64,000 bases of DNA from Adineta vaga. Taxonomy: Eukaryota; Animalia; Rotifera. Location of the stretch: positions 2,294,001 through 2,358,000 of the forward strand of contig CP075496.1 of NCBI GenBank assembly GCA_021613535.1. Direction: 5' to 3'. Every line of letters begins with the position of its first letter. Within the stretch, counting starts at the first letter, position 1. The notes beneath the pieces are model-generated. The model was not told the DNA's origin, did not search any database, and saw only the letters and a program-made list of their open reading frames with translations. The translations under genes and the position numbers were made by a program. Positions 1-64,000 of the stretch are shown one piece after another.

Positions 1-3000
1 CTTGAGTTGATTGAGTATCACATAGTTTCGTATAATCATCATCTAAATAGACAATTTTCATCAATTGTTTGCTGAATATATTTGATGATGAGCTTGATGA
101 CATCATATATGAATCAGTATCATTATGATTTAATGTCCAAAAACGAATCGAATTATCTGATGAACATGTTATACACGATAATTGACGAAGAATTGATGGT
201 GATGTACTTGTTCGTGAATATGTCTATAGGAATGTTATTTTTTCTTGCTGTAATTGAAAATAAAATAAATAAGTATGTCTTACTTCAATTCCCCATCCAC
301 ATCCTGAATGATACATATGAGAATCATGTTTTTTTATTGATCGTTCATTTTTAATATCCCAGATATAAAAACTATGATCATTATAAAAACATGTTAACTA
401 CAAATAAACAAAACGAAATGATTTTCATGCAATGTAAGATATGAGAATATTTCCTAACCACAGATTTATCTTCATCTAAACAAATAGCAATTGTATCGGG
501 AAACGATGTATTTTGTTGCTGCTGTGAATATTTTATTTGACTATGAAGATCAAATAGAATAATTATAGAAATACAAATAAATATATATGACATACTCAAT
601 CGATGTAATAAATGCAATATCAACACCCAAATAATGTGGTAAAGGAATAGACATAATATAATCCAAATTTTGTGGTGAAAATACATAAACAGCACCTTTC
701 ATACATCCAATAACAAGATATAAATCACCAATTGCTAAACAGTTCGTTTTTTCCTAATCAATATATAACAAAATTTCCCTTTTTGTTTTTACTCTCTCGA
801 ATTCCTCTCTGACTTACTTGAAGATCTCGTTCACCACGCATTTGTCGATGTTCATCGAATTGACAGATTAAGCCATTGGCTGTTATCACATAAGTCATTC
901 CAGCACAATCTCCTCGTCCACAAACAACATCCGTAAATAGATTATCTTTTCGTTCAGCTAAAATTGCATAACGACCACGTAACGGAACTACTTCGATCTA
1001 CAAATTTATAAAACATTTCATATAAAATCACAGGATAAAAACCATACCGATGATGTCGAAATCAAATACCAAAATTTCACATGACGATTACCAACTGTAA
1101 CAAAATAGCTGCCATCTTCTGCGAAAGCAATTCGACGAATCTAAATTTTAAAAAAAACAATGAATGAATCCATACGTTTTAACAACTATTCTTACCGCGC
1201 ATGTACATTTATTTGATGCAAGTTTTTTCTTATCTTTCCAATTCCATACATAAATATTGCCATCATGTACAGATCCAATTGAAACAAGACGATCGACATT
1301 CGGTGAAAAACACTATAATTATCAAATAACATTATAGCCTGATTATATTCTTCTTCAATACTCTTGAGAATTAAATCAATCTTCAGATTGGATTCATCTA
1401 CTATTCTCACATGCTATGTTACATTCACAATCTATACTATCAATGATCAGTTTAACTTGATCTTTACACAATTGAATTTATTTTTCTTTAAATTAAATTC
1501 AACTTACCACACAATCAATTGCAAATTTATGATCACCCAATTCAATACAAGTTGTTCTATCACCATGTAAATCCCAGATGCGTACTTTAGGATCATGACC
1601 ACACTAAAAATGTTATATATATATATATATCTACATAAGGAAGCGAATATTGTTTTTAATCTACTTCGCCTGTTGCTAAATATCGACCATCAGGTGAAAG
1701 TGACAATGATGTAATCGCTTTTCGAGCTGTACTTATAATAAAATCTTGCTTTTGTGTATGAAGATCGTATAAAATAACAGTTGAACTAAAAAGACATCGA
1801 GAAATTACTTTTTCTTTAGTTATAAACGAGAAGATTATACCCAGCAGCATAAACTATGGTTGACCGATCTTGACTAACAACTGAATTTGATATAGAAGTA
1901 AATCCAAGAACACGTTCGAGATTAATTTGAAACTGGAGAAAAAAAACGAGACAAGTGAGAAAAAAAGGATTGTTTTATATCAAATTGATAGTTTACTCGA
2001 GATGCATTCGAATTAACATCTGCTCGTTGAGTTTTCCGTTTAAGTGCAGAATAAGATGTCATAGTAGAAGAACTATTAGGTCGACGACGATTTATATAAA
2101 GTGGAGAAGACGAATGAGTATTTTGTGTGAATAAGGCAATATTGCCAGGTGTTGGAATAGGTGTGGAATGTTGATGACATTCACTGGCTCGTTTAATATG
2201 TAACCGATTTTCGTCTAAATGATTCAAGAAATAGATAAATTAATAAATAATAGAAAAAAAGAAATATTCAAATCAGAATAATATTTAGTTGTCACGAATT
2301 TGAAAAAGACTTTCAACATCTTTGTATACAACTTCTCAATGTTAACATTCTCACCTGACCATTAACAATACCATTGAAGAAAGAAGGAAAGAAAGAAACA
2401 GCTGTCTAGCAAATTTATGATAACAAAAGCAGTATTATCCTTGAAATTTAGTCGGTGATAGTATTTCAGATAGAGCCTGCACGACCATATGAAAACTAAC
2501 ATGCTTGTACAAATACACATACTTATAATAATGATTATCGTTGAACATTTAATCTTTCTCTCTCTCTGCTTTTTTCTCTCCTATTTCATCTTTCATTGAT
2601 TGAGAAAAGAACAATGTAGCATTCATAGCATTACATACAATGAACATATGAAGAAACTAAACATTACCATCAAAGGTTGCAAAGTTCTTATTATCATACA
2701 TCTATATGAATGATAACGATCTATATATCAAGATAATTAAACATACTCGTTCCAGCGAATATGGATACTATAGTGATGACTCGTTTTGATTTCTATCTAT
2801 TTTAGTTGGAGGAAAGGAAAAAAAATATCCACATATATAAAGAAGGACAAATTGAATATATTTAAAAACACATTTATAGGGTATATAGGGGGGAAAAAAA
2901 CTACCGTTTTTTGTTATGGAATTTTTAATTAATCGTTTGACTTTGGTTGATTTGTTTAGTTTTAATGTTGAAGACCTTGTTGCTAATCGATAATGATATG

Positions 3001-3660
3001 ATGATGGTGTTGATGACGAGATTGGCTGATGACGAATTTCATGTTTTTTATGATGCATCGAGAAGTAATAGCGACAAGCATAACATATGAAGAGAATGAA
3101 GTAAACAATAAGAGAGAGAGGGAGAGAGCGAGGGAGAAGTAAAGAAAAGAAGAATGAAATAGTCAGACTAAAGCTGTATATATGTACATATAGATACTAT
3201 CACTAACTTAGTTCGAACTGATGTAGAAACGAGAAAAAAAGAAAATACGAACTGATAGTCTTATGCACGCGAGTATTGAATAACATATTTAAAGTACTTA
3301 TATACGTCTGATGGTAAACTGAGCCTTCCAATTCGATATTCAATTGTCTTAGATGATCAAAACGAACTGTTCTTTATTCTATAGACACGATTTATTTGAA
3401 TTATTACCTTATAATGATAATCATCATTATTATCAGCTGTGAAACAAATTATCATAATGTAATTATACGTTCGTTTCGTTTTATATTTTGATATAGAAAT
3501 CGTTCATACTATTAGGAAATAAAAAGTATCTGGAATCACACTTACCCAAAGATCGATGCATAAGTCCAGAAGTACCATTGAAATTATATGATGAAAATGA
3601 AATTGGTGGTCGATTGGGAAGATAGCGAGGAGACGATGATCTATTGGCAGCTGCCGTCAT
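1..3660 (-). CDS. MAPKBP1/WDR62-like WD40-repeat protein, multi-exon, 3' part runs off the left edge
   Basis: Spliced exons give [15 protein letters not shown] / [40 protein letters not shown] / [11 protein letters not shown] / [18 protein letters not shown] / [23 protein letters not shown] / [26 protein letters not shown], typical of the MAPKBP1/WDR62 N-terminus. First exon 3546-3660 ([13 protein letters not shown]..., GTAAG donor, phase 1) joins in frame to the acceptor at 2214. Confidence 0.85.
2905..3058 (-). CDS. Candidate alternative first coding exon of the MAPKBP1/WDR62-like gene
   Basis: ATG-initiated [16 protein letters not shown]...ITKN+G ends at a GT donor in phase 1, which fits the same acceptor at 2214. 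Confidence 0.45.
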
Positions 3661-5583
3661 ATTTTTGCATTTAGATAAGAGGAGTAAAGAAAAACCGTAG
3701 ACGTTTTCTTCTCCAGCTGATACGTCTTTCTGACAACGTTATTCTTTGTACGTGTATATACTTCAATCGTTTTCGTTGGTAGTATAAAGTGGTTGTGTGA
3801 AGATATCTTTACCATTATATACCTTTTTTCCTTCCCTATCGCTTTTTTTCTACGTCTTCTTCGGTTTTTTTTGTTCATCGTCAATATTATTATTACTGTG
3901 AAGCGATGATGTATGATGAACGTATATAAATATACATACGTATGTATTCTTTCTTTTTTTTTCTATATGACGATTGTATGTCATTCAGGGATTTACGTTA
4001 TATATTCATCCGAGGAAATCATTTTGTTATGTGTACCATCGAATGATATCTATTCTCTATCTTTAATCATTGAATGTGTAGAGAGAGAGAATGTAATAGA
4101 AGTAATGAAAGTATAGAAAAGAAGAAATATGAATAATATGAGGATTAACTTGAAGATTGAATTCACTTCTTTCGCCTTATCATCATACGTAGCCATTCAC
4201 TGCAGTTACTAAGCAACAATGAATTTCTATTTACCAGAATTTTCACTTGTGAATTATCTAGAGATGTTATCATGTATTGCTATGTTCTATTGTCTAGACA
4301 GACACAACAGGAGAATTTGAAATGATGTTGCAACTATAAAATATATTTGATAAGTGATATGTGAAAGCTTTGCACGGTTTTTTTTACTTTGTTCAAAAGG
4401 AAGCTTAATATAAAAGAAGAAGAGAAAAAAACCTTCGCCTTGCAACCTGTCAAATCATATTAAAATTTGACAACTGCATTGAAATCATCGAAATAAAACT
4501 GATGACATACAATAAAGAAAAACTTGATTAAAATAATGCAATGAAAATATGCATAAATTCAGATTGATTACTTTACTTACAAATGGTTTAATAATAATGA
4601 TAATATTTGAGAAAAAGAAATACCAGTGAATGAAGTTTAATGATGTGTAGATACGATGATGATAATTTGTTCTACTGACGTGTTCTACGAAAGTCAAACA
4701 AACTTTCGATGCAATTAATATTATCTTATCTATTGACAATAAAATAAGTGTCGGTCTACTGATTACAAAGTTTTTTTTTCAGGGATAGACATACATTTTG
4801 ATATGTTTGATTAACTCAAGTTGAAACAGTGATAGAAATCTTCTCATTATTACATGAATAAAGATATATGTCATTCACCTGTTTTCAGTAAACATCGATT
4901 CTAAGTTAATCATATACATATTGGAATCGAAATGAATGAATTTTTATTCTATTATCAAAGAACTGAATTTGATTAGATCGTTAATTGATATCACTTGTAT
5001 CTTGTGATATAAGAAATAAACAATGACATGTACTTTGAAACGGATATAAGCAATTTTCTTATATCGTTTCCTGACTTTGAAATGTTTTTTTTTCCTCAAA
5101 ATTCAATATAAAAAAAGAAAATGTATTTTTGAAAATCTCAAAAAAGATATGATTACAATTGCCAATAAAACACTATTTTATCATTATATTACTCTACCGA
5201 GGAAGAAAAAAGAATCATTTCAAAAACCTAACGTATCACGAAAATGCACACAAGCAATGGACAAAAGAACAAATATTGACAGCTTGAATCCAGCTGTTTG
5301 CTTTACTGTGTTGTTCTTTTACTTTCCGTTCGTTTTTCGCTTCTTTTATTTCTTTCCATTCTAATTTTTACGCGAAAGAAAATTAATCATTATAGAGTAA
5401 TATTATGAGACCTAAGAGGTGCTTATTATACAAGTATTTTCGTTATTTCAAAGAATCACTCTTTCCAAGGTCGAAATACTCACATGTTTTATATAATCTA
5501 ATTTATATTCAGTAACTAAATTGTTGTTTTTTGCTATTTAGATCATTTATTGATCGATACAAAATTATTCCTAGTGTCAAGAA

Positions 5584-6573
5584 ATGTTCCCACCACAAAG
5601 AGCAACTCAATCGAATAATAATCTTCCACAGAGGTAGATTGAAACTGATTTGAATAGAATTTATTTCATTGTCATTTAGAACATTCGTTCGAACGTCACA
5701 ACTTGTCGAATCTCATGTTGATAAAAAACCGCCAGGACGTCCAACTAGCAATAGTATTGTATGTTCGAGAGAAAAAAAGAAGGAAAATGAATTCAAACAA
5801 ATATACGTTATGTATTTTTATAGCGTCGTCCTGTAGTTTTTGTGATTTACTATTCTATGTACGGTCATGTTGCTAAATTAGCATCGAGTATTCGAATTGG
5901 TGTTGAACGTGCTGGTTGTGATTGTCGTATCTTTCAAGTTGCAGAAACTTTGTCTAATGATATTCTGACGAAGATGCATGCTCCATCGAAAAATATCGAA
6001 ATACCAATTATTACACCTAGTCAATTACCAGAAGCTGATGGAGTTTTATTTGGTATGCCAACTCGTTTTGGCACCGCGCCAACTCAAATGAAAACGTTTT
6101 TTGATGCTTGTGGTGCTCATTGGCTTTCCGATGCATTGAATGGCAAACCTGTAAGGTTTTGTTTCTTCAAGATGTTTATATCTAACTCAGTCTTTATGTA
6201 ATATGATGAAAATAGGCTGGTGTCTTTTTTTCTACAGCAACTTTGGGTGGTGGTCAAGAAACAACTGCACTTTCATGTGTACCATTCTTTACACATCTCG
6301 GTATGATATTTGTACCACTGGGTTATAAAAATAAATCATTAATGAATCTGGACGAAATTCATGGAGGATCGCCTTATGGTTTGTTTGTTTTTTTTAAAAT
6401 TTTTATTTCTCTCTGTATTTTCATGAATACTTATTACAGGTGCAGGAACATTAGCTGGACGACAAGGAGAACGACAAGTATCTCAACTTGAACTTCAGAT
6501 TGCAGAGACACAAGGAATAGAATTTGGTAAAACTGTTTTGAAATTAATTTCTACACGAACTGGGCACACATGA
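5584..6573 (+). CDS. Flavodoxin-like NAD(P)H:quinone oxidoreductase, WrbA/Pst2/Ycp4 family (5 exons)
   Basis: Exons 5584-5633, 5680-5758, 5824-6150, 6216-6378 and 6440-6573 join in frame. Motifs IYYSMYGHV, VAETL, GMPTRFG, QMKTFFDACG, LNGKP-AGVFFSTATLGGGQETT, HGGSPYG-AGTLAG. Confidence 0.92.
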
Positions 6574-6747
6574 TGTATAATTTTCTAGTTCAAAATTGCT
6601 CGAAATTAATATATTCATTTGTTTTACTTTCCTTTTCTGTCTTTGAAAAATATAAATGTTCAAAACAGATATTATTTTCTTAGAATGTTATTTTCATGAT
6701 AACAAAATACACAAAATTTCGATACGTTTAAATATAAGTCATAATGA

Positions 6748-7362
6748 TTACGAAGATGTTGCTGCTCCTTGTTTATCACTTGCCATTGACTTTGTCTTAC
6801 CGTTTTGTTGTTGAGTAGAATCATCATAAGGTGAAGAGCGTCGAGATGTGGTTCGTGCTGTACTTGCTACTGAACATGCCTTGCTGTTTCCATCTCGATT
6901 GGTGCCAACATCAAGTGGTGTAAATAAACTGTTATTCTTCCGTAATTTCAAATGTTCTTGATGTTGTTGATAATTTTTTTTCCATTCTTGTGTATCATGT
7001 CGACCTTTTATTTTTGCAACTCGTTCAAGAAAATCGGTATTATTCTGTGCAGGATGAGTCGTTCGATTACGTTGAGATGGATTTGGTGAATACGATGGTG
7101 GTGGAAAATGTACAGCTTTTGATGTCATTATAGTGATTAATTTCTTTGATTTAAATTGGTTTTCTTTATCTATTTCTTCGCGTTTTTCACCTTGCTGTCG
7201 AACAAAACCTTGATGAATATGCGGACAACGATGTGGTGAACCATTATCTAATTTACTCTGCCGTTGCATTTCAGTGATTTTCTTCAAATGTGCTTGTTGT
7301 TTACGTCTTTCACTTTCTAATTGAGCTTGAGAAAATCGATTCAATGTTGAATAAGTCGGCAT
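6748..7362 (-). CDS. CFAP97/Hemingway (KIAA1430)-domain protein
   Basis: 204-aa single-exon ORF with H-L-KKI...LDNGSPHRCPHI...REEIDKENQ..SKKLITI and KGRHDTQEWKKNY, matching the CFAP97D pattern. Confidence 0.65.
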   Translation of the reverse strand: MPTYSTLNRFSQAQLESERRKQQAHLKKITEMQRQSKLDNGSPHRCPHIHQGFVRQQGEKREEIDKENQFKSKKLITIMTSKAVHFPPPSYSPNPSQRNRTTHPAQNNTDFLERVAKIKGRHDTQEWKKNYQQHQEHLKLRKNNSLFTPLDVGTNRDGNSKACSVASTARTTSRRSSPYDDSTQQQNGKTKSMASDKQGAATSS

Positions 7363-8299
7363 TATCGTCTGTCTTCTATAAAAGGGTTCTACTCGTTATC
7401 AATAAAAACGTTTTGTTTTATTTTCAGTTTTCAAAAGATTTCAAGTGCATCATAGACATTATAAGCTTGCGGGGGAAAAGTGCAAGATGTAAAACAAATA
7501 TATGGAGACAAGAAAATGGCATTTTTTCGCATGGCATTACTCTTTTTCTATTTGTTTAAATCGTTCACTTGTGTATATAAACAAAAAAAAATCAATCGTT
7601 TATTCTATATTCCTCTCTCTCTCTCTTTTTTCTTTGCTTTGGTTGCTGTGCAAAGGAAGAAAATGAAAAAACGTTTATTAATGACAAATATACAACAACA
7701 GAAAAAACAATAATAATCTTTTTTGTGATCCAATGTTGATTATGTATTGAATATTCTTCTGGTTATCTTCAGGCATGTTTATATAGTTTCTGATAAGTGA
7801 TGAATTGAACTAATAAGACATGTTATCTGTATTCTATAATGAAAGAAACATATGGAAAGATAGTTTCTATGAAAAACAAGTCATATTCCTAATTGATCTT
7901 CTCTATATTTAGGAAGAAAAGTGGTTGGTGACTATTTTCGATAGATTTAGTTGAGTAAGAAATATCATTAATCAGATATATATATATATATAATGACAGA
8001 TTTCTCATTATAACATACCATTAATAATAATGTCATTTTAAGCGTTCATTTCATAAATCTATTTCATCCGTTGTCCTTTAGAAAAATCTCAGACCTTGTT
8101 AATCATTGTCATCAGCTGTGACAGTGTCAAATAAAATTAAAAAAAGAGATGACATTGGTGTCATATTATTTTACATGAAATAAATGTCCTTTACTATAAC
8201 AGAATAAAAAAACGTTTTTTTTTCTTTTCTATTTTTTTAAATCGATCAACATTTTATAATAAAAAAAAATACTTTTTTCATTTTGGAAATGTAAGTCTA

Positions 8300-8740
8300 T
8301 CAAGGTTTTAATTTTCCTCGTACATATTGGTTTAAATCAATATCAGTTTCTAATAGAAAGACATGTAATGCACGTTCATTTTGTGCTAATGGATGAGCAG
8401 CGATCTTATTAATAAATGTTTCTAATCCTCGTCGACGTTCTTCAATAAAATCTTCTTGAAAAAGACCAGCATCTTGTCGAAATGGTAACTGTCTTTGCCA
8501 AGCTTTATCGGGTAATGATGGTACAGCTATTTTCGTATCAGCACGTTCTAATTCTTTATGTAACCATTCAAAATCAGAATAACGTCGTTTCACAATGGAT
8601 TCTGTTTGATTAAATATTGGTAAAGTTGTTTTTAATTTTACTGTATACTCAACATATCGTTTTGAACCAACACCTTGTACTGTTGGTGAAATAACTTCAA
8701 TTTGAAGAGCAGGTTCTGTTGAATGATATGCATTCAACAT
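8300..8740 (-). CDS. SNX3: PX-only sorting nexin (SNX3/SNX12 family), intronless
   Basis: IEVISPTVQGVGSKRYVEYTV..KTTLPIF..ESIVKRRYSDFEWL..VPSLPDKAWQRQLPFR..FIEERRRGLETFINKIAAHPLAQNERALHVFL. Confidence 0.9.
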   Translation of the reverse strand: MLNAYHSTEPALQIEVISPTVQGVGSKRYVEYTVKLKTTLPIFNQTESIVKRRYSDFEWLHKELERADTKIAVPSLPDKAWQRQLPFRQDAGLFQEDFIEERRRGLETFINKIAAHPLAQNERALHVFLLETDIDLNQYVRGKLKP

Positions 8741-8926
8741 GTTGTGTTATTTACTCTGTGTTGCTTGTCTAAATGAGTCTTGTCAATAAAAATGAGTAAA
8801 CGAAGGAGAAGATAAGATATCACATCTTCTTTTTTTTATAGATATATATGATCCCCTCTGTGTAAAGATGTAATTACATCAGCATATGTCTTTTTCTTTC
8901 TTTTAGTTTCTTTATACTATCATCTT

Positions 8927-10752
8927 TTATAGGATAAAAAGAAAAACATGAAAAATGAAGAGAGAAAACACTGTTTGAAAAGAAATGAAGGATGAACATG
9001 AACGAAAAGACATCTGTTGATTGATATCTCGTAGGTATAATTTTGCTTCTCGACTTTGTGCACCATGACCATTAGAACAACGATATGATCCACTATCATT
9101 CAATTGAGAAGCAACTATCTGTAGAGTAGTTACTGTTGCATTAGGTAATTCAGTTGATATTGTCACACGGGTTGCATCAGCTATCAATGGTTTACCATCT
9201 ATATGGGAGAACAAGAAATAAAAATAAATCTATCCATTGATTGATTTTTTTCTTCTATACCTTTAAGCCAAGTTACTTGTTCACGTTGTACACGATGTTC
9301 GCCAGTAAATTGACATGAAAATTGTGTCGAATCACCCAGTGAAACAAGAACATCAGTTGGTTGTATATCCACAATGATATCTAGAATATCGATACACTCG
9401 TTTGTTTTCTATGAACGTTGAATGTCTAGTTTCTCTTCTATTCAATCATTCAGATTACATTCTTTATCTATATCTGTTTATTCTCCAAGTTTCACTCAAC
9501 CATGATTATCTTTTCTATACATTTAGAACATATATCTATGTGTTTCTCTTTCCTCATATAAACATTCTAATGAATATGTTGAGATTGAATTCTTTTGTTC
9601 TCTTACCTTCGACAACAAGTTTTACATTTGATCGAGTCGGTTTGAGATTTTTCTTTGTAATAACATGACATTGATAATGAGCTGCATCCGATAGACGTAC
9701 ATTAGAGATATGTAAATCCCATTTAGGTAATGAAAATCCATGATCAATACTGTAATAAGCAACACTTAAACGAGAATCTTTTGTTATTAATTTTTTGCCA
9801 ACACTCAATGTTGATTTATCTGGATTTGTTAATCTATACCACATAACCTAATAAAAATGATAATATAGATGAATGAATGATTCTTTTCTTCAGATTACTA
9901 GTTCAGGTTCTACATGAGGTAATGCTGCTTTACATGGTAGAACAGCTGATTGCATTGCTACACTGTTGACGATATACTCTGGTTCGGATGGTTGTCGCTC
10001 GACCGCCAAAGTACGATGAGCATCTATAGAAATGAACAAAAGAAAGATAAAATGATAATAAACTGTCCATTTTTTCCACTTATTCTATATGTCATTTACA
10101 GACAACAACATGAAAAGATAGACAATGAGTTAACTATTTTTTTGCTGACAGGTCACCAACTCTGATTATATACATATAGTATATAATTCCTTTGAAATCG
10201 AACACGCATGATGCTCCAAGCTACATTCGGTTGTTCCACCCCACTTGAAACTGTCTCTCGAAATGTTATTCTTCTATCTAGTTGTTGACGAATCACTTGA
10301 GCAATATGTCGCTGAAATTCGACCGACAATACATAGAGAGAGAGAGAGAACATGATGGTCCTCTTAATAATGAATCTGTTTAAAAAATAAAATAAAACGG
10401 AAAGCAGAAAGACATGTTTGACGCCGTTTTGACTGATAATGTTGTTTGACATCGAGAAAGCTTATCTGTTTTATCTATATTCAAACCGCGCTGTACAAAT
10501 GTTTAAAACCGGACAACGTGGAAGAAGAGAACATTCATTGTATATACAAGACACGCTTCTTTTTAATCATTTTGTCAAGAATCGTCGCTTATTTGCATAT
10601 GGTGCTCACTATGCTATCACCATTTGACGTCATCTGTATGTACATATTGTATAGATAGCCATTTTCGATAAAATTAACTATTAAATAGTATGTGCTACTA
10701 AATACTTACGTATAGTAAAGATGAAAAAGATCAAGGCAACAATAGTAACCAT
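8927..10752 (-). CDS. Secreted/GPI-type two-Ig-domain cell-surface protein (Dpr/Lachesin/IgLON-like), 5 exons
   Basis: Signal peptide MVTIVALIFFIFTI-HA. Ig1: SAVLPC..VMWYR..WDLHISNVRLSDAAHYQC. Ig2: VSLGDSTQFSCQF..VTWLK-DGKP..LQIVASQLNDSGSYRC. Hydrophobic C-terminal tail. Confidence 0.8.
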
Positions 10753-11019
10753 CCGTAGTTCATGCTTAATGATTGTATTTTGACGAATGTATCTTTGTAA
10801 TTGATAATTGTCGTTGTTGTCGGAGTTTTCTTTTGCTAGAATAAAGATTGCTGTGATACTAGTCTAATAATTATTTGCGTGTGTGTATGTATGTATATAT
10901 ATATATATATATGTAATTCATCTACCACCGAGGGAGTATTTTCATGCCAATTATAGTAGACAAACGAATGAGTGAGAGAGAACGATGGAACTGAGCAATT
11001 CTGTTTGCTCTCCCTCCCT

Positions 11020-11040
11020 CTTTCTTTCTTTCTTTCTTTC
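11020..11040 (+). repeat. (CTTT)n microsatellite within a pyrimidine tract
   Basis: CTTT x5 read directly from the sequence. Confidence 0.7.
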
Positions 11041-13143
11041 TCTTTCTCTATCTCTCTTTTCTTATACTCTTAAAAAAAAGAAAGAAACAGAAGAAGAAAA
11101 AAAGTCGGGTAAAAGTGACGATGATGACATGAATATGAACATATAAATAAATATAAAATGATACATAAAAAATACGAAAAGATATATATAGACAACGAGG
11201 ACGTGCAATGATCAATTGTTTAATAGAGTGGAAAATCGTAAGAAGACAATATGGTTTTTTTTCTTGTCTCGATTTCAACAATAATTCCACATTGTGAATG
11301 ACCTTGTCTATTGAGCACTCAATCTTTTTTTATATATAGTAAATCTTGAGAAGACAAAATGAAAGACGTACTTGTCAATCATCGTTGTCGGTGTTCACCC
11401 CTCGAGGAAAAGCTCACTTACTATCAAATAAATATAAAATAATATCAAAGTAGTGCTTTAAGAAAGAAGAAACATGACAAGAAAGAAAAAAAACGAAACA
11501 ATTACTAAGATTCTTAGTCAATTTGTTTGTCTATCAATTCAATATTGAAAATAAAATCACTGAGGGTAAAAGAAACTTGTCAATTATGATTGACTGAATC
11601 AAGGTTAGAATTGTAATTTCTTCTGCTTAGTCTTTTATATTCAATCAATATGAAATGTTCTTTTGGGGATTCTTTAGCGTCTTGCTTGACTGCTACTTTT
11701 AGCTTCATATTTATCCCTAGGGGTAAGCTCTCTGATCACTGGGCGGCACGAGTGATTGCATCATTAGTTTGCGTCTTTGTCATTTTATAATCTACATCAT
11801 TTATTCTCTCTCTGTCTTCTTCATAGTTGATGATGCCAAAATTGAGCGTCGTTTTTTTCTCATTTTTTTCTGTTGTCCAGGCCTTGACAATGCGTAGATG
11901 TATACATATATATATATATATATTGTTAAAGCAAGAACGACAAGGATGTGTCTAATGGAATTTTTGAAATCGACTAGATTTGCTGTCAAGCGGAAGCGAA
12001 GGCATAGTGTGTCGTTCGAAATTCTAATCAGCTTATTGACAATTGAACGTCTAAACAGTCTGTCGAAAATAACAACATGGAAGTACGTATGATCGGGAGA
12101 ATTTATCGGCTACAGGCTTGTTCTTTTTCTTGTCCTTGGCGGTAAGCGAGATATTTCAAATAACAGAAGAAAAAAAGAGTCAATATCATTGTATTAAGTC
12201 GTCCATTCAGTATTTTAAGTGTAAGTGTGATTAGAATAGAAGAGCAAGAAAAACGATGTCATTTATTTTGATCAACATCATGTTCGATGACCCAAGGAGA
12301 AACATAATCATAGAAAAAAAAATCATCTGTAATTATCATAAAAGAAAGGAAAAGAAGAACGAACAATAAGACAAAAGAAAGAAAAGAGAATTATAATTGG
12401 CATTTTCTTTTTTCTTATTATATTGAAAAGCCTTCAGGGAATTGAATTGAATCTTCTAATCGTTTATATTCTATGATATAAATTATCCTTTTTGTTGTGT
12501 GATAAATCCATCTGAAATTTGTTTCTTGAATTGTTAATCTAATCAAACAATTATATGCACATCTTCCCGATGAAAACTGAGAAGAGATATTAATGATCTA
12601 TTTAACAAATACAAGGTCAATTGTACGAAAAAAATATGTTCCACATTTGTCGTACGACTATTTCCGAAGAACTTTTTTTCTATTTCTTTTGGCAATATTT
12701 GTTCAATGTTTGATATGATATCAACCGTTAACTTTTCTTAGAACACTTGCATTTCATACATCAATAGAGAAAATATTCATTTAGATTTCTTCAGTACAGC
12801 GGAAGCAATTTATTCCAGGAATAGATGAAAAAAAAAAAGTGTAACTTTTAGAAAAATTAACTTTCGATATGCATAACCTAATCTTATCAGGTAGAGGAAA
12901 ATATTTTTTTCCAAAGAAGATTGAATGCATTTATTCGGATGACTTTTTACTTTGATACAGATGAAAAAATAAAAAAAACTAATTTCTTATGCAAATGGAT
13001 AAGATTGCAAGAGTTGTTTTTGCTTCTTTCCTCTTCATTGTGTAACGAATAGACATACAACATTGACAAAACTCACTCGAGTTACTTCATCAGATTACAA
13101 GAACGTTTTTCTCCTTTCAAACAACAAATTATCCAAGGAAACG

Positions 13144-13752
13144 ATGCGCTTTTGGACACCATTTCATACAAGTTCAATTGACATCATATCTGATGCTCCA
13201 AACAAGATGATTTTTCGTGCACCAGATCGAATTCGTCTTCAAATGACTGTTGATCATTTGGATTTAAATCAAAAGCCTGGAACATGTTTCACTCATTATA
13301 ATCATCAAACACGTCTATGGGAATGTTTTCATTCACCTCATACAAGTGGTCAACATCGTCTCTTCATTTGGGTTCTAGATAATGAAGAAGATACTCAATG
13401 GGCCACTGCTGTTCGATTCGATATTTATATCAAACGAAAAGGAGAGTTTATCAGTTATCCTACAACAACTAATATATTCAATATACTTCGATGTCAATTA
13501 ATAACACCAATGAATGGACATTTTTCAAGAGAATCTCTTCCAACTGATATTGTTCTTCGTGTACCTAATGTTCGTGATGTACAATTACAAATTGATGAAC
13601 ACACATTAGTTACAGGAGACAATCTTCAAAATGATATTTATAAACTCGTAATTCCAACTAAGATATCCAATGATGTAAAAAGTTTTGTAGTGATGGGTTT
13701 ATGTGCGGATGATACTTATTATTCGACATTAATCACATATAGAATCGAATAA
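13144..13752 (+). CDS. Kyphoscoliosis-peptidase (KY)-like C-terminal beta/Ig-like domain protein, copy 1 (202 aa, no transglutaminase core)
   Basis: First ATG at 13144. FRAPDRIRL...YNHQTRLWECFHSPHTSGQHRLFIW and CQLITPMNG...IVLRVPNVRDVQLQID resemble KY-family C-terminal modules. Confidence 0.55.
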   Translation: MRFWTPFHTSSIDIISDAPNKMIFRAPDRIRLQMTVDHLDLNQKPGTCFTHYNHQTRLWECFHSPHTSGQHRLFIWVLDNEEDTQWATAVRFDIYIKRKGEFISYPTTTNIFNILRCQLITPMNGHFSRESLPTDIVLRVPNVRDVQLQIDEHTLVTGDNLQNDIYKLVIPTKISNDVKSFVVMGLCADDTYYSTLITYRIE

Positions 13753-13823
13753 AAAAAAACTTCGGAAAAATACGTGCGTTTGCTGTTCATGGAATCATCA
13801 ATGTTGTTTCTAATCGAAATAAA

Positions 13824-14453
13824 CTATTCTGATTGAATTGCACTCCAAATTTCATCGAGATTGATTTCTTCAAAGTTCTGCACTGTTCTCCATGTTCCGT
13901 ATTGTTCTAGAGTTTCTTGTTTTGCTGATGTTAATACACCAATACATTTGATTTCAGCAGCAGCACGAACACCGGATACGAAATTTCGAACTCACCAACT
14001 TCAAAGAATACTTTTTCATCAAGTTTTAAAATTCCTAATTCAAAGTCGACAACCAAACGAGGAGCATTGGTTGCTAAACCTATGAACAAAACTACATAGA
14101 TATTTGAAGGAAAATGTCAAGCGTGTATTTTTCACCAATTTTTAATTTTGATCGATTTTGTTTTATATATTCAAGTATTTTGTCAAGACCTCTTGTCGGT
14201 TGGAGTTTCTCTTTAGCTAATTGACGAAATAATAATTCTTTCTTATCCGCTAGTTTCTCTTGTTCCTCTTCAGATAAATGTGACGATAATTCACGAGTTA
14301 TATCAGCATTTAATCGACCTAAACAACATTCATAACATAAGACAAAATCAACTATTTCATTCTAACAGAAATATGCTTATTGAAAAATTCTCGATCAATT
14401 AAAGGTGCATCAGGATTAATTTCAGCGAGAATTATTTGTCCTGCTTCCAAATG
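13824..14453 (-). pseudogene. Truncated pseudogene copy of the HAD hydrolase at 19421-20262
   Basis: Lacks the N-terminal ~18 codons including motif I, the first donor is altered (G|GTAGA to G|TTAGA), and deletions remove the KPKPD cap motif region. Confidence 0.9.
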
Positions 14454-17400
14454 TATATCACATTTCTTTTCTTCAAAACATTTTTTGTATTTAAAACTTT
14501 TATCGAGTATTTGTTTTGTTCTTGTTGACTTTATAATTTCTTTTGTCAATGGAGATCTTCAGTTAAATGTTATAACAGTAAAATCAATTAGCCTTTTTGT
14601 ATTCAAAGAGTTTAACGATTCATAGGTTTTGACTCTCTTCGTTGTGACATTCTGTATAGTGCATTTCGATTTAGAGAGGAAACAATTTCAAGTCGAAATA
14701 CAGCAGCAATCACTAGTTCAATTGATCAGTAATTCATCATAGATTCTGCTCATTTCTGTCTGACTAATATCCAATTAATGCAGAGTAGTTGACCTTTCTC
14801 ATCAAAATAATAAAAATAAATAAACAAAAAGATTTTGAACAAGTATCACATGATCTAAAACTTCCTGTTAGTTGGTCATCAAAAATCATTGTTTTCTTTA
14901 TATCAATTCATATTAATTATTCGAATAGTAATTCTTTAAAAGAGTTCGATGAAATTAATCATGATCGCTTTTATTCCTTTTCTGAAAAAATGGGTTATCG
15001 AGTCGTTAAAAATGCTAAAAATTTATGAGTTTGTCTATGCCAATCAGATGGCAGCATTTTATAACTAAATAAAAACTTAACGATCGTCATCAGTAAAAGA
15101 TTAACCAAAGGTAATCGTGGTCGAGAAACTCGAATTTGAAGTTACTTACTCTTTTTGATTCACTGTTCTTGATCGGTTCTATTGTGTTTTGTCTGCAAAA
15201 AAAAACGTTTACGTAACTTTTTGTTTCAAATGTAAATCTGAGGTATTATATTGGATAATGCTCATAGTTGGAATATACGTCTTTAAAACTATTTAGTAAT
15301 TCTGATTTTGACGGTTATGGTTAATACCAGTTTTACAATGGAAACTATACATGGGGGAATTCGAAGACGTGGTATGAACCTGATATCGGTTTTAATTAAA
15401 TTTTTTTGTACTATTTACAATTTTAAGTCGGATTTTTCAATAGAATTCTAACCGAAATATGTGAGTAGGAATGAGAAACCTGATCCTAATCCTACTGCTG
15501 AATGTTCAAAGGTCTCAGACATATAAGTAACACTGCACATATATGAAGAACTATGCTTGATCAATACGATAGATTCTTTGCGACTCATAGAATAGTACTT
15601 CTACTTTTTGGTTTTTCTCTGAAATAGTATTGACACAAATTAATTGCTTCTTTGGAGAGAAAACGAAAATAGATTCATTTCTTCGATAGGAAAGCAAGTC
15701 ACAAGTGAACGATATTGTGAAGTTATGTAAGTAAAATGAGTAAGAGTAAAATACTTTTTTAGATAGTAGTCAAGTAATTTGGTTCATGAACCAAAGCAAA
15801 TCCTTACCTTATCCTAAGCTTGTTCGCAGGCTTGGTCAAGCGCTGTCATTAGAGATACAGTGACAATTGCAATGCGTTACTTATTATGATTATTCAGAAA
15901 CTTAAAATAACTTGTCATTAAGCATTAAAAAAACTCTGACTGTGAATTCTTTAATAAAGCTACTGAATTCATTGAAGAAATGTTTTTTAAGTAGAAATTC
16001 TGGCGACGTTTGCATCATGTTGCTTTTCATTCTAAAATATTTGAGTATCTTGAGTCTAATTACAATTCTTTCAGAAAAGGGTCAGCGAATGCCAAGGATG
16101 AGCGCTATTTATTCTTTATATGTTTCGATAATTACCATCAATGATTTTATCAAGAAGAAAAAAGACGAAGTATTTTTGAGCATGTTTAGGATAACGTTGT
16201 TGGCAGGCGGTTGAGTGCTGATGTTACTTCGTATTAGACACAGATAATTCCTGGTGATATTTGATATTTATTGAAAGCATAACAATAAGATCGGAGAATT
16301 CTTTTGCCGATTCGCTTCCATTATAAGTACAATAGGATCTCGCTTAATCCGTTAGTAAAGTGGAATAAAAGCCTTATTATATTATGAAGTTGAGCCGATC
16401 TTGTGCAGCCGTTTCTCGAAGTACGATTTTCACAAAAGAACCGTATTGTTTTGCAATGAGTGACAAGTCATCAACTGTTTCTAAAATGAATCAATGTGAT
16501 GAAAAAACAAGATGATTGATAATGTACTTAGCCATATGTTTCCATACAGTTTTAAAAAGGATCCCACCGCTCTACTATTAGACTGACGTTGCTTCTAGAA
16601 GAAAATCATAAAATAAAATTGATTTAAAAACCAATAGAACATGACAAAAGATGTGTCTATAAACTGCAAAGGTCTTTTTGTTATAGAGATATCCAGCGCA
16701 GCTGAAAATCTGCTGCTGCCACGCCGCGATGGTTTTCAAATACATATTTTGAATATCATTGTTGTGACCGCATTGGATTATAAATATTGATGCCAATTCT
16801 TAGAATTCATTTGGTCTCGTGGTGTTTCTACGTAAGCTCACAAATTCGACGAAATTCATGCAGATTTCCAATGTTTGTAAAAAAAATGGATAACACCATG
16901 ATGAATGATATCGACATACCTGTTGTTCAATAATACAATTGTTCATCGAGTGATCTTTTATAGAGAGTAACGAGAAGATAGAAGAATGCTCCTCTGTATT
17001 GTTTGGTCGTTTCGGTTCAGTGAAGGAGAAGAACGTATGACTATATGGTCCCAGCTAAACGGAAAATGAAATATGCTGTTGGCTATCTAAATTGAGTACC
17101 ATTATGTTGTAAGAAATACTCATATTCCATTTTTTTCCCTAGTTTAAATTAAATGAATTTGCTAAAACGAATAAGAAGCAGACAGATTAATAAATGGTAA
17201 TCAATATGGTAAAGGGACAAGAAAAGTTTTTATAGAATATGTATAACTATATATAAAATCAGAATTAAAGCATCTGTCGACTAAGCACATGTACGAAATA
17301 ATGGTCCACGATAAATAAGAGAGAAAGAAAAATTACACTACTAGAACGATCGAGGTCATCATATATGTTAAGTGGACTACCTAGATGAAGTAATATTCAA

Positions 17401-18211
17401 TAATAATTTGTTACTATGAATCTGATTGAAAACGATAAAAAGTTTAAGAAATCTAGTTAACGTTTATTGAAAATTTTCTATGAAACAATTTGATGAAACA
17501 TAACTTTTGGCGATAAAAGGCTGGATTATTCGATAAAGAGATTGCAGACTTTGGAGAGAATTATTTTACTCGACGAAAACTTAATATATATCATGCGGAA
17601 ATGGATAAAAAATAGATAGTCGAATTCATGCTACATGTCACACTATGTATCGGAGAGAAAAGATAAGGGTGCAAACATATATAAGACGTTTGTCTTTGTT
17701 TCTGCTGGAAACACCTGTCGTACGAAAAAAAACATATTAATTGATATTTCTGTAGATCTGTTGAACTACTTCAGATAAGGAGTGAAATGAATTAATGATA
17801 TCTCTGTATAAATAGGTCGCTTGTTCCAATGTAAATGAATTTCACTAAATAAGATTATCGCGAAGAAAAGATTTCTCTTTGACTTTGTGAGTTACAACGT
17901 TTCTGAAGGACAGACAATTGATAGTACATGAGTAACATATATATATATATGTCATCAAGTAACTAAAATCTCTGTACTACATAAAACGATGCGTACATCT
18001 GATATAGAAAGTTAGTAGACTATGTACTCTATCGATGCTTGTTGGAACTCCTATTTTTAATAATTTTTTGCACTACTGAAGTATATACCTCTGTCATCCG
18101 ATGAAGAGTCAACTTCAAATCCTAATCCATAAATCTATAATGCATGGAGTGCTATGGAGACAGCATACTACAGGAGCATAGCTGGGGGATACCTGAAATC
18201 ACTAGACATCG

Positions 18212-18306
18212 TCCCATTCAGGTCATGAAAATCATGACTAATACTGTAATAGACAACACTCAAACGAGAATCTTTTGTTATTAATTGTTTCCCAACACTC
18301 AATGTT
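18212..18306 (-). pseudogene. Degenerate fragment of the Ig gene exon at 9717-9812
   Basis: Encodes TLSVGKQLITKDSRLSVVYYSI versus TLSVGKKLITKDSRLSVAYYSI (5 mismatches in a 67-bp core), followed by a 1-nt deletion and an in-frame stop. Confidence 0.85.
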
Positions 18307-20208
18307 TGATATGATATCATCCGTTAACTTCTCTCAGAACACTTGCATTTCATACATCAATAGAGAAAATATTCATTTAGATTTCTTCAGTACAGCGGAA
18401 GCAATTTATTCCAGGAATAGATGAAAAAAAAAAAGTGTAACTTTTAGAAAAATTAACTTTCGATATGCATAACCTAATCTTATCAGGTAGAGGAAAATAT
18501 TTTTTTCCAAAGAAGATTGAATGCATTTATTCGGATGACTTTTTACTTTGATACAGATGAAAAAATAAAAAAAACTAATTTCTTATGCAAATGGATAAGA
18601 TTGCAAGAGTTGTTTTTGCTTCTTTCCTCTTCATTGTGTAACGAATAGACATACAACATTGACAAAACTCACTCGAGTTACTTCATCAGATTACAAGAAC
18701 GTTTTTCTCCTTTCAAACAACAAATTATCCAAGGAAACGATGCGCTTTTGGACACCATTTCATACAAGTTCAATTGACATCATATCTGATGCTCCAAACA
18801 AGATGATTTTTCGTGCACCAGATCGAATTCGTCTTCAAATGACTGTTGATCATTTGGATTTAAATCAAAAGCCTGGAACATGTTTCACTCATTATAATCA
18901 TCAAACACGTCTATGGGAATGTTTTCATTCACCTCATACAAGTGGTCAACATCGTCTCTTCATTTGGGTTCTAGATAATGAAGAAGATACTCAATGGGCC
19001 ACTGCTGTTCGATTCGATATTTATATCAAACGAAAAGGAGAGTTTATCAGTTATCCTACAACAACTAATATATTCAATATACTTCGATGTCAATTAATAA
19101 CACCAATGAATGGACATTTTTCAAGAGAATCTCTTCCAACTGATATTGTTCTTCGTGTACCTAATGTTCGTGATGTACAATTACAAATTGATGAACAAAC
19201 ATTAGTTACAGGAGACAATCTTCAAAATGATATTTATAAACTCGAAATTCCAACTAAAATATCCAATGATGTAAAAAGTTTTGTAGTGATGGTTTTATGT
19301 GCTGATGATACTTATTATTCGACATTAATCACATATAGAATCGAATAAAAAAAAAACTTCGGAAAAATACGTGCGTTTGCTATTCATTGAATCATCAATG
19401 TTGTTTCTAATCGAAATAAATTATTCTGATTGGATTGCACTCCAAATTTCATCGAGATTGATTTCTTCAAAGTTCTGCACTGTTCTCCATGTTCCGTATT
19501 GTTCTAGAGTTTCTTGTTTTGCTGATGTTAATACACCAATACATTTGATTTCAGCAGCAACGGCAGCACGGACACCGGATACGGAATCTTCGAAGATAAT
19601 ACATGAATTCTTATCGACGTTTAAACGTTTTGCTAATTCCAAGTAAATATCTGGTTTGGGTTTACCTTGATTTTGAAAAACAAACGAATTAAGTGAAAGA
19701 TTCATGTGGAATCTAGAACTCACCAATTCCAAATTCTTCAGCGAGAAGAGCTGCGTCAAAGAATGTTTTTTCATCAAGTTTTAAAATTCCTAATTCAAAG
19801 TCGACAACCAAACGAGGAGCATTGGTTGCTAAACCTATGAACAAAACTACATAGATATTTGAAGGAAAATGTCAAGCGTGTATTCTTCACCAATTTTTAA
19901 TTTTGATCGATTTTGTTTTATATATTCAAGTATTTTGTCAAGACCTCTTGTCGGTTGGAGTTTCTCTTTAGCTAATTGACGAAATAATAATTCTTTCTTA
20001 TCCGCTAGTTTCTCTTGTTCCTCTTCAGATAAATGTGACGATAATTCACGAGTTATATCAGCATTTAATCGACCTAAACAACATTCATAACATAAGACAA
20101 AATCAACTATTTCATTCTACCAGAAATATGCTTATTGAAAAATTCTCGATCAATTAAAGGTGCATCAGGATTGATTTCAGCAAGAATAATTTGCCATGCT
20201 TCGAAATG
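18299..20208 (+). repeat. Direct segmental duplication, copy 2 (partner 12703-14453)
   Basis: See copy 1. Confidence 0.95.
18740..19348 (+). CDS. KY-like C-terminal domain protein, copy 2
   Basis: Differs from copy 1 by three residues (H/Q, V/E, G/V), all near the C-terminus. Confidence 0.55.
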   Translation: MRFWTPFHTSSIDIISDAPNKMIFRAPDRIRLQMTVDHLDLNQKPGTCFTHYNHQTRLWECFHSPHTSGQHRLFIWVLDNEEDTQWATAVRFDIYIKRKGEFISYPTTTNIFNILRCQLITPMNGHFSRESLPTDIVLRVPNVRDVQLQIDEQTLVTGDNLQNDIYKLEIPTKISNDVKSFVVMVLCADDTYYSTLITYRIE

Positions 20209-20262
20209 AATTGGATCAGAATCAACTAATGTACCATCAAGACCAAATAAGATTCCGTACAT
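19421..20262 (-). CDS. HAD-superfamily hydrolase, beta-PGM/CbbY/plant SGPP-like (4 exons); motif I nucleophile reads Gly
   Basis: MYGILFGLDGTLVDSDPIHFEAWQ..IDREFFNKHISG-RLNADI..KKELLFRQLA..KLQPTRGL..G-LATNAPR..FFDA..G-KPKPDIYL..IIFEDSVSGVRAAVAA; all four exons join in phase 1. Confidence 0.88.
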
Positions 20263-20424
20263 TTCACTTGTTTTTATGAGAACTATTTTCCAATCTAAAA
20301 ATCTTTATCTATTTATATTAGTTCTTACAGTGTTTACAAAATAAACGAACAAAAAATAGAATTACAAAAGAACGAAATATCGAATGCTAGTATAAAAAAA
20401 TATTTTCGCGTGTAGAGTAAATTA

Positions 20425-22956
20425 TTAGCTCTTTGTTTCAAAACGCATGGCTTCCTGAGCAGTTTTCATTAATAATAAATCAATATCAGGTGTTGGTAAA
20501 ACATTTTCATGTGCTAATGCCATACGACGTGGAAAGAAGACGTAGTCAAGCTAGGTGTTGAACATTACAGAAGATATTTTAGATAGGAATAAAGGAAATA
20601 GTTTGAAATATTACCGGATAATTAAGAAAATTACAAACATTTGATGTGTAAACATCAGCAAAACGAGCTAAACGTCGATGAAAATATGTTGGAACGGTAT
20701 ATGTACGAAATACAGAACCGAAATAAGGATTGAAATAGTCGCGAGATTTCGTTCTAAAAATACATCAAACAGTATGAATAGAAAGGATTCTATTTAGACT
20801 ACCTTTCTTCTTCTCTTTCAGCTACCCAAGTTTTCATTAGAGCATCAACTTCGGGACCAGGAATGATCTATAAAAAAAATTGAACATATGAATTTTCACA
20901 TATTATCTTCTGAATTAACAGAAATGAAGTTTAGTGAACAAATTTGTAAGGAAAACAATATGTTCAATTTCACTCTTTTAAAGTATTACAATGATGAGGA
21001 TAAGCATCGATTGACAAATAAAATATCCTGAGAAATTTTACATACTTGTAATTGATCGATTAGCCATTGAAGAACATTCAACTAAGAGAATCAAAATATT
21101 TAAATGAGTTAAAATAAAAGTTAATTGTGTTACCCATCGAATAGTTTTTTGAAATGCTTCTGAATTAATTACATTAATTTCATCCTTGCATATAGAAAAT
21201 TAGACGAGTTTTATATTTTAGGGAAGTATCAATATTTACTTCGACTTCTTCTAGGATAGCACCAGTTCTCCATCCATGTGTAAGAAAAAGATCCTTCAAA
21301 GAAAATTTTGAAGAATATTTTAACAACAATGTTTTGAGCTTACTGCTAAATCACCGTAGATATGATCACCAATATAAAGAACATCATGGCCTTGCCAATG
21401 TGTCATATCCACAAGAGTTGTAAGATTACCCTTACATAAGATAATAAGATATCAGTTCATGTGCTGTTAGAAATAAACATACGTCGACATAGACTTTTCC
21501 TTTCTCTAATTTAGATACTCGGTCCCATGATTTTGAATTATTATCGACATTGATTTCTCGAAAAGGTCTATAAAAAAGATATTTCACAAAAAGAATGAGC
21601 ATCTCAAGAGAAAAAAAACTATCACTAAACCTTTTTTGTGCACCAAAAAATGAGGGTTTTCTTGCTTGACATATAACGATATCGAAGAAATCTTGCCATT
21701 TTTCTCCAAGCAAATAACTCATGCCACGATTCACATACCAGAATGCACTGTTTGTTATTAAAAATAATTGTTTGTTTGCATCACGAAGTCGTTGTAAGAA
21801 TGGTTTCAAACGAACATTTTCTTCGAAATAAGTAGCTAAATATAAATTAATGAATATGATTCCAACTAATACATATACATCTATATGTATATATTATGAA
21901 ATACCTTACCTACATTTTGTCCAGCTATTTGATGCATCATGCCACTTTTATGGAAAGCACCGACTGCTTCCTTTTGATTACAAAAATATTTTATCAAGTT
22001 TTCTTTGAAAAATCACATACTCGAACATCATAATGTACGTATTCGGCAGCAAATGGAATACTGTTGTCGATAAAGTACTGAAAATGCAAAATAAATCATT
22101 TATAAATAATATTACAGAGAATTCTTTTCCTTTGTACTTGTATAACGTCTCTTAGAATTGTGATTTCAGGTATTGTAAAAATATCAACGTACTGAAACAT
22201 ATTGGATGTCATACCAAGGTAACCGACTTCATCGACAGACAGTTTTGTACCACGATGTGCTGCAATGACTTCTTCATCCGATACTTGTCGCATACCACTT
22301 GAATAGAAGTCGAATTTGTATATAAACTATTAAATTCAACTTACTGATATACAGTGCCTAACTGAATATTATGATAACTATCAACTTTCATTAACCATCC
22401 GCGTTTTATATCTAAATGAAGACCACGAGCACCCATTCCAGGACGAAAAGAAAAATCCATTATTTGATCAGGATACTTTATTGGAGAAAAACAACTCTAC
22501 GTGTGAAATTCTCAAACATAATAGTCTTACTCGTAGATTTTTTACAAGATATTGTTTCGTATGATCATATATGAGTGAATGTAATGTTGGTTTATATCTA
22601 GCTAATGTATAATCTATTTTCAAGAGGAAAACAAACGTCATTCACATTCCTAATAATTTAGAATAAGGTTACAAACCGAAATCAAAACCATAAACTTGTA
22701 TTTTCTGCAAACTTAATTCATTGTTTGCAAATATTCCAGTTGGACTCATTTCCTCTGAGAGTGATGATGATGGAGCTAAAATGTTAGTTCTTAAAATATG
22801 TTAATCAAAATAAAAACTTTTACATAGACATTCTTCTTTAAGTAGTTCATAAATCTGTTGTAAATCTTTTAATTGACGTATTTGTGTATACGAACGTCGA
22901 GATTGCTGAAATATTTTGGTAATAGATCGATAATATTGCTTACTATTGCATAACAT
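20425..22956 (-). CDS. 5'-nucleotidase domain-containing protein (NT5DC2/3-like), many short introns
   Basis: [134 protein letters not shown]. Confidence 0.92.
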
Positions 22957-23499
22957 TATATAAATAATTAACTTTGATATAAACTTAAATAGCAACACAC
23001 TTCTTTATTTTAATTTAGGATGTGTTTTTGATTAATTCATTCTATCCTTCTTTTTTTCTATAGGCAGAGCATAGGAGAGGTTATTGGTAGAACCACTTCA
23101 TTCTCGTGTCGACAGAGGTCTATAGAAGGCAAGATTCATACACTTGGACGAAAGCAAATTTGTTTCTTCAAAAATGATAGTTTCGTCTTCAACATGTGCA
23201 AGAATATATTGTTTCAAAACAATAATGTAAAATACTATCTTATCAGCTTAGAATATGAAGAGATACTACTTTGAAACGATGAAAACAACTTGTATTAAAC
23301 TAGTATTGAGGATCAATTCAAAGATGATACAGATATTGTAAACGATGTAATTAATCACAGATCTTTAAAAGAACGTGATTGTAAAGTTTTTAGAGATTCA
23401 TTCGCCTTCACTTCAAAAATAGAAGAAAATGTTATAGAAAAATCTGTTTGTTATGTAGCTCGCACATCGGGTTTTAGTGATGTCAAATATTGGACGTCG

Positions 23500-24716
23500 T
23501 TGATTCGTCTTAATCGCTTGGCTGAATGATGTTAATACATTCGGAGTGAGAATCAATCAATCGACTAACCATATATCTGTGTATTCCAAAAATTTAGTTG
23601 ATGACAAAACAATTGATATTCAATCAATCATCGAAATACAATAATCCTCCGTATATATATATCTACTAATACTGGATTATTAGCCAGCAGGGCAGGAGTT
23701 AATGTATATGGATGATTGAGGAGCCAGAGCAAGCAATGGGACGATCGATTCGAAGATTTCGATAATTTCCTATTTTGAAATTTTGCATCCATTTTTCTAC
23801 TGATTTCTGTCGGGAACAATGCTTTTCCAACGATTACTGGATCGGTTCCGGAGATTGCAATCATCATCATGCTTCGTGACGAAGTTCTAAAGTAATACAT
23901 TGAATTTTGTGTTCCAATCTAAAAGATAAAACTTAAGAGAAATATAAACATTAACAACTCTTACAGTTTCTGTTCCTCAAAATCCAACACAATAAATACG
24001 ATCGCCTAGAAATTCAAATGTGATTCACCTTGCAGGCTAAAGATGTAACATTACTACATACTAGAAAATTTTACTTACTCACTAGGAGGAGAGTATGGAT
24101 GTTCACGAATGTTTAGCGAAGTATTTATAGTTTCATGGCGTCGTGATCTATCTAATCGAAAATATATGCCCTAGTTTAAATATGTGCATAGAACTCTGAT
24201 TGTTTGTCCCTCTAACCATGGAAAATCTATTTGATTGACACCATTAAAATGTATCTGATCGCATCAGAGCACGTTTTGCCATGTCAGATGCAAATATATC
24301 CTATATGCCAAGAATATATGACCACATATATATTTAGCTCACAATAGAATTCGATTATCTTTACTAATTTTGTTTTTAAGATTAATAATTCTACTATTAT
24401 GATCCTTAGTCAGTAGCTCAATTGTTTTTCAAAAAAATATCAGTGTAATAAATTTGAGGGTGTTTCACCTTGAAATCTTTTATCTGTATTTTGATATTGA
24501 CATCATCGAATTCTTATTTTAATATTCTATAGAAAAACCGAGCAAATTTCGATAAATTTTAAAATTTGGAAGAATTATCAGTCTGATTCAACTTGTTGTA
24601 CTTACTTGTTCATATTTCACTATACGTTCACAAAATGCTTGTCTTGTGATCAAGTTTTCTGAAGTACCAATGTTGCATTGGACATCCAAAATAGTAATCA
24701 TACGGCCAATCACCAT
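23500..24716 (-). pseudogene. Possible degenerate multi-exon gene of unknown family (approximate limits)
   Basis: A series of exon-like blocks with GT/AG ends (MVIGRMITILDVQCNIG..KYEQ; SRRHETINTSLNIREHPYSL; IGTQNSMYYFRT..LLNHPYTL), but every join I tried contains stops or frameshifts. Confidence 0.3.
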
Positions 24717-25385
24717 CGTATTAGACAGTTTTTTTTCGAATGCCTATCTAGGAAGTATTGAATGATTACATTGGATAGCTAATTATAGTAGGCAAGAACA
24801 TATCTTATGATGAGTGAAACAAAAAGCTCTACTGATATGTTCTATTATCATCAGACTGCTTAACTTTTTCTTTAAGAATTTCAAGAGTATAGTGGTTGTT
24901 GTTGATAAGTTTTGAACAAACATTCGAAACTCGCAAAAAAGAGTTATCACACATAGATTCAGGTTATAAGTTCTGGTCTTTGGTTGATTTTATTGTAGAG
25001 TGAAGTTGACTTGTAATATGAGAAAAATCGATTGGCGGATGGATACATATGTAATGAACTGAACTAAACAGAAAACTGAGGAAATGATTGAAGAATTCTA
25101 TCTATCGATTAAAATATTGATGCTCAAAAAGATCCTGTTAGCATTTACTTTCATTCTTGTGAGCGTGAGTACATGAGACGTCTCTGTAATCTATATATAC
25201 ATACAGATCAAAATCCACACCCACTGATATATCAGAATCATTACAAACTGTGAAAATATTTCGAGATATACATTTTATAAATAATAAAAAGTACAAAAAA
25301 CGAAAAAAATATGAACATGCACTTTCTCTCAAGATATACATGTATATAATTATTCTGTCATCAATTAAACATGATCGAATATACT

Positions 25386-26054
25386 TTAAATTACGTAAAT
25401 AATAGATATGAATAGACTGATAATTAGAATCCAAGTGTGTGGAACAATATATTCTCCTTTATTATACCAATAATTTCCACCAGTTGCATACCATCCTTGA
25501 CTTCCAGGTGGATAACGATTGTTAGGTTTGTTATAATAATTATTAGTATTTGGTCTTTGCCATTGATTGTTGTAGTTATTATTATTATTCTGATAATATT
25601 GTTGTTGTTGTTGTGGTTGCTGTTGTTGATGCGAATTTTGAATATAACCACCATTGTGAGTATATGCATGATTGTAACTTACTACACTAATTCCTCCTTC
25701 AGCATCATTTGTATTCGGTTTAATTCCACCGTAGTTTGGATTAACTCCAGTGCCTGCAATTTAGGGAAAAAAATATGTCTGAACAATGAATATTGTTCAA
25801 TAAAAACAAAGTTTACCATAATAAGCACCAGGAGAACCACCACTTGGATTATTCGATCCTCCTGACCATCCTTCGTAAGGAAGACTATTGTGATTTAATT
25901 GCCTGACGACGATAACGTTGAAAAGGTAGCCCATCTATTGTAATTAAAATCAATACTTGTCTTTTTGAAACTTCTAATTATTTATATTCAGCTACTCACT
26001 CGATGAATACAGTAATATATTAGCAAATACAACTAAATACGTAGTATAAATCAT
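25386..26054 (-). CDS. Small secreted, putatively GPI-anchored Q/N/G/Y-rich low-complexity protein
   Basis: Exon 1 MIYTTYLVVFANILLYSS (GTGAGT donor), then NGLPFQRYRR, then (W)SGGSNNPSGGSPGAYY, then last exon GTGVNPNYGG..HQQQQPQQQQQYYQNNNNNYNNQWQRPNTNNYNKPNNRYPPGSQGWYATGGNYWYNKGEYIVPHTWILIISLFISIIYVI*. The short intron after RYRR is inferred. Confidence 0.7.
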
Positions 26055-26823
26055 ATCTTATGTTTCTAAATACGTGAAATGAGCGCACTTCTGACTTTCT
26101 ACGTCGTGTTTATAGTGATACAACAAATGTGATACTTACTACACTTAGACTTCCTTTTCTTTTTCTCCTTTTTTTTCTCATTGCGCACATAATATTTTTT
26201 GTGTGTATAGCTTCATTTTCTTGCATAAGTATATGTGTTCTTGATAGAAGCATCTGAGTGCAACATGCATATGGACGAGAAAAAGTAACAGAAATAGATA
26301 AAAAAAAGGAAGTCTTGTACAGTTACATCACAAGTACCTTGTCATTATAATCGTCGACAAAGAGAATATGCATATCAAGCAACGCAAATTTTTATGCGTC
26401 ATCTGTTCTATATAGAATAATAATTTTCTGAACGCTAATGAATCATTGTACAAACAAGGAGAAAATGTACTTAAAATACACCAATCGTAGGTGTACTGAA
26501 AAAAACCTTTAAAAAAAGTAAATGTAAATATGAGAATAGAGCGAAAAAAATTATGTTGTCTAAATATTATTTATGAAAAAATAGGAAATAGCAGAGAATA
26601 ATATTTATTTTTTTACAGAGCCTCATTTAGAATTCGACGTGAGAAATATCTACTCAATCAATTCACTAATACAATCAATGTAATATTTGTTTTGTTAGAA
26701 ATAGAAAAACGGATGAATGCATCATAGTGCTCATGTCAATCAGTATAATTATACATAGTATATTATCTGTTAGATACAAGAAAGAAAAACATTAAATCTT
26801 AGAAACAAAACATGAAAAACATA

Positions 26824-29800
26824 TCAGATTTTATTGAGCTCAATCATTTTTAGAACATGTTTCACTAATGTACGCTGTGATCCTAATGTAATCGATTTAG
26901 TTCCTCTACACATTTTCATTTGATCATCTTGCAATGTTGGTGAACATTCTTTTGTATGAAATACGTGCATCAAACTTGTATCAATTGTTCGAAAGACATT
27001 TAAAGTTGATGAATGAACTAATTTATCATAAATTTCAACATCTTCTTTTCCCCATCCATTTATTTCCACATTCCAATTTCCAATTGATCCTAAATCTGAT
27101 TTGTAAATTCCAAGCATACCAAAACCATATTGACGCCAATAACCAATATCATCACGTAAATGAAATGATGAAAAATTCATTTGTATTGAATTTGTTTCCC
27201 AATAATGTGGATCATATTGGCTGAAAATAATTGGAAAATAGACTTGTTTATGAAAAATAGTATGATGACGAATACGTGGAAATAAATCACGAGTAAAAAT
27301 CATATCAAGATCGATGAAAAATAATAAATCTGTATCATTAAAACGAGATGCACCATACGAACGTGCATAACCACGTGTGAAATTTCCATTCGGAACTTCA
27401 ATTAAATGTATACGTGATGCTTGCCGATTGGCAATGAATTTTTTTATATAATCAACTATTGTCGACATTTGTTCACCACTTTCTTCAGCTGTTTCCATTA
27501 GAATAACGTAAAGATGTATATTAAGAAATTCCGTATCATTAGAACGCATTACAATATGATCAAAATTCGTTAATAATCGTTTGAGTGTAGGAAGACGTCC
27601 ACTAACAGGTACGATCATATGTATAGGAACGAATGAAGAAGTAGAAGGAGAAGAAGATGTTACAGTCACATTTTTCTTAACAATCACCGGCGAAATTCGT
27701 TCAACAAGATTAGGAGAACCAGCTCCCGAAGAAATTTGTATTGCACTTGAAAAGGAGGAGAATAACTCGCGAAAGTATAGAGGACGAAATTTTTGTACGA
27801 CATACACACGTTTTCGTACAGGAACCTAAATAAAAATATATCATATATAAATTCAATTTATCAACAATTTCTTTCTCCTTCTTTTGATTAAATAACTTAC
27901 CGACATTTTTTTGCCCGAATATTTTCGATAGATAAGAAATAAATCCAGAATATAATTCATTCCATATCTTGGCGTATGTTTATAATAACCATAGAGAGTT
28001 TTTTTATATTCTAAAAATCGACCCATTGTTCTCGAAATTTTATTTACTTCTTCCATATATGTCCGAACTACTTCATCGAAACATTGTTTATATCCTGGCT
28101 CAATTGATCGTACTGGTAATTCAGTATTCGCTGAATATTGGCTAGCAGTAAATAATGTATATACATTAGGTTCATTTATTTCATATGAATAATTGTTTTT
28201 CTGACGAGAAAATTTATTATGATAATTATTTAATGTTTTTGTTCGTCTTAAATGATCATGATTGTTATTATTAATATGATAAGTTTTAATCGAAAGAGAA
28301 GGATCAAATAATGAGCGAAATATTGAATCATTAGATAAGTATGATGATTGGGATGGAGATGGTAACGAAGAACTAATTGATTGACTGAAATATTTTTGTA
28401 AAACTTTCCAAAATTGATGATCTAAAAATTAAATTTGAAAACAATTAGAAATGAAATCTTTAAAACTTCTCGTGTTCTATACCTTGTTGTTCGGGATTAT
28501 CATCAATAAATAATCGATATGTATTATTATATAATGACATAATTTGTTCAGCAATATGGTGATCAGGTTTATTTAAGATTTGATATTGTCGTTTTAATTT
28601 TACTTTAATTTGTTCATTCTTGGTTTTTTGTATTAATTTTGAAAGATTTTTTGCATGAAGTTTTATTTGATTGTTTACAACAATTATTTGATCATAAAGA
28701 CTAATTTGACGTCTCAATAACATATTTCGTTGTTCAAGTTCCATTATTCGTCGTTGTAAAGCAAAATTATGTACACGTGTAAATACACGTATGTCTTTTA
28801 TAGAATGAAGACTAACTGCACGAAGAATATCAGTCGATACAAGATTTGATGCTCGATATCCGTCAGTTTTATTTGGATGATTGTACAAAATATGTTGCAT
28901 TTCATATGACCATGTACATGATGTATTAGCAAATTTATGTACACATCGACCAAGTTCAACATCTTCATGAAATGTATAGAAATTTTTCAGACATTTCTTA
29001 ATATGTGGTGTAAAACGCGCTAAAGTTTCACGCGATAGAATAATTCCAGGTCCACCCATACAAAAATTTTCATTTTCACCTAAAGCTAATTTACCATATT
29101 CATCTTTTGTTCCCATACCTGGTTGACCAATATAATAAGGTTTGCCTAAAAGTACAAAATAGAAATTGTTTGATTTCGAATAACTATTCGATATTTACGA
29201 TTATCGATTGAGCGAAGTAATTTTTCTAAATTATCTGTTCTGATATAAACATCATCATCAACACGCATAAACCATTCGAATTTATTTAAATAATGATCAT
29301 AAATATATTTCATCATTAGAAACGATTTCTTTTGTGGCGGATATGTATCTGTTACTGATGGTAAACTCACAAGATTAATACGTGAATCATTTGTTGTTGA
29401 ACCTTCACTTGAAAAGAATATGACTTGACCAGGTACTTTGTCTGCCCATGTACGCATGACAGTAGGTGCACGTGTAGTTAAGAAATCTTTACTTGTCATA
29501 ACAGCAATCAAAATTAATTGTTTTTTTTGTGAAACACGTGGTAAATTAATTGTTGCGATGGAATTTACTCGAGTGTTATTATTATTATTGTTTAATAAAT
29601 TATTTGACTCATGTTGAGAAGATAAGTCATCTGTAATACAACGTTTAACATTACAAAGAAAAACAAGACCAGATTGAAAACCAATAACAGTAGAGATAAG
29701 TAAAAAAATTAATGATAACCACCATGATGGACCACGAATATTATTTGCAATACGACCATTATGTGGTGATGGTAGTGATTGACGATACGTTTTCTTTGAT

Positions 29801-29894
29801 GGTAAATTCAATTTGTTGGAATTCTAAGTAGAAAAAAATGTTTCATAATTCAATCTATTTACGTTAATTCAAAGAAATCAATCACCTGAGACAT
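26824..29894 (-). CDS. CHSY1: Chondroitin sulfate synthase 1-like
   Basis: N-terminal TM segment; IAVMTSKDFLTTRA, DTYPPQKKSFLMMKY, FEWFMRVDDDVY, FCMGGPGIILSRETL, HEDVELGRCV, FFIDLDMIF, QVYFPIIFSQY, GYWRQYGFGM, GWGKEDV. Micro-exon ATGTCTCAG at 29886-29894. Confidence 0.93.
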
Positions 29895-30337
29895 AAATCA
29901 CAAATTCATTTTTTAACTAAACTTTCTTCCTTCGGTTTTTTTTTCAAGTAGATGCACGCAAATCAAACCTGATATGACTTTCACATACAATTACTTTTTT
30001 CGTTTGAAGTATTTTTCATCTCTCTTCTCTAGTCAAGTATCCTCTTAGAAGAAATACAATCGTATCATGATACACTCGAAAAAACACTCATAATCATACG
30101 AATAACAACGAGAACATATTTCTATTTTTTCTATAATTACTTCAATGATATTTACCGACTTCGTCATTTCGAACACATTGTATTAACAAATGATTATCTT
30201 TAGTACGATTTAATTCATATTTTATCCTACTTCTTTTGCTTTTTTGTTCTGTCTGATTTATTATAATTGTGGACGATATCGAACACGCACATATGCGAAG
30301 GAAAAAAAAAGGCCAAAGTATTGAATTTTATACTTAG

Positions 30338-31335
30338 TTAATAGTTATAGAAACAGTGATCCCGTCGAAGTTTTGTCTTGTATGCAAACTTTCATGTAAA
30401 TACAAAAGAATTTTTTTTCTCCTTAGAAAATCAATATCAGACCTGACATAAACAGAAAGAGAAGGACTGATCCGCAAAACGAAATCTGATATTGAAACTA
30501 CAGAGATTGTATGAAGAGTAACCGAATAAATGAAAATATTTTATACTTTTTTCAAATTTAATCTCTCCTGACCTTGTCCATTGAAGACATTCTACGGTTA
30601 TCCATCTTGAATTTATCGACGATTTATTATGAAACAAAACAACAAGATGAAAGATTCAGATCTCATAAATCTTATTTTGACGAGTCAGACGTTTTTTTCG
30701 ATTAAATTTTCTAATTATATTGATCAAATAACTCTCCTACTTATTCATTTTCGATCAAAATCAACAAATTACAGTTCGGTTGTCGCGGCCCGAAGAAATA
30801 ACAAAACTCAACCTACTTAAACAAATAAAACGTGAAAATATTGAGCTTAACATTAGTAAACATATCGTGTATGAAAATAGATGTTTTTTTTATTGTGATT
30901 TGCAGAAAGAACTATTTGTTGTGTTAGCCGTCTAATAGAAGAAAAAAATGCATACTCTCTGAGTACATTCCTCGATTAAAATTAATGTAATTCATTACCA
31001 AGATTATTATTCTGCTACACACTCAATTTAAACCACGATACTTTATGCAGATTATAAATAAATAATCATTCGGCATATGTATCGTTAAGAATTAACTGTT
31101 TCTTTTTACGGTAGACCTTTGTCTATCTATTCTACAGGGATATAACAAATGATACACTTACATTAGATGAATCGGATAGAAGAATTGCAGGCTGACTGAT
31201 AGTTTTATTAAGATGATTAAATTGAGTATTTGTTTCTTGTGATATTCGACGTTTTGAATTGTGATAATTTTGTTGTTTATGATCACCAAATCCAAGAAGA
31301 TTTTCAATGATTTCGAATATTTTTAATAAAGGCAT
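30338..31335 (-). CDS. Hypothetical ~85-aa protein (3 exons)
   Basis: MPLLKIFEIIENLLG..SDSSN (GTAAGT donor) + MDNRRMSSMDK + FAYKTKLRRDHCFYNY* join in phase 0. No homology recognised. Confidence 0.4.
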
Positions 31336-34300
31336 GAAATTAATTTCAATCGAACTTCATATATGAATAAATATTATTTAAAAATCTAAAAGAAGAGAAA
31401 GATAATCATTTTCGTACAAATTGATGGAAATGTAATAAATAAAAAAAGAAAACAGAATTCCATGTATGGATAAATAAATATTTAATAAAAAAGAAAAGGA
31501 ACTTCTGAATAAATCAAATCAAATGTGCAAATAAGTTTGAGATTTCTTTCTATAAAAGTTATTGATTTAATAGCTCGCATCGTGTATCCAAGTTCGAACT
31601 TATTAATGATGCAAAAATTCTGATTATGGTACGAACGAAACAAAAAAAAAATGAATCCACTTTAGTCTCATGGAATATATATATATATATACGTACACAT
31701 ACCCTTCGGGGGCAATCAAATGCATACAACGTTTGAGAAGCTCTTGAAGTTCAATCAATAAAAGAGAAAATACGGAGTAGCGGCGAGAATAAACTTCAAA
31801 AGCAAATTGAAATTACATACGATTATGCCTAAAAGTAATAATCGATTCTAACTTCTGTTGACAACCATGAAAATAAAAACGAAATGAAATATGAGAAAAA
31901 GTTCTCGTTTCTTTTTTTTTCACTTATTTTTTATTTCACTACGCATAATTTCATTCAAATCGTCAAATGACAACTATTATTTCATTTATTTAATCCTTTT
32001 TCTCTTTTTCGTTGATTCACATAAACTTACGCCTCTCCATTAGTTATACGATCTCTCTACGAACGTCATCGTAACTCATAACAACAGCAGTTTGTTAACC
32101 AAATATTTTTTATCATTCATGTGACACATTTAATCACTTGTTTTTTTTAAACTAAACTACTCTACATATTAGTAATATTTCATTCAATTCTACACGAATC
32201 TCACTGTAACAAATGAATGTCGAAAGTAATTACTCACATTTAGATTTCTTTTAGATGACAAACAAACAAAACTTTCTCACATATTGATAGTTTTTCAGGT
32301 TTATATATGTAAATAATCGAATTTTCTGCGAAAAATATCTTTCGTTTCACTTTTCTCTTCCAAATCAACTCATGACGTATTGTATTTTCATCAGAGCTAT
32401 TTTTCTTACTTTTGTCGACCAATTTTACTTGAGTCATGAATGATTTCTCAAATAAATTTTGAAAATATGGAACATAAACAAATGAAGTTATTGAAAAATA
32501 GTAGAATTGTTAAATCTCACCTTGAATAATGAAATAATAAGTATCTGAAAAGAAAATAAAATTATTTTTTCTCCTGAAGGATTAAAAAAAAATAATCCCA
32601 TCAATGTAAAAATCATGATCGACAAAAGGAACTGACAAAACTGTTATTTTACAACCATAGTAACTTTGATTCCAAAAATATAACGATGATCCTTTTTCAC
32701 AATGTATTAAATTTATGAAAAGAGAAACTATTCAAGAATAAATCAAGCTTTATGTGATGTTCTTACCCCTATTTCTCCTTGTCGACAAAGAAAAAGTATC
32801 AACAGTCTTGTTCTTTTCAATTTGCAGATGTTTGAAAGTAATCAATCTTAATCAAATCTAATAAGTCTTGTTTTTCGTCAGACGTAAATTCATAGAATAA
32901 TCAAAATCACGTACGATTTCTTTCATTGTATGAATATAAGTATGAAGGATTTGTTTCTACCTAAGAAGTTTGAAGTGAAATCAGTTTTCAAACATTTTAT
33001 TATACGGAATTAATGGTAATGTTGAAATCTTTTCGGTTTTTTTCCTATTTTCTTTTGACGTTATTATTGTTGATCTTATTGCACTATGCAGTTGTACGTT
33101 TTCGTTGAAAAAAAAAACGCATCGATTTTGTTTTCAAATGAAACAGTCAAACGATTTGAAAAGTTATTAGAAAAATATATGGTTAAAAAGTGTTACGCAT
33201 ACTCTTGCTTATCAGAATTACAGACAGATCGGAATTTTTGGAGACGACAGAGACCTTATATATGCGAGTAAGGCAAAAAAATAATATACGGACGATATTT
33301 AAGTACATTTTCGTGTTTAGAAAAAGAAGTGTGATACTCAATACAATTCTCAATTTGAAGAACAAATGTTAGAAATAGTCAAGTTAGAATAACGAATTTT
33401 TTCATAATATAAATAAGGGAGCACAAAAAGAAGTAGAATGACTATACCTACTGACTTTATATATTTCTGTCAACCTGTAGATGTCAGCATATAAACAGAC
33501 GCTAATTTGTAGTCATTAATCACTTATTGATTGAGAACATCTATGTATTAAATCCTTGTTTACTAAAGAATTTATTCTAAATATATTGAAACATGCAGAA
33601 GAATCTCTTCTATTAATAGGAATTAAAAAAAACAAATGATTACTCACATAACATAGTGATTTGAAAAATACAAATCTTATTGTTACTAATTTTCGATTTG
33701 TAACGCAAAGTATTTCTTCCAGAAGTTCGTTTCAGTACAAAACAATATCAAAGCTCGTGTTCCATTTCGAATAATGAGATAAATATATGAAATAAAGCTC
33801 GATAACAAAAACATACATAATTATATTGATGAAGATATGTATACATATTATTTTGAGTTAACAGAACATTGTACGAATAATGTTCTTATTAATAACATAT
33901 GAAGAATATATATCTGAAAATAATCAAAAAAAAAATGTCATCAATATCGACGTTGTATAATGTCAGAATAAGATTATTGACGAAAAGAAAAATACGAATT
34001 GGAAGAGAAATCTGACAAAAACAACATTATATTTTCATTCTGAATACACGACTATATTATTTGAATCATTTCACCAATTTGTAATCAGATGTATGATCTA
34101 CATAAAGGTCCAAAGCATAATAATTATCTCACCTGAACAAGAAATAGTCATGCATATTTAACAATGAATCTATTTTCAATGTAATATACGTGAGATTAAC
34201 TTTAAATTTATCTCCTTTATAATCATATTTGGAAAAGAAAAACGTCAAACTTACTTTTCTTTCCTGTTTCATTTTCAGTCGACTAATTCATCATTTATTT

Positions 34301-34451
34301 CATCGTCATGACAGTCCAATAAGTTATTTACTTAAGTACATATGTATGTGCGTATGTGTCTCATGCATGTTTTTCTTCCTATAGACTTTTTCGTTCGATC
34401 TAAACACACACACACACACATGGTTTTGATCGGCGAGTATACTCACAAGTT

Positions 34452-34474
34452 NNNNNNNNNNNNNNNNNNNNNNN
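34452..34474. other. Assembly gap (23 N)
   Basis: Run of N flanked on both sides by CACAAGTT, suggesting an unmerged contig overlap. Confidence 0.95.
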
Positions 34475-35382
34475 CACAAGTTAAAATCACATTCTCAAAT
34501 ATTTGAATAAAAGCAAAAAACCGCCTATCTCAGAAGAATAAATTCCGTACTTATCATTTGTCTGTCAACCTGATCCCACTAACTGAAATATCAAGCGTTT
34601 ACTTACATGATGTTATACATATGTCTGTCTCATTCTATTATGTCATAAAACAATACTCTCGTTACGTAATATTATACATGTCTGAGAAATATAAGGACGA
34701 AGAATCATACAAAATGCATCTACTGATAAGAATAAGAACAATACTCGAAAATGTTACTTCTTTCAAAGAGAAGAGAAGAGAAGACTTAACTGTTTGTGTA
34801 TATTGTATGATTGTTCATATTACTCTGATGACAATAAAAGAAAATTCGAACAATCTAAAGATAAGAGTATGAAGAAAGAAGCAAATTGTTCAGAATCAAT
34901 GAAATATTGTTGTTATGTATCACTATACGAGTTCAGTCAACACTAGATATTCATGTGAACAAGTATTAGCATAAGTATGCATTAGAAATTCTGATGTTAT
35001 AACTTTATTTCATGATTTATATTTATATTTTCATTTCTTTTAAAGCTTTCAATGATGAAGTCCTTTTTACAGACAAGGACACAACAGTATTGACTTCTTG
35101 AATGAGAATATTTTTACTCTTTTATTCTTTCTTTCAATGAAGAAGTGATAAATGTAAGAATGATCATATGAATCCAATATATGACCAATAAATTTCTATT
35201 TGACAAAGAAATTTTTTAATATTTTAAAAATTGAAAAAGAAAATCACACAAACAATTAAGAAATTTCACTGCATAGATGCGTGTGTTACGAGCGTTTACG
35301 TCAAGTATACATATATAAATTGTGGTCATTATTATCACGGGGCCATAAAACAAGTAGACGCAGAGAGAATAAACTAATTTGT

Positions 35383-38300
35383 TTATAAATGACTGATATG
35401 AGGTTTTTGTAGAATATTATTTGATGAATCTCGTTGGGGTGGTTGTGGTTTAAAAGATGGACGAGGAATACTTGATTTACGTGGAGGAACAGGAGGTACA
35501 GGTTTACTAGTCGATAGTGTTGTTGTTGAAATTTTGCTATTTGTTAATGAATTGTTCGACGTAGATGAAACGAGTGATTTATTTAACGAACGTGTTTGTG
35601 ATATTGATGTAGAAAGTTTAAGTGATGGTGCAACAAGTCCACTTTTGACAGGTAATGGAGGTTGCCGGCCATGGGTACGAAATGTTGTGGTAGGTTTTTT
35701 TAATGATGTGACATTGGTTGTTGAGGGTAATTTTGATCGATTGAAGTTCATTGCACTCATGATAGTTGGTTTAGATTTAGTTGAATTTAAAGAAATTTTA
35801 TTGATATTTGTCGATGGATTTGATAGACCTTCGAGAAATGTGGGTGATGGAAGAGGAAAATCTGAATCATCTAAATTTAATGAATCCGATTTTGATGTAA
35901 CAGATAACGAACTAACACTGCGATGATCTATATATTCATAGAACAAATATAAAAGATTAGTTGTTGAAATAATAATTTAAACTTACCATCTCGTTTTGAT
36001 GGCATAATAAAACTTTTACTCATGTGTTGTTGCTGCTGTTGTTGTTGTTGATAATGATTTCCATTGGTAAATTGAGATTGATATCCAGATGTATTTGAAC
36101 TATTTGTTAATCGATACGATAAATTTCTAGCAGATATTTGAATTGCTGGTAGTTGTTTTCGTGGTAATGGTGTTGAACCTATTGTTATTGATGTAGTTTG
36201 ATGATTCGTATTCATTGTACGTAAGTTTTCTGTCGAACTTAAACATTGCGTTGACGGAGTTGATTTTAATTTTGGTGGAGAAATTAATGTTGCTGTTGTT
36301 GTTGTACGAGCTGGTCCTTTTGTTAATGATGAAACTGAATGATTGGAAGATGTTGGAATTGATAAAGATGTTGATTTTGGAGGAATACGTGGTATAGCTG
36401 TTGGACGATTTCCAGCAGATGAGAGAACTTGTGTGGGAATAGATGGAATCGGAAGACGAAATGATTTTGAGACAGGTAGGCATGAATGACGTTCAAGTGA
36501 ATTTAAAGATAGTTGTGATTGAGTTGGTGATGAGACTGATGGAATAGGTGATGGTGGATCATTAAGAACACGTTCAAGTCTTTGACGTAATTCATCCATA
36601 TAACTAGCTGATTTAATCGGAGAATTTTCATCATTATGATCATCTTCTTCTTCTTCTTCTTCTTGATCGTTTTGATTTCCATCATTACTCAATATACTTG
36701 TTGAAACTACAGGAAAGAAAATGTCATCGACTAAAAAACAATCGAATTATAGTAACTTACTTGTATTCGTACAACGTGTTAAGTGAGGTGATTCCGATGA
36801 TTTTGGAGAATGATATTGATTATTTGTTGATGCAACAGGTATTCGATTAAGTACTTGTCGATCACGAATTGATGCACATGGCATCGGTGAAGAACATACT
36901 TCAATCGTATTGGCGTTCGTTGGTTGTTCATCTGGTGTTTTCGATTGAGCAGCACAAACAGCAGCAAATCGACCTAAAATAGTTTGAAAAAAATTAAACA
37001 TTTTCTATCATTGACGAAATAAATATACCTGATGATCGATAGATATTCATTGCTTTTTCCATTAGAAAATGATTGATTTTTAATTGTTGTCCAAACTAAC
37101 AAAAAACAAATCTCTCTTTTCATTTCAACATTGAATCTTTTTCACGTACTTTAGCTATACGAATACTTGTTGTCCATTGATCAAATTCATTTTTCGTATC
37201 TACACACATGTATTTGATATATTTCGAACTTTTCTTTTGAATTAATGGATGCTAATGAAAAAGAGACATTTTCATAATTTAAACATACAAAAACAAAACA
37301 AAGTTCATGCTTTACTTTCAATGCAAAACAATAATCACTCGGCGATTTGAATTTCTTTTTCCAACCAAGACCAAAAAATAATTCGACATTTTCAAATTTC
37401 GCCAAACAAACAAGATCTTTCTATAAAAATATATTTAATTGATGAATATAAATCAAGACTAAAATAATAATTACATACTTTGCTTTTGCCTTTTGGAACA
37501 AAATAAAGGCCTGATGAACGAAGTACACAAAAATGTTTCTTCCATGATTTACGTGATTTTTCTTTTAAATAAATCACGCCTTCGATATCTGGAGTTTTCA
37601 ATAATTCATCATAAATCATCATTGTACCATCTTTTCCCTATATATGTATGTCTTATCTTTTTAATATAAAGTTCTAAAAACAAAACAAACTTACAAGAAG
37701 TGAAGTTGTTGTTCGAAAGAGAGCATATTTTTCTTGTCGTTTAGTAAATATCAGTCGATTTGTAGATGTTGTTGGCCACATTAGAATTGCTTCTGTTAAT
37801 TTTTGATGATCTTCAAAAATACGCTCTGTAAAATAAAACAAAAAACATTGATTTTATTTCATCCCAATTCATTACCCATATGAAGATCAGGTAGTGTTTC
37901 AACGAGAGCATAATCAATATCAGGCTCTCGATGATTTTTATGAACAAGTACAAAGAGAACATCACGAATTGACATCGAATGATCAATCAAAATGCTCTTT
38001 GTTGAACCATCATCATTATAAGTACGAATAAGTAATTTCGATGGATGTTGAGATTGCGAAGAATTTGTATCGTTTGCATCGACAATTAATGATGTTGTCT
38101 GCTTTGTAGCACTTGTCATTGTTACAATTGAACGACAAGTTATCTACAAAATCAAAGAATTGATGTATTCATATAAATAGTAAATACTTACTGGTTCATC
38201 TTGATTAGAGGATGTAACTTTATCAGTTGATCCACTATCACTAAATGCAGAATCACAATCATCAGTCATGTTCATCGTAGCAGTTTTTGACGTAAATGAA

Positions 38301-41300
38301 AGAGTAGTAGTAGCTGTTGTTGTGCTTGTAATTGGATTGTTTGTATTCGATATATTATTGTAGAGATTGAGTGAATCGTTGGCAATTTCATCACCAAGAC
38401 CACTTGAACAAGCACTTGAACCAGATGAACGTTGTTGTTGTTGAGCATCAAGATCGGTTGTTGTACAATCATTGATTGTTAATGTTAAACTAGCTAGTGC
38501 AGCTTCAAGTTGATCTTCAAGTGTACGCAGTTCATGAACACAACCATTTGTGTTCGTTATCGAGGAAGATGATATTGTTGTTGTTGTAGCTGATGATTGG
38601 GGTGGTGGTGGTGACGAATGATCTAATGGGGAGTTCATTTTAGTAGGTCTTTTAATTACTGATGATGAAGAAGAAGTTGACGAGGATGGTGAAGGCAGTG
38701 ATGAAAGTTTAGAACATTCTTCAAATTGAATTTTGAAATCTCGTAATTCAGATATAATCGCGTCGAGTTCAGCTGAATCGTCTTCGTCTAAAAAATTCCA
38801 AAAACAGATATGTAAGAGACAAATAAATGAAATCATATAATGATTAACGTGTGAACACTATCTTGTTTGATGACCTCTTCATCCTTATTCACGTAATAAT
38901 TTACACAGTTCCTCTTCTCCGAAACAATATTTGATATACGATAATGCCCTTTTTCTTTCTCACATATAGATATACATGTATAGTTGTTCATACTCTTCGA
39001 CGTGTGTATTTCCGATTGACGATTAAGATAGACAAAGAGAAAGAATAGAATAGTAGAAGCAAATAGGAAGAATGATGTATGTTCACACATCTAATTCCGA
39101 CGGAAACAGTCGTACTTTCTCTTCTCTTCTCTTCTCTCTTCTATGTTCTATGTACAGCTATTGAAGCACATACAGAAAAGAAGTACTATAATAGTTATGT
39201 AAGACAAACAGACCAATGTTGTGTGAGTAAGATTACATTGTCCGACAAGAAATAATGGAACGATGATGATGACAATGACAGAAATTTCAAATAATTTATG
39301 TCATCAACATATAAGATAGAAAAAAAGACTATCATGGATTTAAAATAGTAGAAAATTAATACATAAGCCTGGATTCCTATGCATCTTATTTAAGCTTACG
39401 TATATAATATGTTCATAGTGCAACAAAATTGAAGAGTACAAAAAGACAAAGAAGTAGAAGAAGAAGAAGGGTCATATTCTTCGATGCTCTTTTTTCTAGG
39501 ATGACTGAACTTGCAAGGACACAATTATAACTATGCCAATATATATATATATATTAAAGGGAAGAAGAATAATGATGATGTAATCATTAATATCTTATTT
39601 CATCTTATTACAAACTCGATCCTATCATACTACTGATTTTATAGATATTAGAACATTAATATTTGAGATTTGATACAGTCTTATATGTATATATATTCTT
39701 TCTTTCTTTCTTTCTCTCTCTCTATTCAAGATAATTACAATATTCTTCTTCTACCTTCCAACTATTATCTATCTAAAGAATAAAAAGCTTTTATATATGA
39801 TTGACACTTGCTCATCATTGCATGAATGATTCTATCGTCTAAAAACGACATTATGTCGTGCCACACTCTGTCACTTTTCCACACATGCGTAGAAAAAAAT
39901 GTGGTTCGTTTGCTATGATAGTTTTATCTTATTACATCATTTTTTTGTCTAGTTAAGGAAATACATAACATACACCGTTTATTCTGTCACATCTATCATT
40001 ATCGTTTATCATACATCGTATTTTCATTAATCTTTACTGTCGTTTAGGAAACATTTAGAAGGTAATTGACGTGAAACGCCTTCAACGTCTTCTCTTCTAT
40101 AATTTGATGTTTGATTTATGTCAAGCAAAAAAAGAAGAAAAAAGTAGATAAAACATAGCCTACCATAAAGATGAATTGAAGATGGAGAATATGAACCATG
40201 TATATGATTGATCTGAGTTTGACGCTATAAATAAAATATATAGATATATATATAAATAAATAAGTATATATGTAAATAAATATATGCATGTATATATCGG
40301 GATCTATTTCACTTAGGAATTCACCTCGATATTCTTATTGTCCATGAAAGATAATGTTGAATTCGAGAGAAATATTTGTGTGTATGAAAGAACTACTCGA
40401 CGAAGGAATGAGTCAATATGTCATTGACTAAGAAAGCGAAGGAAAAAGATGAATAAACAATCCTTGCTATTGTTGAACATACTTTATTTATCATGCACTC
40501 TTCCTTTTCTCTAATCAAATCAATCTATCTGTACATAATGTACATTTACATGTTCAAGTAAACTATAGTGATTGAATACTTAACGATCATTATTTTAACG
40601 CGTGCTCACACATGATAGAAGTGAATACATCGTATCTAAGAGAGAAAGAAATGAAAAACAATTAGATTGTGAATAAATACATGCCGTCTCACAGGAGGCA
40701 AATTACTCAGACGTTTATATCGTAGACAGATAGAAGAAAACAAAAGTAGATAATACAATGAGAGTTAGTATCCATCTGTTTTTGTTGATGTTCGTTTTTC
40801 TGTTCAGTTTAAATAAGCAGACAAAATAAAAGAAGTGGAAGAAGTTCAAGAATATTCAAACAACTAGAACAAAGCATAGACATATTCCATCTAACAAATT
40901 GAGCTAATTACCAATATTCATATTTATTTTCTGATTAATAAATCCTTCTTAATAGATAATATTGTATCCAGAGATTAGTTAAGAAAAAATATAAATTGGA
41001 AAAAAACAAAGTGAACTGATCCTGTTTTTCTGTCAATTCAAATTATCGATCGTAGAAAATCGAAAATGGTAATTTCTTCTCGATAATCAACATAAACAGC
41101 AAACACTTGAGCACTTCCTGTATGTAGTATATCTGTCCGGTTTCTATTTACTCAAAAATGAAAGAAGACAAGAGATTTGTCAAACAAATTTATGTTAAAC
41201 ATTCACTTAGTTGCACAAATAAAAGACAAGGTTCTCTTACATTTGTAAAAGTAAAGTAATGAAAGAATTAAAAATGAATTAGAAGCATGTGTAAATATAT

Positions 41301-42961
41301 TTTACATCATTCTATCATGTTATTTATAAATAGAAGATAAAGTTTTTATGAAATAAACTCTTTATTCATTTGATTTTATACAAGATATCGTATTCTATAC
41401 CGTGTTCATATTTATTAGTAAAAGATTCATCATTCAGATATTGTATCATCAATTTCCTTCTCATATTAGATCATCCAGAAAGAAATCTCGAAACTACATG
41501 GAAACGTTCTGACTCAAAAATATGATTTTGAAGTTACAATATTTGAAATTTTATAGATATATCTATCAAGCTATTCTATAGTTATCTTTCATTAATTAAA
41601 AATTTTACACTTATTTCGATTAGATTTGACAAGATGATTTGCCCTTATTTATAAGATTTTAGATGAAATTTTTTTATTGTATGACACTGTATTACTGGAC
41701 AATGGTAAAGATACATTATCTTTAGTGTACATTCATTTGATGTGTTCAATGATCTATGAAAATTGTATGAATAGAGGACAAAAGTCATATCCTTACCTTC
41801 ATTTTTTACAACGAAATCATGCGTATCACTGCACTTTTAATGTCTTTCGTCCGTCTTTAAATCATTTTTCTCTTCATATTTCTCTACATGATTTCCAACT
41901 CATCTCACAAGAAGAAGAAAAAAAGGTACTATTATGTCCTTCATTCACATAATTTTTGCCTTCGATCTAATATGTAATCGACTGTGTATATCACATCAAA
42001 CAAATACTATCATCACCCGCTGCTGTTCATTTCATTTATCAACAGGCATTCCTGATACAAACGTGTGCATGTATTTGCACTGATATATACAACCTTGACT
42101 GCAGAGTACATCTTGCTTCGTGTACGCTATTAACCAAACAAATAGACTCCTTCTCCTCCTCTTTCTCAACAAATCTATAGAATAGAAAGACATAGTTCAC
42201 AATACAAAACTGAGAATAATAGGGGGAAAAAAGGTCAGATTATCAGTCTTTATACAATTGTGCTCTTAAAACGAATGATTTTAGATCACGAGTACTGTTA
42301 TTTAATGAATGACTTCTTCAAAACTGTTACACGTACACATATTTCGATAGCTCCTGACCTTGTTCTCATGTCAACAAGCAATATGCATGGCAAAATGCCT
42401 TTATACGATCATGCTAATAAGATGGCCAGTCTATGAAAGGCATATCGATTTTGTAATTTTCCCCTCGAGACATGCATATTTTCCCTTTCATTGTACAAAT
42501 GTCTCGTTTACTATATTTCCTTCAATTACTAATCATTTGTGCTGATTTACTTTTTTTTTATGTCTATCTCCTTCGGTAATTGTATAAATCCTGTAAATAC
42601 GATCTTGCGATAACCTTGATACATATGATCTAATTACAACTCATTTATAATAGACAAGTCTCGTCAAAAATATACATACATGTTTTGAAGATGTTTGAAT
42701 GAAATTTTGTAATGCTCGATTTGCTGCTCGATCTTCACCATTCTCAGTTGGATCTTCATCATTGTCATCGAATTCTTGTTCGGATTCGGATAATTCCGAA
42801 TCCCAATCAATAAGAGAAGGAGATGGTTGAAATTTTGAAAAATTTCGTAAAGATGATGGTGTTAATTTAACAGATTGAATTGTGAGTTCGTCAGATGTCG
42901 ATGGTTCGTCTTCTTCTTCAATAGAGGACATACTGCAACGTCGAACGAGAAGACGATTCAT
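35383..42961 (-). CDS. MRL-family adaptor (lamellipodin/RAPH1, RIAM/APBB1IP, MIG-10) with RA and PH domains and a Pro/Ser-rich tail
   Basis: RA: [47 protein letters not shown]: [63 protein letters not shown]. Tail PVPPVPPRK. The distant first exon (42680-42961) is less certain. Confidence 0.85.
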
Positions 42962-45791
42962 GATAATAATAGGATGTCCTTAGAAACAAAAAATGATGAA
43001 TCTAGAATGAACGAAGAACAAGGAGATCGACATATAATGACGACAAAATCAACAGAGGAGAAAAGAAGAGAGAGAGAGACACAGAAAAAAATGCGACATA
43101 TAAAAAAGGGGGATTGAACACATGTTGATGCATTTTTTGTATGCAGAATACATATGTACTATTTCTCTGTTTTCAAGGAGCTCTCACACATGGTACGATC
43201 CGTTGTGAATTGATGATAAAATACATGATAGAAATTGCTAAAGAAAGTGAGAGACACATAAGCATACACGAAAGAAAAAGAAAGAGAATTAATTCAGTTA
43301 ATTGTCTCGACTTTCACGTAATCAAATTACCCGAAAAATAGAAATGAAACTGATGATGAAACAAAAGTATCAATGTTTTATAACAATGTATCTGATTGAA
43401 ATTCTAAATATAAAATAAAGTTCTCAATCTTATGTCAATATTTCTTTTTCTTTCAATCAAAATGCCGCAGTCTTCTAATTCAACATCAATATATGCGTGT
43501 GTGCGTGTGTATGTGAAATTGATTTGCACTTCATAAAGTGAAGATTGTCTATTTAAGAAGAAGAATTTCAGACAGAAGCAATAAAAAACTGCACATGCCC
43601 ATCCGTTTTATCAATTTCTTGAAATCAGAGAAATGAAGAGAGATTTATCTTCATTACACTTACTGTATGCATCTCGTAAAAGTAGGAGAGGGAAAAAAAA
43701 ATCTGAAACGAATTATACATTCGTTGATCTTCATCACTATCCATCCTCCATGCTGTGTCTATGTGCGATGACAAGTTGATCGATATTTATAAATGGATAC
43801 GTGCAGCGATGTTTCTCGTTTTTCTCTCTTCTCTCTTCCCATCGATAATCATACGTATCGGCATATACGCAACGGTCGATGAGCAATATCTCACACATAC
43901 GTCCACACACATCAGTGAGCGTTTGTTCGTTCGTCTTCGATTTCTCACTTTTTCTTCTCTGATAAATACTCTTTCTCTTTATCTTCAACGGATAGACAAA
44001 GAAGAAAAAAAAAATGATATGGAGGCAATTATTGAAGGATAATAGAGTGTTGGCACATCTTCTTGATTAGCTGCCTACTGATGCTTCTATGGGAATGCGA
44101 TCGATTTATGCAACATTGTTCTATGTATCTATACATATCTATATGTGACATGAACGATTGTACATATGAGCATTCTCAGCCGAAAGCAACACAATCACCC
44201 GACGAAATGTGGTTGTTGTTTTGCCAACAGCCAACATAGTACTTGTTAACTATGTCGGCGACGGATGGCAAGCGATAGAAATGGAAAAAGAAAAGCAGTG
44301 ATATCATCTTATCTTCTGTTCAGCACCCGTCTTCATTCTTTTTCTTCATCTCTTCATTGTTTGAAAGAATATTATATGGACAGCTGAACAAAAGTTTATT
44401 CGTATCAATCATGATAAACTGTTCTACTTAGAAGTAGTTTGGCTAGACAGAAATGATCGAAGAATTTCTACATTAAAGATGAAGAATCATAGAGATGATA
44501 ATGATAATGATGAGATACACTTGAAAAATGATCTATTTAACATTTCAGGTATATTCTTTTCTTCACAATAAAACAGCAGATTCAATTCTCAGACATCTGA
44601 TTCGCAAATAATATCTTTCACATAATATCATTATCTTACTTATTTTATTCAATCTATTCTCTTTATGATATACTTGTCAATAAAGTGATTGTTTTGCTCT
44701 TCGTATGAACAATCAACAATAAATGACGTTTGTACTCTATCATTATCTAGGTCTTCTTACTTGCTATGTCTAAATATCTCGACAAAATAATAGTAACAAT
44801 TTTTGATAGATTTAATGAGAATGAAAGAAAAGTACACACAAATCAAAACAAAATGAAAGAATTTCTTTCTGATAGATAAGAAGAAGAAAAAATCAAATAG
44901 GTCAACCTTCTTTCTATTCACTCTTTATTACTTTCATATGCCATGTGAATGAACACAAGGAGAGAAGATCAAAATCTGTTGAAAGAAGCACCAGAAGAAA
45001 CAGCTTATCGATCGAATATATCTCTTATGCAATACGTATACACACACGCAGAGACAGAAAAAATGAATGAATGAATACGTATGTATACCATATGATCATA
45101 TCGATACGTTATATACACTACAGTATTTCTGTGCTTACCGTATGTCTATATGTTTGTTCAATTTAATTAGAAGAAATAAGTCAGATGAATTAGACTTTGA
45201 CCTTGACTGATCGGCTATTTAATTTAAACCATCGAATAACAGAAGATAAACACACCTTCCAAGGTTAAGATATATATATTCATATTCACATAATGAAGAG
45301 AGAAGAAGAAAAACGACCTAGCTGATATGATTTCAGTTTAAATGTACAGAAGAAAAAGAGAAAAAAACGACTGAACGAAAACCATGAAACTTATTTCAAT
45401 GACATTCGATATCAATAACAAATCAATCTCATTAAACGATTTGCGTACATGTCAGTAGAAAAGAGAAGAAAAAAAAGATTATATTTTAGTTCAATCTCAA
45501 TTTCTACCTTGACTTTTGTCCTTCATAATGTTCTTCGAATAGATAATTATCGATAGAATGAAATTAAAGTAGTTTTCGTTTTTAACGTAAGATTCGTTTC
45601 TTTAATTTATCTTGATTATAAATATATATTCGATTAAGCAAAAAAAACTAACCTTTAACGGTAGATTAAAACTTGATGAAGATCAAATTTCATGGCTCAT
45701 AAATTCTGAAGTTTTCTTTTTTTTTAACTAAGTGTTAAAACTGTCATCTAAAATGTTCTTCTAGGCGCTTAATTATTGATTATCTCCTTGA

Positions 45792-46427
45792 ATGGGTACA
45801 TTTTGTAGTTCATCGAAAACAACAGAAACTCTATCTCCAATAAAGCTTTCTCAAAAGCAATTGACTGAATTAAATGATTTAACAAATATTCCCGAAAATG
45901 AAATCTTAATCTATCATCATCAATTTCGAACACTTAGTCCCAATGGACGAATGACACAAATACAATTTGATAATCAATTAAAAACTCTCGATGTACCAAC
46001 AGATCGAAGTAAAGCAATCTTTCGAATGATCGATAGAGATAATTCGGGTCATATATCCTTTCAAGAATATCTTCATTCCATTGCTCTCTTTTCTCAACAA
46101 TCACAACCTGAACAACAATTAGGTACTGTTTTTGATACTTATCAAGCTCTATCACGGCAAAGTTTAAAACCATCATTAAATGATTCACAAATTCAAGGCA
46201 TGACAAGAAATGATATTGAACATATGTTAAAACGAATGCATCCCGATATTTCAAGCGAAGAAATTGATGAACTATGCAATCGATATATGAATAGTGATCA
46301 GAATAAAAATGGCTATATTAGTAAACAAGAATTCATTTCAGCATGTATGAAAAATGCTAAACTTATGGAACAATTAGGACATGAAGATGCGGTAACGAAA
46401 GCGAATATAAATGAAAATAATAGTTAA
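45792..46427 (+). CDS. Neuronal calcium sensor/recoverin-like EF-hand protein with an N-myristoylation-type start
   Basis: MGTFCSS start; EF loops DRDNSGHISFQEY and DQNKNGYISKQEF; SPNGRMT..F typical of the NCS N-terminus. Confidence 0.85.
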   Translation: MGTFCSSSKTTETLSPIKLSQKQLTELNDLTNIPENEILIYHHQFRTLSPNGRMTQIQFDNQLKTLDVPTDRSKAIFRMIDRDNSGHISFQEYLHSIALFSQQSQPEQQLGTVFDTYQALSRQSLKPSLNDSQIQGMTRNDIEHMLKRMHPDISSEEIDELCNRYMNSDQNKNGYISKQEFISACMKNAKLMEQLGHEDAVTKANINENNS

Positions 46428-46536
46428 GAGATTGAAAACATACGTTGTGAGTCATCATCTTGAGGAAAGTTTATCTTTGAAAAGAATTAGATAACAATTA
46501 GTATGACTAATTTCTTTTTTTTGAATCATAAAAAAA

Positions 46537-47078
46537 TTATTTCGATTTTTTAGTTAAATATATCACTACTCCAATCACTATAGCAAGAATAGTGATTATA
46601 AAGCATAATGCACCACAAAAAATTTTCTTTCGACGAGCGGCAGACTAAATACAATAGAGTATTTTGATTACATTTTGTTCGTCATCAGGGATTTATTTAC
46701 CTGTAATTCAACCGCTTTTGCTAATGAATTGTTTCCTGCAACAACCTGTTGTTCAGTTTTGATGACATGTACATCGATATTATCTAGAGAAAAACCTCGA
46801 AAGAGATGACAGTTAATTGAAATGAAAATTTTTACCAATCAATTCATGATGATTACTAACGAGATCAGCAAAATCACGATGTATTCCACCTAATTGAACA
46901 ATTTGATTCTGAGAAAAGAGAAAATACCGAATCTTTATCGATGAAACAATAGATTTACTTCTAATTGTTTCAATTCACCATGTCGTTCTTCAACATCTCG
47001 TAATTGATTTCCATCTGTTTGTTGCACTTGATATGATTGATAATATATTGTATCATTATTTTGTCTCGGATCACGCAT
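46537..47078 (-). CDS. Minimal syntaxin-like Qa-SNARE (SNARE motif plus C-terminal TM), 4 exons
   Basis: LRDVEERHGELKQLE-NQIVQLGGIHRDFADLVSNHHELI-DNIDVHVIKTEQQVVAGNNSLAKAVELQ-SAARRKKIFCGALCFIITILAIVIGVVIYL. Confidence 0.8.
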
Positions 47079-47390
47079 TGTTATTTTCAAGTTCGTAGCA
47101 AAGATAATTTTACTTCTTCTTCTCGATGAATGAAAATGAAGAAAAAGAAGAAAAGTATGCTTAGCTAGATAACAGATGATAATTCTTTTCAAACAAAATA
47201 AAGAAAGATACGTCATTTTAAATACGATCGATAACAGACACTTTTCTATGTAGATTGATTAACCGATTTGTTTTTTGTTATTGTAAGATATTTTTATTAA
47301 AAAATTTATATTTGCATACAACTATATTAATGAAAGTTGTACAGATAGATCTTTACGTCTGATTTGAAAAGAAAGAACAATGTGATCGTT

Positions 47391-48179
47391 TTAAACATCA
47401 ACAGATTTTAAAGTTGTCGTAGTTGTCGCTAATGGATTTTCTTTATAATCAATTGCTGGACATCCATAGATAAGACTAGCTAATTCAAATTCAAGTTCTG
47501 TATCCGAAATCGAAAGAACACGTGTTGAGAAAGGTTGATTCAGTATTGTATTGATTGTTTTTTGTTGATGAAGAATTTCTTCCAGCTCAGGATCAATCTC
47601 ATTATCATCAATTATTGTCAATCGAATATCATCATTATTATTGAAGATAAATTCATCTGCCATCTGTAGTCTCTTAAAAGAGAAAAGCTCTTATGAAAAA
47701 CAAAAAAACAACTTTTTTATAAATCAAAAAGTCATACTTTTGATGAAGATGGTGATGGTTTATTTGAAGATTGATGATCTGAAATTTCACAAATTTTCTC
47801 TTCAAATGACTAATTTGTCAATTTTCATGACTAACCTTGAGTTTTTATTTCTGGTGCTTCAATAATATCTGATTTAAGCCGATCATCTTTCATATATTTT
47901 GAGCTTTTTTTGCCAACACAAGCACCCATTGCAAACAAACAAGAAAACGTACTTTGTTCAATTAACCGTTTATATACTTTTAGTAGATTGCTTCTATGTG
48001 CACGTCGGGGGTTTTTTCTATGTCTGCTTTTTTAGATGTTTTTTTTTCGTTCTCCTGTTGATTCATGTCTTATTAAATTGCAGTAAAGAAAAAAGGGGAA
48101 GAAGAAAAAAAAATGACATAAGTATGTTTCATTCTGTAATAATATACCGAGAAAAAAAAAGAGAAACTAGTTTACCCAT
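47391..48179 (-). CDS. Hypothetical protein with weak Snf7/CHMP4-like C-terminus; exon structure unresolved
   Basis: Last exon EIDPELEEILHQQKTINTILNQPF..ISDTELEFELASL resembles ESCRT-III alpha4-5. Upstream exons did not join cleanly. Confidence 0.35.
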
Positions 48180-48737
48180 TTTCATTTGGACGAGAAGAAC
48201 GAAAGGATTTAGATGCCGAAAGAAAATGTAAATGATACCCTAGTGGTTGGTATAGTCATACTATATACATGATACAATCAGATTACAAACATGAATATTT
48301 TCAGGTGTTGTGTTTTTTGATTGATAATTTTCGAGAAATAATCATTAGTTTTCATCATCAGTTGACATTTGTAGAGGACATCCTTGGAATTAATCTTTGA
48401 TTCTGACGCTTGTCAAAGGTGTTCTAATTGCATTTTGTTTTGAATATGATGATTTCAATATGTAAAAAAAGTCTATAAACGAATGATCTTGATTTGATTG
48501 AGAAAGATAAAAATCAATAAATAATACTAAAGCATTGAAGAAAGTATCTTCTTTTGAAAAATTTATCTATGAAGAAATTTATTCGATTCTATTGTGAAGT
48601 ATGCGCACGTATAATTAATACTGTCATCATGAAAGCAGCTCGAAAAGAAATGATAAGAATTACATGTTATCTTCTATCACGGTATCTGTCATCATCTTTC
48701 ACAGATCATAACAACTACAAGCATAGCAAAAGTGAAG

Positions 48738-48863
48738 ATGTCTGAAGAAACAAATGTTGATCAGATTGACTTTATTGATAAAACTGAATCTAGTTTAATG
48801 CAATATTCAACTCGATTAAGTGAACGAGTTATCGAACGGGCACTTGGTTTGTTTGTCTCTTAA
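48738..48863 (+). CDS. Small ORF or terminal exon with an AKAP-like amphipathic helix
   Basis: MSEETNVDQIDFIDKTESSLMQYSTRLSERVIERALGLFVS*; preceded by an in-frame CAG acceptor at about 48704. Confidence 0.3.
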   Translation: MSEETNVDQIDFIDKTESSLMQYSTRLSERVIERALGLFVS

Positions 48864-49299
48864 TTTATCGAATAAGAAAATCTATTTTTATACTTTAGAT
48901 GTAATATATGAAGAATCAAATCATATGGATCCAAAGATTCACGAATGGCGCCATTCACTTGATAAAATTCCTCTCGCAAATAATTGACTTTATTAATCTT
49001 TTGTTCTTCAATAAAACTAATATTTCGTTGTGCTTACTTTTATATGATTAACCTGTAGGAAGAACAGAATGACGAAGAAGAAAAAACTTAATAAATATTG
49101 AAATGTAAGAGAGAAAGCAAGAAAAAAACACAGTTTCAACGATAAACAACAAGAGCGTGGATGATGTGTGTTTTGATTCGAAAGAAAAATGTATTCATCT
49201 TTATTTCTTTTTTGTAAAAAGGAAGAAAAGCAATGTTTTCTTTTTGACACATATATTTCGTGTTTTTCTTATGCATAGTGGACAATAAATAAACGAAAT

Positions 49300-51667
49300 A
49301 TGGGTAATACTCCAGGAGGTTTAATTCATCGATTAAAATATCGAATTACTGGTAAACGTTCATCAAAATCTTCATGTTCATCAGAATTACCATCGCCTAT
49401 GGACACAATAAATCTTGAAACCTTTCTACTTGTTTGGCTTGATCCTAATGTTGATAGTAGCAAAGAAAATTTACATACTCAAAAACGTTTACGAGAAATT
49501 CTTACATGTCTTATCACCTTTGATAATGTCAATGCATGTGAAAAATGGTTGAAAAAATGTTATTCAGATGAAAAAATCATTCTCATTGTATCTGGCTCTT
49601 ATGGACAAGAAATTGTACCAAGAATTCATTATTTATCCAATATTGTATCGATTCATATCTATTGTTTAGATGTGCATCGAAATCAACTTTGGACTAAAGA
49701 TTATCCCAAGATTCGAAGTGTACAATCATCTACCGATGAACTTTTACATGATTTATCATTAAATCAAACGAATCTTGAAAGTGTAGAAGATTCAAAAGCA
49801 TTAAATATTCTTAAACGTCAACAACAAATCTATTCTTTTGATCCGAAAACCGCATCATTTCTTTCGTATCAACTATTCCTTGAAATTCTTATTTCTCCGC
49901 TGTATTTACAATATCCAGCAACATACAATGAATTGATTCAAATCCTTCGTCAATATAATTCAGACAATGAATATGGTTCCGAATTAATCAAAGAATTTGA
50001 ACGAACTTATAAATCAACAAATGCTATTCAATGGTTAATACGTGATACACCATTAGTCCGTTTTCTTAACAAAGCATTACGTGAACAAGATATTCAAATG
50101 ATGTTTGCATTACGTTTTCTTCTTATCGATGTTCATAAACAAATCATTGAACATCAAGTGTCATCATTAAATGTTTATAAAATTCAACCTATGTGTCGAA
50201 TTGATATGGAAAATCTTAAAGCTAATCCCGGACAATTATTAGTTATGAATGGATTTCTTTTTGCTTCAACAAATAAATCTGAAGTGATATCGATGAGTAC
50301 AACAAATGATCAATTTGAAAATGTTCTATTAGATATTCAAGCAGATTATCAATCAGATGCAGCTCCGTTTACTTTTCTTCCGAATATGGAATCAAATCAT
50401 AACAAATCAATGAATCGAGAAGTTCTTTTTATGTGTGGTTCAATATTTGAAGTAGGTCCATTATTAAATGAAGAACTATTTTGGACACTTCATTTAAAAT
50501 TAGTTGGAGAAAGTAAATCACTTGCATTATCTCATATGAAACAAACACTACGCGAAACACAAGATTTATGTCTTGTTGGTGATCTATTTTATCAATGTGA
50601 ACAAATACAACAAGCTGCTATGTATTCTAAAAGATTACTTAGTGATTTACCTAAACGACATCAATTAATTCCAAAAATTAATGAACAATTAACTAAATAT
50701 AGTCAAAATAATCCAAGTAAATAAACACGTCTTCATTTTGTTTTCGATAATTTTTCATTTTTTTTTCTTAGTTTCAAATCAAAATGTTTTATATATTCTT
50801 GTAAATTTATCTGATCATTTAAATGAATTTACATCATCTGTATTACGAATACTTCGTTTGATGACCTCTAAACTTATCTTAACGATTGATGATGAATCAC
50901 CTATTGATTTTTCTCAATGGTCAAAAAGTAATATTTCAATTTTTACTACGACACACTACGCATCTTCATTGGAATGTATTCCAAGAAATTGTCAACTTTT
51001 CATCTTCGATAAAGACAATTCAAAAACAGATCAACAACGATATGCAACTATAGATGATCTAATATGCCAATTAGCAGAAGAAATTATACAGAAATTTCGA
51101 TCCGATGCTGTCAAATCTACGAATATCGGTGATACAACAAAAGCTGCAGAACAAAATGCCAATGCCGAACAAATTTATAGTGAATTAAGAAAATTACAAC
51201 CAACACCAGATCAAACGAAAACATCAGACACTTTCATAGCACCGAGTTTAATTTGGTTGATAAACGATACAACTAATGATGAAATAACTGATTTAATTGA
51301 AAAACAATTTCCCGATTATTTCCAAACTCATTTGACTTTTTATCAAGAAGATGATTTTCATTATTATTTATTAACGAATGATATTCATGCAGATAAATTT
51401 CTTATTCTTTATGGTAATTATTCGAAATCAATGATTGAAAGTTCTCGTCAATTTTCTAATGTTAAATATGTATATCAATATGAAGAATTGAACAAAACGG
51501 ATAAAGATAAACTGCAATATCGTCTAACGTATGATCTTATTGACTATTATGGAAAATTAGGTGAACAATATCGAGCCAATAAGCAACAAAAAAAAGCGAA
51601 ATTAATGTTTTCAAAAGCGAAAAATTTATGTCATTTTTTATCTAAACAATATTTTTCTGACGAATAA
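49300..51667 (+). CDS. ADP-ribosyltransferase-like (R-S-E clade) multidomain protein with degenerate catalytic motifs, 2 exons
   Basis: MGNT start; LETFLLVWLD..IILIVSGSYGQEIVPRIHYL..IHIYC module; AIQWLIRDTPLVRFLNKALREQDI; VYKIQ..GQLLVMNGFLFAS..PF..REVLFMCGSIFEV; TPR-like helices. Phase-1 intron at about 50717-50770. Confidence 0.75.
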
Positions 51668-51692
51668 AATCGAATTCTTTTTCATGTTTTAG

Positions 51693-52250
51693 ATGGGAAC
51701 TATCGAGGATATTGTTTTCGATGATCTTTACTCTCATGGAACAAATCAATTCTTATTACTTGACGATGAGCCACCGAGTACAAATGGTCCGTCACCTACA
51801 ATACCATTACGAAGTGCATTAATACTAACCTTCATACGTGTATTTCGTAAATTACTTCCATGTCAACAGCATGTAAACGAGAATAATCGAAAAATATTTA
51901 CATTGGTTATTTCGAATCAACAACTTATAAATTGGAATAATCTTATCAATTTACTTGATCCTAATCTTGATAAAGTTTATATTTATTCTCGTAGTTATTA
52001 TGATTATATAAGAATGAAACGATGGCATGGATGTTATAGAGATCAAATTCAAGGTGTTTATCAATGTGATAAACTTGATTATAAATTATTACTATTAGGT
52101 GTAGATCATATACATACAGTTAAGGAAGAATGTGCTGACGATCGAGGATTATGCAAACGATTTTCTGCAGATGGACGTAGACTACTTCAAGCATTAGCAC
52201 AATATTTTGATGACGATGAAGATGAACCATTAGGTGAAGAAGCTCAATAG
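51693..52250 (+). CDS. Hypothetical 185-aa protein with a Rossmann/receiver-like module similar to the ART N-terminal module
   Basis: Clean ATG ORF; FLLLDD..IFTLVISNQ..PNLDKVYIYS..W..Y..IQGVY. Confidence 0.65.
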   Translation: MGTIEDIVFDDLYSHGTNQFLLLDDEPPSTNGPSPTIPLRSALILTFIRVFRKLLPCQQHVNENNRKIFTLVISNQQLINWNNLINLLDPNLDKVYIYSRSYYDYIRMKRWHGCYRDQIQGVYQCDKLDYKLLLLGVDHIHTVKEECADDRGLCKRFSADGRRLLQALAQYFDDDEDEPLGEEAQ

Positions 52251-53187
52251 GTTTCTCTTCTTATTCCTCTATCGAGCAATATTTTGTATTAATTAGTTTG
52301 AAAGTAATCTATTCTGATAAACTATTTGCAAAACTAAACATACAAACTGGTGTAAAACATTTAATTAAAATTCTGCTCTGTAGTTTAACATTTATAACAA
52401 AAAATATCTGAATTATTCTGATCAAATTCGATTGAGAGTATCAAAACACGTACATATATACTTTAAATCATATACAATTTACATTAGATGATAGTTTATC
52501 CTACTATTCATTCACAGTCAGTATATTTACTCTTCTCAAAAATAAGAATTGATTGATCAGTGGATCAGGAATATTTTTCTACTTAACCTGATTTCATTAC
52601 ATTCTTGTTTTCGAATTGAAGATTCTCCTATAGAAATATGATATATATAATATTTAAAAAACAAAATCTACAGACTAATATTTATATGATATAATTTACT
52701 ATATATAACATCATTATCGAGCAATCAATGTTTCAAAAACATGAACTAAAAGAAATATTAGAATAAAATCAAATACTGTTCTCAGTCGATTAATAATATG
52801 AAAAAAAAGAGAAAAAAAGAATCGTTTATATTTGTACTTAAACTTTCAGAAGGATAGTCAGAAGGAAGATAATTTTATATTTCTCTGGTTTTTCCCTGAA
52901 GTTTATTCGCTCACTTAATGCACTTTCGCGGAATGAAAATTATGTTTCAAAGAAGATAACTGATTTATTTATCAAACATTGATAAAATAAAAATAGATTC
53001 ACTTCATCCCAATATGAATGGATGATTATACCCATATCATCAAATGTGATCAAAAAGCGACGGAGTTGGTAAAAACCAGGTGACATGTGCAAATATCATT
53101 CTATTCCTTCCAAAAATACATCTAGAATGATTAATGACAATAAAATCTCTTCTTCTTCTTGATTAACGCATTTGATATGTAAGTGTC

Positions 53188-54260
53188 TCATGATTATTTT
53201 GGACGGTAACATTTGAAAGTATTTTATTATTGAATGGAAACAATTATACTAATGAAAATCTCGAATTATCTTCTGTAACTAATTATTGGTTAATAAAAAA
53301 TGAAAATAGACAATAAAATCTGTTTTTGTTAGTGATGTATAGTCAGAGAAGTAAAAGTAAATGTTCTTTGATGAATCTAAACACATGTCTTTCGACAAAC
53401 TTGGTTATTCATCTGATTGATCATTTGAATCTTCATTATTTCTCGAATTGAAAGAATCACGTCCAAGAAGTTCATTGTAAATATCAAGTTTTCGGGTCAC
53501 TTTTTTTGCTTTTAAACAACAACAAACTTTATGTCCAACCATACACCATGCACCTTCATCCCAATTGCCAATGCAAGTAGAGCCAGCTGGACAATTTTTA
53601 CAAGTACTGGCACAAATTGGTCCAGCGCCTAATAAGTAGAAAGATAGAACAAATAAAATCTAAAGGATAATTTACCCTCAACTAGTCCAGATCCATATTT
53701 AAGCTTATACAAGCAGAATTGCAATCTTTACCATCTGAAGGAACCTCCGAGCCTTTCATATTTGTTGTCTTGTCTATAACAGCATCTATAGTCTTTCCGG
53801 TCTTTTTAGTTTTTGCAGCACGTTTCTCATCATGTGGATAAGTAGAAACCAAACAAATGCATACAGAGAGAATGATTATCGCACTCTTCATCGTTGTTGT
53901 TTGTTTGTTTGTATGTTGATGAATAAGTAAGAAATAGCTTCGTAGGATTGATCGAAATAATATTATTATGAAAGAAAACTTGCTTCTTTTATACTTATCG
54001 TTGACAAAGAGATAAATATCAAACTATGTGCGAAATCCAGTTTTTATTTTGTCTACTATATTTTACAGTCAGAAAAAGTACCTGACAGTTACTCTTATAT
54101 TGCGAAATGTCACTGAACAACCTTTCTTTACTCCATATTATTCGCACGCAATTTCGCATTTTCATAGATATAATCGCATAATTAAAAAAATGATGAATGA
54201 TTGGATTAAATGTATCGTATTCAAGAATCGATAAAAACAAAGATAACCCAATTGAGACAA
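53188..54260 (-). repeat. Inverted duplication, left arm (~1.07 kb)
   Basis: Reverse complement of 54826-55897; the ORF track also shows mirrored spurious ORFs at 54028+/54852- and 54019-/54819+. Confidence 0.95.
53405..53891 (-). CDS. Secreted 10-Cys peptide precursor A (1-nt frameshift near 53700 as assembled)
   Basis: MKSAIIILSVCICLVSTYPHDEKR-AAKTKK..DGKDCNSACIS(L/K)YGSGLVE-G-AGPICASTCKNCPAGSTCIGNWDEGAWCMVGHKVCCCLKAKKVTRKLDIYNELLGRDSFNSRNNEDSNDQSDE*. Confidence 0.8.
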
Positions 54261-54825
54261 GATTTTTTATCAGAAACATATATGATGTGCATGGAGTGAT
54301 TGGACGTTTCAAAAGAAATAAGCATTCAGTTCAATATTTTTTCAAATAATCCCACATAATTATGTTTATAAATTCTATTGAACTTTCAGTAAACTATAAT
54401 TCAGTCATCTACAGCTAACGAAATACTGCTTTTGATTTAGACCAAAGATGTCTATAATGATATGATAGTAGCAAGAACTCTTGAAAGATAATGCGAAAAT
54501 GCATGAATTTAATCAGAATTTGAATGTTCGGAAGTAAAAAACGATTAGATTCGATCAATAATATGAATTCATAGTGAATCTTTTAATCCGAAACGAATTT
54601 AGTTCCGAAAATTAAAATATTTTTTAAAAAAACTATCAAAGTCGTGATGCAGTTATTTTAAACCATGGCGAACATCTGTGATCTAGAAAAATACTTAAAA
54701 TGATAAAACTCCTAGTGATTGGCAAAATGTCTATACGTTTTACATCACTGCGAAATTTAGCTTTATTAGAGACAGTTTGTATGGTTGTTCAAAATAGATA
54801 CGTTTCCGAAGTATTAGATTGAAGT

Positions 54826-55897
54826 TTGTCTCAATTGAGTTATCTTTGTTTTTATCGATTCTCGAATACGATACATTTAATCCAATCATTTATCATTTTT
54901 TTAATTATGCGATTACATCTATGAAAATGCGAAATTGCGTGCGAATAATATGGAGTAAAGAAAGGTTGTTCAGTGACATTTCGCAATATAAGAGTAACTG
55001 TCAGGTACTTTTTCTGACTGTAAAATATAGTAGACAAAATAAAAACTGGATTTCGCACATAGTTTGATATTTATCTCTTTGTCAACAATAAGTATAAAAG
55101 AAGCAAGTTTTCTTTCATAATAATATTATTTCGATCAATCCTACGAAGCTATTTCTTACTTATTCATCAACATACAAACAAATAAACAACAACGATGAAG
55201 AGTGCGATAATCATTCTCTCTGTATGCATTTACTCAGTTCTTGCACATGAAAATGAAGACAAACGTTTGGTGCCCGCTGTTTTAGTCAGTGGAGGACTTA
55301 CTGCTGCTGATAGTCTGTTTAATGGAAAAGTATTGATCGGTGATCCAAATAGTAAAGATTGTAATGCTGCTTGTAAAAGCAAAAAATTTGCATTTGGGCA
55401 AACCATCGGTAAATTTGGTTTTTGATTTCGTTTCTTCTATATATCTGCTTATTTAGGTACTGGACCCTTTTGTGCTAGCAGTTGCACTGATTGTCCAAAA
55501 GGTTCGAAATGTCTCGACAATTGGGCTGAAGGAGGATTGTGCGTATTTGGACATAAAGTTTGTTGTTGTTTAAAAGCAAAAAAAGTCACCCGAAAACTTG
55601 ATATTTACAATGAACTTCTTGGACGTGATTCTTTCGATTCGAGAAACAATGAAGATTCAAACGATGAATCAGATGAATAACCAAGTTCGTCGAAAGACAT
55701 ATGTTTAGAATCACCAAAGAACATTTACTTTTACTTCTCTGACTATACATCACTAACAAAAACATATTTTATTGTCTATTTTCATTTTTTATTAACCAAT
55801 AATTAGTTTCAGAAGATAATTCGAGATTTTCATTAGTATAATTGTTTCCATTCAATAATAAAATACTTTCAAATGTTACCGTCCAAAATAATCACGA
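54826..55897 (+). repeat. Inverted duplication, right arm
   Basis: See left arm; unique spacer at 54261-54825. Confidence 0.95.
55195..55680 (+). CDS. Secreted 10-Cys peptide precursor B (intact, 2 exons)
   Basis: MKSAIIILSVCIYSVLAHENEDKR-LVPAVLVSGG..SKDCNAACKSKKFAFGQTI-G-TGPFCASSCTDCPKGSKCLDNWAEGGLCVFGHKVCCCLKAKKVTRKLDIYNELLGRDSFDSRNNEDSNDESDE*. Phase-1 intron at about 55409-55456. Confidence 0.88.
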
Positions 55898-57348
55898 AAG
55901 CTAATAGTATTTCTTTTTCTTTTTTTCTAATTTATTTTTATACGCATCCATCTGTGAGATTTTATTCATATAGTGGAATAGAAGAGTAAAAGAAAAATAT
56001 TTATCTTGTCTTTGATGGATCTTTTTACCAATACTACACTATAATTTCGGTAATAATCGATAGTTTGGTTTTATAGGTAATGCAAATCTAAGAAAAATAG
56101 AATGTCACTAGTTTTGAAGATATTATCAATGTACAAATATATTGACGATATCTATGTACTAGGGTCATGCATTTAACAGTATTGTAATTGTAGTTTTATA
56201 GCGCAAGTTTTCAACATAAATTTAAACGAATTGACTGAACCGGTCAATTTGTATTAAGATTGTTCTATATCTCCATAACAAAAATCGATGGCATAAACGT
56301 TTTCTCTAATCAATGATACTGTTTTTAGACATTAGACAGAGTTATTGAATCTTGGTTATCATTATTACTATCATGACGTCAAAAATTGTTTGTGCGAGTA
56401 GAATAAAAATGAGAAAAAAAAACTTCAGACGTCTACGTCATAAAAAGTCGTCTCCTATCAATGCCATACGCAAATAATATATACATACATACTCACGAAG
56501 TTATCAATGACTCATAGAACTTAACATACGTCATTATGAATCATCATGGTTTGTAAACAACCATTGGCAAAGGATCGTTCGAGCTACGTTACATATATAT
56601 ACCAAGATAAATCTTTCTCTTTTATCGTTATATTTTTATTGTTTTATAAAATAAGACAAAAGTCAATAAATGTGGTTTTTTCTGATAGTTATCATCGTAG
56701 GTAAGAATATTTGTGGCAAAATATCGATGATGATTTTAATCAATTATGTACGTATAAGACAGACATCTCGAATTATTTCCTTTAACGACTAAGATAAATA
56801 TAGATGAGTAAAAGTATTTGAACAGTCAGATATTTTTATTTCTTGTAAACTTTACCTATTCGCTATTTTAAACAACGATAAAACAAGTACATTTACTCCA
56901 ATAGAAACACATTACTGAACGTAAGTTCAATAATAAAACGTTCATTATAAGAAGTAGAAATTTTCTCTATGATATAAAACAAGAAAAGAACAATCCTATT
57001 AAAATGCAGCGGTTTTTTCCCCTGTCAAATAAGGCTGTTGTCTTCTCCTTTTTTTCGATTCTCTCGCTCGGGTAGAAATAAAAGGAAAAAAAAGAAAGAA
57101 AAGAAAATGCACAGAATAATGTTGCCAAGCGTTGCCTATATATGTATATACGTATTGAAATGTGTATGTATTTAGGTAATTGAGTGTAATTCAGGTATGA
57201 AAAAAACATAGCGAATTGACTTAATCATATGAAAATATCCGCAAAAAATTTTAGATTTATTTCATCTTCGGAATGTTTCTATTCAATTTGTATATTCTTC
57301 TTTCAGAAATATTATATATAGAGATCGATTTATTTTTGCCGATATTTA

Positions 57349-58824
57349 ATGTCAACAAAACCATCCACTTCCGCTCGAAAATTAGCTGGTAGAAGAATAG
57401 GTAAGTCAACTGACATTTTCGCACATAGTTCATGATATTTTAATAAGAAATTATGAAATAAATCATTTTAGGTAATTTTACAATCACTTGTCCTGATTTA
57501 ACGGAAGCGAACGACGAAGCAACAACTTATACGTAAACAGAATTGCATTTTCTTTCCTTTTTTTTTAAAGAAATATTTATCGTTGGTATATTTCTAGTCT
57601 AGAAGTACCATCATCATCGACAACATTGAATTATCATGGACGAACTATTGATGTAAGCACAAAACAATTTGATACACTTCGTATCTTAGGACGTGGCAAT
57701 TTTGGATATGTTCTTGATGTAAAAATTGATAGTTATCCTGATGTTCGAATGGCAGTTAAAGTAAACAAATAGAGACTTTGTAATGTCATTTATAGATTTA
57801 ATCCTTTTAATTCATTGTAGAGAATACTACTTGAAACTCAATTGGATCGTCGAGCATCGACATATACAGATTTAACAACGATTCAAAATGTTGGTTCAAA
57901 AAATTACCCATATATTATTTCCTACTATGGAGCCATGATTGATAAAGTAATAGACGAATTTGACTTTAGAGAATCTTTATTCTAATTAAATATTTCAAGG
58001 AAGCAAGTGAATTACTTATTTGTGTCGAATTAATGGACGCATCAATGGAACGATTTTGTCAAGCAATGCATGCACTTAGTAATATAACTTATACAGATCT
58101 TGATCATGTTTTATGTCGATTAACTCATAATGTAAAACTGAGACGTTCTTTCAATGAATCACTATGAATATTTATCTAATAGATAACATCGGCATTACAT
58201 TTTCTCAAAACTCATCGAATTTTACATCGTGATGTTAAACCTCAAAATATGCTTGTGAATAAACAATCTGTTTTTAAATTATGTGATTTTGGTATTAGTC
58301 GTCAAATGCGTATATCTCAATCGATAGCTGTTGGTGGTGTTCAAGGAACAGATGCTTATTTACCAGTATGTATAGACAGATTTGTTATATAAATATATAT
58401 TTGTAATATATTAGCCGGAATTAATTGGAGATACGAGTCAAACGTATGGAATTCGTGCTGATATGTGGGCATTAGGTTTAAGTTTATTTGAAATAATTGC
58501 AGGCACAAATCCTGTTGTACGTAAAACTTCATTTGAAACGATGACAGCCATTCGTTCATGGGTTCCAATTATACCTGCAAGTCCAAAGATTTCAGATGAT
58601 ATGAATCAACTGATCTCACATTTGTATGTTGATCGATTTTTGAATTCTTTCAGTTTTAATCATTGATTTCTTGTAGGCTCAAAAGAGATCTTGAAGAACG
58701 ACCAAGAACATATCTTGAAATACTTGATATACCTTCGATAAAGAATGTCAATGAAAATCCATCGGATGAAGAAAAAGCATTTGTAACTTATATTCTGGAC
58801 AATCTACCTCCAGTCAATGAATAA
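57349..58824 (+). CDS. Divergent MAP kinase kinase (MKK3/6 or MKK4/7 class), 8 exons
   Basis: LGRGNFGYV, MAVK-RI, PYIISYYGAM, ICVELMDASM, ILHRDVKPQNMLVN, KLCDFGIS, YLP-PE, YGIRADMWALGLSLFEI, LKRDLEERP. Confidence 0.88.
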
Positions 58825-59092
58825 AACATATTTTTCAGTATTTTTCTATTGAATTAAGATAAATAAATAAAGTTCTATCTAAATCCAACGTAAGTTGAAG
58901 TAACAACTATTCACAAGTACGAAAATCATCTTACTAAATTTCCCGAAAAAGTTACCTATGAAAGCAAGACACATGTTTCCATTACATTTCACTGACTGAT
59001 GCAAAAGAAGCAATAATGAAGAAAATCATATCATACAATGAGTTTATTTCGATTATAATAATCAACATACAAAACTAATCCACAAATCATTT

Positions 59093-59551
59093 TCACGTTC
59101 TTATTCGTTTCGATTTCTTCATAATACTCTGTTCAATTATTTCCTTTTCCCATTCTTCTAAATTTCGTTCTTTTATATCAAACGAACTGTTAGTATCTAA
59201 TAAAGTACTATTGAATGAAAATGATCCATCATCGTTTTGTAAAAATCTTGATTTGAATTGAAATGTTTTTGAATCTTTATAAATATTGAAATACCATTCT
59301 TCTAATTGAATATGTTGAGTATGATTGTCTGATTTATAATTATAACATTGTTCACAAATAAGTAGAATAATATTTTTCATTTGAGAATCTTTTGGATATA
59401 ATATTAAACCAATTTTTGATCGTTGACATAAACAATTATGAAAGGAACAATCAAATAATTTTGACAATGATAATATTTGAGAATGATTTGTAAGATTCTC
59501 ATTGTCTTTAGGACGAAAATTTTGATGAGATTGAATCATGAATGTTTCCAT
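59093..59551 (-). CDS. Hypothetical 152-aa protein
   Basis: Clean ATG ORF with Cys clusters (CSFHNCLC, ICEQC). No family recognised. Confidence 0.5.
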   Translation of the reverse strand: METFMIQSHQNFRPKDNENLTNHSQILSLSKLFDCSFHNCLCQRSKIGLILYPKDSQMKNIILLICEQCYNYKSDNHTQHIQLEEWYFNIYKDSKTFQFKSRFLQNDDGSFSFNSTLLDTNSSFDIKERNLEEWEKEIIEQSIMKKSKRIRT

Positions 59552-60076
59552 TGATTAGACGAAGACAAAATTCACTCAAAAATAATGACAGACGTTTTGT
59601 CGATAGATGTACTTAAATATCGATTTGTACTGATGATGAATAAACGTTTATGTGGGATAAAAATAAACATCTTTTCGATTATGACGTCACATGAATCAAT
59701 GAGATTTAGAAAAAGCATGTTTGATATACTCTTTGTAAATTGTAATATGAAAATATATTGCAAAAACACTCAAATAAAACAAACAATGATTCAATGATTT
59801 CGTTGTATTCTATTTTTGATATTTTCTTTTCGGTATTTGTGTATGTAACCCTAGGTGAGCGATGGACAGAAATCGTCAAGGATTAATATTTGACTTTTTC
59901 TTTTCACCTAAAAGGACAATTCTATTCATCGAATATTATAAGTTACAAATAGGAAATCTTGAAAATATTCCGTTAGATATATTACATAAACTCATCTAGA
60001 TCAATCGTTGGTTTTTATTTCCAAATACAAAACATTACACTTGGTCATATGTACACAAAACGCATATATAAACAAT

Positions 60077-62280
60077 TTATATAACAAGTGTCTTCGTACT
60101 ATAATTTGTTATAGATGATTCTGATGAAAATCCGTATGTCGTCGGTATGGAAATTGGTGTCGATGGTACTGATGACTCTTTTTTCATTTCTAATATGAGA
60201 TTTTCTGTATGAGTTCTTAGATGATCACCAAATTTCTTCAAAGGTACCCATTTCATACAATGTTTCCATAAACATCGTTGAATCTTCAAAGAAAAACAGT
60301 ATTCAATAATATAAAAGTAAATTTGTATACACATACGGTAGATGAATGTTGAACATGAAAAAGTCGAGCATGAGTAAAAACATCTTCACGACGAGAAAAT
60401 GGTTGTCGACAAGATGCATACTATACAATAGAAAGAACGAAAAGATCATTGTTTCATTGATATCAATTACAAAAATAAGAAGACAACACTTACTTCACAT
60501 CGATATATTTGATTAATATCACATTGTAATACTTCAATTGTACCACTCTCCATTCCACAATAGACCTAGAAGAAGGAAAATAAACGATAAGTAATATTTA
60601 CAATGATTCGTTTGTCTTATTACAAGATTATTTTTATAGATCATTGAAATAATCGATTGACTTGTTGATGTTGTTAACTGTTGAATTAATTCATGAGTTT
60701 GAATATTAAATATTTTAATTAAGCCATCAAGTGATGAAGCAATTAATAGATGCTGTTGTTGATTCATGGCAATATTTGTCACAGCTTTTTCGAATTCTTT
60801 ATATTCATAGACAATTGTACCATTTAGAAAATTATGTACAACAATTTTTTTATCGGCAGAACAACTATATAATAAATGATGTGTAGAATCAACGATTAAT
60901 TGACGAGGAGATTTCGTATGACCTAGAAAAAAAGAAATAGAATTTCATCTCCAAAACATTTCAATCATACCTGCTAATGTCAACCGTCGTTGTTCATTTA
61001 GTAATGAAATAACAACAATAGATCCATCAAACGATGATGCTATCAATAAATGACGTCCATCGGGATCACGCGTTGCTGCCACTGCTGATACAACATATGG
61101 TGAACATTTGATTGTATGAATGACACACATCTATAGAATACAAATATAATTGATAGAAAAAAAGGATCTTTAAAATATTTCACCTTTTTCAATGATATAA
61201 ATGCTACTTCACCTGAACCTAATCCAACCATTAAAATATGAAATTTAACAGCTGTACAATGTACAGGTGCAGCAAGCATTATTTCTCCTTTTGGTTCATG
61301 CGATGGATGATCACGATATAATCTGACTGTTTGATCAAAACCAGCAACACATAATATTGTTCCACCAAATCGTTTACAATGTGCTACTTGTAATGTTTGT
61401 GTACCACCGTTGGGTGTAAATATTGGTTGATGACGAGTATGTTCAAGTAATGTTTGTGTTTGATAGAATCGTACTTGACCATTGAGAGAACATGAATAGA
61501 GTAAACCACGATACATACGTAAACAAACAATAGGACTTTGATGTTTTGTTGTCATAATACCTGGACGTGGTTGTTGATATTTTGTACGTTGATGAATTTT
61601 ACCTAAACGTCGACGATGCATCATACGCCAGACTTTATAATAATTTACTGGAGGATAGTACTGAATTGATGTTACTTTTGTTGATACGGATGATTCAGTA
61701 CCAGGACGACGACGTTTAAGTACATTACCGAGAATTTCAGGACCAACTGTTGATCGAGCTGTTGTACGAAATAAACCTGAGCAGGTACCAAGTAGAAAAT
61801 CAATTAATTGTTGGCCAGATATTGTAATCAAATCACATGATAGATCATCATCAACTTTCTGATTTAAATAGAAAAACGATCATTTTTTTTTTATTCCAAA
61901 AAATTGTATAAGTTAGTTAATTGATGTACCTGTTCGTCAGATATTCGTTCAAGTTGATTTCGTACATAGAAAACTTTCATTTCAAAAGGCATTGTCTGTT
62001 CATAAGGTGATTGTTGTTGTTGTAGATTAATTAACTGAGAATGATTGATTATTTTTTTTTTTGATTTATTATAAATTTGTCGATTAATTTTATCCATATC
62101 TTTTCGCTCAACAAAATGATGTCGAAGATTTGATCGTTGAGCAATTTGTAAACATAATTGAGAAAGAATGTCTCGACCTCGACGAGATGATAAAGAACCA
62201 AGAAATGTACAACTAACTGAAGATGATGAAGGAGATACATCAGAATGTATGGAGCTTCCCGTAGATTCCATTTTAGACAT
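60077..62280 (-). CDS. ZNF106-like WD40-repeat protein with C-terminal C2H2 fingers
   Basis: WD repeats (LYSCSLNGQVRFY, VAGFDQTVRLY, IASSFDGSI, LYSCSADKKI, IASSLDGLIKIFN), then YRCEYASCRQPF..FTHARLFH and QRCLWKHC..GDHLRTH, in the same order as the ZNF106 C-terminus. Confidence 0.75.
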
Positions 62281-62957
62281 GGTCTCTTTTGGAATAAGTT
62301 TTAAACAGGATCAAAATATGCGACTAATACACGTAGCTTAGTGAATATCAAACATAAGATATATGATCGGTCAAACAAAAATGGTTAAGTTTAGTCAGAT
62401 CTATTGCAATTCGTAATAGGAATTGATGTCAATCTACCAATCAGAATATTTTGAGATGCCTCGACAACAACAAATGAGGAAAATATTCGATAAAAACAAG
62501 TGATTTTACAGTTTTTCTCGTACTCTTGTCATTAATTAAGATAGTTTTGTAAGTTATTATATTGTTTAGTAGTAATAAAGATCGTTAAAATGTGTTACAA
62601 AGTTATTGGAATGACCCAAATTCTGTAGATGGCGTTGGTTCTCTTTGAATACTACGTTACGATTATCATTTTTTAGGTGATGTAATAGAATGCAATATTT
62701 CAAAAATGCAAATAGGTCTAAAAACTCTTATGATGATATGAATCATACTATTCAATGTGACAACTCCTTTGTACAAGACTAAAATGATTGAAGAAGCGAG
62801 GACTCTAGTACTCATGTAGTTATACATCTGTTTTCTTTCTCATGTAAGAAAATGTTTATTATTGAATTAAAATAAAAAGAGATAAGACAATGTTTTCTTA
62901 TATTTATATCTATCATTAATTATTTCCAATAGTATAACGACATTGAGTGATAATACA

Positions 62958-63855
62958 ATGCGGACTCTATTTGTTATTCTTCTTTCTTTTCAATTGTGTA
63001 TTATTACACATCAACAAGGTTAGTACTATTGAACATAGAATACCTTACATATATAAATCGATCATATAAAATCAAGATTATACATTACCATTTCTCTTCA
63101 AGTTGTCACTCTATTTTATTGATAGTTGTTTCATTGGAAAAAGAGATGCTATATGCGTTACATAGAAAATGATGTCGTATTAAGTTTTGTCTTAGATTAA
63201 TATTATCATTTGTTTATACAGGTGGAAGATATGTAGTTGGCTTAGGAGATTCATTCACATCTGGTGGTGGTTCAAAGTCGTATCCACACATTGCTGCTGG
63301 ATTATTAAATTGGCAAGTACGTAATTTTGCTGTAGGTGGCTCAAAAACACACAATATATTTACACAATTAGTTAGCGCTGGTACTGTCTTACCTTTAGCA
63401 ACTCATGTTGTTTTAACAATTGGTGGTAATGATTTGAATGGAATTGGAAGTTTAGTAGATATTGCAAAGGTTAATATCACATTATTTGAAGAGAAATGTG
63501 ACAAATTTAAGCCAACACTCGTATCAACTTACAATCAAATCAAAGCTGCCATTCGTCCTGAAGCTAAAATCTATGCTCTACCGTATGTCGATTTCACAGT
63601 GTTGGTAATAAAATTCCATATGAGCTTGAATCTCATCAAATACTTCAAGCATTAAATAAAGTTGTTAAAAATGCAGCTGCTGAAGCAAATATTAACTATG
63701 TAGATACTGTAGTATCGGCATTTCTTGGCCATGAAATGTATTCATCTGATCCATACATCGATAGTTTCCAACATCCAACAAATGCAGTTCATCCTAATTT
63801 GAAAGGTTATGCCAAGATCGGACAGGTTCTTGCTGCTTATTTGCAAGCAAATTGA
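62958..63855 (+). CDS. Secreted SGNH/GDSL hydrolase, microbial SEST-like; 1-nt frameshift at about 63595 as assembled
   Basis: Signal-peptide exon MRTLFVILLSFQLCII; block I VGLGDSF, block II AVGGS, block III LTIGGND; after the frameshift AFLGHE..NAVHPNLKGYAKI (block V). Confidence 0.82.
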
Positions 63856-64000
63856 GAACGATGATGTACCTCTAATACTGATAAGAGAAGATATGAATGT
63901 AGATCTCCAACCCTCAGTACTTTTATTATCAAAGTAATAATTGAAGAATAAACACAAATGTTCGATTACTATATCTCTTATCTACATAACATGATGGACG

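Follow-up and report, generated by a model that had tools for sequence, protein, structure and literature searches.

What do two small genes encode that face each other across a few hundred bases, and how could they have remained almost identical at their promoters and ends while differing widely in the part between? Both questions are raised by a locus of the rotifer Adineta vaga, lying in a 64,000-nt stretch of DNA (the window) in which self-comparison revealed two head-to-head arms of about 1.07 kb, inverted around a 565-bp spacer. The left arm (53188..54260, minus strand) comprises gene L plus 369 nt of upstream and 216 nt of downstream sequence, the right arm (54826..55897, plus strand) holds gene R with its flanks, and their promoter-proximal ends are separated by unique sequence (54261..54825). 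In a segment-wise alignment the flanks of the two arms were 96-100% identical, with six mismatches in the 369-nt 5' upstream segment (1.6% apart), none in the first 36 nt (12 codons) of the coding sequence, five in the 127 nt of the C-terminal tail and seven in the 216-nt 3' flank, the 3' flanking part being given as 3.5% apart. Identity was 52% in the remainder of exon 1, about 73-75% in the intron and about 68-69% in the exon-2 core. According to the mismatch list, 131 of the 149 differing alignment columns fall in a core that starts at codon 13, takes in the intron and ends immediately ahead of GHKV (53539..53854 on the minus strand in L, 55232..55546 on the plus strand in R), and the flanks hold the other 18. 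A sequence-only reading of this DNA had proposed inverted arms around a 565-bp spacer, an upstream region of some 370 bp with about six mismatches, and these core borders; our comparison recovered the arms and the count, and the borders agreed exactly with the mismatch list. Beyond the arms, identity dropped to 23-25% over the 60 nt outside each end, no further copy of the arm or gene was found elsewhere in the window, and Rfam and tRNA scans of the window gave no hits.

Gene R has a predicted precursor of 145 amino acids. Its exon 1 (55195..55408, plus strand), with a frame open from the ATG, encodes a hydrophobic N-terminus that we predict to be a signal peptide, the sequence HENEDKR, an extension of about 29 residues and the first two Cys (CNAAC). 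A 48-nt GT..AG intron in phase 1 follows (55409..55456), and the exon join matches the GenBank protein of I4U23_017866; exon 2 (55457..55680, stop at 55678-55680) encodes the domain's other eight Cys (GTGPFC...GHKVCCC), followed by a basic patch and an acidic tail. Gene L, on the minus strand, repeats this arrangement with an ATG at 53891, exon 1 at 53676..53891, a 47-nt GT..AG intron at 53629..53675 and exon 2 at 53405..53628 (GAGPIC...GHKVCCC, basic patch, acidic tail, stop at 53405-53407), and by eye both genes begin with the identical hydrophobic N-terminus. In each copy the phase-1 intron lies directly before G[AT]GP[IF]C. The 216 nt of L exon 1 are, however, one base short of an open frame in the window, the deficit lying at 53698..53703 and leaving an in-frame TAG, a frameshift that had been overlooked in the sequence-only reading. 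That reading had stated that all ten Cys and the intron position are kept; this is right for the position and phase of the intron and for R, which has all ten, while L has ten only when read across the frameshift. When contigs of four public read sets from four studies (X1, X2, X3 and X5) were placed on the window, with one depth figure per contig, an extra A behind 53703 was present at full depth in all four, and it restores the frame of L. Upstream of the R ATG by 95-102 nt, a TATA-like motif, TATAAAAG, was noted by eye as a motif only (55093..55100, plus strand), with a mirror copy for L at 53986-53993 within the near-identical upstream arm.

Both genes are annotated in GenBank as hypothetical proteins, I4U23_017865 and I4U23_017866, under models that have no signal peptide and differ from those proposed here. 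The first exon of I4U23_017866 (54700..54778, plus strand) is placed in the spacer and joined by splicing to 55285, so that the 55195 ATG is bypassed along with the signal peptide; it is probably a mis-annotation. For L, the GenBank model uses another splice donor and an internal Met. Further runs (X20, X21, X23 and X24) gave, besides short unrelated pieces, only a 151-nt contig of depth 2 over 53260-53410, from a run of unknown kind, which is uninformative on expression, start codon and splicing. The gene ids to which the two genes presumably map, FUN_017865 and FUN_017866, were not found in the examined parts of the supplements of PMC10809525, PMC12220480 and PMC8494291.

The age of the core and the selection acting on it were estimated from the comparison of L with R. 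Over the 30 codons of the exon-2 core, pS was 0.64, dS 1.42 and dN 0.29, versus a dS of 0.13 and a dN of 0.02 over the 43 codons of the tail, and for the Cys domain dN/dS was about 0.2. None of 500 shuffles reached the similarity of the intron (0.75, shuffle mean 0.60) or of the exon-2 core (0.68, shuffle mean 0.56), so both are still homologous. From codon 13 up to the first Cys, similarity was 0.56 versus 0.55 for the shuffles, 193 of 500 being as high, and homology is no longer detectable; the scrambled part comprises only the approximately 30 residues from the KR site to the first Cys. By these estimates, the Cys domain is old, under purifying selection and not hypervariable, and the flanks are much more recent than the core. 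Since the intron is diverged and dS is saturated, positive selection alone is not the cause of the pattern, as the sequence-only reading had already argued. The intron is 25% different versus 64% at exon-2 synonymous sites (only 18.8 sites), which is unexpected under a single old divergence.

With phmmer, 13 matches were obtained at E up to 1e-3, of which 10 were counted as real (E 2e-33 to 5e-4); P0014 and P0015 were dropped for matching only a short WAEGG-like stretch, and P0016 for matching by a low-complexity CCC repeat. A profile search gave eight matches and a tblastn scan of metagenomes six loci, and the best domain homology outside Adineta reached E values down to 6.6e-12. The only relatives with a species name come from Chromera velia (Cvel_18711 and Cvel_18712) and from transcripts of the amoeba Luapelamoeba hula, the rest being environmental eukaryote sequences from marine metatranscriptome and metagenome ORFs; the label 'fungal-type' attached to the pattern by the sequence-only reading found no support. 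Its comparison with 'GTAPFC' modules was apt: the relatives carry GTAPFC literally, and the family pattern, unnamed and defined here, is GT[AG]PFC...GxKVCCC. The alignments and module extraction confirmed the framework C-x3-C ... G-T-x-P-x-C-x3-C-x2-C-x3-5-C ... C-x2-G-x-K-V-C-C-C, complete in R and present in L across the frameshift, and the ten-Cys spacing of the rotifer genes recurs in 21 of the 28 family proteins that were examined from outside Adineta. Six Cys are invariant in an alignment of eight sequences (C52, C73, C80, C96, C104 and C105); an alignment of 18 sequences keeps P71, C73, C80, C96, G99, K101 and C104, the Chromera and four-Cys members being without the first Cys.

In a tree of 24 modules, unrooted and short, L and R are sisters (support 96/86). 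Like both rotifer genes, the protist relatives begin with a hydrophobic leader, which in them stands directly before the domain. They differ from the rotifer genes in having from one to at least four modules with 4, 8 or 10 Cys, no N-terminal extension of about 30 residues, no 36-residue basic/acidic tail, ORFs uninterrupted where the rotifer genes carry the intron, and loci of 44-57% G+C against 30% for the A. vaga window. One relative has at least four modules with KR between them, and one has two modules fused to a C-type lectin domain (E 3e-9). In one, the module is joined to what weakly resembles an endonuclease/exonuclease/phosphatase domain, at E 0.009 and so short of the Pfam cut-off.

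Known families gave no counterpart. Pfam-A returned no family for P0001 and P0002 (E up to 0.01) or for P0003 and P0004 (E up to 1), and the module region of the relatives gave only sub-threshold or off-target rows in Pfam. A sequence search of the PDB with P0002 and the eight-sequence profile had no hits at E up to 10, Protein Atlas gave no usable match, and no protein of 39-126 amino acids with words in common with the exon-1 product P0001 was found. None of six pattern matches in viral contigs was confirmed, nor was any of 103 in prokaryote genomes, where the single-protein query detects close relatives only. In the literature searched there was no mention of 'GTAPFC' and nothing about such genes under antimicrobial or cysteine-rich peptides of Adineta vaga. 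The proposal that the family is undescribed thus held for Pfam, PDB sequences, solved folds and the literature searched. As judged from these comparisons, the locus represents the first animal members of a small ten-Cys domain family whose fold is predicted with confidence and which is undescribed in the libraries used.

The first predicted model of the domain had a pLDDT of 79-91 for residues 51-110 and placed CxxxC in a helix and KVCCC in a strand, and in the model of a second family member the order of elements was unchanged. The product would enter the secretory pathway, where cleavage would take place behind the KR downstream of the signal peptide and perhaps also at the basic patch after CCC. 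The peptide would fold into a helix and three strands, with five disulfides holding them together; the CxxxC at the N-terminal side would be stapled to the terminal CCC strand, and a bond between C4 and C6 is predicted. Among the family members, zero, one or two upstream Cys occur together with a terminal C, CC or CCC, a covariation that links the upstream Cys to the terminal CC(C), and C4 is missing wherever C6 is. With Foldseek, model 1 yielded 18 rows at E 5-10 but none at E up to 0.001, model 2 yielded no rows, and when the 18 chains were re-compared structurally none reached Z 2. As to a beta-defensin-like fold (trans-defensins), VIA-align wide gave four rows for model 1, the best three being AvBD11, helianthamide and crotamine (only Z 2.1-2.3 among 48,161 chains), and none for the second model, so these rows were not repeated. 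In the searches used here, the predicted fold has no solved relative that would point to a function.

Some layouts of known peptides resemble that of the A. vaga precursors. Macins, mytilins and myticins are made as a signal, a basic Cys-rich peptide and an anionic C-terminal extension; the general layout is similar, but the Cys pattern differs and there is no Pfam-A match. The cis-defensins (CS-alpha/beta) are also small and secreted, as the A. vaga peptides are predicted to be, and share CxxxC on a predicted helix, GxxC, and CxC within the terminal CCC on a predicted strand. They differ in that the A. vaga domain has five predicted disulfides and a longer helix-sheet insert, has no Pfam match, and yields defensin rows in Foldseek only at E 7-8.5 and a probability of at most 0.08. 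The MgCRP-I precursors of mussels are secreted and carry a signal and pro-region that are conserved, then a KR site, and a Cys-rich part that varies, a layout that the A. vaga precursors are predicted to share; however, there is no sequence relation, MgCRP-I has six Cys and the A. vaga domain ten, and the many MgCRP-I paralogs are under positive selection in the mature peptide, in contrast to two copies and a Cys-domain dN/dS of about 0.2 in A. vaga (PMC4558851).

We consider that a secreted defence or effector peptide may be the most likely role, an assignment we make tentatively. The main alternative, rather less likely in our view, is that the domain is not an antimicrobial effector but acts outside the cell in binding, inhibition or signalling, for instance by binding a glycan or lipid or by inhibiting an enzyme. 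It draws on the relative in which the module is fused to a C-type lectin domain and on the sub-threshold endonuclease/exonuclease/phosphatase-like fusion; moreover, the Cys domain of R is only mildly cationic (net charge +3), selection on the domain is purifying and not diversifying, and an amylase inhibitor and a neurotoxin are among the weak fold rows (Z 2.1-2.2). However, the small size, the predicted secretion, the KR-flanked modules of one relative and the basic domain with its acidic tail are at least equally in keeping with precursors of host-defence peptides.

Regarding the mosaic, the arms of L and R share their non-coding promoter and 3' flank, which points to homogenisation at the DNA level and not to constraint at the protein level. 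We favour, with modest confidence, the explanation that these head-to-head paralogs encode putative secreted ten-Cys precursors whose near-identical flanks around an old core are likely kept by arm-to-arm conversion. An ancient duplication within the rotifer lineage would have produced two peptides, both of which were kept. Homologous repair between the close inverted arms would then have copied the promoter, the 5' UTR and the first 12 codons repeatedly, and the GHKVCCC-tail and the 3' UTR would have been copied from arm to arm as a separate tract. The tracts would halt at the core, where a divergence of 31-48% may block the extension of heteroduplex; alternatively, selection may act against converted, identical cores. 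Conversion would not be continuous, because the flanks in the window still differ by 1.6% (5') and 3.5% (3'). Arm-to-arm gene conversion occurs in the palindromes of primate Y chromosomes, and models exist of divergence peaks between converting duplicates. The A. vaga locus is like these palindromes in its inverted arms, short spacer and very high identity, its arm identity varying between samples, and differs from them in size (1 kb versus tens to hundreds of kb) and in the 315-bp island of each arm that escapes homogenisation.

The copy number of each part was read from the depths of the contigs. In X1, the flank contigs 53191-53538 and 54917-55231 had depths of 75 and 76.2, and the core contigs 35.2 (L) and 42.1 (R), which sum to 77.3. 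The spacer contig (54140-54946), which reaches 120 nt into both arms, had a depth of 36.9, and two contigs outside the arms (10,098 and 3,590 nt) had depths of 39.4 and 40.7. The L-core contig (53509-53884) and the R-core contig (55202-55576, without differences) end k-1 bases past both core borders, the breaks lying exactly 30 nt from the borders. The depths in X2 were 149.9 and 239.2 for the cores versus 347.5 and 339.9 for the flanks. Both cores were found in all four read sets, with at most four differences per 287-377 nt. In X1 and X2 there was no cover at 55622-55815. These results show that two single-copy cores between two-copy flanks, joined by the spacer, are real. The sequence-only reading had supposed a hypervariable mature peptide or a swapped payload; the dN/dS of about 0.2, the same two cores in four of four read sets and depths that fit exactly two cores speak against both.

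The same contigs revealed differences between samples. Over 53191-53538, a span in which the arms of the window differ from each other at 11 positions, X1 and X2 have one contig of two-fold depth whose single difference from the L arm of the window is the R-arm state at 53498. By depth and contigs, the flanks of these two samples collapse into a single contig that carries a mosaic of L and R states, while in X3 and X5 the R-type 3' flank of the window is present (55715-55894, 0-1 differences). The between-sample flank differences are a hint of ongoing arm-to-arm conversion.

An unlikely alternative to repeated conversion of the flanks is a recent inverted duplication of the whole 1.07-kb unit, after which one 315-bp core would have been replaced ectopically from a third, old paralog, for instance a copy on the homoeologous chromosome of the paleotetraploid. 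One tract of about 315 bp would account for both sharp borders in a single event, both borders fall where all paralogs would be expected to agree (signal peptide, GHKVCCC), and paleotetraploidy with homoeologous chromosome pairs is reported for A. vaga (PMC8494291). However, protein searches found no third A. vaga family protein, and none with a common exon 1, although annotation easily misses genes of this size; in X1 and X2 the two cores together already account for the whole flank depth; and the differences in flank identity from sample to sample suggest that homogenisation occurs anyway.

Much less probable is that L is degenerating into a pseudogene and that the mosaic is left over from the past and has no function today. 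The frameshift and in-frame TAG in exon 1 of L in the window would fit it, as would the other donor and internal Met needed by the GenBank model, but the extra base stands at full depth in all four read sets, L retains its ten Cys as well as the KR site and both splice sites, and the Cys domain has a dN/dS of about 0.2. It is highly improbable that the arms are two haplotypes of one gene misjoined as a palindrome, even though the palindromes in the first A. vaga assembly have since been attributed to errors in the scaffolding of phased haplotypes (PMC8494291), since the X1 cores have the depth of the outside contigs and not half of it, the flanks have double depth, one X1 contig crosses the spacer from arm to arm and both cores recur in all four studies, findings that speak against the collapse or misjoin of haplotypes which the sequence-only reading had allowed for.

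Returning to paralogs with converting flanks, there is the question of where the domain came from. Because the only animal matches are L and R and all named relatives are protists, horizontal acquisition is plausible, although we hold it with some reserve; the named ones are Chromera and Luapelamoeba only, most of the others are unnamed environmental sequences and the tree is unrooted. Taken together, a speculative and rather doubtful reading would be that a disulfide-rich secreted module derived from a protist was given a rotifer signal, pro-piece, intron and acidic tail, and is now kept in two functionally distinct versions in a 2.7-kb mini-palindrome, where ongoing conversion would synchronise regulation and processing and stop exactly at the payload, in a fold without a solved relative.

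At present, the locus consists of two genes annotated as hypothetical, for which we infer the mechanism of conversion. It offers a compact natural case of conversion between inverted duplicates together with retention of two products, readable at base resolution, in a bdelloid host known for breaking and repairing its DNA and for carrying foreign genes. Should the peptides prove antimicrobial, they would represent a new scaffold; if they were acquired, they would be a foreign effector fitted with the regulatory and processing parts of the host.

The window comprises 64,000 bases with a G+C content of 30.3% and a single run of 23 N (34452-34474). Its two inverted arms, at 53188-54260 and 54826-55897, flank a spacer of 565 bp, and immediately beyond either arm end identity is 23-25%. 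In a global alignment of the arms 149 columns differed, 131 of which lay in a core block at 53539-53854 in the left arm and 55232-55546 in the right arm. The arm alignment confirmed to the base the borders placed by a previous sequence-only reading. The 369-nt upstream part contained 6 differing columns, the first 36 coding bases 0, and the last 343 bases, made up of the C-terminal tail and 216 nt of the 3' flank, 12. No extra copy of the arms, the spacer or the peptides was found elsewhere within the 64-kb window.

Divergence between the left and right gene copies (L and R) was calculated by the Nei-Gojobori method. The 30 codons of the exon-2 core gave a pS of 0.64, a dS of 1.42, a dN of 0.29 and a dN/dS of about 0.2, and the 43 codons of the tail gave values of 0.12, 0.13, 0.02 and about 0.16, respectively. 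Judged against 500 shuffles, the exon-2 core was still alignable (identity 0.68 versus a shuffle mean of 0.56; 0/500 as high), as was the intron (0.75 versus 0.60; 0/500), while the 123-126 nt that begin with codon 13 and end immediately ahead of the first cysteine were at shuffle level (0.56 versus 0.55; 193/500). These results indicate that the cysteine domain is old, with a conserved framework under purifying selection, so that the previous description of the mature peptide as hypervariable does not hold. The scrambled part runs from the KR site to the first cysteine, a stretch for which disorder is predicted as well (pLDDT <50). The introns (55409-55456 versus 53629-53675) are 75% identical, yet the neighbouring exon-2 core differs at 64% of its synonymous sites, small numbers being involved in this comparison; this may reflect either constraint on the short intron or a core that is itself a mosaic of ages.

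Around the old core the flanks are young, being only 1.6-3.5% apart even in non-coding promoter and 3' sequence. Positive selection cannot yield such a pattern, and the sequence-only reading was right in stating that it would not suffice alone. We favour an explanation in which two old paralogs would occupy the head-to-head arms and conversion between these close inverted arms would homogenise the flanks, with conversion tracts stopping where a divergence of 31-48% halts heteroduplex extension or, alternatively, being limited by selection against identical cores. In the principal alternative, the entire unit would have been duplicated recently and one of the two cores then imported from a third paralog; a single tract would suffice for this. 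We mapped contigs of public read sets from four studies (X1, X2, X3 and X5) on the locus, and the contig depths of X1 and X2 agree with the absence of a third core on these flanks in those samples. In both, the 3' flank and tail collapse to a single contig of two-fold depth, whose sequence differs from the L arm of the window only at 53498, the base there being that of the R arm; over the same span the arms of the window differ at 11 positions. In X3 and X5, the window's R-type flank is present. Therefore, arm identity varies between samples in a mosaic manner, as expected from the favoured conversion between arms.

Since palindromes of a previous A. vaga assembly were subsequently reinterpreted as artefacts in which haplotypes had been misjoined, according to an excerpt of PMC8494291, such a misjoin had to be tested here. 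In X1, the two contigs outside the arms (10,098 and 3,590 nt) had depths of 39.4 and 40.7, the L core contig (53509-53884) 35.2, the R core contig (55202-55576, 0 differences) 42.1, the spacer contig (54140-54946), which extends 120 nt into both arms, 36.9, and the shared flank contigs (53191-53538 and 54917-55231) 75 and 76.2, each depth being one figure per contig and no copy number as such. Summed core depths were 77.3 versus 75-76 for the flanks in X1, and 389 versus 340-348 in X2. Contig ends lie exactly 30 bases within the core borders, which is the behaviour of a de Bruijn graph where two sequences diverge, and each of the four runs contained both cores, with no more than 4 substitutions per 287-377 nt. 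This evidence, good but indirect, fits two single-copy homozygous cores with two-copy flanks in a head-to-head arrangement. A misassembly is unlikely, since the core contigs have the depth of the outside contigs, the flanks are doubled and the spacer contig joins both arms. In X3 and X5, arm-matching contigs continue into unlike sequence at 53290, 53947, 55139, 55911 and 55929, of which 53947 and 55139 correspond to the same junction, located 56 nt ahead of the ATG; a structural variant or an additional copy of the promoter may be present in these two samples.

Gene R, on the forward strand, consists of exon 1 (55195-55408), a phase 1 intron of 48 nt with GT..AG ends (55409-55456) and exon 2 (55457-55680). 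Its 145-aa product comprises, in order, a hydrophobic N-terminus, HENEDKR, a 29-residue extension, a domain of 56 residues with ten cysteines and a net charge of +3, a basic patch and an acidic tail. Gene L mirrors this layout on the reverse strand, with its ATG at 53891, the intron at 53675-53629 and exon 2 at 53628-53405. In the window, exon 1 of L lacks one base near 53698-53703, so that its frame reaches a TAG, a feature that the sequence-only reading overlooked. All four runs show, at full depth, an additional A behind 53703, and three of them also differ from the window at 53695 and 53699. The frameshift is therefore private to the assembly of the window and L is intact elsewhere; the missing base probably reflects an error of assembly or polishing, or else a rare allele. 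A pseudogene is unlikely, as the additional A restores the frame.

The exon-2 product of R is 100% identical to the database protein I4U23_017866 (hypothetical protein, Adineta vaga), and I4U23_017865 is the annotated counterpart of L. The GenBank model of R starts at 54700 in the spacer (54700-54778) and splices to 55285; that of L uses an internal Met and an alternative donor stepping over the frameshift. Both bypass the exon of the predicted signal peptide and probably mis-annotate two small predicted secreted-peptide genes, omitting the common ATG and hydrophobic leader. We prefer 55195 (R) and 53891 (L) as putative true starts, because of the open frame, the identical first 12 codons and the leader adjoining the domain in relatives.

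No Pfam-A family was found for either exon product or the annotated proteins, nor any PDB match by sequence. A phmmer search of 1.84 billion representative proteins gave 13 matches at E <=0.001, 10 of them counted as real; a profile search added four clusters and a metagenome scan six loci. No relative was found among viral contigs or, by single-protein scan, in prokaryote genomes. Besides A. vaga, the named sources are Chromera velia, represented by two neighbouring gene numbers, and an amoeba, Luapelamoeba hula, and the remaining relatives are marine metatranscriptome or metagenome sequences of 44-57% G+C. They share the pattern C-x3-C ... G-T-[AG]-P-[FI]-C-x3-C-x2-C ... C-x2-G-x-K-V-C-C-C, preceded immediately by a hydrophobic leader. 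The GTAPFC motif previously likened to fungal modules is thus literally present, but with these named sources "fungal-type" is not supported. The number of cysteines is 4, 8 or 10. One relative has at least 4 modules of the 4-Cys type in series with KR sites between them, another two modules fused to a C-type lectin domain (E 3e-9), and another three modules plus a part with weak similarity to endonuclease/exonuclease/phosphatase (E 0.009, short of the Pfam cut-off). In a short, unrooted tree built from 24 modules, L and R group as sisters on long branches (support 96/86), adjoined by an environmental protein (87/81). The domain family is undescribed, and the locus is real and cleanly bounded. 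By eye, the leaders of two two-module relatives from metagenomes (P0012 and P0018, one with the C-type lectin) resemble the rotifer leader in an AIII[FL]S..IY stretch, which could be due to chance, the coding sequence being A+T-rich, or could hint at a source in a related animal.

Over residues 51-110 of the annotated R protein, the AlphaFold2 prediction from an 18-sequence alignment has a pLDDT of 79-91, with a helix over CNAAC and three strands, the final one over KVCCC; in the model of a marine relative, these elements follow in the same order, with lower confidence. Across the family, 0, 1 or 2 upstream cysteines go with an ending in C, CC or CCC, and loss of the fourth cysteine coincides with loss of the sixth. 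This covariation suggests that the helix would be tied to the last strand in the manner of cysteine-stabilised alpha/beta peptides, with C4 paired to C6. Foldseek gave no convincing relative (best E 5.4; defensins E 7-8.5; 0 of 18 chains on a second look), nor did VIA-align among 48,161 chains (best Z 2.3 for avian beta-defensin 11, 2.2 for helianthamide and 2.1 for crotamine), and a second model gave no rows in either search. These searches did not assign a fold, which does not imply that the fold is novel.

Directly upstream of the pair, at 49279-52250 (+), three successive long open frames (481, 324 and 185 aa, no Pfam match) are possibly a single large uncharacterised gene. A direct repeat (12703-14456 and 18299-20211), its copies about 5.6 kb apart and 98% identical over 1,296 + 456 nt, contains in each copy a 249-aa open frame with no Pfam match. 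Four large open frames at 26824-29823 (-) match chondroitin N-acetylgalactosaminyltransferase and Fringe-like families (E down to 3e-74), which identifies them by similarity as an ordinary animal glycosyltransferase gene with few and short introns. Open frames at 5824-6201 (+) and 63173-63655 (+) match NADPH-dependent FMN reductase/flavodoxin (E 8.5e-9) and GDSL-like lipase (E 1.3e-9), types of families that are frequently bacterial, and may be foreign-gene candidates in the rotifer.

Horizontal acquisition of the module by the rotifer is plausible, if tentative, since L and R are the sole animal matches and bdelloids, according to an excerpt of PMC8494291, are noted for carrying foreign genes; most relatives behind this estimate are environmental sequences without a taxon. 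Predicted secretion, a KR after the leader, a small disulfide-rich basic domain and an acidic tail, together with the KR-separated multi-module relative, would fit host-defence or effector precursors, and the lectin fusion would fit extracellular recognition. A defence peptide is a possible, somewhat doubtful identity, and a binding or inhibitor module a rather unlikely one.

Frog and cone-snail precursors have a similar layout and form large families with a positively selected mature part. The mussel MgCRP-I peptides, in an excerpt of PMC4558851, likewise combine a conserved pre-pro region, a KR and a variable Cys-rich part, but constitute a large family whose mature part is under positive selection. 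In contrast, L and R are only two copies, under purifying selection, with homogenisation reaching non-coding DNA. Arm-to-arm conversion, which occurs in palindromes, is a closer match than these precursor families, here with an escaped island, and the locus represents annotated hypothetical genes with an inferred mechanism.
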